From assembly GCA_035623095.1 (NCBI GenBank), contig DASPUD010000110.1:18353-82352 (forward strand): DNA of 64,000 nucleotides, in the 5' to 3' direction. Position 1 is the first letter of the stretch. Every line of letters starts with the position of its first letter. The notes under the pieces are model-generated. The model had not been told where the DNA came from. It did not search any database and saw nothing but the letters and a program-made list of their open reading frames with translations. This document shows, piece after piece, positions 1-64,000 of the stretch. The position numbers and the translations under genes are program-made. This DNA is from Pseudolabrys sp. (GTDB taxonomy: Bacteria > Pseudomonadota > Alphaproteobacteria > Rhizobiales > Xanthobacteraceae).

Positions 1-1964
1 GTACGCAGCAGCTGGTCGGTGATCGGTTTCAGCAAATAGCTCATCATGGTGCGGCTGCCGGTCTGCAGGAAAACTTCGGCCGGCATCCCTGACACCAGTT
101 TCAATTCGCCGAGTCGGCGGCGCTCGCTGCCGGGGAGGGTCACCCGCACGGTGTAATAGGGCGAACTCGTGCTGGCATTCTTGTCATGAGCCACGTCCGC
201 CGATACGTAGGACACGACTCCCTCGAGTTGCGGCGTGGTGCGCTGGTTGAAGGCAGAAAACCGCACGAAAGTCTGCTGACCCCTGTGTGCATGATCGATG
301 TCTTTGGGTGGAAGCTTCGCTTCGATCTGCAATTCGTCGGACTCCGGCACAATTTCCATTGCGACTTCGCCTGGGGCGATCACACCGCCAACGGTGTGGA
401 CAGAAAGCTGATGGACGGTTCCGCTGGTAGGCGCGCGCAAATCGACGCGCTTCAGCAAATCCTGCGCTGCGACGGTTTTCTCGACCAGCTCGGCCTCCTT
501 GTCCTGCGCCTCGCGCAAATCCTTCATGACTTCGGTACGGAAATCCTGGTCGACCCGTATAGCCTGCAGCTCTGCTTCGCTGATCTTGGATTTTGCTTCA
601 GCGATTGCCGCCGTCGCTTGACCGCGATCTCCATCGAGACGGGCGGCCTCGCGCTGCAGCGACGTTTTCCGTGTCAGCGGAACCAGCCCCTTCTGGTAGA
701 GACTGTCGACACCATCGAGTTCACCGGAAATCAGGTCATGCTGTGCGGCTTTCGATTTTACCTGGGCGTCGAGGCCGGAAATCTGCTCCTCGAGTTGCCC
801 GACGTGACCCTGCAAGAGCTGCTTGGCGTTGCGGCGCGCGGCGGCGCGGCTGGTAAACAGTGAAATCTCCGAAGTCCACAAGCTCCGTACTTCGTCGTTG
901 TTGGCTCTTTGCGCCAGTTGCTGCGGCATCTGCGGTTCGCCAAGACCGTCGCGCTCGGCGACCAGTCGCGCGCGTCGTACCCGAATCTGATCGAGCTGCT
1001 GCGTCAAAACCTGATAGTTGGAGCGCAATTGTGTCTCGTCGAGGTGCAGCAGCAGATCACCGGCGTTCACCTGCATGCCGTCGCGCACGGCAATTTGCGC
1101 CACGACGCCGCCGGTCGGGTGCTGGATCTTTTTGACATCGGTCTCCACCACAAGCGTGCCCGGCACAACGACAGCTCCGGAGAGCGGCACCAGCGTGGCC
1201 CAGCCTCCGAGGATTCCGACACCTACGAGCAGGACACGAAGACCTGTCTTGAGCTCACTCTCATACGTCTGTGTCAGGCACGTTGAGAGCTCAGGCCCGG
1301 AGCTTTCGTCAAGTCCGACCGCGCGTGTGCGGCTGAGCAAAAACGTACAGCCCTCGCGCAATCGTTCGAAGGCGCTACTGGATTGGAGACGCTCAAAGTG
1401 GCCCACCAGTGCGCTGCGTAGCTTCTTTTCGATCTCCGCCGGAGGGGGAATATCGGCGCGATCCAATAAATGTTGCCATCCCGGCTTTTCGGCGAACGTA
1501 TCGCGCTTGTGTTGCCGGATTTGATTGCTCGCGGGAATTGCCGTGAGCACCGGTCGAGCGTGGTGCCGTTCGGCGTGCGGATGCAACGAGACCTTTGGGG
1601 GAGCGCGGCGATCGGGCGTTCCCTGCGTCGACGAGATTTTTCCACCCGGTCGTGGAGCGGGCCCCCGACCAACTGGCCGGCGCCGGTTCATCCCCAAAAT
1701 ACCAAGGAACAGATCGACCGCGCTGTTGGGCGCCCTCCGAACCGGCTGCCTCAGGCTCACGATCCGGTCGGTTGGTTTCCAATCGGCTCGACGGGCCTCG
1801 ATCGTGCGCGGAAACCGCTCTTGCTCCACAAGCCGCTCTCGATCAAGCAAGTTCTGCAGCCGGCGGAGTTCGCAAATAAGAGCCGTGCCCTGCGGACCAA
1901 TCGCCGGATCGACGTCATTGTATTCGTATTCAGGCGTCTCATTTCTGTAACCGGACCAGGTCAT
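1..1964 (-). CDS. HlyD/PrtE-family type I secretion membrane fusion protein, 3'-truncated by the window edge, with a long N-terminal extension
   Basis: Not in the ORF track because it runs off the window. Manual translation from ATG 1964 (ATGA overlap with the ATPase stop) gives MTWSGYRNETPEYEY..., a TM segment GLRVLLVGVGILGGWATLVPLSGAVVVPG, the motif VKKIQHPTGGVV, and a typical C-terminus ...SGMPAEVFLQTGSRTMMSYLLKPITDQL. Confidence 0.92.
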   Translation of the reverse strand, partial: MTWSGYRNETPEYEYNDVDPAIGPQGTALICELRRLQNLLDRERLVEQERFPRTIEARRADWKPTDRIVSLRQPVRRAPNSAVDLFLGILGMNRRRPVGRGPAPRPGGKISSTQGTPDRRAPPKVSLHPHAERHHARPVLTAIPASNQIRQHKRDTFAEKPGWQHLLDRADIPPPAEIEKKLRSALVGHFERLQSSSAFERLREGCTFLLSRTRAVGLDESSGPELSTCLTQTYESELKTGLRVLLVGVGILGGWATLVPLSGAVVVPGTLVVETDVKKIQHPTGGVVAQIAVRDGMQVNAGDLLLHLDETQLRSNYQVLTQQLDQIRVRRARLVAERDGLGEPQMPQQLAQRANNDEVRSLWTSEISLFTSRAAARRNAKQLLQGHVGQLEEQISGLDAQVKSKAAQHDLISGELDGVDSLYQKGLVPLTRKTSLQREAARLDGDRGQATAAIAEAKSKISEAELQAIRVDQDFRTEVMKDLREAQDKEAELVEKTVAAQDLLKRVDLRAPTSGTVHQLSVHTVGGVIAPGEVAMEIVPESDELQIEAKLPPKDIDHAHRGQQTFVRFSAFNQRTTPQLEGVVSYVSADVAHDKNASTSSPYYTVRVTLPGSERRRLGELKLVSGMPAEVFLQTGSRTMMSYLLKPITDQLLR

Positions 1965-3712
1965 TGCGTGCCTCCCGCGCTCGATCGAGAGTCACTTCGT
2001 TTTGGCATGCGCACCGGGTGGACATTCGATTGCGCGACACGTGCGAAAATCTCTTCGCGCGGCCCGAAAGCGATCAGCCGTCCATCGTAGATGACCATCG
2101 CCATATTCAGTGCCGCCAAAGCATTCGGCCGGTGCGAAATCACGATGACGATACTCCTCTCGCGGCGCAGCGTTTCGATCGCGCCGACCAGTGCATTTTC
2201 GCCATCGGCGTCCAGATTTGCGTTTGGTTCGTCGAGCACGACCAGAAATGGACGACCGAACACAGCGCGCGCAAGGCCGATGCGTTGACGCTGTCCGGCC
2301 GATAGTGACGCGCCGCGCTCCCCGATCCGGGTGTCATAGCCATCCGGCAGACGCAGGATCATCTCGTGCGCACCGGCCACGCGTGCGGCTTTCAGGATGG
2401 ACTCCGAGTTCGCCGTATCATCAAAACGCGCGATGTTCATCGCTACCGATCCGTCGAATAGCGCGACGTCCTGAGGCAGATACCCGATATGCCGGCCAAG
2501 ATCGTCGGAATACCATCGATCGATCGCAGCGCCATCGAGTCGCACTGCGCCGGTTGCCGCCGGCCAGATACCGACCAGCGTTTTGGCGAGAGAAGATTTC
2601 CCGGCAGCGCTAGCACCGAGGAGGGCCAGTCCCATGCCTGCGTTCAGGCCAAATGAGATATGAGAGAGAACCATCCTTTGCGTGCCGGGCACGACAACGC
2701 TGACGCCCTCAACCGTCAGGGTACGATTCGGTCGCTTCAGAACGACTGCTGGCGCAGCAGGCGCCGCCGTCGCTTTGAGGATGGTACGTAGACGGTCGAT
2801 ACCCTCGCGCGCGGCAACAAGTTGTTTCCAGTTTGCCAGCGCGACTTCAACCGGCGCCAGCGCGCGCCCCATCATGATCGAGGATGCGATGATGATGCCG
2901 CCCGAGGCCTGCTCGATGACCACCAGATAGGCGCCAATACCGAGCACGGCGGATTGCAGCGCAAAGCGGAGGACCTTCGCCACGGCGCTGAGGTTCGCGT
3001 GCATTTCCGCGAGTCGCATGCTGTCTCTAACGTATTGTTCGTTCGTGCGTGACCAGCGCGCCGCCAGACGGCCTGTCATGCCGAGGGCGCGAACGACTTC
3101 GGCGTTCTGACGGAGTGCGTCGGCCAGGACCTGCCGCTGCGCGCTGCCCTCGGTCGATATTTTGGCAGCGCCTCTCGATTGACGTTCGGTGAAATACGTC
3201 ATGGCGACGATAGCCGCCGCGCCGGATGTGGCAACGACACCGATCACCGGATGAAAAAGAAACAATGCAAACAGGAAAAGCGGAATCCACGGCATGTCGA
3301 GAAACGCCGTGGGGCCTGAACCGGCGAGAAAGGCACGCACCTGATCGAGGTCGCGCAGCGGCTGTTGCGCCAAAATCGGGTTCGTGCCCCGAAGCGGTAA
3401 CGTCACAAGAGCGAAGTGAATTCCCGTCTGCAGTTTGACATCGAACAGGGCGGCAATCCGCGCCAGCATGCGGCTCCGCAGTGCGTCGAAATAGCCCTGC
3501 AGCAGGTAAGCGATTGCCACGATCGCCGAAAGTCCGAACAACGTAGCGAGGTCACGGCTCGGGATCACCCGATCGTAGACCTGCAACATATATATTGACC
3601 CGGACAGGGTCAGCAGATTGACGATGCCGCTGAAAACCGCAACGCCCGCCAGTCGCCGCCGGCTTGCGCGCAATTGGACGGCGACCGGATCGTCCCCCTC
3701 GAATGAAAGCAT
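1961..3712 (-). CDS. Type I secretion ABC permease/ATPase, PrtD/HasD type (no C39 domain)
   Basis: N-terminal FSGIVNLLTLSGSIYMLQVYDRV, FLDMPWIP, Walker A GASAAGKSS, signature LSAGQRQRIGLARA, Walker B LVVLDEPNANLD. Start taken at ATG 3712; the ORF is open to 3745. Confidence 0.95.
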   Translation of the reverse strand: MLSFEGDDPVAVQLRASRRRLAGVAVFSGIVNLLTLSGSIYMLQVYDRVIPSRDLATLFGLSAIVAIAYLLQGYFDALRSRMLARIAALFDVKLQTGIHFALVTLPLRGTNPILAQQPLRDLDQVRAFLAGSGPTAFLDMPWIPLFLFALFLFHPVIGVVATSGAAAIVAMTYFTERQSRGAAKISTEGSAQRQVLADALRQNAEVVRALGMTGRLAARWSRTNEQYVRDSMRLAEMHANLSAVAKVLRFALQSAVLGIGAYLVVIEQASGGIIIASSIMMGRALAPVEVALANWKQLVAAREGIDRLRTILKATAAPAAPAVVLKRPNRTLTVEGVSVVVPGTQRMVLSHISFGLNAGMGLALLGASAAGKSSLAKTLVGIWPAATGAVRLDGAAIDRWYSDDLGRHIGYLPQDVALFDGSVAMNIARFDDTANSESILKAARVAGAHEMILRLPDGYDTRIGERGASLSAGQRQRIGLARAVFGRPFLVVLDEPNANLDADGENALVGAIETLRRERSIVIVISHRPNALAALNMAMVIYDGRLIAFGPREEIFARVAQSNVHPVRMPKRSDSRSSAGGTQ

Positions 3713-3832
3713 ACTGCCACGCTTTGCCTTCGATCTGATCCGCAAACCGTGAGCATCGATAGCGACAAAAGTTCGGCAAGATCGAAATTAGAAAATTGCG
3801 GACAGGCGTCACGCGAATTATTCTTCTCGCGC

Positions 3833-3891
3833 GGTAATCGGTTCTGACTGGGAATCAAAAATGTTTAGCGCGCGTGGTAATCTGTTCTGAC
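3833..3891. promoter_or_regulatory. 16-bp direct repeat pair, candidate transcription-factor site in a divergent promoter region
   Basis: GGTAATCGGTTCTGAC (3833-3848) and GGTAATCTGTTCTGAC (3876-3891), 15/16 identical, 43 bp apart. Confidence 0.5.
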
Positions 3892-4068
3892 GAATTTAGG
3901 CGCCTTCAAATCGTCCACGAATGATCACAGTTTTGGTCCTGCGTGTTCTCAATTCAGTCGGACCGCAGCCACGTTGGTAGCCAACGATACGTTGGCACAC
4001 GAAGTTCGCATCGATCCACACCGCAATTCTCTCAATCGTACTCTAGGTAATGACAGGGGAGGCGACTT

Positions 4069-5496
4069 ATGGCGCATCATCCGAACCGCTCGCATGATTT
4101 CGGTCACGGCAACACACACACTCCAGCACCACAGCAACAGCAGATGTCGTTTGCGGACATTGGGACGCTCTACAATTCGATAAACAATGAAGTCATGGGC
4201 GGTATCACCACGCAAAACCAGCAACTGCTTTTCGATCAGGTCTCTACGGTCCAGAGACAACTTCAAAGCCTGATCGACAGCGGCGCCTTGAACAATCTGG
4301 ACGGTGCGGGAAATCCCGCCATAAGCCTTGTCCATGCCCAGAACATTGCCGATCAAATGACTTTCCTGAAAACGGAGATCGCGGCGTTCGGAACAGGAGC
4401 CAATGTCCCACCCAAATTCATCAACGATGTTGTCAGGGATGTCCAGGATATCGTAGCCAGCGATCCGCAACTGACCGCGCTCGCGCGTCAAGGCAATCAC
4501 GCCGGTTTTGAGCAGTTCTCATTTCTATTGACGCCGCCAACACCTTTCCCTGATACCCCGTTGCAAACGGACACCCTTCTGAAATTCATCGCCGACTCAA
4601 ACGATCTCGCCGCGCGCGCTCAGGCGCTTGCCGGACACGATCCTAACGGTGCTGACAAAGCGGCGATCGCACAGCTGGAAACCGATGTTCATAGTTTTTC
4701 GCTCGCCGCCGATCAGTATTCGACGGCACAGGGTGGAGTGTTTTCCGCCCGCTTCAACAATGAATTCACCCTTGATGGTGTTCAGGGAACGGCGTCGCGT
4801 GAACTGATCACCGGTCTTCAAACCGGGAATGCAGATCTGGTAAATGGCGCGGCAGCCGTTCTGATGGCGAATGCCGGTGACGTTCGGGGAAACATGCTCG
4901 CTAATGGGCTTGGCCCCGACGGGCAGCCGTTTGTGCCCGCGCCGAACGGCGGAATTCCTGACGATATCAATACGGTGAATGTTGCCGGGCTTGTCTTCAA
5001 CGATTCCATGACCAAGCTCATTGGCGGTGTCTATTCCGGCAACCAGCAATCCATCGTCAATGATCTGAATGCGACCGCCACCGGTCTCCAGAACGCTATT
5101 GCGAACCAAGGGATCACCGGCCATGCCCTCCACGACGTCAATCAGGTCATAGCTCTCTTGGGCCAGGAAGCTGCCCTTGTGGGCAAAATCAATACCGCGG
5201 AAGCCACACCGCTTTCCGCGGTCAACGGCCAGATCAATCAAATTCAGGCGCAAATTCTCAACGTGATCAACCATGATACGACTCTGGCGACCTTGGCCAC
5301 AGGTACCGATGCCGACGGCAATGCGACCACTGGCTTCGTGGCGTTACCGCCGGGCACGAACAACCCGAACTCCGCAAACGTCGTCGCAACGGGCGGAGGA
5401 AACACTCCGCCGCCTACGAACCATGGCGCACATGGGGCCCCTGCACCTGACCATTCCACCCCTCCTAACTTTCACTTTGAACATCACTGGGGTTAG
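4069..5496 (+). CDS. Uncharacterised Asn/Gln/Ala-rich helical protein with His-rich termini; candidate type I secretion substrate
   Basis: 475 aa, RBS GGGGAGG upstream, no Sec signal, no TM, no Cys, ends ...NFHFEHHWG, internal duplication, divergent from the T1SS genes. Confidence 0.85.
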   Translation: MAHHPNRSHDFGHGNTHTPAPQQQQMSFADIGTLYNSINNEVMGGITTQNQQLLFDQVSTVQRQLQSLIDSGALNNLDGAGNPAISLVHAQNIADQMTFLKTEIAAFGTGANVPPKFINDVVRDVQDIVASDPQLTALARQGNHAGFEQFSFLLTPPTPFPDTPLQTDTLLKFIADSNDLAARAQALAGHDPNGADKAAIAQLETDVHSFSLAADQYSTAQGGVFSARFNNEFTLDGVQGTASRELITGLQTGNADLVNGAAAVLMANAGDVRGNMLANGLGPDGQPFVPAPNGGIPDDINTVNVAGLVFNDSMTKLIGGVYSGNQQSIVNDLNATATGLQNAIANQGITGHALHDVNQVIALLGQEAALVGKINTAEATPLSAVNGQINQIQAQILNVINHDTTLATLATGTDADGNATTGFVALPPGTNNPNSANVVATGGGNTPPPTNHGAHGAPAPDHSTPPNFHFEHHWG

Positions 5497-5597
5497 CCAG
5501 GCCGCGGCGTGCCGGAACAACTGAGTCAGATCGTTCGAACCTGACGGGACGCAGGTGGAACGGGTTGGAGGCAGATTCCGAACTCGCTAGGTGGGGC

Positions 5598-7538
5598 ATG
5601 GGAAGTAGACGCTGTTCAAGCAGCCGAAGAACCGACTACGGGACGGTCATACTGCACTGGTGTCTGGTCGCGGCGCTCGCGGTCGTAGTCCTCAGCGGAC
5701 TGAGGATCGCCAGCGAGTCGCCCGGCCGCGCCTGGATTGGTGCCTTCGATTCTATCCTCCCGCGCCATTTCGTTTGGACCGCGCACATGCAGGCCGCGGT
5801 CGTGCTGGTGCTGGTGGCTATCGCTTACCCGATCTATCTCGCACTCGCTGGATTGTGGCGGCGCGTCCGCTTCGATCGTGTTCGCATGAGCGGCCTGTTC
5901 GGCCGATATCAGGCGCGCTGGAGCGCCATCAATGTCGCGCTTACCTGGATTTTTTATCTCACGCTGCTGACGGAAATCGTGACCGGCGCGCTCATGTATT
6001 TCGATTATGGCAGTGGATTTGTAATCACAGTCCATTGGTTGGGAATGTGGGTCGTCTGCGCCTACCTCTTCGCTCACGTGCTTGCTCACTGGAAAGTCGG
6101 CCGTGCGCGCCAACTGCTACGCATATTCCGGCCATCGCGCTTGTTGCCGCCGCCTCCGAAGTTCGACCCGGTCGAACTTTTGGAGCTGCTTGATCAACCG
6201 GCAGCCAGGCCAGCCGACTTCCGGCCTCCGCGAGCGAGGCATCTCGAGCAGGAGCGGCGCGATCTGGAAGCATTCAGGCGCTTTGCGCCACCCAAAGATC
6301 GTTTCTCGTCGGCACGAGTTGCGCCTAGCTCGCGGCATTTCCCGGGTGAACAACATGACGCCACGCAGGGGCCCGGCCGATCGCGTCAACGCGGTTTCGT
6401 GGTTCAGTCCAATCCCCTCGTCGTGGCCATGGCTGTAGCCATCGCTGCCACGTCGCTTATGGTGACAGCACAACTTGAAACGTCCGACACACTGGAGATT
6501 CGTCGCGTCGAAGCTTCCAAAGCTCCGATCATCGATGGTGATACGTCTGACCGGGTTTGGCGGGATACAAAGCCCGTTTACTTGCTCACCGGCCATGGCG
6601 ACAATTTCGACGGCAAAGGCGAGACGACCATAGAGATCCGCGCGGTTCACGACGGGCAGTGGGCGTATTTCCTGTTCGCCTGGGACGATCCAACGCGTTC
6701 ATTGAAACAGCTGCCGTTACTGAAAACCCCCGACGGCTGGAGGCTGCTTCACGAGGGCTTTGAGGCTGGAGAAGAGCATGCGTACAACGAAGACAAATTT
6801 GCGGTCCTGTTGACCAAGCTTGATGTCGTTCTGGCTGGCGACCGCACCTTCCACGCCAGTGCTGAGCCATTGGATGGCAAGCCGCGCACGATTTCCGGCC
6901 GCGGCCTGCACTACACCGAACAGCCCGGCCTTTTTGTCGATGTCTGGGAATGGAAGGCGACGAGCACGGGCTCGGCCGGATTTATGGACGACGTTTATTT
7001 TGGTCCACCAGCCGAGCCCACCGTTGCGCAGGCGGAAGGCAAATTTCCCTATCGGGGTGGTTTTGCGGCCGATCCCGGTACCGCCAGCTACCGCGACAAT
7101 TTCGCGGTTGATGATGCGCAAGAGTACAGCAAGGTCGTGCGGCCTCTCCGTCTGCCAAAAGATCTGGCTGCAATGATAGCTGCGTTGGGCGAAATCGATC
7201 TTGATCCCAACCATGGAGAGAGCGCCGGCGCGCGCTGGTACATGACCGAAGAGGAATCATTGCCGTATTCGCGCGAGCGAGACGCCAGGATTCCGATCGG
7301 CACGGTAGTTCCCGGCGTCATTGTCTCCGGCAGTTACTCGGGGGATCGCGCTGATGTGCGCTGCGCGGCTCGCTGGGCAGCCGGCCGTTGGGCGCTCGAA
7401 GTCCGGCGGCGGCTCGACACGGGCAGCCGCTACGATGTGCCTATCAGCACCGGCACGTTCATGCGTGTCGCAGCGTTCGATCACACTCAAATCAGCCACA
7501 CGCGGCACGTACGTCCCGTACGTCTGGAGGTGGAATAG
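5598..7538 (+). CDS. Cytochrome b (Ni/Fe-hydrogenase b-type/b561-like, 4 TM) fused to an ethylbenzene-dehydrogenase-gamma-like (EB_dh, DOMON-like) heme domain
   Basis: TM His residues ILHWCL, WTAHMQ, ITVHWL, FAHVLAH; fifth TM NPLVVAMAVAIAA; PIIDGD..D..W, YFLFAWDDPTRS, NEDKFAV, DVWEWKA, RWALEVRRRLDTG. Start ATG 5598 (ORF open from TTG 5565). Confidence 0.8.
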   Translation: MGSRRCSSSRRTDYGTVILHWCLVAALAVVVLSGLRIASESPGRAWIGAFDSILPRHFVWTAHMQAAVVLVLVAIAYPIYLALAGLWRRVRFDRVRMSGLFGRYQARWSAINVALTWIFYLTLLTEIVTGALMYFDYGSGFVITVHWLGMWVVCAYLFAHVLAHWKVGRARQLLRIFRPSRLLPPPPKFDPVELLELLDQPAARPADFRPPRARHLEQERRDLEAFRRFAPPKDRFSSARVAPSSRHFPGEQHDATQGPGRSRQRGFVVQSNPLVVAMAVAIAATSLMVTAQLETSDTLEIRRVEASKAPIIDGDTSDRVWRDTKPVYLLTGHGDNFDGKGETTIEIRAVHDGQWAYFLFAWDDPTRSLKQLPLLKTPDGWRLLHEGFEAGEEHAYNEDKFAVLLTKLDVVLAGDRTFHASAEPLDGKPRTISGRGLHYTEQPGLFVDVWEWKATSTGSAGFMDDVYFGPPAEPTVAQAEGKFPYRGGFAADPGTASYRDNFAVDDAQEYSKVVRPLRLPKDLAAMIAALGEIDLDPNHGESAGARWYMTEEESLPYSRERDARIPIGTVVPGVIVSGSYSGDRADVRCAARWAAGRWALEVRRRLDTGSRYDVPISTGTFMRVAAFDHTQISHTRHVRPVRLEVE

Positions 7539-8608
7539 TGGGTAAGATCTGCAGACTGGAAGTGAATGGTGACACGATGTCGGCGCGCCGTGGTGACTTG
7601 TTGCTGGACACCGCGTTGCTCAACGGCGTCGATATTCCGCACGACTGCCGCTCCGGTCATTGCGGCACATGCCGTGTGCGCCTGCTTGCCGGCCGTGTGT
7701 TCGGCGGAAAGACCGACGATCCGGAAATCATATGCGCATGCCAGTCCCGTATCGTTTCTGATCTTAGCATCGCTGTTGAAGACGTGCCTGAGGCGGTCAC
7801 CGTGCCCGGCGTGGTGGCGGACGTTACGCCGCTGGCGTCAGATGTATGCGAAGTCGCCATCGAAGCATCTGAACCGCCCGAGTACCTTCCAGGCCAGTAT
7901 TATGCCGTGCAATTCCGCGGCTTTCCCGCGCGCTGTTTCAGCCCAACGGTGCCGCTTGACTGGCCGTCCAACGAAGCGCTTGTGCGGTTTCACATCAAGA
8001 GGGTGCCGAACGGCGTGGTATCCGCGTCGCTCGGCAGACGCATCTGCGCAGGACATCGGGTCAAACTTCAAGGTCCGTTCGGTTCAGCCTATCTGAGACC
8101 TTTTGCCGGTCGTCGCCTGGTTTTGATCGCGGGCGGGACTGGCTTTGCACCCATATGGTCGATCGCGGAGGCCGCGATCAGGAGCGAACCGCGCCGCGAA
8201 CTCGTGCTCATCGTCGCGGCACGGACAGTCGAGTCGCTATACATGCTTCCGGCACTTTGCCGGTTGGCGCTGTTTCCCAATGTCACGATCATTCCCGTGG
8301 TTGCGCAGGACCAAAACATCACTCCGGTCATCCGCTGCGGAACGCCCACCGACCATATTCCGGAGTTGAATGAGCACGACATCGTCTTCGCGGCCGGCGC
8401 GCCGGACATGGTGCGGGCGGTCGCCCCCATCGCTAATGCCGCCGGGGCGAAATGCTATGCCGATCCGTTCGAGGCGAGCTCGCAGGTCACGACGACGGAT
8501 TTCTGGTCACGTGCCGCGGCTTGGTTGGGCAACGATGCGCCCGCCTCTCGACGGGGAAAGCGCGGAAACCAGAGCGAATTTCAAGCGGCGCTCAACGCCC
8601 AATCTTGA
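7538..8608 (+). CDS. 2Fe-2S ferredoxin / FAD-NAD(P)H reductase (FNR-like) fusion
   Basis: CRSGHCGTC...ICAC cluster motif, RCFS, GVVS, GPFG, AGGTGFAP. GTG start at 7538 overlaps the upstream TAG (TAGTG) with RBS GGAGG at 7526-7530. Confidence 0.93.
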   Translation: MGKICRLEVNGDTMSARRGDLLLDTALLNGVDIPHDCRSGHCGTCRVRLLAGRVFGGKTDDPEIICACQSRIVSDLSIAVEDVPEAVTVPGVVADVTPLASDVCEVAIEASEPPEYLPGQYYAVQFRGFPARCFSPTVPLDWPSNEALVRFHIKRVPNGVVSASLGRRICAGHRVKLQGPFGSAYLRPFAGRRLVLIAGGTGFAPIWSIAEAAIRSEPRRELVLIVAARTVESLYMLPALCRLALFPNVTIIPVVAQDQNITPVIRCGTPTDHIPELNEHDIVFAAGAPDMVRAVAPIANAAGAKCYADPFEASSQVTTTDFWSRAAAWLGNDAPASRRGKRGNQSEFQAALNAQS

Positions 8609-8613
8609 AAAGA

Positions 8614-8880
8614 TCACTTGCTTAGCGGCGTTGAAAATCTCAAGCCAAGAAACGGGCGGCCGGGGCTCTCTTTCTTGAAATTGCTCATCCCGGCGGGGTC
8701 ATCGGGAGCTACGGTTTTCTTGGGCGCTTCCCCCTCGAATTTCAAGGAAGAGCCACCCAGCCGAATGGAAGTCAGCTCATCAATCTTCGAGTTTTTGTTA
8801 TTCTCGTTCTTCTCGTCAGCCCAACACGCAGGCGCAAAGCCCAACGATATGACAAGAACAAGACTGACAGCCTTTTTCAT
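8614..8880 (-). CDS. Small secreted hypothetical protein
   Basis: Signal peptide MKKAVSLVLVISLGFAPACWA-DE; 88 aa; C-terminal PFLGLRFSTPLSK. Confidence 0.7.
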   Translation of the reverse strand: MKKAVSLVLVISLGFAPACWADEKNENNKNSKIDELTSIRLGGSSLKFEGEAPKKTVAPDDPAGMSNFKKESPGRPFLGLRFSTPLSK

Positions 8881-8962
8881 CTGGCACCCCAAGAAGGTAG
8901 ATACAATCACACAGCTATGACTAAAGTGCAAAGGGCTTCCGGTCGCAGTCAGCCCCGCTACA

Positions 8963-10564
8963 ATGGTATTCAGGGACAGGGCGGCTGAGGCCTACCGGGC
9001 GGGCAACACACAGCCAGCAAATATAATGACTGATACGACAAAAGCATTGTCGCATGGTTCCACATTTGCTGTGGAACAGATCAGGTGGCCGACGACCTAT
9101 CGGTTGGCCGCTGTGTTGGCGCTCGTGCTTGCCATGGTCGCTGCGCGTTGCTGGGTCGTTGTCCACAGTGATTTTGAAACCGATGAGGCTTACTACTGGC
9201 TCTGGTCCCATGGCTTAGCGTGGGGTTATTTCGATCACCCGCCGATGATCGCCTACTTCATCCGGGCGGGAACTCTTTTCTTCGGCGATACCATCTTGGG
9301 CATTCGGAGCATGGCCATCTTTGCGATGGCCGCCGCTTCCGCGCTCGTCTACATCCTGACACTGGTCCTGTTCGATGACCGCCGCCTCGGTGCGCTGGCC
9401 CTGTTGTGGTTCAGCGTCATGCCGCATACGGCGTTCTTCTCGATCATTACGTTTCCCGATACCCCTGCCATTCTGTTCTGGTGCATTGCTTGCGTGGCAC
9501 TGGCCATGGTGTGGCGCAGTGGCCGCGGTGGGTGGTGGTATCTCGTCGGTGTGGCTACTGGGCTTCTGCTCCTCAGCAAATATACCGGCGTGTTTCTCAT
9601 TTGCGGCATTGCGGCGTGGCTCGTGCTCGCGGTCGAAATGCGGCCGTGGCTTACGCGGTGCGAGCCTTACATTGCCGGCATGATCGCGCTGGTGCTTTTC
9701 AGTCCGGTGATCGTGTGGAACGCCCAACACGGCTGGGTCTCATTTATCAAACAGTTCGGGCGCGCCTTTGACCATTCGCCGGTTGGCGGTCTCGACAACG
9801 TGGCTGTTTTTGTGGGCATCCAGGCGGCGTTTGTTTCGCCGCTCATATTCGCGTTCATCGTCGCCGGCCTCGCAGTCGCGGTTGTGCGCGGGATACGGCG
9901 CCAAGAAGCGAACTGGCTTTTGTTGGCGGTCACGTCGGCGCCGATGCTGCTTTATTTTCTGCTGCACGCCTTCTCGGCTGAGGTGCTGCCACAATGGCCA
10001 AGCGCCGTGTATGCGGCGGGTGTCGTTGCCGCAGTCGCCGCGTTTGCCACGCCGAAGGACAATGTCGAGCCTCGCTCCCTTGTGCGGTATTGCTTCAATG
10101 CGGCGCCATGGGTCGGGCTCGTATTCACGCTGGCTCTTCTGACACAGATGACTATACGGCCGGCCCCCATCGCGGCGGCAAATGATCCGCTCAGCCGGTT
10201 TGTCGGCTGGGCGGACTTGTCGGCAAAAACGCGTGTCGTGGTCGAGGCGCAGCAGGCTCATTACATCGTAACCAATGAGCAAGGTCTTGATGGCGCGCTG
10301 GCGTTCTATCTCCGAGACATCACGGTTTTTCAGGCGTCGGAATCCATCCGCTATGAATCGCTACCACCGGTGGATCAGGCTTTGCTTCGCCGGGCGGTCG
10401 GAATTTACATATCGCTGGCGCCTGCCGGCGATCTTGCTCTGCTCAAGAGTCATTATGATTCAGTTGAACTTGTTTCAACGATTTGGCGTACCCGCAGCGA
10501 AGACCGGATCGAGCCGTATTACATTTACCGGTTGAAGGGCTATCGCGGCGGTCTGCCACTCTAA
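8963..10564 (+). CDS. Glycosyltransferase family 39 / ArnT-like polytopic membrane protein
   Basis: DEAYYWLWS..LAWGYFDHPPM, FPDTP, LLSKYTG, SPVIVWNAQHGW; many TMs. Start may be ATG 9026. Confidence 0.9.
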   Translation: MVFRDRAAEAYRAGNTQPANIMTDTTKALSHGSTFAVEQIRWPTTYRLAAVLALVLAMVAARCWVVVHSDFETDEAYYWLWSHGLAWGYFDHPPMIAYFIRAGTLFFGDTILGIRSMAIFAMAAASALVYILTLVLFDDRRLGALALLWFSVMPHTAFFSIITFPDTPAILFWCIACVALAMVWRSGRGGWWYLVGVATGLLLLSKYTGVFLICGIAAWLVLAVEMRPWLTRCEPYIAGMIALVLFSPVIVWNAQHGWVSFIKQFGRAFDHSPVGGLDNVAVFVGIQAAFVSPLIFAFIVAGLAVAVVRGIRRQEANWLLLAVTSAPMLLYFLLHAFSAEVLPQWPSAVYAAGVVAAVAAFATPKDNVEPRSLVRYCFNAAPWVGLVFTLALLTQMTIRPAPIAAANDPLSRFVGWADLSAKTRVVVEAQQAHYIVTNEQGLDGALAFYLRDITVFQASESIRYESLPPVDQALLRRAVGIYISLAPAGDLALLKSHYDSVELVSTIWRTRSEDRIEPYYIYRLKGYRGGLPL

Positions 10565-10591
10565 AAACCGCAGACGTCTGCTGTTGCGGCC

Positions 10592-11869
10592 TCAACCCGC
10601 CGCCGTGCGAGAAACGCTTCGATCAGGACGGCTCGACGACCGCACTGTCAGGTATGCGTTGGCTGCTGTGAAGACCTGCTCGACGCTGATCGCGCTCATG
10701 CAGACGTTGTCAGTGCATGCACTCTTGCGATGGTTGTTGACGTTGACGCAAGGCGAGCAGGCAAGGCCGGCGTAAATCGGAATTGAATTGCCGAGAGGGC
10801 GGTATAGGTCCGGCGTTTCCGGTCCAAACAGCACGACCGTTGGCAGCCCGCTGGCCGCGGCAAAATGTGCCGGCCCGGAGTCGTTGCTGACCATAAAAAC
10901 AGCAAGCGAATACAATGCGGGCAGGTCAGTCAGGGCCAAAGACCCGGCGACCGAAACGCAACGGTCGCTCTGGGCCTGCGCGGCCAGCTTCTCCGCCTCA
11001 ACCCGTTCGTGCGGAGCGCCGGTAATCAGCACCACAACATCATCATAAGCCGCCAGAATGCGGCGGATCAGGTGCAGGAAGCGATTTGGCATCCAGCGCC
11101 TCTGAGGAAGCATTTCGCCGGCATTGGGATTTATCAGCACCACCCGGAACTGTGACACGTCATGCGCTGGGACCAGCGGCTTGATCTTGGCAAGCGCGGC
11201 CGCCCGCGCCGATGGCGACACTGGCCGCAAAGGAAGAGTTATTTCACCGTCATCAATAATGGTTTTTGAGTAAGGAACTGTCGGCGCCTCGCTCAAGAGG
11301 GCGTTCACCAGAGCGATGAAGTTCTTGGCGATATGAATGTGCGGATTGTATGCGACTTGATGCGTCAGCATATCGCCGCGATACAGGCCTTCATTGTTGA
11401 ATCGAAAAAAGCCCAAGCGCCGGTCGGCGCCGGATAGCCCGCTCAGCAATCCGGTGAATCGCGAAAATAGTTCAAGGTCGATCACCGTGTCGATTGAATT
11501 ACGCCGCGTCCAACGCAAAAAAGCCACTGTATCCAGGGCCAGCTCCCAGAGTGAGCTTGTGCGGATTGTGAAGACATTGGACGGTGCGACCGTGCCCATG
11601 ATTGCCAGCGATTCGGCATTGCGTGCAAAGATTACAAAATAATTTTCCGCACCGGTCCTTTCCCGGACCTTGCGCATGGCTGGGTCGGCGAGAATTGTGC
11701 TGCCCATTTCCGACAGCTCGATAAACAAAACACGAGCAATGGGACGTGGCCGGTTCGGTCGGAGGCGCCACCAGATTTTCAGAGCAATCGTCGCCAGGAA
11801 GCAGAGCGGCACTCCCGCAATGCGATCAATCCGGCGCATCGTGTCGATGCTGATACTATTTCCACTCAC
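10592..11869 (-). CDS. Glycosyltransferase family 9 (heptosyltransferase-like)
   Basis: ELSEMGSTIL, INPNA...RRW, SNDSGPAHFAAA..PTVVLFGP, C-terminal CSPC...C....CM. Confidence 0.9.
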   Translation of the reverse strand: MSGNSISIDTMRRIDRIAGVPLCFLATIALKIWWRLRPNRPRPIARVLFIELSEMGSTILADPAMRKVRERTGAENYFVIFARNAESLAIMGTVAPSNVFTIRTSSLWELALDTVAFLRWTRRNSIDTVIDLELFSRFTGLLSGLSGADRRLGFFRFNNEGLYRGDMLTHQVAYNPHIHIAKNFIALVNALLSEAPTVPYSKTIIDDGEITLPLRPVSPSARAAALAKIKPLVPAHDVSQFRVVLINPNAGEMLPQRRWMPNRFLHLIRRILAAYDDVVVLITGAPHERVEAEKLAAQAQSDRCVSVAGSLALTDLPALYSLAVFMVSNDSGPAHFAAASGLPTVVLFGPETPDLYRPLGNSIPIYAGLACSPCVNVNNHRKSACTDNVCMSAISVEQVFTAANAYLTVRSSSRPDRSVSRTAAG

Positions 11870-12050
11870 AATACTGTACCCCAGTCGTCCTACTACGCTC
11901 GCGTCGCGTATAGTAGCGGCTCAAATCATATTGGGAAACGACCTCGTGTGAAATTTCGGCCGTCCGGAATTTGATTGCCGTCGTATTGCGAAAGCGCCAT
12001 GATGTTGTTCCGATAAAGGGGAAAATCCCGTTCAGGGAAGGGGGAACGCC

Positions 12051-13223
12051 ATGCTGGCAAGACATTCGCTGCTGTTACCGCTCGCTGCTGCGGCATTTCT
12101 GACCACTGCTGGTTCCAACTCCGCGCCCGCCGCGCCATTCTTGATCATAGGCAATGACGAAAAGCTCCTGTGGGACGACAAGGGCGCCCCCGTCATCTCT
12201 CCCGCAGGCAAGGACTCGGTCGTTATCCTGGATCTGGCCAAGCCGGAAAACCCGAAAATCATCGCAAATCTTCCGCTGAAGAATTCAATCGTCGGGCCTC
12301 CGGTCAATCTTGCCATAGACCCCACCAATTCAATTGCGCTCGTTGCCGATTCTATCGACGTCACCAAAGATGGTGACAAGCTCAAGATGAATCCGGACAA
12401 CAAGGTCTACGTTATCGACCTCAAGGCTAACCCTCCGAAGCTTGCCAATACGATTACCGTAGGCAAACAGCCGTCCGGCCTGAGCATCAACGCGGCCGGC
12501 AATCTCGCGCTCGTAACGAACCGCGCCGACAAGTCGATCAGCGTGCTGTCGATCAATGGTACCGACGTGAAAGTGATCGATACGGTTGATCTCGGGGGCA
12601 TTCTCTCGCACGTGGTGTTCACGCCCGACGGCAAGCGCGCGCTGGCAACGAAGTTCAATGATCACAAGGTTTCCCTGCTCGACGTGAACGGCGAAAAAGT
12701 GACCTACAACAAACTCGATTTGCCGACCGGGCAGTGGCCCTACAACGTCGCGGTGGCGCCGAACGGTAAGATCGCGCTGACAGCCGACAACGGCGCTTCC
12801 GGCTCGTCTGATGGGAGTGTTGACACAGTCAGCGTGGTCGATCTTGAGCTCAATCCGCCCCGCATCACTGACCGCGTCGTCGTCGGCGATGGTCCGGAAG
12901 GCCTGGCGATCTCCCCCAAGGGCGATGTCGCAGTGGCGCTGATCCTCGCGGGCTCCAACAACAAAAGCGCCTATTTCTACAAGAAGAACGGCAGCATTTC
13001 AGTGCTGCGCATCTCTGGCAAGAAAGTGACCAAGGTCGGCGATGTTGAAGTTGGCGGCTTGCCTGAGGGCGTGGCTTTCACTCCGGACGGCAGATACCTC
13101 TACGTCGGCAACTATCTGGATCAGGACATTTCGATCCTGCGGGTGAACGGAACGCAAATCATCCCGGTCAAGCGATTCAAGTTGTCCGGCCATCCGGCGT
13201 CGATTCGCATGAGCACGCGTTGA
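12051..13223 (+). CDS. YncE/YVTN-like seven-bladed beta-propeller secreted protein
   Basis: Signal peptide; repeated VGxxPxGxAxxPDG blades (VGKQPSGL, VGDGPEGLAISPKG, VGGLPEGVAFTPDG). Confidence 0.88.
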   Translation: MLARHSLLLPLAAAAFLTTAGSNSAPAAPFLIIGNDEKLLWDDKGAPVISPAGKDSVVILDLAKPENPKIIANLPLKNSIVGPPVNLAIDPTNSIALVADSIDVTKDGDKLKMNPDNKVYVIDLKANPPKLANTITVGKQPSGLSINAAGNLALVTNRADKSISVLSINGTDVKVIDTVDLGGILSHVVFTPDGKRALATKFNDHKVSLLDVNGEKVTYNKLDLPTGQWPYNVAVAPNGKIALTADNGASGSSDGSVDTVSVVDLELNPPRITDRVVVGDGPEGLAISPKGDVAVALILAGSNNKSAYFYKKNGSISVLRISGKKVTKVGDVEVGGLPEGVAFTPDGRYLYVGNYLDQDISILRVNGTQIIPVKRFKLSGHPASIRMSTR

Positions 13224-13245
13224 GTTCTTTGTGGCAATTGTGCCG

Positions 13246-13276
13246 AGAAAGACCGCCGCTGGGCGGTCTTTCTTTT
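13246..13276 (+). terminator. Rho-independent terminator
   Basis: AGAAAGACCGCC-gctg-GGCGGTCTTTCT followed by TTT. Confidence 0.8.
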
Positions 13277-13327
13277 GATGCCTGTTCGAAGAAATGGCTT
13301 GTTGTATAAAGAAGCGAGAAACAGGGG

Positions 13328-14518
13328 GTGGATCCCGTGGCACGCGACCCGAGGCAGCAAGCGAGCCGTGATCAGGCAACGGTCGCCTTTATCGAAATAG
13401 CGATCCGTCTCGTCGCTCTCGCGCTTCTTCTTTATTGGGCGCTGATTCTTATCCGGCCCTTTATTTCAATCGTTATCTGGAGTGTCGTGCTCACAGTTGC
13501 GCTCTATCCGATTTACGAGTGGATGTCGCGATGGCTTGGCGGGTACCGGCGCCTTGCTGCCCTACTGATCACGGTTCTTAGCTTGCTGGTGGTCATTGGA
13601 CCGGCGACATGGCTTGCATTGGGTCTGGTCGACAGCTTGCGGGTCATTTCCGAGCGGCTGGACTTTTCCACCCTGACGATTCCTCCACCGTCGTTGACCG
13701 TGAAAAACTGGCCGCTGATTGGCGAACCGATCTACCAGTTCTGGGATCTTGCTTCGACCAATTCCAGGGCCGCGCTCGCCAAAATCATCCCGCAGCTTAA
13801 ACCGCTGGGAACCAGCTTGCTTCGCATAGGCGCCGACACCGGCCTCGGCATCATCAAGTTTCTTGCTTCGATCATCGTCGCCGGTTTTCTGTTTCTGCAG
13901 GCGCCGGCGCTCGTGGATGCCGTCAAGAAGTTTTCACGCAGGCTGAGCTCGGAGCGCGGCGAGGAATTTGTCAATCAGGCGGGGGCGACGATCCGCGCGG
14001 TTTCGCGTGGCGTTATCGGCATTTCCGTTCTGCAGGCCTTGCTCGCGGGCATTGGCCTTATGGTTGCCGGCATCCCCCAGGCGAGCCTGATCACGTTCGG
14101 CGTCCTGGTCTTTGGCATCATCCAGATCGGCCCATCGATCATCCTTATCCCGGTCATCATTTGGGTCTGGATGACGATGGAAACCACCTCGGCGCTGTTG
14201 TTCACGGCCTACATGGCGCCAGTCAATTTGCTCGATAATATACTTCGGCCGCTCGTCATGGGCCGCGGATTGAAAACGCCGATGCTGGTCATATTGATTG
14301 GTGTCATCGGCGGAACATTGGCTTACGGGATTACAGGGCTTTTCCTCGGACCCATTGTGCTCGCCGTCGTATGGGAGCTTTTTGTCGTCTGGATCGGCGA
14401 CAACGAAACGCCGCTGCTCGGCGGCCCCGGACCCCGAAAAGTCACGACGCCGCGCGGTCAGGCTCTTGAGGAAGAAGATCGGCCAGGACGGCTGCGTCCG
14501 CCGCGGTCCGAACAGTGA
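13328..14518 (+). CDS. AI-2E (PerM) family transporter
   Basis: Polytopic; DNILRPLVMG...P.LVILIGVIGG...GITGLFLGP motif. Confidence 0.92.
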   Translation: MDPVARDPRQQASRDQATVAFIEIAIRLVALALLLYWALILIRPFISIVIWSVVLTVALYPIYEWMSRWLGGYRRLAALLITVLSLLVVIGPATWLALGLVDSLRVISERLDFSTLTIPPPSLTVKNWPLIGEPIYQFWDLASTNSRAALAKIIPQLKPLGTSLLRIGADTGLGIIKFLASIIVAGFLFLQAPALVDAVKKFSRRLSSERGEEFVNQAGATIRAVSRGVIGISVLQALLAGIGLMVAGIPQASLITFGVLVFGIIQIGPSIILIPVIIWVWMTMETTSALLFTAYMAPVNLLDNILRPLVMGRGLKTPMLVILIGVIGGTLAYGITGLFLGPIVLAVVWELFVVWIGDNETPLLGGPGPRKVTTPRGQALEEEDRPGRLRPPRSEQ

Positions 14519-16199
14519 TCGGCTCGTTGCGTCCACGTACCGAAACTTCAGTTCGCGCCAACGCATCGCCGTCGAGTCCGGCGGTGCCATAGACCTCGTC
14601 GGAAATAATGACCTGGCAATTCAGCGTCTTGGTCATATCCTGAAGGCGAGCTGCGACGTTCACCGGATCACCCAGTGCGGTGAACACGGTCCGGGTGCGT
14701 GATCCGATATCGCCGATAATGACCTCGCCGCCATTGATGCCGATGCCGAATTCGATCGGCTTGCCGAGGTCGTTTGCCATCTGCCGGTTCATTTGGTCGA
14801 TATTCGCCGCAATGAGTGCCGCCGCGCGGATTGCCTGCCGGCAGGCGGTTTTCGGGTCAACGTCAAGGCCGAACAGAGCCAACATGCCGTCGCCGAGAAA
14901 CTGATTGGGCTGGCCGCCCGCGTCAGTCACCGCCTGCGACGCTGCGGCAAGGAAGCGGTTGATCAGGAAAACAACGTCAAACGGCAGACGGCCTTCCGCA
15001 AGCCTGGTTGAACCCCGCATGTCTACGAACAGGTTGACGATGTAGCGCTCGCGGCCCGGGTTGACTCGTTGTCGGTTGCGCACGAAGTCCGCGCTTGTAT
15101 TCGGCGGCAGGAGTGGAACGATTGAGATATCGGCCTGCGGCCGCAGCTGACAGGCAAGGCGGATGGCGGGGTCCCGACCGGCGCCAACGCGCGCGAGCAC
15201 GAATTTTTCGCGCGGGGAGGGTTCAGGCAGTGCGGCAAGATCGCCGATAACGCGAATGCGGCAGGTCGAGCAGCGGGCACGTCCGCCACAGACGCTGGCA
15301 TGCGGGACATTGAACCGCAGGCTTGCTTCGAGGACGCTCAGTCCTTTCGGCACGCGGATTTTTCGATCGGGATAGGCGAGGGTCACCATGCCATGGCTGC
15401 GTTCACGCAAGGTGCGCACGCCGCGTGCAGCAAACACTAACCCTATTGCCGCCGCGTACCCGATCGGGAAATAGAACAACGTGATGTCGTCGACGGCGGC
15501 GCGCTGCGCCGGGGGAAAAGGCTTTATATGCTGCGCGCGCCATTCCGGATTTGCTGCAAGGCGGACGACTTCCTGCGCGCCATGATGGGCGCCGATCATC
15601 GCAAGCGGCGGCAACAAGACCGCGACCGAAAGCAGGATCGGCGATGCCCATTTGAAAAATGGTTTCAGCCGCAGCCAGAAGTAAAGCCCGATGCATGCGT
15701 GAACCCAGGCGACCGTAAGAAGAGTAAACTGCACCAGGATCATATGCGGCCGGCTGACCCAATATGCATACAACGCCAGCGCATAAGTGCCCGGCGCGTT
15801 GCTATACATGACTCCGGCGATACGTTGAGCGCCGAGATGACTTGCAATCAAAAGCGGAATGCTCAGACCGAGCGCAAGCTGCGCGATCTCGACCGCGGCA
15901 TAACGAAAATGCCGCCGCCGATAGAGCGCCCATAAACCCAAAGCAAAGTGCGTGGCCGCGGCGGCGTAAAGCGTGTAGTTCACGATCGGAATGCGCCACC
16001 ACCAGACATGAAATTGCAGCCACCATTCCATCGCGGGGTACGAAATATTTCCCAGTGCGTGATTGAAGAAATGCGAAAAGATGTAGGCGAACATGACGAG
16101 GCCGCAGGCGAGGCGCACTTGCCGGACGCCAATGCCGTGCCATGCTGGCAATCTGGTTGCGGCCGCGCCGCTCGTGTTTGCGCCCGCTGCGACGCGCAT
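14442..16199 (-). CDS. cyaC: CyaC-like class III nucleotide cyclase with a heme-b membrane anchor and 2Fe-2S ferredoxin domain
   Basis: TM His residues (SHFFNH, THF, SHL, WVHAC); HASVCGGRARCSTCR...RLACQ; FVDMRGST, FLGDG, GDPVNVAARLQ. Architecture matches S. meliloti CyaC. Confidence 0.85.
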   Translation of the reverse strand: MRVAAGANTSGAAATRLPAWHGIGVRQVRLACGLVMFAYIFSHFFNHALGNISYPAMEWWLQFHVWWWRIPIVNYTLYAAAATHFALGLWALYRRRHFRYAAVEIAQLALGLSIPLLIASHLGAQRIAGVMYSNAPGTYALALYAYWVSRPHMILVQFTLLTVAWVHACIGLYFWLRLKPFFKWASPILLSVAVLLPPLAMIGAHHGAQEVVRLAANPEWRAQHIKPFPPAQRAAVDDITLFYFPIGYAAAIGLVFAARGVRTLRERSHGMVTLAYPDRKIRVPKGLSVLEASLRFNVPHASVCGGRARCSTCRIRVIGDLAALPEPSPREKFVLARVGAGRDPAIRLACQLRPQADISIVPLLPPNTSADFVRNRQRVNPGRERYIVNLFVDMRGSTRLAEGRLPFDVVFLINRFLAAASQAVTDAGGQPNQFLGDGMLALFGLDVDPKTACRQAIRAAALIAANIDQMNRQMANDLGKPIEFGIGINGGEVIIGDIGSRTRTVFTALGDPVNVAARLQDMTKTLNCQVIISDEVYGTAGLDGDALARTEVSVRGRNEPITVRTAADAAVLADLLPQEPDRAAS

Positions 16200-16298
16200 A
16201 ATTAACCCCTGTCAGCGAATGATGCACCGGCGTTGAAGCGAGAGGTGCGTCTGTGGCAAGTCAGGGAAATATACCGAATTTCACGTCGAAATATTCCC

Positions 16299-17204
16299 AT
16301 GAGCACCGGAAAAGAGCCGCCACCTATTGCCGGCCCAGTCGCGAAGCCCTGCAGGCCGCGCCAATTGCCGCTGCCCGATGCCTGGGATTCACATGCACAT
16401 ATCTTCGGGCCGGCAGGGAAGTTTCCCTACGCGCCAGGCCGCGGCTATACGCCGCCGGACGCCCCAGTCGAGCGCTATGTGGCGCTGCTCGATCATCTCG
16501 GATTTGCGCACGGCGTGCTGGTGCAGGGCAATGCACACGGCTTTGACAATCGCGTTCTGCTCGACGCGCTTTTGCGTCATCCGCAACGGCTGCGCGGTGT
16601 CGCCATTACTGACACCCGCATTGCGCCCGCTGTCCTGCGGGACTGGCACAAGCTCGGCATGCGTGGACTCCGCTTCCATCTGTTCTCGGAGGTTGGGAAA
16701 CCCGGATATGTGCGCGGCGTCGGACTCGACGTGTTCGAGGTGTTTCGTTCAGCGATGGGAGAGCTCGGTTGGAGCATGCAGGTATTTTGCGATTGGCGCC
16801 TGATGGCGGAAATCGGCCCGAGGCTGCGCGAAATCGCGCGCGAGATGCCGGTCATCATCGATCACATGTTGCATATTCCAGCGCTGCGCGGCGTAAACGA
16901 TGCGAATTTCCAGGCGCTGCTGAAGCTTGTTGGCGAGGGGCAACTTCATGCCAAAGTCTCCGCGCCTTATCGGTTGTCTGATCAATTTCCCGACTATCCT
17001 GACGCGAAGCCGTTTCACGATGCGCTTGTCCGCGCAAACCCGGAACGGCTGATGTGGGGCACCGATTGGCCGCATCCGTCGATCCCGGGCAACATCATGC
17101 CGGACGATGGTCATTTGCTGGACCTGTTTTTTGAATGGACGCCGGACGCAGCAGTGCGCCGGCGTATTCTCGTGGAGACGCCGGCGCGATTGTTCGGTTT
17201 CTAG
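16299..17204 (+). CDS. Amidohydrolase_2 family protein (LigI / 2-pyrone-4,6-dicarboxylate lactonase-like)
   Basis: WDSHAHIFGP, VLVQ, IIDHM, LMWGTDWPHP. Confidence 0.88.
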   Translation: MSTGKEPPPIAGPVAKPCRPRQLPLPDAWDSHAHIFGPAGKFPYAPGRGYTPPDAPVERYVALLDHLGFAHGVLVQGNAHGFDNRVLLDALLRHPQRLRGVAITDTRIAPAVLRDWHKLGMRGLRFHLFSEVGKPGYVRGVGLDVFEVFRSAMGELGWSMQVFCDWRLMAEIGPRLREIAREMPVIIDHMLHIPALRGVNDANFQALLKLVGEGQLHAKVSAPYRLSDQFPDYPDAKPFHDALVRANPERLMWGTDWPHPSIPGNIMPDDGHLLDLFFEWTPDAAVRRRILVETPARLFGF

Positions 17205-18340
17205 GCGGCCTTCGGCCATATTTGTTTCGAGGCCCGGCGCGCGCCTTCCGCCAGCGATTGCAGCTTCAGCCAGACAATTTTGCTATCGACCTGGACACGA
17301 CCGGCAAATGTGCCAAAGCCGCAGTCGACGCCGGCAATGACGTTCTCGCGGCCGGCTGCGGTCGCAAAATTCACGATGCGATCAGCGACCACTTCCGGAT
17401 GCTCGACAATATTGGATGTCGAGTCGATCACTCCCGGAATTAGCTTTTTTCCTTCGGGTAAGCGAATATCCCGCCAGATCTTCCATTCATGTTCATGCCG
17501 CGCGTTGGCTGCTGGAAACGAAACCGCATGCGGGCGCGCCGACAAGACGATATCGATGATGTCGATCAGCTCCACGTCGGTGTGGTGCGGCGCCATGGTC
17601 GAGCCCCAGCAGACATGCATGCGCATGCGGTCCGGCGGGAGGTCGCGCACCGCGTGATTGAGCGCGGCGACATTGGTCGTGATGATCTTGCGATAGTCGG
17701 CAATGGGCAGGTCGAGGTAGACCATGTGCCGCAGCATCGCGAGATCCGGGCAATCGAGCTGAAGAATGAAACCGGCCTCGACAATCGCCCGATATTCGCG
17801 TCGCATGACGTCGGCAAGCGCGAAAATGTAAGCCTCGTCGGTCGGGTAGTAGTTGTTCTTCAGATAGCGCGCAATCTGTCCCGGCGAAGGCGATGTCATG
17901 AAAGTGTCCGCGGCCTTCGCGCCCTGCGTGGCTTGCTTGGCAAGCGCGATGTCGGCTTGCGCTGCCGGCCAATCCTTCCAGTCGACAGGACCGGAGCAGG
18001 CCGGGCGGTACTGGAACGGAGAAGCAAAGTGCTTGAGCAGTGCGGCAAGCTCGGGAAATTCGTCGTCGCCGGTGCCGAGTGGGGGCGAACTGGCCCCCTC
18101 GTAGCCCGTCAGTCGTCGCATCACGTGCACGGTGTAATCGGTGCGGCCCTGTTCACCGTCATTGATGATGTCGAGGCCGCATTCGGTCTGTTTCTTTACG
18201 ACCTGCGCGACCGCTTCGCTCACTGCCTTGCGCAGCTCGTCGCGGCGGGCGCCAGGCATTTTCTCTTCGGCAAGCAGCAGCTCCACCACCCGGGCGGTCC
18301 GTGGCAGGCTGCCGGTATGGGTGGTGAGGATGCGATTCAT
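17201..18340 (-). CDS. Cobalamin-independent methionine synthase II family (epoxyalkane:CoM transferase-like) protein
   Basis: TTHTGSLPR, DGEQGR, LQLDCPDLA, HVCWG, PGVIDS, DCGFGT. Confidence 0.9.
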   Translation of the reverse strand: MNRILTTHTGSLPRTARVVELLLAEEKMPGARRDELRKAVSEAVAQVVKKQTECGLDIINDGEQGRTDYTVHVMRRLTGYEGASSPPLGTGDDEFPELAALLKHFASPFQYRPACSGPVDWKDWPAAQADIALAKQATQGAKAADTFMTSPSPGQIARYLKNNYYPTDEAYIFALADVMRREYRAIVEAGFILQLDCPDLAMLRHMVYLDLPIADYRKIITTNVAALNHAVRDLPPDRMRMHVCWGSTMAPHHTDVELIDIIDIVLSARPHAVSFPAANARHEHEWKIWRDIRLPEGKKLIPGVIDSTSNIVEHPEVVADRIVNFATAAGRENVIAGVDCGFGTFAGRVQVDSKIVWLKLQSLAEGARRASKQIWPKAA

Positions 18341-18343
18341 TTT

Positions 18344-18643
18344 CTAGAAGCCGCGCATAACTTCGACCACATGCTCGACATTCGGCGGCGACGAGAAGCA
18401 ATGGCCGACCAGCTTGCGCCATTCGTGAAAGTCGGGGGATTCGCGGAAATCCTTGGTGTGGTTCTCCAGCGTTTCCCATTGCACGAAAAGCCGGTAGCGC
18501 TGCGGGATTTCATACGAGCGCTGCAAGTTCATGGACTTGCAGCCTTTGGCACGCTTGAAAATCGGCCCGGCCTTTTTTACGCCGGCTTCGAATTCGGCTT
18601 CCATTCCGGGTTTCACGTCAATCTGCGCAATTTCGAGGATCAT
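18344..18643 (-). CDS. Antibiotic biosynthesis monooxygenase (ABM) family protein
   Basis: MILEIAQIDVKPG.EAEFE...LFVQWETLENH..FRES. Confidence 0.88.
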   Translation of the reverse strand: MILEIAQIDVKPGMEAEFEAGVKKAGPIFKRAKGCKSMNLQRSYEIPQRYRLFVQWETLENHTKDFRESPDFHEWRKLVGHCFSSPPNVEHVVEVMRGF

Positions 18644-18757
18644 GGGTGCAGCCTTCGATAGCGAGGTCATCAGATGCAGCATTATGGTCTGCACTTACCC
18701 CGGTGAAAAGGACAGGCGCGCGGAAACCCGCCCGCCTGCAAGCGAAGATGCGAGAGG

Positions 18758-19456
18758 TTATGCCCGCGCGTACTTCCCGCGGCCGAAAAAGCGATCCTTT
18801 TGGTCGTCGGAAGCTTTGTCGCGGATCGATTTGAGCGTACCGACCTGCGCAAGCGCGCGCTTCACCGCATCACGTGCCATGATTTTATCGGCCCATTTCT
18901 TTACCACCGGATATTTGCCGGGGTCGATCGCGAGTAACTCAAAATTGCGCAGCCAGGGCCAGGCTGCGATGTCGGCGATTGTGTAGTCGTTGCCTGCAAC
19001 GTAGGGCCGCGTTGCCAGACGTTCCTCGTAGAGATCGAACAATTTGAGAATTTGCGTGCGATAGCGGCTGGCGGCGTAGTCATTACCGCCGCCGGCAAAT
19101 TTACTGAAATGCACGTGCTGGCCGCCCATTGGCCCCACATTGGCGACCTGAACGAAGACCCATTGCAGCGTATCGTAGCGTGCGCCCGGTTCGTGAGGGA
19201 TGAACTTGCCGGTTTTCTCGGCGAGATAGATCAGGATCGCGCCCGACTCGATCACGGTGTACGGCTTGCCGCCGGGCCCGTCGCTGTCGACGATCGCGGG
19301 CACCTTGAGCAGCGGATTGACCTTGCCGAATTGCGGCGTGAACTGTTCGCCGGCCCATACATCCACCGGCTTGATATTGTAGGGCAGCCCACATTCCTCG
19401 AGCATGATGAAGATCTTCTGCACGTTCGGGCTGGTCAGCGCGTAAAGGTCGATCAT
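18758..19456 (-). CDS. Glutathione S-transferase (YfcG/YghU-like)
   Basis: TSPNVQK, NP..KVPAI, ESGAILIYLAEK, YTIADIA.WPW. Confidence 0.93.
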   Translation of the reverse strand: MIDLYALTSPNVQKIFIMLEECGLPYNIKPVDVWAGEQFTPQFGKVNPLLKVPAIVDSDGPGGKPYTVIESGAILIYLAEKTGKFIPHEPGARYDTLQWVFVQVANVGPMGGQHVHFSKFAGGGNDYAASRYRTQILKLFDLYEERLATRPYVAGNDYTIADIAAWPWLRNFELLAIDPGKYPVVKKWADKIMARDAVKRALAQVGTLKSIRDKASDDQKDRFFGRGKYARA

Positions 19457-19536
19457 GGAAATTGTCTCGCTTTAAGGGGCCGCGGACTGCGGCCGCTCTC
19501 TATAGACGAACGCAGACCGGTTTGTCTCGTGGCGGT

Positions 19537-19749
19537 CTATTGGCTTCGCTCGGCCGCGCGCCTGCTGTCGGCAAGCGCAGCCGCCGCTTTGCGCAAGCAT
19601 GACTGGCACAAGCAGTCCTCTAGCCAGGCTTTGGTCATGGGCAATCGGTAGGGTTCGGCCGCGCACCAGCAATCGGCCGACAAGCCGCATTCGAACGCCG
19701 CGCCGCTGCGGGCGCAAGCGATCCTGCGAGGAGAGGTCTGGGCAGTCAT
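19537..19749 (-). CDS. Cysteine-rich CWC family protein
   Basis: FECG...DCWC.....L.....DCLCQSCL. Confidence 0.75.
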   Translation of the reverse strand: MTAQTSPRRIACARSGAAFECGLSADCWCAAEPYRLPMTKAWLEDCLCQSCLRKAAAALADSRRAAERSQ

Positions 19750-19810
19750 AGCAGCGAGCCTAAAACAGGGTTGTCATATGAAATAGGCGAATCGGTCGTA
19801 TGGCAAAGGC

Positions 19811-20074
19811 ATGACATTTCCTTGGGCCATCGACATCGTTGGCGCTACCGGCGCCGTTCTCACCACTTTGTGCTGGCTGCCGCAGGCGCTCAAGGTGATC
19901 CGCGAAAAAGAGACCCGCGCGCTGTCTTTGCCGGCCACCGCGGCTTTTACGGGCGGTGTTGTACTCTGGCTGATCTACGGGCTCGCGATCGAAGACTGGC
20001 CGCTGATCGGCTCAAATGCGGTGACGCTCACCTTGATGATGCCCATTCTCTCGCTGAAGCTGCGTTACGGATGA
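19811..20074 (+). CDS. SemiSWEET / PQ-loop family transporter
   Basis: 87 aa, 3 TMs, LTT.CWLPQALK, LWLIYG, PLIGSN. Confidence 0.9.
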   Translation: MTFPWAIDIVGATGAVLTTLCWLPQALKVIREKETRALSLPATAAFTGGVVLWLIYGLAIEDWPLIGSNAVTLTLMMPILSLKLRYG

Positions 20075-20122
20075 TCCGTCCCGAGAAATCTGTTACGTTT
20101 TTTCAGCGGGGGGCGAGTCATC

Positions 20123-21433
20123 ATGGGGTTCAACCGTTCTCAATTATTCAAAGCATTAATAGTGGTTTTTTGCTTTGTAGCCATTGTTTCGCTTGCGCTG
20201 ATTTATTTCATTCCGGCACCGCCATCGAAGGTTGTAATGGCGACGGCATTCAAGGGTGCTTCATTCGACTACTACGGTCGGCAATATCGGGAAATATTCG
20301 CGCGCTCCAATATCGAGCTTGAGCTACGCGAGACCGCCGGGGCGGTGGAAAATGTCAAGCTTCTGCAGGATCCGAACTCAGGCATTCAGGTCACCTTTAC
20401 GACAGGGGGTATCTCCGACGCAAAACATGCCCCCGGCGTGTTGTCGCTGGGTACCGTCTACAATCAACCATTTTGGATTTTTTATACGTCGAAAGAGCCG
20501 ATTGATCGGTTGTCGCAGCTCAAGGGCAAACGCATTGCCGCCGGGCCGGTCGGAAGCGCAACCAGACATACAGCCGAACAAATTCTCGGCAAGGGGGGCG
20601 TAACGCCTGAGACGGCCACGTTTTTGCCTTTCGGCGGAACAGCTGCGGACAAGGCGCTGAATGATGGCACGGTTGATGTCGTCTGGATTATCGGCGTACC
20701 TGAGGCAACCGCTGTTCAATCCTTTTTGCGCAATCCAAAGGTTCGACTCATGAGCTTCCCGATGGCGGAGGCTTTCACTCGCATTTTTCCCGGCGTAGCA
20801 AAAATGGTGTTGCCGCAAGGCGTGATCGATATTGATCGGGTCATTCCGCCAAATGATGTGCCGCTTATCGGGACGACGTCGAAGATTCTCATACGCGGTG
20901 ACCTGCATCCGGAAATTGTCCAGCTCCTGTTGCAGACTATGAAAGAGGTCCATGAAGGGGCCGATATTTTTCATGGCAGCGGTGAGTTTCCTAACGCCAC
21001 CGACACGGAGTATCCGGTTGCCCAGACTGCTATCGATTTTTATAAAAACGGTCCTTCGTTCATGCAGAGGCACCTGCCTTTGTGGTTATCGGTGCACGTG
21101 CAAAGGGCGATTGCAGTTGTTGTAACCGGCCTTGCTATCGGTTTCCCGTTATTCCGCTTCTTGCCGCAGCTCTACAACTGGGTCACGCGCCGGCGTCTGT
21201 TCTATTGGTACGGCCAGCTCAAGGCCTTGGAGGCGTCGTTCGATGTCAATCCGAACGACAAGCACTTAAGCGAGAAGCAAGCCGAAATTGATCGCATCGA
21301 GGACGCGGTCAGCCGTATCCGCTTTCCGCTGACGTTCTCGGATCAGCTTTACAATCTGCGCAGTCATATCGACATTGTTCGGCGTAAGATCGCCGCCCGC
21401 GCGCAGTCCGCCGGACGAGTGCCGGCTGAGTAG
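20123..21433 (+). CDS. TAXI-family TRAP solute-binding protein with C-terminal membrane/helical extension
   Basis: ETAGAVEN..LL, LKGKRIAAGPVGS, RGDLHP, G.SFMQRHLPLW, LYNLRSHID. Confidence 0.85.
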   Translation: MGFNRSQLFKALIVVFCFVAIVSLALIYFIPAPPSKVVMATAFKGASFDYYGRQYREIFARSNIELELRETAGAVENVKLLQDPNSGIQVTFTTGGISDAKHAPGVLSLGTVYNQPFWIFYTSKEPIDRLSQLKGKRIAAGPVGSATRHTAEQILGKGGVTPETATFLPFGGTAADKALNDGTVDVVWIIGVPEATAVQSFLRNPKVRLMSFPMAEAFTRIFPGVAKMVLPQGVIDIDRVIPPNDVPLIGTTSKILIRGDLHPEIVQLLLQTMKEVHEGADIFHGSGEFPNATDTEYPVAQTAIDFYKNGPSFMQRHLPLWLSVHVQRAIAVVVTGLAIGFPLFRFLPQLYNWVTRRRLFYWYGQLKALEASFDVNPNDKHLSEKQAEIDRIEDAVSRIRFPLTFSDQLYNLRSHIDIVRRKIAARAQSAGRVPAE

Positions 21434-21445
21434 CCGTAGGTCGTG

Positions 21446-22219
21446 CTATTGCGCGTCCCCGCCGCCGATGTAGCCGCCGATCTTCCAGCCGCTGGCGTCC
21501 TTGACATAGCAGATCTGATCGCTGCCGATTGGTGCGATTGAATCGACCGACACAAAACCGCTCTTTCCCGCTGGCGTCACGATGCGCAGGAATGATGGAA
21601 CGTTGGGCCCGCCCTCCGGCGTGATGCGCACAAAAGCCAGTCCGAGCTTGTCCACCACCGGTGCATTGGCCTGCGGCGCCGAGCGAACGTCGACATCGGG
21701 TGACACTGGATAACCCCAATCGCTGACGTCGGTCGACGTTGCCTTGAGCAGATCGTTGAATGCCTTGCCGTCGAAAGCGGGGTCAGCGGGTGCACACATT
21801 GCGCCTTTGTGTTGGGGTGAGGGCGAGCCCGTGGGATCGTCGGCAAAGCTTGCCAGCATGTCCCAGCCGGCGCCGTCTTTGTTGTTCAGCCCAAGGGCCG
21901 CCGCCAAATTTTCGGCGCCGGATTTGCGCTTGTCGGCTCGGTCGCCGTTTTCCCGATCCCAGAAAAAGCCCTGGCCGACGACAAGCTTTGCCAGCGCGGC
22001 GCGGTCCTTGCGTTGCGCCGCCTCGCCGATCTGCTTGAGCAGAGCCGAGAAGGTCGGATCGTTGACCGGTTGCGGTGGCGAAACTGCGACGGTCTTGTAA
22101 GGTGCGGCGGACGGCGGCTGAGGTGACGTTTGGCCGCGTGGCGGGTTTTGCGCGATTGCCTCGGTTACGCCGGCTGTGAGCAGGACGGCGAGAACAAAGG
22201 TCAGGCGAATGGTGCCCAT
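21446..22219 (-). CDS. Periplasmic hypothetical protein with a possible SH3b-like C-terminal part
   Basis: Signal peptide MGTIRLTFVLAVLLTAGVTEAIA; Pro-rich linker; VDVRSAP..NAPVV.KL; RBS GGGAG. Confidence 0.75.
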   Translation of the reverse strand: MGTIRLTFVLAVLLTAGVTEAIAQNPPRGQTSPQPPSAAPYKTVAVSPPQPVNDPTFSALLKQIGEAAQRKDRAALAKLVVGQGFFWDRENGDRADKRKSGAENLAAALGLNNKDGAGWDMLASFADDPTGSPSPQHKGAMCAPADPAFDGKAFNDLLKATSTDVSDWGYPVSPDVDVRSAPQANAPVVDKLGLAFVRITPEGGPNVPSFLRIVTPAGKSGFVSVDSIAPIGSDQICYVKDASGWKIGGYIGGGDAQ

Positions 22220-22331
22220 CGTATCGCTCCCGGTGCGAGCGTTGGGCCGCATACAGGCGCTGCCCGTGACCGAGGCGAAACTAGCACAGGTTCCCTGCCG
22301 CGTGACCGGAAAGGCCAAAGCAGTTAATGGC

Positions 22332-22379
22332 AAAAAAATCTGCGGTCCCGAAGAGCAGGGTCAGCCGACGGGACCGCAG
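22332..22379 (-). terminator. Intrinsic terminator on the minus strand (possible sRNA 3' end)
   Basis: 11-bp stem CTGCGGTCCCG/CGGGACCGCAG, 18-nt loop, A7 at 22332-22338 (T7 on the minus strand). Confidence 0.55.
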
Positions 22380-22538
22380 GATGGGGCTACGCAATACGCA
22401 ACGAAGACGGAACCATCGAGTTGGTAGCGCAAGGTCATGACGCGCCGGTGACATAGCCGGAATGTTGTGTGCCTTTCGGCCGCTGGAACCAGTAACCCCC
22501 AACCACCGCAGCATTTGCCTGTAAGAAAAGGAGATTTC

Positions 22539-22891
22539 ATGTTCGTGCTGTCGCCTTACGTCCTGCCCATCCTGCTGTTGCTCGGGTCCAATGTCTTCAT
22601 GACGGCGGCCTGGTATTGGCACCTGCGCTTCAAGGACGTGTCGCTCGTTCACGTAATTCTTATCAGTTGGGGCCTCGCATTTATCGAATATTGCCTCGCG
22701 GTTCCGGCCAATCGGTACGGCAACGCCGTCTACAATCCCCCGCACAGTTGAAAACCATCCAGGAGGTGATCACCTTCATCGTGTTTGCCGGATTCTCACA
22801 GGTCTATTTGTGCGAGCCGATCACGGTGAGCCAGGGCTTCGGGTTCACATTGATCGCCGCCGGAGCATTTTTCGTTTTTCACAAGTGGTGA
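22539..22891 (+). pseudogene. DMT-superfamily (DUF486-like) small membrane protein interrupted by a frameshift
   Basis: Frame 1: MFVLSPY...SNVFMTAAWYWHL...SWGLAFIEYCLAVPANRYG..VYNPPHS*. Another frame continues AQLKTIQEVIT...AFFVFHKW*. The break lies in the C5 run 22737-22741; RBS AAGGAG. Confidence 0.8.
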
Positions 22892-22892
22892 G

Positions 22893-24035
22893 CTATTTGG
22901 CGGGGACGACGCGCAGGATTCGCCCGGATGAATTGTCGGTAAGCAAATAAAGCGCGCCGTCGGGACCCTGCCGCACATCGCGGATACGTTCCTGCAAGTC
23001 CTGCAGTAACCGTTCTTCCTTCACGACCTTGTCGCCGTTGAGTTCGAGCCGCACAAGCATGCGGAATTTCAGAGCACCGTTGAACAGGCTGCCCTTCCAC
23101 ACTGGAAAAAGGTCACCCGTATAAAATGCCATCCCTGATGGTGCGATCGATGGTGTCCAGTGCCATACCGGATCGTCGACGCCATCCATCTTTGCCTTGC
23201 CGGTGCCGACAGGCGTGCCGCTGTAGTTCACGCCATAGGACACCAGTGGCCAACCGTAATTGTGGCCTGGCACGATAAGATTGATCTCGTCGCCGCCCAT
23301 AGGCCCATGTTCCTGCTCCCACAATTTGCCATCCGCCGGATTGAAGGCGAGGCCCTGCGGGTTGCGGTGGCCATACGACCAGATTTCCGGACGTGCATTC
23401 GGCTTGTTGGTGAATGGATTGCCGGCCACCGGAGCTCCGTCCGGTGTGATGTGAACGATTTTGCCGAGATCGGTATCGAGGGTCTGTGCCTTGTCACGGT
23501 CGGTGAAATGCTCGCCGTTGGTGACGAACAGATTGCCGTCCTTCTCCTGCACAATGCGGCTGCCGAAATGATGCCCATGCGACGGAGGTCCGTACTGTCG
23601 GTAGATGACCTTTACTTCGGCAAGACGCGGCATCTCGCCATCATCGAGCCGGGCACGAGCGAGCGCTGTGCGTCCGCCGCCCTCGAAGGGCTCGGCATAG
23701 GAAAAATAGATGATCTGATTCTGCGCGTAGTTGCGGTCGAGGATCACGTCCAGCAACCCGGCTTGGGTGACGGCGAATACTTTTGGCACGTTGCCGAGCG
23801 GCGGTGACAGCCGGCCATTGCGGGCAACAATACGCATGCGTCCCGGACGCTCGGTCACCAACATGCGGCCATCAGGTAAAAAAGCAAGCGACCACGGATG
23901 CATCAGACCGCCTGCGACGGTCTCGACTTTGAGATTGCCAGCTGAGCTTGGAAACGTCGGGTCCGCTGCCTGCGCCAGCCCGGTCACGGAAAGGGCGGCG
24001 GCCAGGGCCAGACTCAAGCGCATGCGGTTCTCCAT
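22893..24035 (-). CDS. PQQ-dependent sugar dehydrogenase (GSDH / YliI-like)
   Basis: Signal peptide; PWSLAFLPDG.MLVTER.G, HFGSR, WSYGHRNPQG, EHGPMGGDEIN, SIAPSG. Start at 24035 or 24023. Confidence 0.93.
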   Translation of the reverse strand: MENRMRLSLALAAALSVTGLAQAADPTFPSSAGNLKVETVAGGLMHPWSLAFLPDGRMLVTERPGRMRIVARNGRLSPPLGNVPKVFAVTQAGLLDVILDRNYAQNQIIYFSYAEPFEGGGRTALARARLDDGEMPRLAEVKVIYRQYGPPSHGHHFGSRIVQEKDGNLFVTNGEHFTDRDKAQTLDTDLGKIVHITPDGAPVAGNPFTNKPNARPEIWSYGHRNPQGLAFNPADGKLWEQEHGPMGGDEINLIVPGHNYGWPLVSYGVNYSGTPVGTGKAKMDGVDDPVWHWTPSIAPSGMAFYTGDLFPVWKGSLFNGALKFRMLVRLELNGDKVVKEERLLQDLQERIRDVRQGPDGALYLLTDNSSGRILRVVPAK

Positions 24036-24086
24036 TGATGTGCGCGCCAAGTGTGCGCCATCGATGGGAATTTCGATAGGCTCTCT

Positions 24087-24386
24087 CTAGCTGTGGGTCT
24101 TTTTGTGCCGGTTGTGCGGCATCGATAGAACGGTCAGTCCGCCCATGCCGATGAACAGCAGACCGAGCACCAGGGCGATGGCAAACAAACCGCTTTCATT
24201 GTCGATGACATTACTCGCGACATCGGCATGCGCGATCCCTATGGAGACGACAGTAGCCGCCACAACGGTGGAAATCGCCAAAGCCATGCTTGCGACCAAT
24301 TCGGCAAGCGCCGCCGTTTGCTGCTCAGTGCCGAGTTTGCGGTGGGCGGGAGGCATAAAGCCGGTCGATCGAATGGTATTGCGCAT
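24087..24386 (-). CDS. Small hypothetical membrane protein
   Basis: Two hydrophobic segments (ELVASMALAISTVVAATVVSIGIAHA; LFAIALVLGLLFIGMGGLT). Confidence 0.65.
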   Translation of the reverse strand: MRNTIRSTGFMPPAHRKLGTEQQTAALAELVASMALAISTVVAATVVSIGIAHADVASNVIDNESGLFAIALVLGLLFIGMGGLTVLSMPHNRHKKTHS

Positions 24387-24528
24387 GACAAACCTGAAAA
24401 GGGCCGTTTCGCCAATGGTGTCTGGATAACGCGGGAACTCGGCAACGGTTCGACCCGATTGGGGCAAGGCCGTTGACGAAGCGCGGCGTTTTCGTGGCGT
24501 CGGATAAAAAAGTCTCGGAATTTCAGCG

Positions 24529-25158
24529 CTACTGTGCGGCGACCAGCTCCGGTTGCCAATCCATGGCGATGTATCCGGGCTCCTCGGTTACGCGGTTAAG
24601 CCAGGCACGGATTGCCGGGAAGCGGCTCAGGTCGAAATCGCACTGGTCGGCGACATGGGTGTAGGCATAAAGCGCGATATCGGCAATTGTGAAGTGACCC
24701 GCGACGAAATAACGGTGCGTGGCGAGATGCGTCTCCATCACGCCGAGGGCGCGATATCCGTTTTCCATCCAGTCTTCGAGTGCATGGCTCTGCAACTCGC
24801 GCCCGCCCTTGATCAGCGCGAGCCAGAAATAAGCGGCGCCGATATTGGGCTCCAAACTGTGCTGCTCGAAAAACATCCATTGCAATGCTTCGGCGCGAGA
24901 AATGCGATCTTCGGGAGCTAGCATGGAGCCGCCGGCGACGTACCACAGAATGGCATTGGATTCGGCGAGATGGCGATCGGGCGCGACTTCGAGCAGCGGA
25001 ACCTGGCCGTTGGGATTCTTTCCGAGAAACTCAGGAGTCCGGCTTTCGCCCTTGAGGATGTCGACTTCGACGAGCTTGTAGGGAATACCGAGTCGAGCCA
25101 GCGCAAGGCGGACCTTGTAGCTGTTCCCCGAACGCTGCATGGAATAGAGCGTGTACAT
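24529..25158 (-). CDS. Glutathione S-transferase family protein
   Basis: SGNSYKVRL, NPNGQVP, AESNAIL, FTIADIALYAYTH. Confidence 0.93.
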   Translation of the reverse strand: MYTLYSMQRSGNSYKVRLALARLGIPYKLVEVDILKGESRTPEFLGKNPNGQVPLLEVAPDRHLAESNAILWYVAGGSMLAPEDRISRAEALQWMFFEQHSLEPNIGAAYFWLALIKGGRELQSHALEDWMENGYRALGVMETHLATHRYFVAGHFTIADIALYAYTHVADQCDFDLSRFPAIRAWLNRVTEEPGYIAMDWQPELVAAQ

Positions 25159-25373
25159 TCAGAATCCGATCCGTTGCGCGTGGTCTTGTGACCCTCGAAT
25201 TGATGCAAGGCATACTGTTTCGGGATCTTACGCTACCCCCGAAGTACACATGAATACGACGTGAAAAGTTCGGCAATTAAATGGCCGCCCAGCGAAGCTA
25301 TTTAGGAAAATTAAAATGTATTCGCTGCAGTGCAGCGAGCGATTGCACTGCGGCGTACGCCAAACACGGAATT

Positions 25374-26192
25374 CTATTCCGCCGCTACTTTGTGCGCGCG
25401 CGCGTACTCGATCAACGAATCGTCATCGGTCATCTGGATCGGCGCGAAATCGCGATGCGCAATCCATTCCGGCCGCGTGAACTTGGTGATGTGGTTGGAG
25501 ACGGCACATAACGTCAAGTAGACGATCTTGCGTGGGTAAGGCGTTATGTTCGGCGGCGAAGCATGCACCAGATTGCCGTGGAACATGAGGACCGAGCCCG
25601 GCTTGCCCGTTGGTGCGACGATGCCGACCCCGTCGGGGCCGGCCGCCTCGGCAGCAAGTCTTGTCACGGTATCCTTGTCGAGCGTCCATAGCGGATAAGA
25701 TGTGGTGAGCTTGTCGTGGCCGGCGGAAAGCACACCTTGCTTGTGGCTCTTTGGGATTAACAACAGCGGCCCGTTGATCGGCATCACTTCGTCAAGAAAA
25801 ACCGCGATGTTCATGGCGCGCGCTTCTGGCATGCCATCGTCGCGCGCCCACGTGCCATAGTCCTGATGCCATTGCCAAACGTCGCCCTCGAACGCCGCCT
25901 TGGCGTTGAGTTTGAACTGATGGACATAGACACCTTCGCCGAACAATTGCTGCAGGGGTTCGACAAGTCGCGGATGCCGTGCCAGCAGGCCGAATACTTC
26001 GCTGAACGTATGGGCTGCGAAGGCGGTCCGCGGCGCACCCGTTTTCTCTCGCCAGACCTCCTGGCGGTCGAGTTTCAGAATATTGTCGGCTTCTGCGCGC
26101 AGCAGCACGATCTCATCTTCAGAAAAGCAATTAGGAAAGAAGACGTAGCCCTGTTCGTCGAAAGCCTTGAGCTGTTCGGCGGAAAGCTTCAT
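25374..26192 (-). CDS. PhyH-family 2-oxoglutarate/Fe(II) dioxygenase (proline/ectoine hydroxylase-like)
   Basis: WHQD...HAS facial triad, NGPL, PKSH. Confidence 0.9.
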   Translation of the reverse strand: MKLSAEQLKAFDEQGYVFFPNCFSEDEIVLLRAEADNILKLDRQEVWREKTGAPRTAFAAHTFSEVFGLLARHPRLVEPLQQLFGEGVYVHQFKLNAKAAFEGDVWQWHQDYGTWARDDGMPEARAMNIAVFLDEVMPINGPLLLIPKSHKQGVLSAGHDKLTTSYPLWTLDKDTVTRLAAEAAGPDGVGIVAPTGKPGSVLMFHGNLVHASPPNITPYPRKIVYLTLCAVSNHITKFTRPEWIAHRDFAPIQMTDDDSLIEYARAHKVAAE

Positions 26193-26266
26193 GGCGTTCT
26201 CCCGGATGAAATGGTACGGCCGCCAACCGGCTCTTGGCCTTATTGTAACCGCATGCGGGCGAAAAG

Positions 26267-27235
26267 CTACGGGGAGCGAGAGGCGATATGCGCTGCGGTA
26301 GGGGCTAGATCAGAAAGCGCCGCCGCGTCCGGCACTTCAGTCATGCGTGCAACGAGCACGCGCGCGGCGACAATACACAGGATGGCGATGACAATTCCGG
26401 CCAACACGTCGACCAGGTAGTGCGAGCCATCAATCGGCGTCGCAGCCAGCATAATCGAATTAGCAGCCGCGCACAGCCAACGCGCTACTGGCACTGGCCA
26501 AAACGCAGCGATCAGAATCACTGCCAACGCCGCGTGCAAACTCGGGAAAGTGATGATCCCTTCCGAGCCCACCGCCATCAATAGTCGGTAGCTACCATCG
26601 CGCAGTCCGAGGAACACAGGCCAGCTGGTATGGCTCACCGGCATTGCGGCAGGGTCCGCCTTCAACCCGTAATGCAGCCACACCCCTTCTGCTGGAAGCA
26701 GCGCCGAAAGACCGATCGTTAGTACGGCCGCAAAAATGAACGCAAGCATATAGACGCGAAGCCACGGCAACCGTCCGGTGAGGCCGAGGAGCAGCACGAC
26801 CGCAGTCATCTGCACCGTCAGGGAAAGATAGATGACACGCATGAATATCAGGAAGCCGGGCCAGCGGTTCATGAGCGCGAGCAGTTCCTTCCAATTGAAC
26901 CCGAGCGCGTGATCCATTGCGTCGAAGAAGGCGTCTTGCAGTGGCAACGGCGTGCTGGCAGCGAGGTAGGAAAGGGGAGCGGCAACCGCGGCGAAGACTA
27001 CCAGCTGTGCGGTCGACTCCAGTGTTGAAGCCAGTTTAAGATCGGTACGATGCACTCTGTAGAAATACGCGCCGAGGAAAAGCGCCAGCGCGGTGCTGGC
27101 GGGGACCGCGTAACTCTTCAAAACGATATGGAAGCCGCCGGCGGCGGAGACGATCAAGACAACCGCGGTGACGGCAGCCACGAGGGCCCAAATGAGGTCG
27201 TCCAGCCGGCGTAATCCCGCAGCGTGCCCGGTCAT
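26267..27235 (-). CDS. PAP2-superfamily (PAP2_3) membrane protein
   Basis: LLPAEG, TFPSLH, GSHYLVDV. Confidence 0.88.
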   Translation of the reverse strand: MTGHAAGLRRLDDLIWALVAAVTAVVLIVSAAGGFHIVLKSYAVPASTALALFLGAYFYRVHRTDLKLASTLESTAQLVVFAAVAAPLSYLAASTPLPLQDAFFDAMDHALGFNWKELLALMNRWPGFLIFMRVIYLSLTVQMTAVVLLLGLTGRLPWLRVYMLAFIFAAVLTIGLSALLPAEGVWLHYGLKADPAAMPVSHTSWPVFLGLRDGSYRLLMAVGSEGIITFPSLHAALAVILIAAFWPVPVARWLCAAANSIMLAATPIDGSHYLVDVLAGIVIAILCIVAARVLVARMTEVPDAAALSDLAPTAAHIASRSP

Positions 27236-27403
27236 GGGTACTCCCTTGCGCGCCCTCTGCCGATGCGAGGAACTAGCATGCGTGCGGTTGCCCGGCGGTT
27301 AATCACACTGATTCAAGCGTCGGAACGCGCGGATTCCGCCCGTTCAGGACGTACTCCGACCGATCGTCACAACCGATCAAACCCATCGAATTTCTTTAAC
27401 TGA

Positions 27404-28684
<1,281 letters not shown>

Positions 28685-28693
28685 CGCGCTAGC

Positions 28694-28830
28694 GTCATTC
28701 CGGGGCGCCGCCAAGGTCCGCGCGAAGCGCGGCCCGATGACAGGCTCCGCGGCGAACCCGGAATCCAAGTGGACTGACCGATCATCGATCTGGATTCCAG
28801 GTCCGGCTCTTTGAGCCGTCCCGGAATGAC
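28694..28830. repeat. Rhizobial REP/RIME-like palindromic element with an internal insert
   Basis: GTCATTCCGGG...GAACCCGGAATCC...TGGATTCC...CCCGGAATGAC terminal inverted repeats. Confidence 0.8.
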
Positions 28831-28892
28831 TGAAAAGAGCCTCCTTTTTCTCTATTCACCTTCCGTTATGATCACTCTCGTAGGCTGCGGTC

Positions 28893-29897
28893 ATGATCCG
28901 TCGCGCGGTCTTGTCGCTCATTTTGTTTGCAAGTCTTACCGTCTCCGCCGCCGCGCAAGAACGCGTTGTCGTTGGCACGCAGCGTCTCACCGAGAATGGC
29001 GCGTTGTTTCTCGCCGCGGCACAAGGCTACTTCAAAGCCGAAGGTATTGATCTCGCGATGACGGCCTATGATTCCGATCAAACGGTGGCAGAAACGCTTG
29101 CCGCTGGCGCTACCGATTTTGGTCTCGCGGGCTTTACCCCGGCTGCATTTAATTTAGCGGGCAAAGGATCGATCAAGGCGATCGCGGCGCAGACGCGCGA
29201 GAAACGTTCTTACGAAGGCACCGAGCTGGTCGCGTCCAATCTCGGCTTCGCCAAAGGCTTGCGCAAATTTGATGATGTTGCCAACAAAACGATTGCCATC
29301 GATGCGTTGGGCTCTGTTTCCCACTATCAGCTCGAGCAGATTGCCCGCGCCAAGCGCATTGAAGTCAGTCATATCAACATAAAGCCGATGCAGACACTCG
29401 ATGCGATTGCGCGCGCCGTCGGCACCAACCAAGTCGATGCCGCGATCGTTCCGGCGCCTTATGCGCGTGAGCTAATGGGAGCAAACCAGGCCAAGCTGGT
29501 CGGATGGTATTCCGAAGTGGATGAACAGCAGTTGGGCGCCTTGTTCGTCTCGAACAAGATGATTCAAAACCGCCGCGCGGTGGTCGAAAAATTCGTGAAT
29601 GCATATCGGCGAGGCGTCACGGACTACTCCGCCGCGCTGCTGCGCATCGATCGCCATTACAAGCGAACCTCCGACGACAAATCACACGAAGCGGCAATGA
29701 CGATTGCGCGGTATATCTATCCGGACCGCCGCGAAAACGCCGCCGCCACGGTGGAGATCGCCGCCTACTTCATAGACCCCCAGGCGCGCCTTGATTTGCC
29801 TGATATCGAGCGTCAGGTCGCGTGGTACAAGGCACGGGGCCTGATCGACAAAAGCGTCGACGCGCGAAACGTGCTCGACCTGAGTTTCGTCAAGTAG
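28893..29897 (+). CDS. ABC transporter substrate-binding protein (NMT1/SsuA/TauA-like), no adjacent permease
   Basis: Signal peptide; LFLAAAQGYFKAEGID; QVDAA...PY. Confidence 0.85.
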   Translation: MIRRAVLSLILFASLTVSAAAQERVVVGTQRLTENGALFLAAAQGYFKAEGIDLAMTAYDSDQTVAETLAAGATDFGLAGFTPAAFNLAGKGSIKAIAAQTREKRSYEGTELVASNLGFAKGLRKFDDVANKTIAIDALGSVSHYQLEQIARAKRIEVSHINIKPMQTLDAIARAVGTNQVDAAIVPAPYARELMGANQAKLVGWYSEVDEQQLGALFVSNKMIQNRRAVVEKFVNAYRRGVTDYSAALLRIDRHYKRTSDDKSHEAAMTIARYIYPDRRENAAATVEIAAYFIDPQARLDLPDIERQVAWYKARGLIDKSVDARNVLDLSFVK

Positions 29898-30014
29898 CTT
29901 CTTTTTCTCACATCGCGAATTTCTGCCCTTGCCAGTCCCCTCGGGGCCTGAGACGATATTGTGACAGGGCCGGGAAACGAGGTCCGACCTCCCGGCCGGC
30001 AAGGGAGGCACGAT

Positions 30015-32063
30015 ATGGGACAAAATGGCACGGGTCCCAGGGGTCCCCGGTGTATCGCGCTGGTGGGCCCGTTCCAAAGCGGCAAAACAACCCTGTTAGA
30101 AGCAATCCTCGCCCGCACCGGCGCCGTTCAGCGGCAGGGCACAGTAGATGCGGGAACTACGGTCGGCGACGCCAGCAAGGAAGCGCGCCATCACAAAATG
30201 AGCGTGGAAGCGACTTTCGCCACCACCAGTTTCATGGGCGATAGCTACACCTTTATCGACTGCCCCGGCTCAATCGAATTCATTCAGGACATGCGCAGCG
30301 TGCTGCCGGCAATTGATGCCGCGGTGATTGTTTGCGAGGCGGATGAAAAGAAAGTGCCGCAGCTACAGTTGATCCTGCGTGAGTTGGAAGATCAGAACAT
30401 TCCGCGCTTCATTTTCCTCAACAAGATCGACAAGGCTGACAAGCGCGTCCGTGAGACCATCAAGTTGTTGCAGCCGGCGTCGCGTGTGCCGTTGCTGCTG
30501 CGACAAATTCCGATCTGGAACGGCGACATCATTTCGGGCTTCGTCGATCTCGCGCTCGAGCGCGCCTATGTCTATAAGGAGCACGCGCCCTCCGAGATCA
30601 TCGAACTCAAAGGCGAAGCCCTTGATCGCAAGAAGGAAGCGCGCTTCACGATGCTGGAGACGCTGGCTGACCATGACGATCAGCTGATGGAGCAATTGCT
30701 CGAGGACATCGAGCCGCCGCGCGACAAGGTATTCGACGACCTCGCCAAGGAATTGCGCGAGCGGATCGTTTGTCCGGTGCTGCTCGGTGCTGCCACCCGC
30801 AGCAATGGTGTGCTGCGTTTGATGAAAGCATTGCGGCATGAGTCGCCGGGCGTCAACGAAACGGCGCAGCGCCTCGGAGTCAAGGCGGGCAACGAAGCAT
30901 TGGCGCTGGTGCTCAAGACTTTCCACACCACGCATGGCGGAAAAATGTCGGTTGTCCGTCTGCTTGTCGGTCAGGCCGGCGATGGCACTACGCTAAGCAC
31001 GCCCGCGGGCGATTCCGGGCGCGTCTCCGGTGTATTCAAGCTGATGGGTCAGCATTTCGAGAAACGCGGCCAGGCAACGACCGGCGAGACGGTAGCATTC
31101 GGCAAGCTCGAAAATGCCAAAACCGGAGATACGCTTTCCTCAGGCAAGCAGCCGCACGCCGCATTGGCGCAACTCAAGCCCTATGCGCCTGTGCTTGCTA
31201 CGTCCGTGCAAGCCAAGGAGCGCAAGGACGATGTCAAGTTGGGACCGGCGTTCGCCAAGTTGACCGAAGAAGACCCCTCGCTCGCGGTTGTGCACAATGC
31301 GGAGAGCCACGAAGTAGTAATCTGGGGGCAAGGCGAAATGCATTTGCGGGTCGCGGCCGAACGACTCGCCGAGCGTTTCGTGGTTCCGGTGTCCACGCGC
31401 CCGCCGTCGGTCGGCTATCGCGAAACTATCCGCAAGCCGATTACTCAGCGTGGCAGACACAAAAAACAATCGGGTGGGCACGGGCAATTCGGCGACGTTG
31501 TGCTCGAAATCAAGCCACTCCCGCGCGGCACCGGTTTCAAATTCGAAGACCGCATTACCGGCGGTGTTGTGCCGCGCAATTACATTCCGGCGGTTGAGGA
31601 GGGCGTCATCGACGCGCTCAAGCACGGCCCGCTTGGTTTTCCGGTGGTCGACATGTCGGTGGCGCTGATCGACGGCTCCTACCACACGGTCGACTCATCG
31701 GACCAGGCGTTCCGCACCGCCGGCCGCATAGGTATCACCGAAGGCTTGCCGCAATGTCAGCCTGTCTTGCTGGAGCCGATCCACGAGGTTGAAATCGTTT
31801 GTCCCAGCGAGGCGACCGCCAAAATGAACGCGATCCTTTCAGGCCGACGCGGCCAGATTCTCGGTTTCGATACGCGGGAAGGCTGGCAGGGCTGGGACAC
31901 GGTCCGTGCGCAGATGCCGGAAGCGGAAATCGGCGATCTGATAATCGAGGTGCGCTCCGCTACCGCCGGAGTCGGCTCATTTATCTTCAAATTCGACCAT
32001 ATGGCCGAACTGACGGGCCGCACAGCGGATCAGATCATCGCCGCCAGACGGGCCGCGGAATAA
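30015..32063 (+). CDS. Elongation factor G paralogue (EF-G II type)
   Basis: GPFQSGKTT, DCPG, NKID, GQGEMHL, YRETI, HKKQSGGHGQFG, DGSYH.VDSSD, LLEPI; RBS GGGAGG. Confidence 0.93.
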   Translation: MGQNGTGPRGPRCIALVGPFQSGKTTLLEAILARTGAVQRQGTVDAGTTVGDASKEARHHKMSVEATFATTSFMGDSYTFIDCPGSIEFIQDMRSVLPAIDAAVIVCEADEKKVPQLQLILRELEDQNIPRFIFLNKIDKADKRVRETIKLLQPASRVPLLLRQIPIWNGDIISGFVDLALERAYVYKEHAPSEIIELKGEALDRKKEARFTMLETLADHDDQLMEQLLEDIEPPRDKVFDDLAKELRERIVCPVLLGAATRSNGVLRLMKALRHESPGVNETAQRLGVKAGNEALALVLKTFHTTHGGKMSVVRLLVGQAGDGTTLSTPAGDSGRVSGVFKLMGQHFEKRGQATTGETVAFGKLENAKTGDTLSSGKQPHAALAQLKPYAPVLATSVQAKERKDDVKLGPAFAKLTEEDPSLAVVHNAESHEVVIWGQGEMHLRVAAERLAERFVVPVSTRPPSVGYRETIRKPITQRGRHKKQSGGHGQFGDVVLEIKPLPRGTGFKFEDRITGGVVPRNYIPAVEEGVIDALKHGPLGFPVVDMSVALIDGSYHTVDSSDQAFRTAGRIGITEGLPQCQPVLLEPIHEVEIVCPSEATAKMNAILSGRRGQILGFDTREGWQGWDTVRAQMPEAEIGDLIIEVRSATAGVGSFIFKFDHMAELTGRTADQIIAARRAAE

Positions 32064-32076
32064 ATATTCCGAAAAA

Positions 32077-32121
32077 ATCGCTGTTGCCTCCGCAAATGCG
32101 GAGACAACAGCGATAATTTTT
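32077..32121 (+). terminator. Rho-independent terminator
   Basis: ATCGCTGTTG-c-CTCCGC-aaat-GCGGAG-a-CAACAGCGAT then AATTTTT; A-tract on the 5' side. Confidence 0.75.
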
Positions 32122-32209
32122 GGCATTTCGGCAAGCAGATACAAAGCAGATTCACCGGCAGTTGCGCGTTGTTAACCGACCAGCCGCCGGAAGCTCTCAA
32201 AATTCGGGC

Positions 32210-33103
32210 ATGACGCGCCGTGCGAGTGCGCCGCATTCGTCGGGAGTGACCATGCTCGAAGGGCTTCGACATTTGTTCTCGTCGGAGTCGGCATCTTATG
32301 CCGACCCAAAGGCGCCGATTCCCCTCGGCGAAATTCTCAGCAACAATTGGTTCGAGCTTTGGTATCAGCCGAAGATCGAGCTCAAGACACTGCATTTGGT
32401 TGGCGCCGAGGCGTTGATGCGCGCGCACCACCCGAAGCGTGGCATTGTCCCGCCTGCACTGATTCTGCCGGATGCCAGCGAAAAAGATATGATCGCTCTG
32501 ACCGAGCGGGTAATCCTCACCGCTCTCACCGATTGGGCGGATTTTGCCCGGTGCGGCGTTCCACTGAAGCTCTCAGTAAACGTGCCGGTCTCGGCTCTGA
32601 GCGAGCTTCCAATCCCGCAGATGTTGCGTGAGGCGCACCCTGCCGCGGCCAACTGGCCGGGCATGATCCTGGAAGTGACCGAAAATCAGATCGTCAATGA
32701 CCTTGATCTCGCGAAAGATGTTGCGGACGCGTTGCATCCACTCAAGTGCGAGCTTGCCATTGATGATTTCGGCGCGGCCTATTCCTCGCTCGCGTGCCTT
32801 GAACGGTTGCCTTTCAGCGAGCTGAAGATCGACCGCAGCTACGTCGCCAACTGCAACGAAGATCATTCCAATGCCGACTTGTGCGAGATGATTGTCCAGT
32901 TCGGTCGCCGATTTGGCCTGCGCACTGTTGCCGAAGGCATTGAGACGACGCATGAAAGCCACAAGCTGCAATCCATCGGCTGTCAGGTCGGTCAGGGCTT
33001 TCTATTCGCCAAACCGATGCCCAAGGCCGACCTTACCGGCCGCCTGCGCGCGCGCATGCAAGGTGCGGGCAAGCCTCAGTCATATATGGACGGATTCCAT
33101 TAA
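32210..33103 (+). CDS. Stand-alone EAL-domain c-di-GMP phosphodiesterase
   Basis: YQPK, EALMR, SVN, LEVTE, IDDFG..YSSL, LKIDRS, AEGIE, QGF. Start uncertain (32210 or 32252). Confidence 0.88.
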   Translation: MTRRASAPHSSGVTMLEGLRHLFSSESASYADPKAPIPLGEILSNNWFELWYQPKIELKTLHLVGAEALMRAHHPKRGIVPPALILPDASEKDMIALTERVILTALTDWADFARCGVPLKLSVNVPVSALSELPIPQMLREAHPAAANWPGMILEVTENQIVNDLDLAKDVADALHPLKCELAIDDFGAAYSSLACLERLPFSELKIDRSYVANCNEDHSNADLCEMIVQFGRRFGLRTVAEGIETTHESHKLQSIGCQVGQGFLFAKPMPKADLTGRLRARMQGAGKPQSYMDGFH

Positions 33104-33193
33104 AGTCCGGAAGGGGTTCTCTTTCGCGGACCCGTGACTTGCCAGTGATCGCTGTGCCACGTAGGTCTGTGCGGCGATTCTGGAAGCCTTGCC

Positions 33194-34165
33194 ATGAACG
33201 TCATTCGCCGCCGCGGTTGGGAAATTGCCGACCGCCTCGTCACCCCGGAGCATCTGGTTTCCAGCCGGCGCGGATTCCTAGCTGGCGGTGCAAGCGCACT
33301 CGCTCTGATGCCGTACGGCGCCAAGGCGCAACGGCTGTCTGATGTCGCCGCATTGCCGGATCCAAGTGCCGATCTCTATCCCGCAAAACGCAACGAGAAA
33401 TATGCGCTCGATCGGTCGATCACCGATGAGAAGATCAACGGCAACTACAATAATTTCTATGAATTCGGCACGGCGAAAACCATCGCGGCGGCTTCTCAAG
33501 GGCTGGTCATCCGGCCGTGGACCGTGAAGATCGATGGTCTGGTTGAGAAGCCGATGGAAGTCGGCATCGACGATCTGATCCGCAAGCTCACGCTGGAAGA
33601 ACGTACATATCGCCACCGCTGCGTAGAGGCGTGGGGCATGGCAATCGCCTGGAGCGGGTTTCCGTTTACAAAGTTGGTCGACTTTGCCCGCCCCTTAGGG
33701 TCGGCAAAATATGTGCGGATGGAAACTTTTATGGATCCCAAAATGGCGCCCGGCCAGCGGCAGCCATGGTTTCCGTGGCCCTATGTCGAAGGCCTCACCA
33801 TGGCGGAGGCGACCAACGAGCTCGCCTTCCTCGTCACCGGCGCTTACGGTCATCCGCTCGCGCGCCAGCATGGCGCGCCGCTGCGGCTAGCGGTCCCGTG
33901 GAAGTATGGCTTTAAGTCGATCAAATCGATCGTGAAGTTCAGTTTCACCGAACAACGTCCGAAAGGCATGTGGGAAGCCTTGCAGTCGTCTGAGTATGGC
34001 TTCTGGGCGAACGTCAATCCGCAGGTACCGCATCCCCGCTGGAGCCAGGCAACCGAGGAAGTCATAGGTACCGGCGAACGGAGACCTACGCTGCTGTTCA
34101 ATGGTTACGGCGAATACGTTGCCGGCCTGTACAAGGGTATGGACAACGAGCGCCTTTGGGCTTGA
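33194..34165 (+). CDS. msrP: Protein-methionine-sulfoxide reductase catalytic molybdoenzyme
   Basis: Tat motif SRRGFL; YNNFYEFG, YRHRCVEAW, GAPLRLAVPWKYGFKSIKSI, NVNPQVPHPRWSQA. Confidence 0.95.
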   Translation: MNVIRRRGWEIADRLVTPEHLVSSRRGFLAGGASALALMPYGAKAQRLSDVAALPDPSADLYPAKRNEKYALDRSITDEKINGNYNNFYEFGTAKTIAAASQGLVIRPWTVKIDGLVEKPMEVGIDDLIRKLTLEERTYRHRCVEAWGMAIAWSGFPFTKLVDFARPLGSAKYVRMETFMDPKMAPGQRQPWFPWPYVEGLTMAEATNELAFLVTGAYGHPLARQHGAPLRLAVPWKYGFKSIKSIVKFSFTEQRPKGMWEALQSSEYGFWANVNPQVPHPRWSQATEEVIGTGERRPTLLFNGYGEYVAGLYKGMDNERLWA

Positions 34166-34240
34166 GCCGGCTGGCGTCTATGCGCTGACCGGACGCAGGA
34201 GTAATGTTCCTTCCTCGCAAAGGAAACTGCGGAGGCGTCC

Positions 34241-34816
34241 ATGTCCACCCAATCCGACATCCAAGGAATTCAGCGCGCGGCGGCCAGCGTATTGCGTGAG
34301 CACTGGGTGCTCTTTCTGATCGAAGGCATTGTGCTCTTGATTCTCGGAGGCATCGCCGTCGTTATTCCGCCTGTCGCCACGCTGGCGGTGACGATCTTCT
34401 TCGGCTGGCTGATTTTGATCAGCGGTATCGTCGGTCTGGTAACGACATTCTGGATGCGTCATGCCCCCGGGTTCTGGTGGTCGCTGCTGTCGGCAATCCT
34501 CGGCATCGTTGTTGGCGTGATGCTGATCGCGTCTCCGGTCATTGGCGCGCTGTCGTTGACGTTTGTGCTAATCGCATTCTTTCTGATCGAAGGCGCGGTC
34601 TCGATCATGTTTGCTCTCGAACACAAACGCGAATTGTCCGGTCAGTGGGGCTGGATGCTGGTGAGCGGACTGATCGACCTGGTGCTGGCTGCGATGATAT
34701 TGGCCGGTCTTCCCAGCACGGCGGCATGGGCGCTCGGTCTGTTGGTCGGAATCAACATGATCTTCGGCGGTGCGGCCATGATTGTGATGGCGCTACACGC
34801 GCGCAAAGCGGCGTAG
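34241..34816 (+). CDS. HdeD (DUF308) family membrane protein
   Basis: W.LFLIEGIVLLILG, six TMs, WALGLLVGIN. Confidence 0.88.
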   Translation: MSTQSDIQGIQRAAASVLREHWVLFLIEGIVLLILGGIAVVIPPVATLAVTIFFGWLILISGIVGLVTTFWMRHAPGFWWSLLSAILGIVVGVMLIASPVIGALSLTFVLIAFFLIEGAVSIMFALEHKRELSGQWGWMLVSGLIDLVLAAMILAGLPSTAAWALGLLVGINMIFGGAAMIVMALHARKAA

Positions 34817-34819
34817 CTC

Positions 34820-36352
34820 TCAGAGCTCCGCTTCGCCCGCTTCGGCTTCGGCGAGCTTGGTGCGCCAATCCGCGCGCTTGAGCATGAACGCATAGGCCGC
34901 GAGCACAAGCAGTCCGATGCTGACGGCCATCAGGCCGGCCGAGATCGGCCGGCTGAAGAAAATCAGATAATTGCCATTCGACATGATCAGCGACTGGCGC
35001 AGGCTCTGCTCGAGAATCGGCGAGATCACCAGGCCAAGTACGAGTGGTGCCGGATCGAAGTCGAATTTACGCAAGGCGTAGCCGACCACGCCCATGATCA
35101 GCATGATCCAGACATCGACGATCGAATTGTTCACCTCATAGACGCCGATGATGCAGAACATGATGATCAGCGGATAAAGATATGCATAAGGAATGCGCAG
35201 CACCGTTACAAACACGCTCACCAGCGGCAAATTGAGCGCAAGCAACATGAGGTTGCCGACATACATCGACGCCACAAATCCCCAGAACACATCCGGATGG
35301 TCGTTAACCAGCGTCGGCCCGACGGAAACGCCGTGAATCATCAGCGCGCCAATCAGGACCGCCGTAATCGGACTGGTCGGAATGCCGAGGGCGAGCAGCG
35401 GCACGAATGCGCCGGTTGAGGCGGCGTTGTTGGCAGTTTCTGGCCCGGCAACGCCGGCAATGGCACCCTTGCCGAATTGCTCGGGATGTTTCGAGACGCG
35501 TTTCTCCAACGCGTAGGACAGGAAGCTCGAGATAATGTGGGCTGATCCCGGGATAATACCGATGATGAATCCAAGCAGCGTGCCGCGCGCAATCGGCATG
35601 CTGGATTCGCTCCATTCCTTTCGGGTCGGCAGCAAATCGCGCAGACGCGGCGTAATGATCTCTTTCACGGCGTCGGCGCTCGGCGTTGAAAGGATTTCGC
35701 CGAGACCGAACAAGCCGACCGCGACCGGCACGATGCCGATTCCATCGCCCAGCTCGGCGAGGTCGAAACTGTAGCGGAAATGACCGGTCATGTTGTCGAT
35801 GCCGATCATGCCGAGCAGCAGGCCGAGGCAGGCCATCAGCAGCGTCCGGATCAGCGAGGACGACGACATATAAGCGAGGAAAATCAGGCCGAGAATGAGC
35901 AGGGCCGTATATTCAGGTGGCCCGAAACGGATGGCGATCGTCGCCAGCGGAGGCGCGACGACAGTGAGCACGAGAACGCCGAATGATCCGCCGATCCACG
36001 AACCGACGGCGGCAATACAAAGGGCTGCGCCGGCGCGCCCTTTCTTCGCCATGGCGTAACCGTCGATGCAGGTCATCACCGAAGACGCTTCTCCGGGAAT
36101 ACGCATCAGGATTGACGTTGTGGAGCCGCCGTACTGCGAACCGTAGTAAATGCCCGCGAGCATGATGATGGCCTGCGTCGCGTTGAGACCGAAGGTTATA
36201 GGCAGCAGGATCGAAATACCGGCGAGCGGACCAATTCCCGGCAGCACGCCGACGAGGGTGCCAACCAGACAGCCGAGGAATGCGTACCAGGCATTGGCCG
36301 GCGCAAGCGCGACAGAAAACCCGAGGTAGAGACTATGAAGAGTTGTTTCCAC
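34820..36352 (-). CDS. tctA: Tripartite tricarboxylate transporter large permease
   Basis: [35 protein letters not shown]; GTG start at 36352. Confidence 0.93.
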
Positions 36353-36359
36353 GACGATC

Positions 36360-36806
36360 CTAGAATCCCAGCGGGCCGGCTTCGAGTGGCGTTTTAAGCA
36401 CATAGACGAACAGTACGTACGTGACCCCGGCCACGCCGACGCTATAGATCGTCGCCGGTAACAACCGGCGCCGCTCGATGACGGCGAGCAGCGCGAAGAT
36501 CATCAGCACATTGGTCGTCAAAAAACCAAGCCGTTCAAAGAGTGCGATCGCTGCCGACGTAATCGCCACCACGAGGACTGCGTGCTTGGCGTCGGCCCAC
36601 GACAATGTTGCAAATGGTTTGCTCTCACGCGCGCGCAACGCCAGGACCAGTCCGAAAAAAATCGTCAGACAGGCGACAATTTTTGGCATGAAACCGGAGC
36701 CGGGCAGGGACAGATTGCCCGTAGGCAGGTCGCCGCTGAGTGCAATCACCAGCAGGCCGAAGCCAATGAAGAAGACGCCTGCAACATGATCGGCGCGTAT
36801 GGTCAT
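36360..36806 (-). CDS. tctB: Tripartite tricarboxylate transporter small subunit
   Basis: 4 TMs, PGSGFMP, LGF, LF...L.TPL. Confidence 0.88.
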   Translation of the reverse strand: MTIRADHVAGVFFIGFGLLVIALSGDLPTGNLSLPGSGFMPKIVACLTIFFGLVLALRARESKPFATLSWADAKHAVLVVAITSAAIALFERLGFLTTNVLMIFALLAVIERRRLLPATIYSVGVAGVTYVLFVYVLKTPLEAGPLGF

Positions 36807-36867
36807 GCGACATCCTTGGCAATTGTTTGGAAGCCCCGCCGAGGCGCGGCTTCCTTGGTCGCCGGCG

Positions 36868-37851
36868 TCATCCCTGTACGCGGCCGATGGCGTTAATCGC
36901 GTCTTCCTGGCGCTTGGCGTCGGCCGCCCAGAATTTCGCGAATTCGGGCTGGTCCATATACGCCAGTTCCTGACCGAGATTTTCTAGCGTATCAAGAAAC
37001 TGCTTGCTGTGTGCGGCCTTGTCGATGCCTTCCCGCAACGTATTGATGATCGATTGCGGCGTGCCCCGTGGAGCGAAGATGCCGACCCAGAAATAGTATT
37101 CCAGATCGTACCCTTGTTCACGGAAAGTCGGGACGTCCGGAAGCGATTTGATGCGTTTGGCGCTCGATACGGCAAGCGCATTGACCTTGCCGGCGCGGAT
37201 ATGCGGCAGCGCGATCGACGTCGGCGACATGAAGAAATTGACGTTCCCGCCCAGCACCGCGGTGACTGACGGGCCGCCGCCGTTTGTGGGCAGATGGCGC
37301 ATCTGAAGGCCGCCGGCCGATTTGGCAAATAGCACCGTCGGAATGTGCGACGCGCCGTAAAGTCCGGACGAGCTGTAGATCAGTTTATCAGGATTGGCTT
37401 TGGCGTCGGCCACAAGGTCTTTCAGTGTGCGATACGGCAGATCCTTGTTGACGATCATGACAATCGGGTCGGCAACGATGCGTGCAATCGGGACGAAGTC
37501 GGCATTGGTGAACTTCGGTTGGCGCCCAAACAGCTTGTCGACCGCGGCGAAACCCGAAATCGATACGATGTGCGTGAGCAACGTATAGCCGTCAGGCTTT
37601 GCGGTCGCGGCAAACTGCGCGCCAACAGCACCGGCGGCGCCAGCCTTGTTTTCCAGCACCACCGGCTGCTTGAAAACAACTTCAAGCGCGGCATCGAGCG
37701 GACGCGTTATGGTGTCGCTCACGCCGCCAGGAGGAAATGGACTGATGACTGTAATGGTGCGCGACGGATAAGCGTCTTGTGCGATTGAGCGTCCGGCCGC
37801 CAGTGTTGCGGCAGACGCCACAGTGCCGGCGACGAAACTTCGGCGATCCAT
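36868..37851 (-). CDS. Bug/TctC family substrate-binding protein 1
   Basis: PFPPGG, ENKAGAAG, KPDGYTLL, PDVPT; N-terminal DRRSF. Confidence 0.93.
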   Translation of the reverse strand: MDRRSFVAGTVASAATLAAGRSIAQDAYPSRTITVISPFPPGGVSDTITRPLDAALEVVFKQPVVLENKAGAAGAVGAQFAATAKPDGYTLLTHIVSISGFAAVDKLFGRQPKFTNADFVPIARIVADPIVMIVNKDLPYRTLKDLVADAKANPDKLIYSSSGLYGASHIPTVLFAKSAGGLQMRHLPTNGGGPSVTAVLGGNVNFFMSPTSIALPHIRAGKVNALAVSSAKRIKSLPDVPTFREQGYDLEYYFWVGIFAPRGTPQSIINTLREGIDKAAHSKQFLDTLENLGQELAYMDQPEFAKFWAADAKRQEDAINAIGRVQG

Positions 37852-37910
37852 CTTGTTCCCCTCGGTTGTTATTTCCGGCTAAATCCGGTTTATGGTTTGA
37901 AAGCGGATTG

Positions 37911-38885
37911 TCATCCCTGCACGCGGCCAATTGCCTTCACAGCTTCGTCGACTCGTTTTCCGTCGACGTCCCAGAATTTCTGAAAGTCCGGCCCGTCCAG
38001 ATACGCAACTTCCTGCCCGAGATTGTTCATCGCGGACGTAAATGCGGGTGTATGGGCGGCTTTGTCGATCGCCGCACGTAATATCGTCGTTACATTGGCC
38101 GGCGTTGCTTTCGGCGCAAAGATCCCGACCCACAGATAGTACTCAACGTCGTACCCGAGCTCTTTCAGCGTTGGCACGTCGGGCAGAACTTGCGAACGCT
38201 TGGCGCCAAATGAGGCCAGCGGTCGCAACTTGCCGGCTTTGATGTGCGTGAGCGACGCCGAGACCGATTGCGCGGTGACCTGCGCATTGTTGCCAAGAAT
38301 CGCGGTGATTGCCGGGCCACCGCCATTGGTCGGTAGATGGCGTAGTTTCAGGCCTCCGACAGCCTTTTCCAGCATCGCAACGGGCAGGTGTGTGGCGCCA
38401 TAAAGGCCGCCCGAGCTGTAAACGATGACATCCGGCTGCTTTTTGGCATCGTCAATGAAATCCTTCAGCGTCTTGTACGGCTGCTGATCATTGACGAGAA
38501 GCACGCAAGGGTCGGCGATCAGCCGAGCCAGCGGGATGAAATCGGCGCGGCTGGTCTTCACCGGCCGGTCAAACAGCTTGTCGACTTCGGCGTAACCGGA
38601 AAGGCCGGTGTTGTGCGAGAGCAGTGTATAGCCGTCCGGTTTGGCATTGGCGGCAACCTGCGCGCCGACCTGGCCGGCGGCGCCGGCTTTTGTCTCGACC
38701 ACCACTGGCTGCTTGAGGATTGGCTCCATTGTTGCAGCTAGCGGACGCGTTACAACATCATTGGCGCCGCCTGGTGGGAATGCATTGATAATCGTGATCG
38801 CGTGCGAGGGAAACGTCTCCTGCGCGAACGCGGGGCCGGCGGCAATAAGCGCACCGGTGCCGACAACAAAACTACGGCGATCCAT
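37911..38885 (-). CDS. Bug/TctC family substrate-binding protein 2
   Basis: Same motifs; start MDRRSFVVG at ATG 38885. Confidence 0.93.
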   Translation of the reverse strand: MDRRSFVVGTGALIAAGPAFAQETFPSHAITIINAFPPGGANDVVTRPLAATMEPILKQPVVVETKAGAAGQVGAQVAANAKPDGYTLLSHNTGLSGYAEVDKLFDRPVKTSRADFIPLARLIADPCVLLVNDQQPYKTLKDFIDDAKKQPDVIVYSSGGLYGATHLPVAMLEKAVGGLKLRHLPTNGGGPAITAILGNNAQVTAQSVSASLTHIKAGKLRPLASFGAKRSQVLPDVPTLKELGYDVEYYLWVGIFAPKATPANVTTILRAAIDKAAHTPAFTSAMNNLGQEVAYLDGPDFQKFWDVDGKRVDEAVKAIGRVQG

Positions 38886-38919
38886 CGTACCCTCCGGACT
38901 TGAACGCACTCCAGTCGCG

Positions 38920-39900
38920 TCAGCCCTGGACGCGGCCAATCGCATGCACCGCCGCTTCGACCCGCATGGCGTCCTCGTCCCAGAATTTCGCAAACGCCGC
39001 CTGATCGAGATAAGCGACCTCGTCGCCGATATTGTTAATTGCAGATTTGAACTGATCGCTGGTCGCCGCCTTCTTGATCGCCTCGCCCAGCACTTTCACA
39101 GCCGCGTCGGGCGTATTCTTCGGCGCGAATACGCCAACCCAGAGGGAAAACTCGACGTTGTAGCCAAGTTCCTTGAGAGTCGGGACATCCGGCATCGATG
39201 CCGCGCGCTGCGGACTAAAGCAGGCGAGGGCCCGAAGCTTGCCGGCCTTAACCTGGCCAAATGCAGGCGCGATCGCTGACACAAGCACTTGCGAATTGTT
39301 GCCGAGAATGGCGGTGAGCGCGGGACCGCCGCCGTTTGTCGGCAGATGCTTCATCTTGATGCCGGTGGCTTGCATGAACAGAGCCGTCGGCAGATGCAGG
39401 GCACCATAAAGTCCCGATGAGCTGAACGTTAGCTTGTCGGGATTGGCCTTGGCATCTTCGACCAGTTCCTTGACGGTCTTGTACGGTTGCTGATCGTTGA
39501 CCACCAAAATCATTGGGCCAGAGGTTAGTCGCGCGATCGGGATAAAGTCGGCACGCGTGAACTTCGGTTGACGGCCGAATAGCTTGTCGACTTCGGCAAA
39601 CCCCGAGATAGACACAATGTGAATGAGCAGCGTGTAACCGTCCGGCCTCGCTGTGGCGGCAACTTGCCCGCCCAGCGCCCCGGCCGCGCCGGCTTTGGTT
39701 TCGATCACACAAGGTTGCTTGAGAATCGGCTCAAGCACGGCGGCGAGAGGACGGCCGACCACATCGGCGGCGCCTCCCGGTGGAAACGGATTGATGAAGG
39801 TGATCGCGTGGGACGGATAAGCGTCCTCAGCGAAAGCAGACCATAAGCTCAAAGTCGCGGTTGCGGCGGCGCTGCCGGCGACGAAACGGCGTCTATCCAC
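38920..39900 (-). CDS. Bug/TctC family substrate-binding protein 3
   Basis: Same motifs; GTG start at 39900 after GGAGG. Confidence 0.93.
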   Translation of the reverse strand: MDRRRFVAGSAAATATLSLWSAFAEDAYPSHAITFINPFPPGGAADVVGRPLAAVLEPILKQPCVIETKAGAAGALGGQVAATARPDGYTLLIHIVSISGFAEVDKLFGRQPKFTRADFIPIARLTSGPMILVVNDQQPYKTVKELVEDAKANPDKLTFSSSGLYGALHLPTALFMQATGIKMKHLPTNGGGPALTAILGNNSQVLVSAIAPAFGQVKAGKLRALACFSPQRAASMPDVPTLKELGYNVEFSLWVGVFAPKNTPDAAVKVLGEAIKKAATSDQFKSAINNIGDEVAYLDQAAFAKFWDEDAMRVEAAVHAIGRVQG

Positions 39901-39988
39901 GTGCAATCCTCCCTGGAAGTGCTTATTTTACCGGGGTTTGGCCCGGGGCTTTGTTGGTTGGGATGCTATCGCCCGGCGCGGTGGGCAA

Positions 39989-40765
39989 TCAAGCATCAAT
40001 GATCGCTACCGCGCGGGTCCAGCCGGCTGAACCGCCGCGCACTTTGACCGGGAAGCAGCTGACCACAAAGCCCTTGGACGGCAGCGCCTCCAGATTGTGC
40101 AGCTTTTCGATGTGGCAGTACCCGATCTCGCGGCCGGCGCGATGGCCCTCCCAGATCAGCGAAGCGTCATGGGTCTCGGCGTATTTCTTCATCGTGTAGA
40201 TGAAGGGCGCGTCCCAACTCCAGCCGTCGGTTCCGGTCACGCGGACGCCGCGCTCGAGCAGATAAAAGGTTGCCTCGCGACCCATGCCGCAACCTTTGGC
40301 TACGTAGTCAGGGCGTCCGTACGCCGTACCGGCGCTCGTGTTCACAACCACGATTTCAAGTGGCGACAACATGTGACCGATACGCTTGAGCTCGGCTTCA
40401 ACATCCTTCGCCGTTGCGACGTAACCGTCCGGGAAATGCCGAAAGTCTAGTTTGATGCCGGGCTGCAAGCACCAGTCGAGCGGAACCTCGTCGATTGTGA
40501 CGGCGCGTTTGCCGTGATCCATGGTCGAAGCGAAGTGCCAGGGGGCATCAAGATGCGTCGTGCAATGGGTCGATAGCCGAACCCACTCGAAGCCCCAGCC
40601 TTCGCCATCCGGCAAATCTTCCTTTTTCAGACCAGGAAAAAATTTGAGGATATCAGCTGCCGTCTGCTCGTGGTTGAAATACTCGATTTTCGGACCATAG
40701 CCAGGTGGGTCTGCCGCCACGTCGTTTTCCAGCGGAACCGAAATATCGATCACTTTGCGGGCCAT
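39989..40765 (-). CDS. Cyclase family metal-dependent hydrolase (kynurenine formamidase-like)
   Basis: [27 protein letters not shown]. Confidence 0.9.
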
Positions 40766-40779
40766 GGAATCTTACCTCG

Positions 40780-40941
40780 GTGATAGCCGGGCTTGTCGCC
40801 CGCAAGCCGGGTATACCCGACTTGCGGTCCTTAAAATAAGACTTTGCGCAACTCGGGCAGGCCCGAGTTGCGCGTGCCATCCACGTTTTTCTACTCTCAA
40901 CCATTAAAGACGTGGATGCCCGGCACAAGGCGGGGCATGAC
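40780..40941. repeat. Rhizobial REP-like palindromic element with a nested second palindrome
   Basis: GCCGGGCTTGTC...GCCATCCACG...CGTGGATGCCCGGCACAAGGCGGGGCATGAC, containing CGCAAGCCGGGTATACCCGACTTGCG and CGCAACTCGGGCAGGCCCGAGTTGCG hairpins. Confidence 0.8.
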
Positions 40942-40962
40942 GCCGCTGTGAAGGAGTTAAAT

Positions 40963-41253
40963 ATGCCGGCCTATTGGGTTGCGCGTTCAAAAATCAACGA
41001 CCCCGTCGAGTACAAAAAGTACACCGATCTGGTACCTGGGATTATCGCAAAGTTCGGCGGCAAGGTGCTGGCCCGCGGCGGCCGTTTTCAGATCATGGAA
41101 GGCCCGGACAAATTCCACCGGTTCATCGTCATCGAATTTCCGACCCTTGAGCAAGGCGTCGCCTGTTTCACGTCGCCGGAATACGACAAGGCTGCAGCCT
41201 TCCGGCGCAGCGGCGCGGGCGAAGTCGAAACGATTATGGTCGAGGGTGTCTGA
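40963..41253 (+). CDS. DUF1330 domain protein
   Basis: FGGKVLARGG, EG, VIEFP, SPEY; RBS AAGGAG. Confidence 0.9.
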   Translation: MPAYWVARSKINDPVEYKKYTDLVPGIIAKFGGKVLARGGRFQIMEGPDKFHRFIVIEFPTLEQGVACFTSPEYDKAAAFRRSGAGEVETIMVEGV

Positions 41254-41342
41254 CCGTCCCACCAAGCGGTGCATCCTACTGGCGTGGGCAAGGCTGTTGG
41301 GCTAAAAAATCGCAAAATCACAATAAATCTGGGAGGGAAACC

Positions 41343-42602
41343 ATGCAGCGATACGTGAAATTCCTGATTGGCGGTTTTGCGGCAGTCGCTTTGGCGGCGA
41401 CGGCAACGATCGCGACTGCGCAAGACAAACAACCGATCAAGATCGGTTTCGGAATGGCCGAAACCGGCCCGCTTGGGCCGAACGGCAAATCCGCCATGCT
41501 TGCGATGGACATCTGGGTCGAGGAGACAAACGCAAAGGGCGGTCTGCTCGGCCGGCCCGTCCAGCTCATCCACTACGACGATCAAAGCAATCCATCGACG
41601 GTACCGGGCATCTACAGCAAATTGCTCGATGTCGACAAAGTCGATGTCATCGTCGGCGGTTACGGCACGAACATGTTGGCGCCGGCGATGCCCGTGGTCA
41701 TGCAGCGCAAGAAGACGTTTCTGGGCCTCTACGGACTCGGTGTGAACACCGATTTTCATTACGACCGCTACTTCGCGATGATTCCGACCGGTCCTGAGCC
41801 GAAGACGTCTTTCACCAAAGGCTTCTTCGATACCGCGATGGCGCAGAAACCGAAGCCGGCGACGGTTGCAATCGTTGCTGCCGACGCGGAGTTTTCCAAG
41901 AATGCGGCCGAAGGCGCGCGAGAGAATGCAGCCAAGGCCGGGTTGAAGATCGTCTATGATAAAAGCTATCCGCCGGCGACCACCGATTTTGGACCGATCG
42001 TGCGGGCGATCCAGGCGACCAATGCAGACCTGGTTGTGATCTGCTCCTACCCGCTCGACTCGGTCGGCATGGTGCTTGCCGCCAACGAGGCTAAACTCAA
42101 TCCGAAGATGATCGGCGGGGCCATGGTTGGGCTGCAGTCCACCGTGTTCAAAACCAAACTCGGTCCTGCGCTCAATGGCTACATGAATTACGACTTCTGG
42201 CTGCCGACGAAATCTTTGCTATTCAAAGGTACTGCTGAATTCATGCAGAAGTACCAGGAACGCGCGGCCAAGGCCGGCATCGATCCGCTTGGCTACTATA
42301 TGGCGCCTTTCAGCTACGCATATCTGGATGTGCTTGGTCAGGCGATCACGGCAATCAAGAGCGCAGACGACGCCAAACTCGCCGACTATCTGCGCAAGAC
42401 CACGTTTAAGACCATTGTCGGCGACGTGTCCTTCGGCAAGAACGGCGAATGGGCGAAGTCTCGGGTCTTGCAGGCACAGTTCCGGGGCATCAAGGGCAAC
42501 GGCGTCGATCAGTTCAAGAGCGCAGACACCCTGGCGATCATTACACCAGCCGAATACAAGTCGGGTGACGTGATCTACCCGTTCGAGAAGGCGCGACAAT
42601 AA
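41343..42602 (+). CDS. Branched-chain amino acid-type ABC substrate-binding protein
   Basis: Signal peptide; PIKIG, GGLLGRPV, YDDQS. Confidence 0.92.
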   Translation: MQRYVKFLIGGFAAVALAATATIATAQDKQPIKIGFGMAETGPLGPNGKSAMLAMDIWVEETNAKGGLLGRPVQLIHYDDQSNPSTVPGIYSKLLDVDKVDVIVGGYGTNMLAPAMPVVMQRKKTFLGLYGLGVNTDFHYDRYFAMIPTGPEPKTSFTKGFFDTAMAQKPKPATVAIVAADAEFSKNAAEGARENAAKAGLKIVYDKSYPPATTDFGPIVRAIQATNADLVVICSYPLDSVGMVLAANEAKLNPKMIGGAMVGLQSTVFKTKLGPALNGYMNYDFWLPTKSLLFKGTAEFMQKYQERAAKAGIDPLGYYMAPFSYAYLDVLGQAITAIKSADDAKLADYLRKTTFKTIVGDVSFGKNGEWAKSRVLQAQFRGIKGNGVDQFKSADTLAIITPAEYKSGDVIYPFEKARQ

Positions 42603-42797
42603 GTCTTCCCAACGCGGCCCACCACCGGGCACGAGACGTGGCGCAGCCTGATTTGGCTGCGCCATGCCCAATTTGGGCGGCCAGCATCAGGCAATTCGTC
42701 TAATCCTCGAGACTTTCTGCCGCCCCCGGTGGACCATTACCGTGGTCGCTGTCATTATTGGGTATCGAATAAAACGAGGTTCACGGGAGGAGAATAT

Positions 42798-44078
42798 ATG
42801 TTGAAAAACCTCAAGTCCCGGACACTTGCCTTAATCGCCGGGACGGCTCTGGCCGTCGCGGCCGGGGCAATGTTCGTGGGGGGCGCTACCGCCCAAAACA
42901 AAGAGCCGATCAAGATCGGTTTTGGCATGGCGCTGACCGGCCCGCTCGCCCCCAACGGCAAGCAGGCGCTGCTCGGCATGCAGATCTGGGAGGAACAGAC
43001 CAACGCCAAGGGCGGATTGCTCGGACGTCCGGTCAAGCTCGTGTACTACGATGACAAGAGCAGCCCGTCCGAAATCCCCGGCATCTACACCAAGCTGCTC
43101 GACGTCGACAAAGTCGATCTCGTGGTCGGCGGCTATGCGACCAACATGGTCGCGCCGACGATTCCTGTCGTCATGCCGAAAGGCAAGACGCTCATCGGCT
43201 TGTTCGCGCTCGATGCGAACCACGAATTCAAATACCCGAAATATTTCTCGGTGCTGCCCACGGGCCCGCAGACCAAGCCGTCGTTCACCGAAGGCTTCTT
43301 CCAGGTCGCGGCGCAGCAAAATCCGAAACCGAAGACGCTCGGGCTTGTGGTCGAGGACGCCGAATTCTCCAACAATGCCTGCGACGGCGCGCGCGAGAAC
43401 GCCAAGAAATTCGACGTGAAGATCGTCTACGACAAGAAGTACCCGCCCGCCACGACAGACTACACTCCCATCGTGCGCGCGGTGCAGGCTGCCAATCCCG
43501 ACATGGTTATCGTCTGCTCCTATCCGCTCGGTTCGGTCGGCATCGTGCAGGCGGTGCGCGAGATCAACTACCGGCCGAAAATGCTCGGCGGCGCAATGGT
43601 CGGGCTGCAGGCGACCGTGTTCAAGAGCAAGCTCGGACCCAAGCTCAACGGCATCATCAATTACGAGACCTGGGTCCCGTCCGACAAAATGATGGCGCCG
43701 GCGGTCGAATTCTTCAAAACGTACCAGGCCAAGGCCGGCGCCGCGGGCGTCGACCCACTCGGCTACTATCTCGGCGGCTGGGGCTACGCCTACATCAACA
43801 TGCTGGGCGAAGCGATCGCCGCGACGAAGAGCATCGACGACAACAAGATCGCCGACTGGCTGCGCAAGAACCCGCACAAGACCATCATGGGCGATTGGAG
43901 CTACGGCCCGACCGGCGGAGAGTGGACCAAGTCGGGCATGATGCAGGTCCAATATCACGACATCAAGGAAGGCGCGGGGCTCGAAACCTGGAAAGGCATG
44001 GGCTATCAGACTGTACTGACGCCCTCTTCGCTTTCCACCGGCAGGGTGATCTATCCGTACGAGAAAGCTCTGCAGTAG
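42798..44078 (+). CDS. Branched-chain amino acid-type ABC substrate-binding protein (tandem paralogue)
   Basis: Close paralogue of the upstream gene (GIY.KLLDVDKVD, GGAMVGLQ.TVFK, DPLGYY, VIYP.EKA); RBS GGGAGGAG. Confidence 0.92.
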   Translation: MLKNLKSRTLALIAGTALAVAAGAMFVGGATAQNKEPIKIGFGMALTGPLAPNGKQALLGMQIWEEQTNAKGGLLGRPVKLVYYDDKSSPSEIPGIYTKLLDVDKVDLVVGGYATNMVAPTIPVVMPKGKTLIGLFALDANHEFKYPKYFSVLPTGPQTKPSFTEGFFQVAAQQNPKPKTLGLVVEDAEFSNNACDGARENAKKFDVKIVYDKKYPPATTDYTPIVRAVQAANPDMVIVCSYPLGSVGIVQAVREINYRPKMLGGAMVGLQATVFKSKLGPKLNGIINYETWVPSDKMMAPAVEFFKTYQAKAGAAGVDPLGYYLGGWGYAYINMLGEAIAATKSIDDNKIADWLRKNPHKTIMGDWSYGPTGGEWTKSGMMQVQYHDIKEGAGLETWKGMGYQTVLTPSSLSTGRVIYPYEKALQ

Positions 44079-44095
44079 TCTCGTCGGCGGATCGC

Positions 44096-44137
44096 AAAAA
44101 TTCGGCGCGGGCCGTCAAGCCCGCGCCATTTTATTTT
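44096..44137. terminator. Bidirectional terminator between convergent genes
   Basis: A5-ttc-GGCGCGGGC-cgtcaa-GCCCGCGCC-ATTTTATTTT. Confidence 0.8.
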
Positions 44138-44150
44138 CACGGTCTGCGTT

Positions 44151-44882
44151 TCACATGCCCATGTAAAGCTGCCTGACGAGGTCATTGTTGTTGAGCTCGT
44201 CGGCCGAGCGGCCTTCGAACGCGATCTTGCCGTGCACGATCACATAGCCGCGGTCAGCGATGCGGATGGCTTGCGTGAAATTCTGTTCGGCCATCAGCAC
44301 CGTGAGATGGTAGTGCTCCTTGAGCAGCTTGATGGCGTCGATGGTGCGGGCAACCAGCTGCGGTGCCAGGCCGACCGACGGTTCATCCACCAGGAGAATG
44401 CGTGGTGCCAGCATCAAGGCGCGGGCGAGCGCCAGCATCTGCTGTTCGCCGCCGCTCATCGAGCCGGCAAGTTGGTTGCGACGCTCGGCGAGGCGCGGAA
44501 ACGATTCAAAACAGAAATCCATGTTGGCCTTGATTCGCGCCCGCGCCTTTGGCCGGAACGCGCCGAGCAACAGGTTCTCCTCAACCGTCAGCTTAGGAAA
44601 TAACCTGCGTCCTTCGGGCACAAGCGCGATACCAAGATCGACGATCTGTTCGGTGCTGCGGCCGACCAGGTCGAATTTTTCGCCATCGATCTCGGCGATG
44701 ATGCTTCCGCCTTTCGGACGTACAATACCCATCACGCATTTCATGAGCGTGCTCTTGCCGTTGCCATTTGTGCCCAACAAGGCAACGGTTTCGCCGGGCT
44801 TGACGGACATCGAGACGTCCTCAATGACGCGAACAGAGCCGTAGGCCGCGTGCACGCCGTTTATGGTCAGGCTACTGGCCAA
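44151..44882 (-). CDS. LivF-like ABC ATPase (system 1)
   Basis: GTNGNGKST, MSGGEQQML, LVDEPS. Confidence 0.93.
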   Translation of the reverse strand: MASSLTINGVHAAYGSVRVIEDVSMSVKPGETVALLGTNGNGKSTLMKCVMGIVRPKGGSIIAEIDGEKFDLVGRSTEQIVDLGIALVPEGRRLFPKLTVEENLLLGAFRPKARARIKANMDFCFESFPRLAERRNQLAGSMSGGEQQMLALARALMLAPRILLVDEPSVGLAPQLVARTIDAIKLLKEHYHLTVLMAEQNFTQAIRIADRGYVIVHGKIAFEGRSADELNNNDLVRQLYMGM

Positions 44883-45603
44883 GATATGCCCTCACGACCT
44901 CGGGGTTGCGCACGACGTCTTCCGGCTTGCCGTCGGCGATCTTCTTGCCGCTCACCAGGACGACGAGCCGTTGCGAAAAACTCATCACCGCGCTCATGAT
45001 GTGCTCGATCAGAATAATGGTAATGCCGCGTTCGTTAAGCTGCTTGAGCAGAGCGAGAATGTCCTCAATCTCGGTGTGCGACAGGCCGGCCATAGACTCG
45101 TCGGCGATCAGGAGTTTCGGTTCTGCCGCCACGGCGCGCGCCAGCTCAAGCTTGCGCATCTCGACCTGGGTGAGGTCGCGCGGCATGTGGCGCGCTTTCT
45201 TGTCGAGTCCGACCAGACGTAACAATTCGATGCAACGCGCGTCGACACTGTCCGCGTGCAAGGGGCCGGTGCGCTTGTGAACGGTATAGAGCATTGGAAC
45301 ACGTATATTGTCAGCGAGACTCAGGCTGACGAACGGACGCGGCAGCTGGAAGCTGCGTGCCAGTCCGCGATGCGTGCGTTGATGTGCGGCAAGGCCGTCC
45401 ATCGCGTGGCCGTCGAAGTGCACGCTACCCTGTTCGTTTTGCAGAGCGCCGCAGATACAGTTCACAAGCGTGCTCTTGCCGGATCCGTTCGGGCCTATCA
45501 GCCCAACGCGCTCGCCCTGCTGCACCTCAAGCTCGATGCCATCAAGCGCAATAAATCCGCCAAAGCGTTTGCTGACATTGCTGACGTGAAGAAGCGGGCT
45601 CAT
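44872..45603 (-). CDS. LivG-like ABC ATPase (system 1)
   Basis: GPNGSGKST, ARSFQ, IEH, VRAYLG. Confidence 0.93.
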   Translation of the reverse strand: MSPLLHVSNVSKRFGGFIALDGIELEVQQGERVGLIGPNGSGKSTLVNCICGALQNEQGSVHFDGHAMDGLAAHQRTHRGLARSFQLPRPFVSLSLADNIRVPMLYTVHKRTGPLHADSVDARCIELLRLVGLDKKARHMPRDLTQVEMRKLELARAVAAEPKLLIADESMAGLSHTEIEDILALLKQLNERGITIILIEHIMSAVMSFSQRLVVLVSGKKIADGKPEDVVRNPEVVRAYLGQ

Positions 45604-46556
45604 TTGCTCCTCCGTGCCCGAAGCCGCTCCTGCACCAATCCAACCAAACCGTTCGGTGCGATGACGACGAAGGCGACCAGCAGCAGGCCGACTATGAGAA
45701 GGTTGACGGCCGATGAAATGGTCACCGTGGCAAGCTGTTGCAGCGAACCCAGCAAAATAGCGCCGACCAGCGGGCCGACCCAGCTGGTCGTCCCGCCAAT
45801 GATGGGCATGGCGATGGAATTAACCCCGTATTCGAGCCCAAAGGCCGATGCCGGCTGCAAGTACCCGATGTAATAGGGGAAAGGCGCGCCGGCCATTCCC
45901 ATCAATGCGCCGGAAATCGTGGTGGCAATCAACTTGAGTCGAAGGGTAGGCACGCCCAAGGCTTCTGCCGCCAGCTCATCGTCGCGGATCGTGGCAAAAC
46001 CGAAACCGAGCTGCGTCCGGGCGATCGTGCGCGAAACAACGATCGAGACGATCGCAAGGGCCAACATGAGCAAGAACAGATATTCGATATATTCGATCGA
46101 ATAGCCAAAGATCGAGACGGTCTCCTCGCGCACAATATAGGCGCCGCGCGAGCCACCGACATAAGTCCAGTTGACCACCAATGTTTGCAGGACCACCGCC
46201 ATGGCCAACGTGGCAATGGCAAAGAAGGCGCCGCGCAGCCGCAATGTCAGGTAGCCCATGCCCAATCCGACGATGCCGGACACTACCGCGCCGATAACGA
46301 TCAAGACGGGAATCGGCAGCGGGTTGAACTTGTAGAAGAACACTGTGGAATACGCGCCAAGCGCGAAGAAAGCCGCCGAACCGAAATTCACATAGCCGCA
46401 ATAGCCTCCGAGGATGTTCCACGCTGACGAGAGCACGACGAACTGAAGAATCGTGTAGCCCGCGAAGAACACATAGCCCACGCCGAGCAGGTGCCCGCAG
46501 ATATAGACTGCGACGCCAACCAGCAGACAAATGATGGTGAAACGAAGAGTGTTCAC
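45600..46556 (-). CDS. LivM-like ABC permease (system 1)
   Basis: WNILGGYCGYVNFG, LRLRG.FFAIATL, IRDDE.AA. Confidence 0.92.
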   Translation of the reverse strand: MNTLRFTIICLLVGVAVYICGHLLGVGYVFFAGYTILQFVVLSSAWNILGGYCGYVNFGSAAFFALGAYSTVFFYKFNPLPIPVLIVIGAVVSGIVGLGMGYLTLRLRGAFFAIATLAMAVVLQTLVVNWTYVGGSRGAYIVREETVSIFGYSIEYIEYLFLLMLALAIVSIVVSRTIARTQLGFGFATIRDDELAAEALGVPTLRLKLIATTISGALMGMAGAPFPYYIGYLQPASAFGLEYGVNSIAMPIIGGTTSWVGPLVGAILLGSLQQLATVTISSAVNLLIVGLLLVAFVVIAPNGLVGLVQERLRARRSK

Positions 46557-46559
46557 GGG

Positions 46560-47435
46560 CTATCGTCCGAACAATCCCGCCGGCCGGAAGGCGAGGGTGA
46601 GAAGAAGAAATCCGAATGCTACCGCCGGCGACCACGAAGGCCCGTAAAAAGTAGACGTCAGGCTTTCCATGACACCGAGCAGCATCGCTGCGATAAGACT
46701 TCCCGGTAGACTGCCGAGTCCGCCGAGCACGCAGATGGCGAACACGCGGCCGATATACTCGCGGCCGACCGAAGGTTCGACCGGCTGAATGATGACAAGC
46801 AACGCTCCGGCGATCGACGTGGTCGCGATCGAGATACCGAAGGCAATTCGCTTGATGCGGATCGGGTCGGCAGCCATCAGTTGAAGGGCGAGCTGGTCCT
46901 GCGATACCGCCATGATGGCGCGCCCGGTAAAAGTTCGCGTCACGAACAACTCCAGCAGGCCGAACAAGACGAGCGCTGTGATGCATGGCACCAGCATGCG
47001 TAAGGGAAAGTCGACATTGCCAAGGTGCAGGCTCGGGCCGATGTAGCTGGCCTCGACATAACGATAGTCCACGCCGAATACGAGGATCAGCATGACTTCG
47101 GTGACAAACAGCAGACCGAAAAAGAAGGCGAGGCCGCGCAGGGATTCCTGGCCGCGTTTTTCGAAAGAGACGTAGTAAACCTGGTAAATGATAGTGCCCA
47201 GGATGTAGAACACGGGCAGCATCACGATACTGACCACGATGGGATCAATACCGAAGGAAATGTTGATAAAGTAGGCGATGTACGAGCCGAGAATGATAAA
47301 ACCCGGATGCGCGATGTTGACGATATCGAGCATGCCGAACGAAATTGAAACGCCGGCGGTGACGGCGGCGTAGAATCCGCCGAGCAGCAGCCCAGCAACA
47401 ATGGCGTTCATCAGCAGATCGAAGGAAATATCCAT
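46560..47435 (-). CDS. LivH-like ABC permease (system 1)
   Basis: FGMLDIVNIAH, VLGGLGS, FRPAGLFG. Confidence 0.92.
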   Translation of the reverse strand: MDISFDLLMNAIVAGLLLGGFYAAVTAGVSISFGMLDIVNIAHPGFIILGSYIAYFINISFGIDPIVVSIVMLPVFYILGTIIYQVYYVSFEKRGQESLRGLAFFFGLLFVTEVMLILVFGVDYRYVEASYIGPSLHLGNVDFPLRMLVPCITALVLFGLLELFVTRTFTGRAIMAVSQDQLALQLMAADPIRIKRIAFGISIATTSIAGALLVIIQPVEPSVGREYIGRVFAICVLGGLGSLPGSLIAAMLLGVMESLTSTFYGPSWSPAVAFGFLLLTLAFRPAGLFGR

Positions 47436-47682
47436 CCGCACTTAAACCGGCATCGCCGCCGCGGCGCGTCGCACACCTGAAGACTCTAGTCCGGTGCGGT
47501 GCGGCGACTACGATCTGCGTGTCGAATTGACCGGTGTTACTCCCCGTTGCGGCGTCAGTTGTTTTTCTTATCTCACAGCGGCCACCCCACCGCCATGCGA
47601 AGTTTGCGCAGTTTGCAGGAAGCCAAATGGCTTGGCTAGCCCATTGATCGATCTGGTGAAGCTATGTCGGCGCGGCAAAATG

Positions 47683-47720
47683 AAACGCCCGCCGTGGGCC
47701 ATGGTTGCGGGCGGGCGTTT
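47683..47720. terminator. Terminator-like hairpin downstream of the cupin gene
   Basis: AAACGCCCGCC...GGCGGGCGTTT. Confidence 0.55.
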
Positions 47721-47734
47721 AAATCTTTGACTGG

Positions 47735-48217
47735 TCAGGCGGCGGCGGATTGTGGCCGTACACCGGCCGGCAACGGCATTGGCTTGTTGGCACTGTCCTT
47801 GAATTCGACGGTCATGAAGACCATCTCGCGATCGCCGAGATTTTCCAGGTCATGCACCTTGAACTCGCCTTCGCCATAGCTCTCATGCCGCGTTTCGCCG
47901 GGTTGATAGGTGCATTCAAGCGTCGTGCCGTCGTGCACGTGCTGACGGCCGCGGCCACCGGAAACTGACGTCCAGAAATAGTCCAGCACGTGGCGATGAA
48001 ATCCAACGCGTTCGCCGGGAGCGAGACGGATGATCCATACTCGCGTACGTTCATTCTCCGACAGCAGCGTGGAGCCAACGCAAGGGTTCGGATTTTTGCT
48101 TTCGCGCTCGAATTCGGCGGCGATATCGGCCGGCCACGGGTCTTTGTGTGTTTTCACGTCGGCCTTGTCGGCCATGGTCAAAGCCACGGGAATTCCTCCA
48201 AAATCGTTGGCCGTCAT
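47735..48217 (-). CDS. Cupin-fold protein
   Basis: ENERTRVW.I.L.PGE..FHRH.LDY, HDLEN.G. Confidence 0.8.
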   Translation of the reverse strand: MTANDFGGIPVALTMADKADVKTHKDPWPADIAAEFERESKNPNPCVGSTLLSENERTRVWIIRLAPGERVGFHRHVLDYFWTSVSGGRGRQHVHDGTTLECTYQPGETRHESYGEGEFKVHDLENLGDREMVFMTVEFKDSANKPMPLPAGVRPQSAAA

Positions 48218-48256
48218 ATATAGGATAAACGGGTAAACGAAAAGATCGAGGCTGAA

Positions 48257-49468
48257 TTGACTGGGGGACGCGCAGTTATCGTCGGGGGTTCGATGAGCGG
48301 CTTGCTCAGCGGCCTTTTACTGCGGCGGGCCGGGTGGGCTGTCGATGTTTACGAGCGCGTGGACAGCGAACTTTCCGGCCGCGGCGCCGGTATCGTTGCA
48401 CAATATGAATTGATCGAGCGGTTGCGCGGACTGGGTCTCGCCACCGACGATCTCGGGGTGCACGTCACGACGCGCAAAATCCTCGATGCGCAGGGCAGAT
48501 TCACACATGAATACGAATGTCCGCAGGTATTGACCGCCTGGGAGCGCGTCTATCGTCTGCTGCGCGATGCATTTTCGCCGGAGCACTATCATCGCGGCCG
48601 CGGCTTTACCGCGTTCACGCAAGACGCGACGAAAGTGTCAGCACATTTTTCCGATGGCGAAAAAGTCGATGCCGATCTGCTGGTGGGTGCCGACGGCATT
48701 CGCTCGACAGTCCGGCAGCAGGTTGCGCCCAATATCTCGCCACTGTACGCCGGCTACAGCGCCTGGCGCGCGCTGATCGCGGAAGGTGACTTTCCGCCCG
48801 ACGTGCATCGCGACCTGTTCGAGTACATGACTTTCGCCTTGCCTCCGGGCGAACAGTTTCTCGGTTATCCGGTCGCCGGTCCCGACAATGATCTGCGGTC
48901 GGGACACCGCCGCTACAACATCGTTTGGTATCGGCCGGCGGACGAAAAGACGAAACTCAAATGGCTGCTCACCGACGAGCGCGGCACCACCCATGCGATC
49001 TCGATTCCGCCGCCACTGATCCGCCGCGAGGTCATCGCGGAAATGCGCGCCGACGCCGAACGCCTGCTGGGGCCGCAATTCCGGCAGCTCGCGCGCTTGA
49101 TAGACGAGCCGATCCTGCAACCGATTTACGACTTGGAGTCGCCGCAGATGGCGTTCGGCCGGGTGGCGATTGCAGGTGACGCGGCCTTCGTCGCACGCCC
49201 GCATGTCGCGGCCGGAGTCTCGAAAGCGGCGGATGACGCCGCGGCGCTGGCCGACACGTTGACCGCCGAGCCCGATGTGCCTTCGGCGCTGAAGCGGTTC
49301 GAGGCGGCGCGGTTGCCGGAGAATGCCCGTATCATCGAGCGCGCACGCCATCTCGGCGCCTATCTGCAGGCGACGCAGACGCAAGAAGAGAAAGCCCGCG
49401 CGGGGATGCACTCAACCGACGGCGCGGTGATTGCTGAGACAGCGGTGTTGGATTTCTTGTATGCGTGA
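48257..49468 (+). CDS. FAD-dependent monooxygenase, 2,6-dihydroxypyridine 3-hydroxylase-like
   Basis: GGSMSG, GRGAGIV, GADGIRS, YAGY.AWR, GDAAFVARPH; TTG start. Confidence 0.85.
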   Translation: MTGGRAVIVGGSMSGLLSGLLLRRAGWAVDVYERVDSELSGRGAGIVAQYELIERLRGLGLATDDLGVHVTTRKILDAQGRFTHEYECPQVLTAWERVYRLLRDAFSPEHYHRGRGFTAFTQDATKVSAHFSDGEKVDADLLVGADGIRSTVRQQVAPNISPLYAGYSAWRALIAEGDFPPDVHRDLFEYMTFALPPGEQFLGYPVAGPDNDLRSGHRRYNIVWYRPADEKTKLKWLLTDERGTTHAISIPPPLIRREVIAEMRADAERLLGPQFRQLARLIDEPILQPIYDLESPQMAFGRVAIAGDAAFVARPHVAAGVSKAADDAAALADTLTAEPDVPSALKRFEAARLPENARIIERARHLGAYLQATQTQEEKARAGMHSTDGAVIAETAVLDFLYA

Positions 49469-49521
49469 CTGGCAATTGTCGATGCGCTGCCCAGTCATGC
49501 CTGGCCGCCGCAAGTACTGGA

Positions 49522-50244
49522 TTACAGAAATTCGCGTTCTTTGTTGAAAGGCGCGTCCATCGTGTAGCCGTGCGCGGCGCGGTAGCCGTCGTAACGGTAC
49601 CCCTTATATTCCAGAATAATGGATACAACGAACGCGATGAGAACCATGATGACGATGAATATCGCCAGAGCCGGCATTGGATATTGCATCAAGCCACTGA
49701 CAACCGCGCCGGCAGCAAAGAAATAGACGAAATAGCCCGCGGTCTTGTGATAGGCCTCGAACCTACGCCGGCGCGGCGTCATGTTGTAATGATCGCCAAA
49801 CCAGGTCTTCGGATCATTCGGATCGGCGGAGTAGTAATTTTTTCCGCCGTGCTTGCCTCTGAGCCATCCGCCGATGATCTGCAAACATCCGAGCGCAACT
49901 GTCATCAGACCGAACATCGAATGCAAGGAGCCGCTAAAGCCGCCGCTGACGGTAACCGCGACAATTGCTCCCGCGAGCGCCAGACTGATCGCAAATATCA
50001 GCCCGTATTTGTGGACGCTGAACCACCACCAAACGGCATTTTTGATGCTGACCTTCGGGTGGATGCCGGTGAGCGTCGGCTTCGGTTTGCCGAAACGGAT
50101 GGTGATGATGCAGATCGGAGCCAGCACGAACCAGACCGCGACCATCAGGATAGCGTGATAGTCCCAATGAATCGGGATGGTCATTCCCAGAAAATCAAAA
50201 TGCACTTCCTTCGGAATGTGCGTTTGGATCCAGATCACTGCCAC
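49522..50244 (-). CDS. Cytochrome b561-like membrane protein
   Basis: Four spaced His in or near TMs: DYHAILM..W..LAP, SVHKYG, SLHSMFG, EAYHK.AGY. Confidence 0.7.
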   Translation of the reverse strand: MAVIWIQTHIPKEVHFDFLGMTIPIHWDYHAILMVAVWFVLAPICIITIRFGKPKPTLTGIHPKVSIKNAVWWWFSVHKYGLIFAISLALAGAIVAVTVSGGFSGSLHSMFGLMTVALGCLQIIGGWLRGKHGGKNYYSADPNDPKTWFGDHYNMTPRRRRFEAYHKTAGYFVYFFAAGAVVSGLMQYPMPALAIFIVIMVLIAFVVSIILEYKGYRYDGYRAAHGYTMDAPFNKEREFL

Positions 50245-50329
50245 CTCCGCCGGTTATTCAAACTTCGCGCCTATTGGGCGCGGCAGAGTAGATATTAGCG
50301 TTAAAAGACCGCTGCTGACGATTTCGTGC

Positions 50330-51400
50330 TCACATCCGCAATAATTTCTTCGCATTGCCGCCGCAGATTGCGGCGCGGGCGGTGTTGTCGAGACTTTCGA
50401 CCGACGCGACATGGCCGATCGGGTCGTACTCCAGCATGTCAAACGGGTAGTCAGTGCCGAGGACGATGCGATCCCCGCCATAGGTCTTCACCAGCGCTTC
50501 AAGCTGGTGCGGGGTGAAGACGACGGTATCGAAATAGACGTTGCGCCGCAGGTACGTCGTCGGCGCGAGCGGCAAGTCGCCGTGCGCATCCGATCGTGCC
50601 CCCCAGGCATGATCGATGCGGCCGGAGTAGGCGCCCAGAAAGCCGCCGCCGTGCACGGCCAGGACGCGCAGCTTCGGGTGCCGTTCGAACACGCCGTCGA
50701 AGATCAGGTAGTGGAGCGCCATCGTGGTATCGAGCGGGTTGCCAATCACATTGTTGAAGTAGAAGCGCCCGAAGCGTTGCGGCTGCGTAAAGCCAGTCGG
50801 GTGGATCAGCACCAGTGCGTCGAGCTCCTCGGCCTTTTTCCAGAATGGCGCAAAGGCTGGGTCGGACAGCTCCTTGCCGTTGACGTTGGTGAGGATCTCG
50901 ACGCCTTTGAAACCGAGCTGCTTCATGCCGCGCTCAAGCTCCTTGGCCGCCTCGTTGCCGTCCTGCATAGGCACGCCGCCGAGCGCGACCAGCCGGTGCT
51001 TGTGCTTGCCCACATACTCCGCGATGCCATCGTTGAGCGCGCGCGCAGCCTGCACGCCGACGTCGAGAGGCAGGTAATAGTAGATTTGCGGCGGCGCCGG
51101 ACAGATGAGCTGCATGTCGACGCCCATCTCATCCATAACAGCAAAGCGCTCGTCCGTCGTACTTATGCGCGTGCGGATGTCCGCGGCTTGTTTTGCCATC
51201 AGCGCCTGGGTTTCCGGCGTGGAGTCTGCAACGAGCGGATCAGTCGCTTGCTTGAGATGCGGTGTCACGATCTCCGCGACGCGCGGGACTGCGACATGGG
51301 AATGCATGTCGAGGGTGAGGCTTTTCGGCCTGACTTCCCGTCCTGGCTTGCCATGCTTGCGCGCAGCTGTGTTCGCATATTTGTTCCAGACATTCGCCAT
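50330..51400 (-). CDS. Amidohydrolase_2 family protein (ACMSD-like decarboxylase/hydratase)
   Basis: DMHSH, LIHP, VHGGG, YFDT, LGTDYPF. Confidence 0.9.
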   Translation of the reverse strand: MANVWNKYANTAARKHGKPGREVRPKSLTLDMHSHVAVPRVAEIVTPHLKQATDPLVADSTPETQALMAKQAADIRTRISTTDERFAVMDEMGVDMQLICPAPPQIYYYLPLDVGVQAARALNDGIAEYVGKHKHRLVALGGVPMQDGNEAAKELERGMKQLGFKGVEILTNVNGKELSDPAFAPFWKKAEELDALVLIHPTGFTQPQRFGRFYFNNVIGNPLDTTMALHYLIFDGVFERHPKLRVLAVHGGGFLGAYSGRIDHAWGARSDAHGDLPLAPTTYLRRNVYFDTVVFTPHQLEALVKTYGGDRIVLGTDYPFDMLEYDPIGHVASVESLDNTARAAICGGNAKKLLRM

Positions 51401-51442
51401 TGCCGCTTCCCTTGCTTGACCCAGTAATGATTTTAATCCGGC

Positions 51443-52165
51443 CTAGAACACCCCGAGGTGTTGACGGAGGTCGACTCCGTCCTTTTCCAGTTGTGACGGC
51501 GTCGAAACGACCGCCACACGGCCGGTGTTGAGGATGACGATATCGTCGGCGACATCGAACACCAACTTCGGGTTCTGCTCCACCAGCACGATCGACAATC
51601 CGCTCTCTTTCAGCTTCCGGATGGTCGCCATCACTTCAGCGACGATTTGCGGCGCCAATCCTTCCGAAGGTTCATCCATGAGGAGGACGCGCGGATTACC
51701 CATTAAGGCACGGCCGATCGCCAGCATCTGTTGTTCGCCGCCGGAAAGATGTGCCGCGATCTGGCTGCGCCGTTCAGCGAGGCGCGGGAACATGCCGAAC
51801 ACGGTATCCGTGGTCCAGGGCGCGTGTTTGCTTCCTGGATCAGGCTTGCGAGCGGCGACCGCGAGGTTTTCACGAACGGTCAGACTTTTGAAGACTCGGC
51901 GTCCTTGCGGCACCAGGGCAACGCCGCGCGCGGCGATCATCTCAGGAGATAGACCGGTCACCTGCTCGTCAAAGACCGCGACCACACCTTGGCGCGGCGG
52001 CAGCAACCCCATGGTGACGTTCATGCAGGTTGATTTACCGGCGCCATTGCGGCCGAGCAGGCCGAGCATGCGCGCCTCGCCCAGCTCGAACGAGACATCG
52101 CCGAGCACATGGCTGTCGCCATAGTAGGCGTCGATATGGCTGAGGCTGAGCGCGCTAGTGGCCAA
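51443..52165 (-). CDS. LivF-like ABC ATPase (system 2)
   Basis: GRNGAGKST, LSGGEQQML, MDEPSEGL. Start uncertain (TTG 52165). Confidence 0.9.
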   Translation of the reverse strand: MATSALSLSHIDAYYGDSHVLGDVSFELGEARMLGLLGRNGAGKSTCMNVTMGLLPPRQGVVAVFDEQVTGLSPEMIAARGVALVPQGRRVFKSLTVRENLAVAARKPDPGSKHAPWTTDTVFGMFPRLAERRSQIAAHLSGGEQQMLAIGRALMGNPRVLLMDEPSEGLAPQIVAEVMATIRKLKESGLSIVLVEQNPKLVFDVADDIVILNTGRVAVVSTPSQLEKDGVDLRQHLGVF

Positions 52166-52892
52166 GATAGACCTCCCGCGTGCGCGGATCGGCAACCACT
52201 TCGGCGCGGTTGCCTTCGACGATCACCTCGCCGAAATGCAAGAGCGTAATGCGCTCCGCGAACTCGAGCGCCACGTCCATGTTGTGTTCGATCATTACGA
52301 TCGTGACATCGCGTGGGATTGCCAACAGCAACTGTTTCACATCACGGCGCTCATCGATTGAGAGGCCGGCAAACGGCTCATCCAGCAACAACACTTTCGG
52401 ATTTTGCGTCAACGCCATGGCAATCTCGACACGGCGCCGCTCGCCATAAGACGTCTGGGCCAGCGGCCGGTTTGCGATGCCACCGAGCCCGACGCGCTCC
52501 AACGCCGCCTGGGCATGTTCGACGAAGTGGCCCTGGCGCTTGAGATCGATTAACGGGTTCCAACGGGACGGCGAAAGGCCGAGCAGCGCCAAAGTCACGT
52601 TGTGCAGAATGGTATCGCGGGCGAACAGTGTGATGATCTGGTAGGTGCGCGCCATGCCGAGATGCGCGCGGCGCCGGCTCGGAACGCGCGTGATGTCCTG
52701 ACCGAACAGATGCACCGAACCGGAATCCGGGGTCAGCTCTCCTGTAATCAGGTTGAAAAGCGTGGTCTTGCCGGCGCCGTTTGGCCCGATGATTAGCCGC
52801 CGCTCGCCTGGCTCGACATTGAGATTGACGCCGTGCGTAACACGCAGGCCGCCAAACGCCTTGCTCAAGGCAGAAACAGTCAGCGCGCTCAT
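52155..52892 (-). CDS. LivG-like ABC ATPase (system 2)
   Basis: GPNGAGKTT, SYGERR, LLDEP, EVYLG. Confidence 0.93.
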   Translation of the reverse strand: MSALTVSALSKAFGGLRVTHGVNLNVEPGERRLIIGPNGAGKTTLFNLITGELTPDSGSVHLFGQDITRVPSRRRAHLGMARTYQIITLFARDTILHNVTLALLGLSPSRWNPLIDLKRQGHFVEHAQAALERVGLGGIANRPLAQTSYGERRRVEIAMALTQNPKVLLLDEPFAGLSIDERRDVKQLLLAIPRDVTIVMIEHNMDVALEFAERITLLHFGEVIVEGNRAEVVADPRTREVYLGH

Positions 52893-53872
52893 GGCTTTGC
52901 CCCCACGCTGCTCGGCACTTTACCGGCGCCGCTCGGGCTTTTGCGCCAGATCATCCGCCACAAACGTGCGCTGCCGGGCACTAGCCCATCGGGCATTAAT
53001 ATGACGATAGCGACGAAGATGGCCCCGAGCAGAAAATTCCACCGTTCGATAAAACCACTTACAACAGTTTTCACCACCACAACGAGAGTGGCGCCGACAA
53101 TCGGGCCTAACAGGGTTCCCGCGCCGCCGGAGATCACCATCAGCAGCACTTCGGCCGAGGCGGTGAGGGCGAGCGTCTGCGGACTGATGAACTGCGTGTA
53201 GTAAACGAACAAGACGGCCGACACCGAGGTCAGCAGCCCCGAAAACATGCAGGCGTAGAAACGGATTGCCCAGACATGATAGCCGAGCGCGTTCATACGC
53301 CGCGGCTGGTCACGGGTACCCATGAGCGCCGCGCCGAACGGCGAGCGTACAAAAACAGCCGTTGCGGCAAGGGACAGCAGGAAGATGATCAGCGTGGCGT
53401 AATAGAACGTGTTCACGTCGGACAGCGAATAGCCGAAGGGCTCCGGGCGTGTCTTCAGGCTCAGGCCATTGTCGCCGCCGGTCAGGCTGATCCAGCGATA
53501 GGCGAGACCCCAGAGAATCTCGCCAAGCGCGAGCGTGATCATGATGAAGCCGATGCCAGTCGATCGCAGCGATAGCGCTGCGAATATCGCCATCGAAACG
53601 AGGCTGATCAGGAGCGCAATGAGGATCGCCGCCGGATGGCCCAGGCCGAGCTGGAGCATGTAGCCAACCGCATAAGCGGTGACGCCGAAAAGCCCGGCAT
53701 GACCGAGCGAAACCAGCCCGGCGTAGCCCACGAGTACATTCAACCCGAGTGCAAAGATCGCGTAGAACAGGATCTGGCTGGCGACATTCACGTAGTAGAT
53801 GCCAGGCATCCATTGCGGCACTGTAAGCAGCACGGCGAAGGCGACGAAAAGGGCGAGGAATCGTGTCGTCAC
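52889..53872 (-). CDS. LivM-like ABC permease (system 2)
   Basis: GYAGLVSLGH, FIMITLA, TGGDNG. Confidence 0.92.
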   Translation of the reverse strand: MTTRFLALFVAFAVLLTVPQWMPGIYYVNVASQILFYAIFALGLNVLVGYAGLVSLGHAGLFGVTAYAVGYMLQLGLGHPAAILIALLISLVSMAIFAALSLRSTGIGFIMITLALGEILWGLAYRWISLTGGDNGLSLKTRPEPFGYSLSDVNTFYYATLIIFLLSLAATAVFVRSPFGAALMGTRDQPRRMNALGYHVWAIRFYACMFSGLLTSVSAVLFVYYTQFISPQTLALTASAEVLLMVISGGAGTLLGPIVGATLVVVVKTVVSGFIERWNFLLGAIFVAIVILMPDGLVPGSARLWRMIWRKSPSGAGKVPSSVGAKP

Positions 53873-54741
53873 GGCACGTGCCTGCCGAAGAGGCCCTGCG
53901 GCCGCAGTAGAAGGACAAGCAACATCGGTAGAAAGAGAACGAAGTAGGCAAGCTCCGGCAACAACGCCTGACCGAAATTGTAAATGAAACCGATAATGAT
54001 GCTGCCGACGAATGACCCAAGCAGGCTGCCGGTTCCGCCGAGAATGACAACCACAAGCGCCAGGGGCAGCATGTCCTGATCGAGGCCCGGATATACTGTC
54101 AGGATCGGTCCGCCGATAATGCCGGCAAATGCTGCGAGGCCCGCGCCGAGCGCGAAGACGATCGTGAACAGCTGCGACACACGGATACCAACCACGCGCG
54201 CCATGTCCGGATCGTCGACGCCGGCACGGATCATGGCTCCAAGGCGCGTCCGTTCAAGCAACAGCCATAGGCCGACGGCGAATACTGCCGCAATTACAAT
54301 GATAGCCAGGCGGTAAGCGGGGAATACCAGCACGCCCAGACGAACAAAGCCCTCGAGCTCGGCGGGCGTCGGGACCGATATTGGATCGCCTCCCCAGATT
54401 ATCAGACACAGATCGGCAGCCATGAACGACAGGCCGAGTGTCACCAGCACCTGTGCGAGCTGATCGCCCGGGAGACGGCGCAGCAACAACCGTTCAGCCA
54501 GGGCGCCGAGTGCCGCAACAGTTATCGTCGCCAGAATGGCGGCGAGCCAGATGTTCATCTGGAAGCCGCGGATGCCCAGCACGAAAGTGGCGCCGATGTA
54601 GGCTCCGACCATGAACAGCGAGCCATGCGTCAGGTTCGGAATCCGCATCAGGCCAAAGATGAGGGAAAAGCCTGCGGAGAGCAGGAACAACAGCCCACCG
54701 AAAGTGATGCTGTTAACAGCCAGCACCAGCCATAAATTCAT
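53869..54741 (-). CDS. LivH-like ABC permease (system 2)
   Basis: GFSLIFGLM..PNLTHG, RTRLG..IRA, RPQGLFG. Confidence 0.92.
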   Translation of the reverse strand: MNLWLVLAVNSITFGGLLFLLSAGFSLIFGLMRIPNLTHGSLFMVGAYIGATFVLGIRGFQMNIWLAAILATITVAALGALAERLLLRRLPGDQLAQVLVTLGLSFMAADLCLIIWGGDPISVPTPAELEGFVRLGVLVFPAYRLAIIVIAAVFAVGLWLLLERTRLGAMIRAGVDDPDMARVVGIRVSQLFTIVFALGAGLAAFAGIIGGPILTVYPGLDQDMLPLALVVVILGGTGSLLGSFVGSIIIGFIYNFGQALLPELAYFVLFLPMLLVLLLRPQGLFGRHVP

Positions 54742-54769
54742 GTCGCCGCCGTCCCGCGCTCGCCGCGTC

Positions 54770-54803
54770 AAAAAATTGCGGGCGCCTCACTCGGGCGCCC
54801 GCA
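54770..54803 (-). terminator. Intra-operonic terminator/stabilising hairpin after the binding-protein gene
   Basis: TGCGGGCGCC-7nt-GGCGCCCGCA with A6 at 54770-54775 (T6 on the minus strand). Confidence 0.65.
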
Positions 54804-54815
54804 CAACGTCATGCA

Positions 54816-56057
54816 TTACGACTTGAGCGGCGGGAAGTCCCGCGAGTAGACGGGCTGCTCGAGAAATTTTTTCTCGTCGTAGGTCCAGAACTGGCTCACG
54901 TTCGTGTACGTCTTGATCGTCGTGTTGACGAGCTTGCCGCCCACCTTCTCGCATTTGCGGATATAGAAATTGCCGACCGCATTCCCGAGATGATCGAACT
55001 TGACCGGTCCACGCGGCGTGTCGGTCAGCGAAACCGATTTTAGCACCTTCATGAACTCGGCTTTGTCGTCGCTCTTTCCTCCGGCTTTCTTCAGCGCGGC
55101 ATCAATCACCATGCAGTTGATATAAAGACCGGCCGCGTAGAAACCCGGGTCGAGGTTGAAGTTCTTCTGCATACCGGCGACAAAACGCTTGTTTGCCTCG
55201 GTCTGCGCGTCGAGAGTGTAGGGGCAGCAGCTGACCAGACCGATCGCTTCGTCGCCATAGCTGCGAAGCAACGCATCGTCGCCGCCGGTCTGCCCGGTAA
55301 CCACGGGATACTTGAGGCCCGCGCTCTGGTACTGCTTCATGAACTTCAGCGGATTTCCGCCGGCGAAGCCCTGGCATACGCCGTCGCAATCCGAGATCTG
55401 GGCGAGATACGGCGTGTAGTCAGGGGTGGCAAGCGGGGGCCATAATTTCTTGAGTATCTTGCCGCCATTATCTTCGAAGGTCTGCTGGAAGCCGCCCATC
55501 TGTTCGTAGCCGAAGGCAAAGTCTTCGGTGACGGTGATCATCCGCTTGAGCTTCATTTCCTTCGCGGCGTAGTCGGCCATTGGGTGCATGGCCTGCGACG
55601 AACAGGCCGAGGCGCGCAGGAAATACGGGTTCGGACGACGCTGCGTCAGGTCTTCGGCAGCGGCGAGGCTGAGCAGGGGAGTTTTTGCCTGGGCGATGTA
55701 ATCGGTGATCGCAAGAAGTTCGAACGCGGCGAGCGGTCCGATGATGGTGTCGACCTTATCCCGTTCGACCAGCTCCTGGGCCTTGGTTTTTGCACCAGCC
55801 GGGCTGCCACCCGTGTCGGCAGAAATGAATTCGACTTTGCGGCCCGAGAAAGTGTTGTCCTTTTCCTTCAGGTACGTGATGACCCCTTGCTCCATCTGGA
55901 TGCCGCCCTGGGCGAGCGGGCCGGTCTTGATGGTGAGCAACCCGAGCTTGAAAGGCGCCGCCTGTGCGATCGCCGGCGCCGGGAAATTGAAGGTGGCTGC
56001 CGCTGCGCCTGCAGCTGTTCCGGCCATGAATTTGCGACGTGTGACCTTACGAGACAT
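54816..56057 (-). CDS. Liv-type ABC substrate-binding protein with Tat signal (system 2)
   Basis: TRRKFM...PAIAQA Tat signal; DTGG.PA, WPPL.TPDY.PY. Confidence 0.92.
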   Translation of the reverse strand: MSRKVTRRKFMAGTAAGAAAATFNFPAPAIAQAAPFKLGLLTIKTGPLAQGGIQMEQGVITYLKEKDNTFSGRKVEFISADTGGSPAGAKTKAQELVERDKVDTIIGPLAAFELLAITDYIAQAKTPLLSLAAAEDLTQRRPNPYFLRASACSSQAMHPMADYAAKEMKLKRMITVTEDFAFGYEQMGGFQQTFEDNGGKILKKLWPPLATPDYTPYLAQISDCDGVCQGFAGGNPLKFMKQYQSAGLKYPVVTGQTGGDDALLRSYGDEAIGLVSCCPYTLDAQTEANKRFVAGMQKNFNLDPGFYAAGLYINCMVIDAALKKAGGKSDDKAEFMKVLKSVSLTDTPRGPVKFDHLGNAVGNFYIRKCEKVGGKLVNTTIKTYTNVSQFWTYDEKKFLEQPVYSRDFPPLKS

Positions 56058-56264
56058 AACGTTCCTCCCTTACACCCCTGACGGGGTTCATGTTTTGACT
56101 GGTCTTGCCCACATCTTAAGCGCGCCGTCAGGCTTGTTAAATGTCCCGGATCGCCATGCCCCACCGCGGCAGACCAAACCGCGCCATCATCGGCCAAGCC
56201 ATTCCACGATGTAAAGCCCGTCGCCGCTTTTCCCATCCGCGACGATTGGAAGCCAGATCAGCCG

Positions 56265-56966
56265 CTAGATACCGAGATAGCTGGATTTGATCTCTTCATT
56301 GGCACGCAATTCATCCGGCTTGGACGAATAAACCACCTGGCCTTTGCTCATGACATGCACATAGTCGACGAGCTTGAGCGCCAGGTGTGCGTTCTGCTCA
56401 ACCAGCAAAATGGACAGACCTTCCTTTTTCAGCGTTCCGATCGCCTCCCAAAGGCCCTGAATGATGATAGGCGCCAGGCCTTCGGACGGTTCGTCCATGA
56501 TCAGGCAATCCGGGTTGGTCATGAGCGCGCGTCCAATCGCCAGCATTTGCTGCTCGCCGCCGGACAACGTCTTGGCGCGCTGGTAGCGGCGCTCCTGCAA
56601 GCGCGGAAATAATTTGTAGACACGCTGCAGATTCCAGTTGTGCCGGTCGGGGCTGCGTTCGGCCACCAACAGGTTTTCCTCCACGCCAAGGGTTGGAAAC
56701 ACCCGGCGGCCTTGCGGCACCAGGCCCATGCCGCCGCGCACTCTTTCGAATGACGCGTCATAGGTGATGTCATCGCCTTTGAATACGACCTTGCCGCGAC
56801 GCGGCGAGTTGAAGCCGACAATCGTATTCACCAGCGTTGTTTTTCCGACGCCATTGCGACCGAGCAGGCCGAGAATTTGACCTTGCTCCAGCTGCAGCGA
56901 CATGCCCTGCAGGACATAGGCGTCGCCGTAATAGGTGTGAACGTCCTGAACTTCGAGAATGGCCAT
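56265..56966 (-). CDS. LivF-like ABC ATPase (system 3)
   Basis: GRNGVGKTT, LSGGEQQML, MDEPSEGL. Confidence 0.93.
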   Translation of the reverse strand: MAILEVQDVHTYYGDAYVLQGMSLQLEQGQILGLLGRNGVGKTTLVNTIVGFNSPRRGKVVFKGDDITYDASFERVRGGMGLVPQGRRVFPTLGVEENLLVAERSPDRHNWNLQRVYKLFPRLQERRYQRAKTLSGGEQQMLAIGRALMTNPDCLIMDEPSEGLAPIIIQGLWEAIGTLKKEGLSILLVEQNAHLALKLVDYVHVMSKGQVVYSSKPDELRANEEIKSSYLGI

Positions 56967-56970
56967 GACG

Positions 56971-57744
56971 TCAGTCGGTTCCCAGATAGATTTCCTGAAC
57001 GCGGCGACTTTGTTTGATCTTCTCCGGCGTTCCGGACTCAAGGATCTCCCCGAAATGCAAAACAGATATTTCATCGGCCACATCGAAAACGACGTCCATG
57101 TCGTGTTCGATCAGGAGAATCGCGAGCTTGGGATCAAGTTTTGCCAGAAACTCAACCATTTCTGTGGATTCGCCGCTCGACAGGCCGGCAGCCGGCTCAT
57201 CAAGCAAAAGGATTTTTGGATCGCTCGCGAGACCGAGCACGATCTCGAGCTGCCGTTGCTCGCCGTGCGACAGGTTGCGCACCGCGGTGTCCTTGCGATC
57301 GAGAAAGTTTGCCTGCTCAAGCAAGTGATAGGCTTTTTCGTAAACGTCTTTGTAGGAAGACAGGTAACGCCACATAACGAATTTCGATGGCCGCAGGCCT
57401 TTGATCGCCAACAGTACATTGTCGAGCACGGTCAGGCCGGGAAACAGGCTGGTGACCTGAAATGTGCGCGCCATGCCCAACGCGGTCCGTCGATGGCTGG
57501 GCCAACTCGTGACATCCTGGCCGAACAGAAGCACTTGCCCGGAGGTCACCGGATAGATGCCGGTAATCAGATTGAAGAGCGTTGTCTTGCCTGCTCCGTT
57601 CGGGCCAATAATGGCCTTACGATCGCCAGGCATGATGCGAAGCGTGACCTGGCGCGTCGCCTGCAAACCGCCGAAGCTCTTGCATAGCGCCTTAAGCTCC
57701 AGAGCCGGAGTCTGGTTGCCGTTGATCTGAGTGTCGGTGCTCAC
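56971..57744 (-). CDS. LivG-like ABC ATPase (system 3)
   Basis: GPNGAGKTT, LSHGEQR, LLDEP; GTG start at 57744. Confidence 0.92.
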   Translation of the reverse strand: MSTDTQINGNQTPALELKALCKSFGGLQATRQVTLRIMPGDRKAIIGPNGAGKTTLFNLITGIYPVTSGQVLLFGQDVTSWPSHRRTALGMARTFQVTSLFPGLTVLDNVLLAIKGLRPSKFVMWRYLSSYKDVYEKAYHLLEQANFLDRKDTAVRNLSHGEQRQLEIVLGLASDPKILLLDEPAAGLSSGESTEMVEFLAKLDPKLAILLIEHDMDVVFDVADEISVLHFGEILESGTPEKIKQSRRVQEIYLGTD

Positions 57745-57768
57745 ACGCGCATCCTGAAAATATGAATG

Positions 57769-57793
57769 GCCGGGGCCCGTTGTGGGCCCCGGC
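57769..57793. other. Intercistronic GC-rich hairpin
   Basis: GCCGGGGCCC-gttgt-GGGCCCCGGC between the binding-protein and ATPase genes. Confidence 0.6.
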
Positions 57794-57802
57794 TTTTGTT
57801 CG

Positions 57803-59059
57803 TCATTCGCAGAACTTGCAGGGCGGATAGTCCCGGTCATAAACCGGATGCGCCAGGAACTTTTCCTTACCCTCGGTCCAGAACTGGCTAACCTTCGGGT
57901 AAGTCTTGATCACGGTGTTCCAGAGCTCATCCTTGTCGTAACCGAACATCTTCTTCTTCTCGACCTTCTTGATGTAGACGTTCTCGATTGGGTTACGCAT
58001 GTCGTCGAGTTCGACCGGACCACGCGGCGCATCGAGCTTGATGCTTGCCATGATCTTGATGAACTCCTCAGGTCCCGGATATTTGCCACCCGCCTTTTTG
58101 ATTGCTTCATCGAGCCACATCGCCGTGGTGTAGTTGTTTTCCGAGTAATAGCCGGGGACCTTGCCGAACTTCTCGCGATAGGCTTTCACGAAGGCTTGGT
58201 TCGCCGGTGTATCGATTGCCGCACTGTAATGCAGCGCCGAGACATCGCCGATGACTTCATCACCCATGAACGGCAGCACGAACTCGTCATAACTCACGCC
58301 GCTGCCGAGAATTTTCGTCTTGATGCCGGCGCCGCGCAGTTGCTTGGGAAACTGCAACGCCATTGGGCCGACCATGGTCGTGAAGATGCCGTCGGCATCC
58401 GCCTTGAAGGTCGGGATATAGGGACCGAAGTCCTTGGTTCCGAGCGGCGGCCATATCTTCTGGATCACTTTGCCGCCGCAGGCTTCGAAAGCGGACTGGA
58501 AGCCGCCGGCTGTTTCGTATCCGAATGCATAGTCGGCAGCGATGATGATGACTTTCTTGAAGCCGTTGTCGCAAGCCCATTGTCCGAGCGGATGATGCGG
58601 CAGCGAGGAGGTCCAGCTGGTCCGCATGAAATACGGATACTTGCTGAGTTGTCGTTGGGTCAGGTCGTCAGCCGATGACACAGAGGAGATGTAGAGCGTT
58701 TTCTCGCTTGTCGACACCGGAGCGAGTGCGTAGCCGGTCGAGGCAAGCAGCCCACCAATGAACATGTGTACCTTGTCCTGGAGGATCAGCTTCTTCGCTT
58801 TGGTGACGCCGGTGTCAGGTTTGCCCTGATCGTCCTCGACGATGAACTTCACGTCCATGCCGCCGAGCTTGCCGCCATGTTGGTCGAGATACAGCTGAAA
58901 GCCGTCGACCATGTCTTTGCCCACCTGAGCGAAAATGCCGGTCACCGGCGAGATATAACCGATGCGGAGTTCCTCCGCGTTGACCTGCGTTGTCAGACCG
59001 AGACCAAACGCAAGGCAACCGGCAAGTAGTGTTTTTTGCAGCTTGTTTGTCATCGACAT
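57803..59059 (-). CDS. Liv-type ABC substrate-binding protein (system 3)
   Basis: Sec signal; EDDQGKPD, DYAFGYE, WPPLGTKDF.PY; ends PPCKFCE. Confidence 0.92.
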   Translation of the reverse strand: MSMTNKLQKTLLAGCLAFGLGLTTQVNAEELRIGYISPVTGIFAQVGKDMVDGFQLYLDQHGGKLGGMDVKFIVEDDQGKPDTGVTKAKKLILQDKVHMFIGGLLASTGYALAPVSTSEKTLYISSVSSADDLTQRQLSKYPYFMRTSWTSSLPHHPLGQWACDNGFKKVIIIAADYAFGYETAGGFQSAFEACGGKVIQKIWPPLGTKDFGPYIPTFKADADGIFTTMVGPMALQFPKQLRGAGIKTKILGSGVSYDEFVLPFMGDEVIGDVSALHYSAAIDTPANQAFVKAYREKFGKVPGYYSENNYTTAMWLDEAIKKAGGKYPGPEEFIKIMASIKLDAPRGPVELDDMRNPIENVYIKKVEKKKMFGYDKDELWNTVIKTYPKVSQFWTEGKEKFLAHPVYDRDYPPCKFCE

Positions 59060-59091
59060 TCCTCCCTTGTTGTCATTCCTCCCTGTCGGAT

Positions 59092-60087
59092 TCAGGAAGG
59101 CTTTGTCGCAAGTTTCTCCAAACGTTCGTCTTTACTTTCAGATTTTACGCGCTCGCCGATGCGCGTGAGGATTCCCATCAATCCCATCGGCAAATAGAGG
59201 ATGGTGAGCACGTAGACGCCGCCGAGCACATACTGCCACCAGGGCACCAGCGTGCTGAGATACTCGCGCAAACCAAACACGATCGCTGTGCCGATGGTGG
59301 CTCCGACGAGTGTTCCGGCGCCGCCGAGCACGACCATGAGGAGCGAATCCACCGAGGTGGTCAGTACGACAGTCTCCGGGCTGACGTGGCCATTGGTGTG
59401 AGCCCACAAGACGCCGGCAAGGCCGCCGAAACCGCCGGAAATAATGAATACGATGTATTTGTGCAGCCACGTGTTGTAGCCGAGAATCTGCATTCGCAAT
59501 TCGCGCTCGCGGATGCCGGCAAGGCTCTGACCGAAGGGCGAGCGCACCAGCAAATACATCAGCGCCATTGAAACGGCGAAGAATGCGAACACAAGATAGA
59601 AGAAGGTGACCTCATTGGTGAGATCGAGCCCGAAATTGGGACGGCCGCTCATATTGATGCCGTTGTCTCCGCCGGTGAGCGAGTTCCAGCGATAGGCGAG
59701 ACCCCAGACACATTGTCCCAATGCGAGCGTAATCATCAGGAAATAGACACCGCCGGCGCGTATTGCGAATAACCCAAAAAGGGCAGCCAGGGCCGCTCCG
59801 AGGAGAACGCCCATGATCACTACCAGCCAGAAATCCCAGCCGAGTCCGAAGTGCAGCTTGGTTGCGAGCACGGCCGTCAAATAGGCGCCCACGCCGAAAT
59901 AGGCTGCCTGGCCCATCGATGATAGGCCGGTAAAGCCGAGTAGGAGATCGACGCTCATTGCGAGGACCGCAAATGCCATCGCCCGCGTGGCGAGCAGCAC
60001 GACAAATGACCCGGAGTAGGGAACGATCAAGGCGAGCGCCCCGAAAACCACGACGACAATCAGGATCTTGATTTGTTGCTGTGACAT
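59092..60087 (-). CDS. LivM-like ABC permease (system 3)
   Basis: GFTGLSSMGQ, YFLMITLA, TGGDNG. Confidence 0.92.
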   Translation of the reverse strand: MSQQQIKILIVVVVFGALALIVPYSGSFVVLLATRAMAFAVLAMSVDLLLGFTGLSSMGQAAYFGVGAYLTAVLATKLHFGLGWDFWLVVIMGVLLGAALAALFGLFAIRAGGVYFLMITLALGQCVWGLAYRWNSLTGGDNGINMSGRPNFGLDLTNEVTFFYLVFAFFAVSMALMYLLVRSPFGQSLAGIRERELRMQILGYNTWLHKYIVFIISGGFGGLAGVLWAHTNGHVSPETVVLTTSVDSLLMVVLGGAGTLVGATIGTAIVFGLREYLSTLVPWWQYVLGGVYVLTILYLPMGLMGILTRIGERVKSESKDERLEKLATKPS

Positions 60088-60097
60088 CGAAGCGCGC

Positions 60098-61150
60098 TCA
60101 ATCTCGTCCGAACAAGCCGGTCGGCTTGATTGCCAGAATCAGAACCATCGGCGCGTACAGGGTGAAATAGGATACTTCCGGAAACAGAGCCTTGCCGAAA
60201 TTATCGGCGAGACCGACGGCGAGCGCTCCGATCGCGGCGCCACCCAAGCTGCCCATACCTCCGATGATCACGACCGCGAAGGCGAGGGGAAGCATTTCGA
60301 AATCAAGACCGGGATAGATGCCAAGAAATGCGCCGCCGATCACGCCGCCGAGCGCCGCCAGGAAAGCGCCAAGCGCGAAGATGAACATTGAAATTCGGTT
60401 GGTATCGATGCCGACACCGCGCGCCATTTGCGCGTCGTCAACGGTCGCCCGGACGGCGGCCCCCATGCGCGTCTTTTCCATGACCAGCCAAAGCAGGATG
60501 CCGATCGCGACCGCCATGCCAATCATGAACACACGATAGAGCGGCAGGTAGATGCCGCCAACGACGATACTCTGCGTCAGCTCGGTAGGCGGGACGATGT
60601 CCATATTGTTGCCGCCCCAGATATCGAGTGCGCCCTGCTGAAACAGAAAAGCGAAACCCACAGTGAGCAGCACCTGCCGTAACACGTCGCTTTCGATCGG
60701 AGTGGCTGAGATTCGCCTGAGCAGGATGTAGACCGGAACGGCAATGACTGCTGTGACCAATGACAATTGAATAATGCTGCCGAAAGATCCGGGGATCATC
60801 TGCGGCAGTATTCTGCCGACCATCAGCCGAAAAACGAGCGCGATCCCGAAGGCGATTACTACATCGCGTACTTGCGCAAGGGCGCCTCCCGACCGTAGGA
60901 ATAAGCGCTCCATCACGATGCCAAGCGCCGCGATCGCGAGCGCGGCGACGGGAAGCGACAGCGCCCACGAGCCGGTGGCGGAGATGACTGAGAGCGCAAC
61001 ATAACCGCCCAGGAGAAAATATGAGCCATGCGAAAGGTTGACGATCCGCATGACGCCAAAGATCAGCGAGAGGCCAGCGCCGACGAGAAACAGCAGCGCG
61101 CCGTAGGACACACCGTTGAACGCCTGGACTACCCAGAATTGCGTACCCAT
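60098..61150 (-). CDS. LivH-like ABC permease (system 3) with a ~60-aa hydrophobic insertion
   Basis: GLSLIFGVM..VNLSHG, KTRMG..VRA, KPTGLFG. Confidence 0.9.
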   Translation of the reverse strand: MGTQFWVVQAFNGVSYGALLFLVGAGLSLIFGVMRIVNLSHGSYFLLGGYVALSVISATGSWALSLPVAALAIAALGIVMERLFLRSGGALAQVRDVVIAFGIALVFRLMVGRILPQMIPGSFGSIIQLSLVTAVIAVPVYILLRRISATPIESDVLRQVLLTVGFAFLFQQGALDIWGGNNMDIVPPTELTQSIVVGGIYLPLYRVFMIGMAVAIGILLWLVMEKTRMGAAVRATVDDAQMARGVGIDTNRISMFIFALGAFLAALGGVIGGAFLGIYPGLDFEMLPLAFAVVIIGGMGSLGGAAIGALAVGLADNFGKALFPEVSYFTLYAPMVLILAIKPTGLFGRD

Positions 61151-61277
61151 TCCCCCTCGGATCCTTCTTTTACGTCGAAGGTTGCGCGGAGCTTACCCCA
61201 GGATCGGCCGGAATAAACATTTATGTGGCCGCGAACTCCGCCTGTGACATTGCGCGCGGCCCGCGTGAGCGCACGCT

Positions 61278-63047
61278 TTATTTTCGTCTGCCTGCCTGTT
61301 TTTTCGGCGGAATAATCGGCAATAGCAAATAAGGCGCCTTGCCTCGGCTGAATCGCAGGGTAGTGGTGCCATTGAAAATGGCGGGTGGGCGATCGCGCGG
61401 GTCGTCGTGCAAGAAAGGACCACAACCTTTCAGTTCATTCTTGAAATTTGACAGCCGGCCGCCGCTCGCGCCGCCATATTCATAGTCCTTGCCGCGGATT
61501 GAAAGCGCAATTCGATACCCCGCCGGCACGACGATCGAAGTTGGCCAGATCTCGATGTCGAGTTCGACCGTCTGACCTTTCTTCAGGCGTTCTCTCTTGT
61601 CGTGGGTGTGATAGGGCCGGTAGGGGGTCGACAGTTTCTTATCGAGCTTACGGTGCGAAGCGCGTAGCCATCCTTGTCCGATCGGCGTGTGCGGATCGAT
61701 CGCGCCCTGGAACACGATTTCCTTAAGGTCACCGGTGAACACGCGCAACACGATGAAGAAATCGGCGTCACTGGTTGATGACGAAGCGAAAAGCTTCAGT
61801 GCCGAAGGTCCGGTGATTTCGGTTTCCTCAGCGAGAACCGGCGTGAGGAAGGTGAGGCCATCACCCATGGCGGCGAACTTCAGTTGCGCCGGCTTTGACG
61901 GCTTCTTTGTCGTCAGCGTCATCGCCGACGGATCGAGATAGTATTTAGTCCACTTGGTGCGCTTGAGCGGCCACTCGTTTTCGGCACGGGAAACGAACTT
62001 GTCGATGTGGCGCACTTGCAGCAGTACGTTCGGCTGCTTTGCCCAGCCATCTTTCTTGCCATGTAGGAAATGGTCAAAGAATCGCAGCTGCTGCTCGCGT
62101 CCATAATCCGTGTAGAAATGGGTCCAGTGCTCGATACCGTGCGCTTCCAGCCATTTCTCTTTCGCGGCAGCACGAACGAAGCCTTCGAAGTTCCCGCGGG
62201 GATGAAGGCCCTGGCCGCCCCAATTCGCGGCAGTAAACAGCGGCGTGACGACTTTGTCCCATTTGGGCGAGCGGGCTTTGTGATAGGCGTCGTCCATAGG
62301 ATGCGCGGCAATCTCAGCACCGAAATCGGAGCGGTTCTTGGCAAGCTCAGCTTCTGAAAGAGTTTCCGGTCCGCACACGAGCTCATTGTGAACGCGGCTG
62401 CGTTTGCCGCGTTCGCCGGCACCGTACTGTACGGTTTTCACCTGCATGTCGTACCAATTCTCCCAGAACGTCGAGAGAATGCCGCCGTGGTGTGTCATGT
62501 CGCGATACCAGTCGGCTGCGCCTTCCCAGATGCACATGGCGGCGAGATGCGGCGGCTGTAGCGAGGCCACATGCCACTGGTTGATGCCGTAATAGGAAAT
62601 GCCGTTGAGGCCGACTTTGCCGTTTGACCAGGGCTGCACGCCTGCCCATTCGATGCAGTCGTGGAAATCCTTGGTCTCGCGCGGCGAGAAGTGATCGATG
62701 AAGCCGGGCGAGCAACCGGCACCGCGCGAGTCAACGCGCACGCAAGCGTAGTCGTGCGGCACCCATTTCTCCGGGTCGACCACTTCCCAGCTTTGATAGA
62801 GATTGCTTGACCCAGCGGTCACGTCCGGATGTTTTTCCGCCATGCGTTGCCAGGCGCTCGGGTAGCCATCCTGGAAGGCGAGGTTCTTGGCGTAAGGCCC
62901 GTAGCTCAGGATGACGGGATATTGGCCATCTTTCACCGGGCGAAAAACATCGGCGCGCAAGACAAGCCCGTCGTCCATTGGAACCGGCACGTTCCAGTCA
63001 ATCCGCATGCCGTCGCGAATTTCCGACAGCCGCTGCAACGACGCCAT
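61278..63047 (-). CDS. CocE/NonD family serine hydrolase
   Basis: MDDGLVLRADVFRP, GPY.K, DSRG.G.SPG, WSNGKVGL.GISY, GWLRASHR. Confidence 0.92.
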   Translation of the reverse strand: MASLQRLSEIRDGMRIDWNVPVPMDDGLVLRADVFRPVKDGQYPVILSYGPYAKNLAFQDGYPSAWQRMAEKHPDVTAGSSNLYQSWEVVDPEKWVPHDYACVRVDSRGAGCSPGFIDHFSPRETKDFHDCIEWAGVQPWSNGKVGLNGISYYGINQWHVASLQPPHLAAMCIWEGAADWYRDMTHHGGILSTFWENWYDMQVKTVQYGAGERGKRSRVHNELVCGPETLSEAELAKNRSDFGAEIAAHPMDDAYHKARSPKWDKVVTPLFTAANWGGQGLHPRGNFEGFVRAAAKEKWLEAHGIEHWTHFYTDYGREQQLRFFDHFLHGKKDGWAKQPNVLLQVRHIDKFVSRAENEWPLKRTKWTKYYLDPSAMTLTTKKPSKPAQLKFAAMGDGLTFLTPVLAEETEITGPSALKLFASSSTSDADFFIVLRVFTGDLKEIVFQGAIDPHTPIGQGWLRASHRKLDKKLSTPYRPYHTHDKRERLKKGQTVELDIEIWPTSIVVPAGYRIALSIRGKDYEYGGASGGRLSNFKNELKGCGPFLHDDPRDRPPAIFNGTTTLRFSRGKAPYLLLPIIPPKKQAGRRK

Positions 63048-63065
63048 GGCGCGCTCCTCGTGCTC

Positions 63066-63154
63066 GTCACGCCCGCGCTTGTCGCGGGCATCCACATCTT
63101 TTCTTTCATGCATCTTTGCAAAACGTAGATGGCCGGGACAAGCCCGGCCATAAC
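63066..63154. repeat. Rhizobial REP-like palindromic element
   Basis: GTCACGCCCGCGCTTGTCGCGGGCATCCAC...GTAGATGGCCGGGACAAGCCCGGCCATAAC; same family as 40780-40941. Confidence 0.82.
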
Positions 63155-63179
63155 CATTGGCTCCAGCGCAATAAACCTA

Positions 63180-64000
63180 TCACGCCGCTCGTCTACGCCG
63201 TTTCACTTTCGCCATCTTCTCCATAACAACGCAGACGGCGGCGGTGTCGCGACCGCCAAGGCCCTTCTTCATTGCCTTGAGATAGATGCCTTTGGTGGCG
63301 TTGAACATCGGCGTCGGCACGCGGATTTTGCGGGCATGCTCGCCGATAACTTTCATATCCTTGTCCCAGATTGAAATCTTCATGGTCACGTCGTCATATC
63401 GGCCTTTCGCCATCATCGGCGCCCGCAATTCAAACACGCGCGAATTGCCCGCGCCCGCCTTGATCAAATCGACAATCATGCGCGGGTCGAGCCCGGCCTT
63501 CATGCCCATGACCATCGCTTCGGCGGATGCGACGTTGTTGATGGCAACCAACAGATTGGCGACGTACTTTATGCGGCTGCCGTTGCCGAACTGGCCGACG
63601 TTGAAAACGTGCCGCCCAAAGGCTGCGAATAACGGGCGAAGCCGCCTGATCGTCTTTGCGTCACCGCTCGCGTAAAAAACCAGATCACGCTGCTTGGCTT
63701 GCGCGCCGGTACCGCTCACCGGGCAGTCGATCATAGTATGGCCGGCCTTGTGCAATGCTCGTGCTGCTTTTTCCTTATCTGAAATTGAGAAGGTGCTCAT
63801 TTCGACCAGCACCTTTCTCTTCAGCTTGGAAGCGGTAATTTTTTGCACCGTTTCGGTCAGGGCCTGCGGGCGGGGCAGACTGGTGAGGATGACCGGGACT
63901 CCGGCAGCTACTTCGGCGGCATCGCGCGCGAGCCTGACGCCCGCTCGCCTGGCTTCACGGCGTCGCGCCGGATTTGTGTCGTAACCTACGACGCGCCATC
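63180..64000 (-). CDS. NAD(P)-dependent 3-hydroxyisobutyrate/tartronate-semialdehyde dehydrogenase family protein, 5'-truncated by the window edge
   Basis: Frame open to the edge: WRVVGYDTNP...ILTSLP; EMST, DCPVSG, K.VAN. Confidence 0.9.
   Translation of the reverse strand, partial: WRVVGYDTNPARRREARRAGVRLARDAAEVAAGVPVILTSLPRPQALTETVQKITASKLKRKVLVEMSTFSISDKEKAARALHKAGHTMIDCPVSGTGAQAKQRDLVFYASGDAKTIRRLRPLFAAFGRHVFNVGQFGNGSRIKYVANLLVAINNVASAEAMVMGMKAGLDPRMIVDLIKAGAGNSRVFELRAPMMAKGRYDDVTMKISIWDKDMKVIGEHARKIRVPTPMFNATKGIYLKAMKKGLGGRDTAAVCVVMEKMAKVKRRRRAA

Follow-up and report, generated by a model that had tools for sequence, protein, structure and literature searches.

At the left end of the window, by which we mean the whole 64,000-nucleotide stretch of DNA that was analysed, lies a block of five genes in which a type I secretion system (T1SS) pair stands beside an orphan protein, a cytochrome b fused to an EB_dh domain, and a reductase. 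The DNA comes from peat metagenomes. All five genes named in the original prediction were found (Table 1), and those for the orphan protein, the cytochrome b-EB_dh protein and the reductase run divergently from the pair encoding the ABC exporter and its adaptor, the membrane-fusion protein (MFP). The genes are as first described apart from small corrections to two starts. That of the cytochrome b-EB_dh gene, which ends at 7538, is the ATG at 5598 rather than the TTG at 5565, and that of the ABC gene is probably the ATG at 3712. All domain matches counted in the family assignments pass curated cut-offs, and it is on homology and architecture that the T1SS parts, the redox domains and the predicted membrane topology rest.

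Table 1. Features of the five-gene block and of its intergenic region, in window coordinates
Feature	Coordinates	Strand	Basis
HlyD-family T1SS membrane-fusion protein (MFP, adaptor)	1..1964	-	TIGR01843, HlyD_3, Biotin_lipoyl_2
T1SS ABC permease/ATPase, PrtD/HasD class	1961..3745	-	TIGR01842, ABC_membrane, ABC_tran
Divergent intergenic region	3746..4068		Sequence; 7 orthologous regions aligned
Orphan 475-aa protein, probable T1SS cargo	4069..5496	+	No family match; context, tail motif
Membrane cytochrome b with periplasmic EB_dh/DOMON-like domain	5598..7538	+	PF01292, PF09459
Soluble BenC-like reductase, 356 aa	7538..8608	+	Fer2, FAD_binding_6, NAD_binding_1

The exporter scores 661 bits on the model TIGR01842 (type_I_sec_PrtD; cut-off 510), the alignment beginning at residue 26 of the 594-aa protein, which has no N-terminal C39 or CLD domain; relatives are annotated at 584 aa. 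Its stop codon shares four nucleotides (ATGA) with the start codon of the MFP gene, whose product matches TIGR01843 with 372 bits (cut-off 209) over residues 239-651, so that the overlapping PrtD/PrtE-type pair that had been described is borne out by both models and by the overlap itself. The MFP gene continues for 10 nt past the window's left edge and encodes a protein of 657 aa in which codons 1 to about 235 encode a basic, cytoplasmic N-terminal extension (pI 9.9), followed by one transmembrane helix and the periplasmic core. This extension is present only in the closest relatives, at 28-38% identity. No gene for a TolC-type channel lies within the locus; contig C133 of this genome carries one, for a 501-aa OEP protein. 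The ABC protein, the HlyD adaptor and a TolC-type channel encoded elsewhere would make up a T1SS of the PrtD/HasD class.

Within the intergenic region that separates the exporter gene from the orphan gene, some 90 nt (3897-3985) form a block that is conserved among the closest relatives in the alignment, and GGTAATCnGTTCTGAC occurs in two copies (3835-3850 and 3877-3892) in this genome only. A search of the region against Rfam gave no match, and no covarying RNA structure was found in it.

A ribosome-binding site, GGGGAGG, lies 6 nt 5' of the ATG of the orphan gene. Its product agrees in composition and sequence with the signal-less, Cys-free, His-tailed protein of the original prediction: it contains no Cys, one Trp and three Tyr, has a pI of 4.7, carries five His among its first 17 residues and six among its last 24, and has neither an N-terminal hydrophobic signal nor a signal peptide. 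Searches against Pfam and NCBIfam gave no match even at E 10, and the family is small, with 153 clusters among 1.84 billion representatives. The protein is predicted to consist of three four-helix bundles (residues ~26-141, 158-282 and 299-405) with variable, His-rich ends. Searches with an AF2 model of residues 20-290 (pLDDT 90.1, pTM 0.87) found no relative in the PDB or the Atlas, and a domain modelled with such confidence and having no known relative is a target for structural and functional work. The C-terminal tail, H-H-x-x-H-x-W-G, is kept in nearly all family members. The His-rich N-terminus is variable, being very rich in His in some members and absent from many. As conservation is strongest at Asp, Asn, Gln and Glu positions and at a single His, no particular metal is indicated.

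Two known kinds of T1SS cargo were considered for this protein and rejected. It is not an RTX protein, for there is no HemolysinCabind match even at E 10 and the sequence holds no GGxGxD nonapeptide repeats. Nor is it a HasA hemophore: the HasA fold is alpha/beta, whereas the model here is all-helical, built of four-helix bundles, and the protein gave no sequence match in Pfam or the PDB. The missing signal peptide, the low pI, the lack of Cys, the conserved extreme C-terminus and the neighbouring T1SS and TolC genes (OEP genes adjoin an orphan-family gene in 10 loci) lead us to infer from sequence and context that the protein is, in all likelihood, a dedicated cargo of this T1SS.

The first part of the protein encoded by the next gene matches the cytochrome family PF01292 (39 bits, cut-off 30) and the second part matches the EB_dh family PF09459 (110.5 bits, cut-off 33.3, E 1.7e-31). 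Four transmembrane helices are followed by a Pro/Arg-rich cytoplasmic linker, positive-inside ahead of a fifth transmembrane helix, and then by a periplasmic EB_dh/DOMON-like domain. The membrane histidines H31, H74, H157 and H171 (P0004 numbering) are invariant in 40-41 of 41 homologues, and with the two family matches they uphold the proposed four-His cytochrome b fused to EB_dh. In the EB_dh domain, of which this genome has a single gene, the invariant residues are K381, K387, K411, H430, H449, H640, H645 and H648 in the same numbering. Its profile matches NxrC (E 1.3e-9), in which the haem is held by Met155 and Lys305 (PMC8387239). By spacing, and with the numbering of the paper taken as chain numbering, the invariant His449 and His648 align no more than one residue from these two ligands, and the EB_dh homologues here have no invariant Met. 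The haem predicted for this domain would probably have two His ligands instead of Met and Lys, and such a haem would probably be better suited to donating electrons than to accepting them. Of the EbdC-type haem domain originally put forward, the family stands with the PF09459 match, with the correction that the ligands are probably His.

The reductase gene starts with a GTG that overlaps the TAG stop of the cytochrome b-EB_dh gene by one base (TAGTG). A plant-type 2Fe-2S ferredoxin domain is followed by FAD-binding and NAD(P)-binding domains, with the motifs CX4CX2C (CRSGHCGTC), RCFS and GGTGFAP, and domains, motifs and overlap are those of the 2Fe-2S/FNR reductase first described. Against the BenC model the protein scores 120 bits, below the equivalog cut-off of 430. 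In two surveys its gene adjoins the cytochrome b-EB_dh gene at 14 of 14 and at 57 of 57 loci. The reductase would draw electrons from NAD(P)H through its FAD and 2Fe-2S cluster and hand them to the membrane cytochrome, whose two haems b would relay them to the haem in the periplasmic EB_dh domain, making the pair a self-sufficient NAD(P)H:periplasmic-acceptor reductase. The domain order fits the NAD(P)H-to-periplasm chain without a molybdoenzyme that had been suggested, and no molybdopterin enzyme (PF00384) occurs on the contig or among the conserved neighbours.

That electrons flow outward from NAD(P)H seems to us rather likely. PF01292 cytochromes usually interact with quinones, and electrons may alternatively enter from quinol. 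There is only a very slight chance that the flow is reversed, with the EB_dh haem accepting electrons from an unlinked periplasmic dehydrogenase, as EbdC and NxrC do, and sending them on by way of the cytochrome b, either to quinone or through the reductase into the cytoplasm. Such a route would agree with the frequent quinone reactivity of PF01292 proteins, with the eight molybdopterin enzymes that the genome carries on other contigs, and with the fact that characterised EB_dh subunits take their electrons from molybdoenzymes (PMC8387239). However, no molybdoenzyme is linked to the module at any locus examined, the aligned sequences appear to place His where Met and Lys would give the high potential needed in an acceptor, and an obligate, translationally coupled reductase of the NAD(P)H type makes sense as a donor.

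Evidence that the secretion genes and the redox genes belong together comes from their neighbourhoods. All five genes are found within 7-13 kb (7.3-12.8) at 27 distinct loci, arranged in nine different ways. The module is present in Pseudolabrys, Bradyrhizobium, Tardiphaga, Hyphomicrobiaceae and Rhodoblastus. Among 63 loci with cargo relatives, the T1SS and redox genes both lie within 10 kb at 28, and a further nine have the T1SS, which is thus nearby at 37 of 63. A survey from the EB_dh side covered the 57 closest species-level loci with full flanks (EB_dh identity 61-81%); the reductase and the T1SS are present at every one of them and a detectable cargo gene lies within 8 kb at 47. The reductase gene stands directly upstream of the ABC-MFP pair, apart from the cytochrome gene, at one locus (L022) and apparently at a second (L024). 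Where the cargo gene is alone, all five genomes tested carry the cytochrome b-EB_dh gene elsewhere; in four of them a T1SS lies beside it, and three of these four have a second clear cargo copy. Since this linkage has persisted through nine rearrangements and in several bacterial families, we are highly confident that the five genes form one module, as the conserved co-localisation expected at the outset would have it.

The redox genes have a wider distribution. In other families of the Hyphomicrobiales the cytochrome b-EB_dh and reductase pair occurs with neither T1SS nor cargo, and it is common in soil metagenomes, with at least 1379 protein clusters and at least 396 species-level genomes. 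It is a wider, self-standing unit that, judging from those families, does not need the cargo. The idea of a single five-gene unit thus holds at the module loci and has to be relaxed for the pair elsewhere. These occurrences, in which the pair lies beside a c-di-GMP sensor, also lend some weight to a reading that we hold to be improbable, namely that the genes are together only through co-regulation or island inheritance: the T1SS would export a structural, adhesive or antagonistic helical protein, and the pair would have an unrelated periplasmic job in repair, respiration or signalling. Cargo paralogues at separate loci and the fact that no physical link between the proteins was found in this analysis point the same way. 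On the other hand, the T1SS beside the pair at 57 of 57 loci of the clade, a linkage kept through nine gene orders and across families, and the reductase directly upstream of ABC-MFP at two loci are hard to explain without selection for a joint function.

The neighbours of the stand-alone pair bring phosphate into consideration. In sister clades the pair adjoins a binding protein remotely related to the PstS family and itself coupled to a GGDEF-EAL sensor, and one could imagine the chain reducing the Fe(III) by which phosphate is bound in acidic peat while the secreted protein helps to bind iron or phosphate. Besides the origin of the DNA in peat, this would be in keeping with the plant CYBDOM proteins, which act on apoplastic iron under phosphate stress; two reports tie CYBDOM ferric reductases of plants to phosphate deficiency (PMC10784544, PMC10784552). 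We give this proposal little credence: the PstS-like hits fall far below family cut-offs, no convincing Pho box was seen by eye in the intergenic region, and the module contains no phosphatase or Pst transporter.

How the two arms would work together is a matter for more cautious statement. In our preferred explanation, export and electron export serve one process at the cell envelope, and we rate the chances of this explanation as a whole as about even. The most likely version of the coupling would have the exported His-tailed protein capture or present Fe(III) or Cu(II), which the chain would then reduce. Metal reduction involving the cargo is our leading guess, and a tentative one; both the electron acceptor and the role of the cargo are speculative here. 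Among the conserved neighbours of the module there is no TonB-dependent receptor, no importer of metals and no regulator that responds to them. T1SS cargoes do not as a rule pass through the periplasm, in which the EB_dh domain resides, and it is not evident that the two would meet directly.

This topological problem would disappear if the product of the chain were an oxidant able to cross the outer membrane. The chain would then reduce periplasmic O2 to superoxide or H2O2, and the exported protein would be an extracellular user or target of the oxidant, with possible uses in matrix cross-linking, in oxidation of Mn or organic matter in peat, or in protection. The architecture does parallel that of the NADPH oxidases (NOX), in which an NAD(P)H-FAD module feeds two transmembrane haems, and an outer haem of low potential with His ligands, as predicted here, would react with O2; E. 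coli CybB, of the PF01292 family, is reportedly a superoxide:quinone oxidoreductase. Yet domain searches found no peroxidase, oxidase or dismutase domain in the cargo, the cargo has just three Tyr and one Trp, and the many invariant basic and His residues of the EB_dh domain beyond the two haem ligands suggest a specific bound substrate. Oxidant production is accordingly an unlikely answer in our view.

Returning to metal reduction, the fullest form of the idea is that a T1SS-secreted "metallophore protein" of a new four-helix-bundle family with His-rich ends cooperates with a bacterial CYBDOM-like reductase powered by NAD(P)H to capture Fe(III) or Cu(II) and reduce it, or to free iron-bound phosphate, outside the cytoplasm of soil Hyphomicrobiales. 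We consider this doubtful as it stands; were it true, it would represent a protein-based reductive acquisition distinct from siderophore/TonB and hemophore systems. If our preferred explanation holds, the pair would give bacteria a means, uncharacterised so far, of moving electrons from NAD(P)H through the inner membrane with families other than those of NOX, MsrQ and CYBDOM. We know of no earlier case in which secretion and extracytoplasmic electron supply were selected as one unit, and the module in Bradyrhizobium, Pseudolabrys and their relatives, with its obligate tie of the pair to a T1SS and an orphan cargo family, would be the first. Work on it could bear on the chemistry of metals, phosphate or oxidants in acidic soils and the rhizosphere, and it is testable in the cultured B. 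jicamae, B. lablabi, B. valentinum, B. oligotrophicum and Rhodoblastus acidophilus.

In line with the original prediction, the literature searched yielded no characterised system made up in this way, and the module is best understood by comparison with systems that resemble its parts. The secretion arm is closest to HasDEF/HasA and PrtDEF. Its ABC protein passes the PrtD-type model and likewise lacks an N-terminal C39 or CLD domain, its adaptor passes the type I HlyD model, and the cargo gene adjoins the transporter and encodes an acidic, Cys-free protein without a signal peptide and, like HasA, without RTX repeats. The cargo differs from HasA, proteases and lipases in both sequence and fold; there is no HasR-type receptor, the T1SS is fixed beside a redox pair, and among the closest relatives the adaptor has its cytoplasmic extension of some 235 aa. 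The reductase shares the Fer2-FAD-NAD domain order and the cofactor motifs of BenC and AntC. It differs from them in scoring far below the equivalog level, and in having as constant partner a membrane cytochrome rather than an oxygenase. With EbdC and NxrC the likeness is confined to the EB_dh domain, seen in the Pfam and profile matches; here this domain is tethered to the membrane and fused to a cytochrome b, is accompanied by no molybdopterin alpha or FeS beta subunits, and has, by alignment spacing, invariant His at the Met/Lys ligand positions.

The redox pair as a whole recalls three systems of which, on architectural grounds, it is a bacterial analogue and not a homologue. With NOX and MsrQ-Fre it would share the path from NAD(P)H through flavin and two stacked membrane haems to an acceptor outside the cytoplasm and, with MsrQ-Fre, a flavin reductase that is a separate soluble protein. 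Membership in the NOX and MsrQ families was rejected, as the locus has no match in Pfam or NCBIfam to an FRD-type dihaem domain with six transmembrane helices. In contrast to these systems there is no FRD transmembrane domain and no MsrP, and the pair has in addition a 2Fe-2S cluster and a third haem domain, which is periplasmic. The CYBDOM proteins (cytochrome b561 with DOMON, such as the Arabidopsis HYP1/CRR ferric reductases) similarly combine a two-haem transmembrane cytochrome with an extracytoplasmic DOMON-like haem domain and export electrons onto an external acceptor, which for the protein here is a proposal (PMC10784544, PMC10784552). Membership in this eukaryotic family was also rejected, for the matches are limited to PF01292 and PF09459 and the resemblance is functional and architectural, an analogy rather than a shown homology. 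The membrane part here is of the prokaryotic PF01292 type, not the eukaryotic b561 type, and the outer domain of the EB_dh type, and whereas CYBDOM proteins take their electrons from ascorbate, the donor here would be a dedicated NAD(P)H/2Fe-2S reductase.

The module occupies the left end of the window, where ORF mapping, translation and scans against protein families recover all five genes as they had been described in the original prediction. The exporter and adaptor genes share an ATGA overlap, with the adaptor stop codon lying 10 nt left of the window, and the three co-oriented genes diverge from this type I secretion (T1SS) pair across 323 nt. The assembly measures 3.5 Mb at 89% completeness, and the same DNA is found in peat metagenomes; among the public runs listed as containing it, none is of RNA. 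No TolC gene adjoins the module in this genome, which carries one on a different contig. The EB_dh gene of the module is the only one in the genome and, as had been proposed, no molybdopterin enzyme is encoded on its contig. Flanking the module here are genes for a GT9 heptosyltransferase and for two PMT_2 (ArnT-like) membrane glycosyltransferases. The adaptor also carries a basic cytoplasmic N-terminal extension (~235 aa, pI 9.9) that precedes its TM helix; the closest relatives retain it at a mere 28-38% identity, distant modules are devoid of it, and in one relative it was called as a separate gene by one gene caller.

Coordinates of the module and of associated features (positions are those of the window unless a related genomic locus, L0xx, is named)
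Feature	Location	Strand	Remarks
HlyD-family adaptor (MFP)	1-1964	-	TIGR01843, 372 bits
Adaptor N-terminal extension	1260-1964	-	
PrtD-type ABC exporter	1961-3745	-	TIGR01842, 661 bits
Direct repeat	3835-3892		
Conserved DNA block	3897-3985		
475-aa protein (cargo)	4069-5496	+	no Pfam/NCBIfam match
Cytochrome b (PF01292) + EB_dh (PF09459) fusion	ATG 5598, end 7538	+	family scans
Fer2-FAD-NAD reductase	start GTG 7538	+	start one base inside TAG of cytochrome-EB_dh gene
PMT_2/GT9 flanking genes	L002:13297-14901 (left of window); 8963-10564, 10592-11869		
PstS-like/GGDEF-EAL context of redox pair	L080:4375-8082, L083:12079-15803, L081, L082, L084, L085, L086, L087		
Giant or double cargo genes	L031, L041, L044, L048, L051, L053, L054, L063		
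HtpG/271-aa accompaniment	L077:17499-19475, L090, L044, L049, L052, L053		also 14 EB_dh-side loci

That these genes form one module was examined from both ends. A search from the cargo side found a relative at 63 species-level genomic loci, and at 28 of them T1SS and redox genes both lie within 10 kb of it; nine more have the T1SS without redox genes, two (both truncated) have redox genes only, and the remaining 24, several of which are on short contigs, have neither. Where the five genes occur together they span 7.3-12.8 kb in nine gene orders, including one with all genes co-directional, and at locus L022 and apparently at L024 the reductase gene immediately precedes the ABC-MFP genes and is separated from the cytochrome gene. 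The hosts are Pseudolabrys, Bradyrhizobium, Tardiphaga, Hyphomicrobiaceae and Rhodoblastus, and carriers in culture include Bradyrhizobium sp. STM 3557, B. jicamae PAC68 and Rhodoblastus acidophilus DSM 137. Since the flanks differ among the Pseudolabrys relatives, the five genes move as a block. From the EB_dh side, 396 species-level genomes held a relative; the best 80 loci (61-81% identity) included 57 with full 8-kb flanks, and among these the reductase and the T1SS were each present in 57/57 and a recognisable cargo gene in 47/57. Even genomes with a lone cargo gene, photosynthetic Bradyrhizobium included, encode the cytochrome-EB_dh fusion elsewhere (5/5), with a T1SS adjoining it in four of the five and a second clear cargo copy in three of these four. 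Across 401 evenly sampled genomes of the order, the cargo family occurs in 3 and the fusion in ~14, so that this co-occurrence is far from background. We regard it as firm that the T1SS, the orphan cargo and the NAD(P)H-to-periplasm haem chain are under selection to stay together, as the conserved co-localisation predicted for one module would have it.

Several loci carry peculiarities of their own. In the complete genome of Bradyrhizobium oligotrophicum S58 strain E20 (CP192619.1), the cytochrome-EB_dh and adaptor genes each match in two adjoining frames, which may be frameshifts or sequencing errors of that strain. A Bacteroidota-labelled MAG contig (L024) and a Steroidobacteraceae-labelled MAG (L118) also bear module genes that resemble those of Alphaproteobacteria, which probably reflects contaminated genome bins or transfer of the module. 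An HtpG (Hsp90) gene and a gene for a 271-aa protein without a Pfam match accompany the module in a single Bradyrhizobium subclade, and for this reason were rejected as general parts; genes for a TPP enzyme and an SDR were likewise discarded as local synteny of lone cargo copies.

The redox pair itself is more widespread. In the 401-genome sample, the reductase gene follows the cytochrome-EB_dh gene at 14/14 loci, of which the Xanthobacteraceae-type loci alone have a T1SS. The proposal that the five genes are one system is supported for the clade in which synteny of T1SS and pair is kept, but not for the pair at large, which occurs without a T1SS in other families. In other Hyphomicrobiales families the pair adjoins genes for a distant member of the PstS family of periplasmic binding proteins and for a membrane protein of HAMP-PAS-GGDEF-EAL architecture, a second conserved context that may connect it with oxyanion sensing and c-di-GMP. 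The pair is therefore self-sufficient, with T1SS and cargo as its lineage-specific partner. Two readings bear on this distribution: that T1SS/cargo and pair are co-located without shared chemistry, which is ranked second among all readings and has the tight synteny within the clade to account for, and that the pair performs phosphate-linked Fe(III) reduction, ranked fourth, which would draw on the PstS-like neighbour found in those other families. Outside the order the fusion is rare in a phylum-wide sample; it is abundant in metagenomes, annotated there only as 'ethylbenzene dehydrogenase-related protein' or 'cytochrome b561'.

Motifs in the reductase are those for a plant-type 2Fe-2S cluster, FAD and NAD(P), and in the cytochrome four hydrophobic helices bear four invariant His. 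A positive-inside linker rich in Pro and Arg comes next, then a fifth helix, which puts the EB_dh domain on the periplasmic side. Three haems b would be expected in this protein. The EB_dh profile matches the nitrite oxidoreductase gamma subunit (E 1.3e-9), in which Met155 and Lys305 are the haem ligands (PMC8387239). Judged by their spacing from aligned blocks, the two positions lie no more than one residue from the invariant His449 (GLHYT) and His648 (FDHxxxxHTRHxRP) of the cytochrome-EB_dh protein, which are tentative candidates for the ligands since equivalence of paper and chain numbering is assumed. With His/His ligands the potential of the haem would lie below that of the Met/Lys-ligated haem in dehydrogenase subunits, which would suit it to electron donation. 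Electrons would then pass from NAD(P)H through the reductase (FAD, 2Fe-2S) and the membrane haems to the periplasmic EB_dh haem; reverse or quinone-linked flow is ranked last among the readings. Three further invariant His and several Lys/Arg in the EB_dh domain suggest a putative substrate site besides the haem. Were O2 the acceptor, the chain would be NOX-like and yield superoxide or H2O2, a reading ranked third.

As had been described, the 475-aa protein has no Cys, no visible signal peptide and a His-rich tail (6 His in the last 24 residues), to which can be added five His in the first 17 and a pI of 4.7. It belongs to a small family, which at 50% identity counts 153 clusters among 1.84 billion representatives; Pfam and NCBIfam gave no match even at E 10, and a PDB profile search returned one row at chance level. 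The core (residues 25-430) is strongly conserved and the His-rich N-terminus is variable or missing, with runs such as HHRHHHDSHHGHHHH in some relatives. Nearly every member, repeated-domain proteins of up to ~1200 aa included, ends in H-H-x-x-H-x-W-G/A, an ending that the 475-aa gene alone has among the 99 ORFs of at least 150 aa in the window. The most conserved residues, a polar set (H89, Q96, D120, D124, D127, D132, Q166, T167, Q221, R228, N231, E232, N268, D271 and N275), suggest a putative binding or catalytic site. Given TolC-type genes adjoining the cargo gene at 10 loci, together with its composition, export by the T1SS is the most likely predicted fate. Some loci have two cargo genes, and some modules encode giant paralogues of 850 to ~1750 aa in which the one helical domain recurs. 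None shows a recognisable fusion to another domain; Pfam detected no informative fused domain in seven long multi-domain paralogues.

Modelling of residues 20-290 from a deep alignment gave two four-helix bundles (pLDDT 90.1, pTM 0.87), to which the full-length model (pLDDT 62.8) adds a third whose similarity to the first is weak (E 0.002). Foldseek against the PDB returned nothing at E <= 0.001 for full-length or domain models, VIA-align wide returned generic four-helix bundles only (Z <= 10.7, ~105-120 residues, rmsd ~3 Å), and shape matches in the ESM Atlas stayed at TM <= 0.38, with no match by features. As modelled, the cargo would have no PDB or Atlas relative beyond generic bundles.

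Upstream of the cargo gene, a DNA block of ~90 nt is conserved in seven related genomes. The divergent region had no Rfam match and the block no covarying RNA structure, so that the block is probably a promoter or operator. A simple scan of the region found no sigma-70-like promoter, and reading by eye nothing convincing as a Fur, Irr, Zur, Pho or EcfG-type box. In this genome only, GGTAATCnGTTCTGAC occurs twice as a direct repeat, the copies lying 42 nt apart.

Ranked first among the readings, and still a rather doubtful one, is that the chain reduces a metal and that the His-tailed cargo takes part. Topology counts against direct contact between cargo and reductase, since the periplasm is bypassed by T1SS cargo. 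A complex prediction pairing the EB_dh domain and the 475-aa protein, run without controls, scored 0.00 and speaks neither for nor against binding. Among the neighbour genes compared, no receptor or importer is a conserved partner of the module.

The closest analogue of the export arm is the HasA-type T1SS, and those of the electron-exporting arm are the eukaryotic CYBDOM ferric reductases, NOX and MsrQ-Fre; from each, the module departs in a feature that defines membership. Full-text literature searches found no description of a module of this composition, in agreement with the original prediction as far as that literature extends. The parts belong to known families, their combination is unlike any characterised system found there, and there is a sizeable chance that the module represents an envelope redox system of a new kind.
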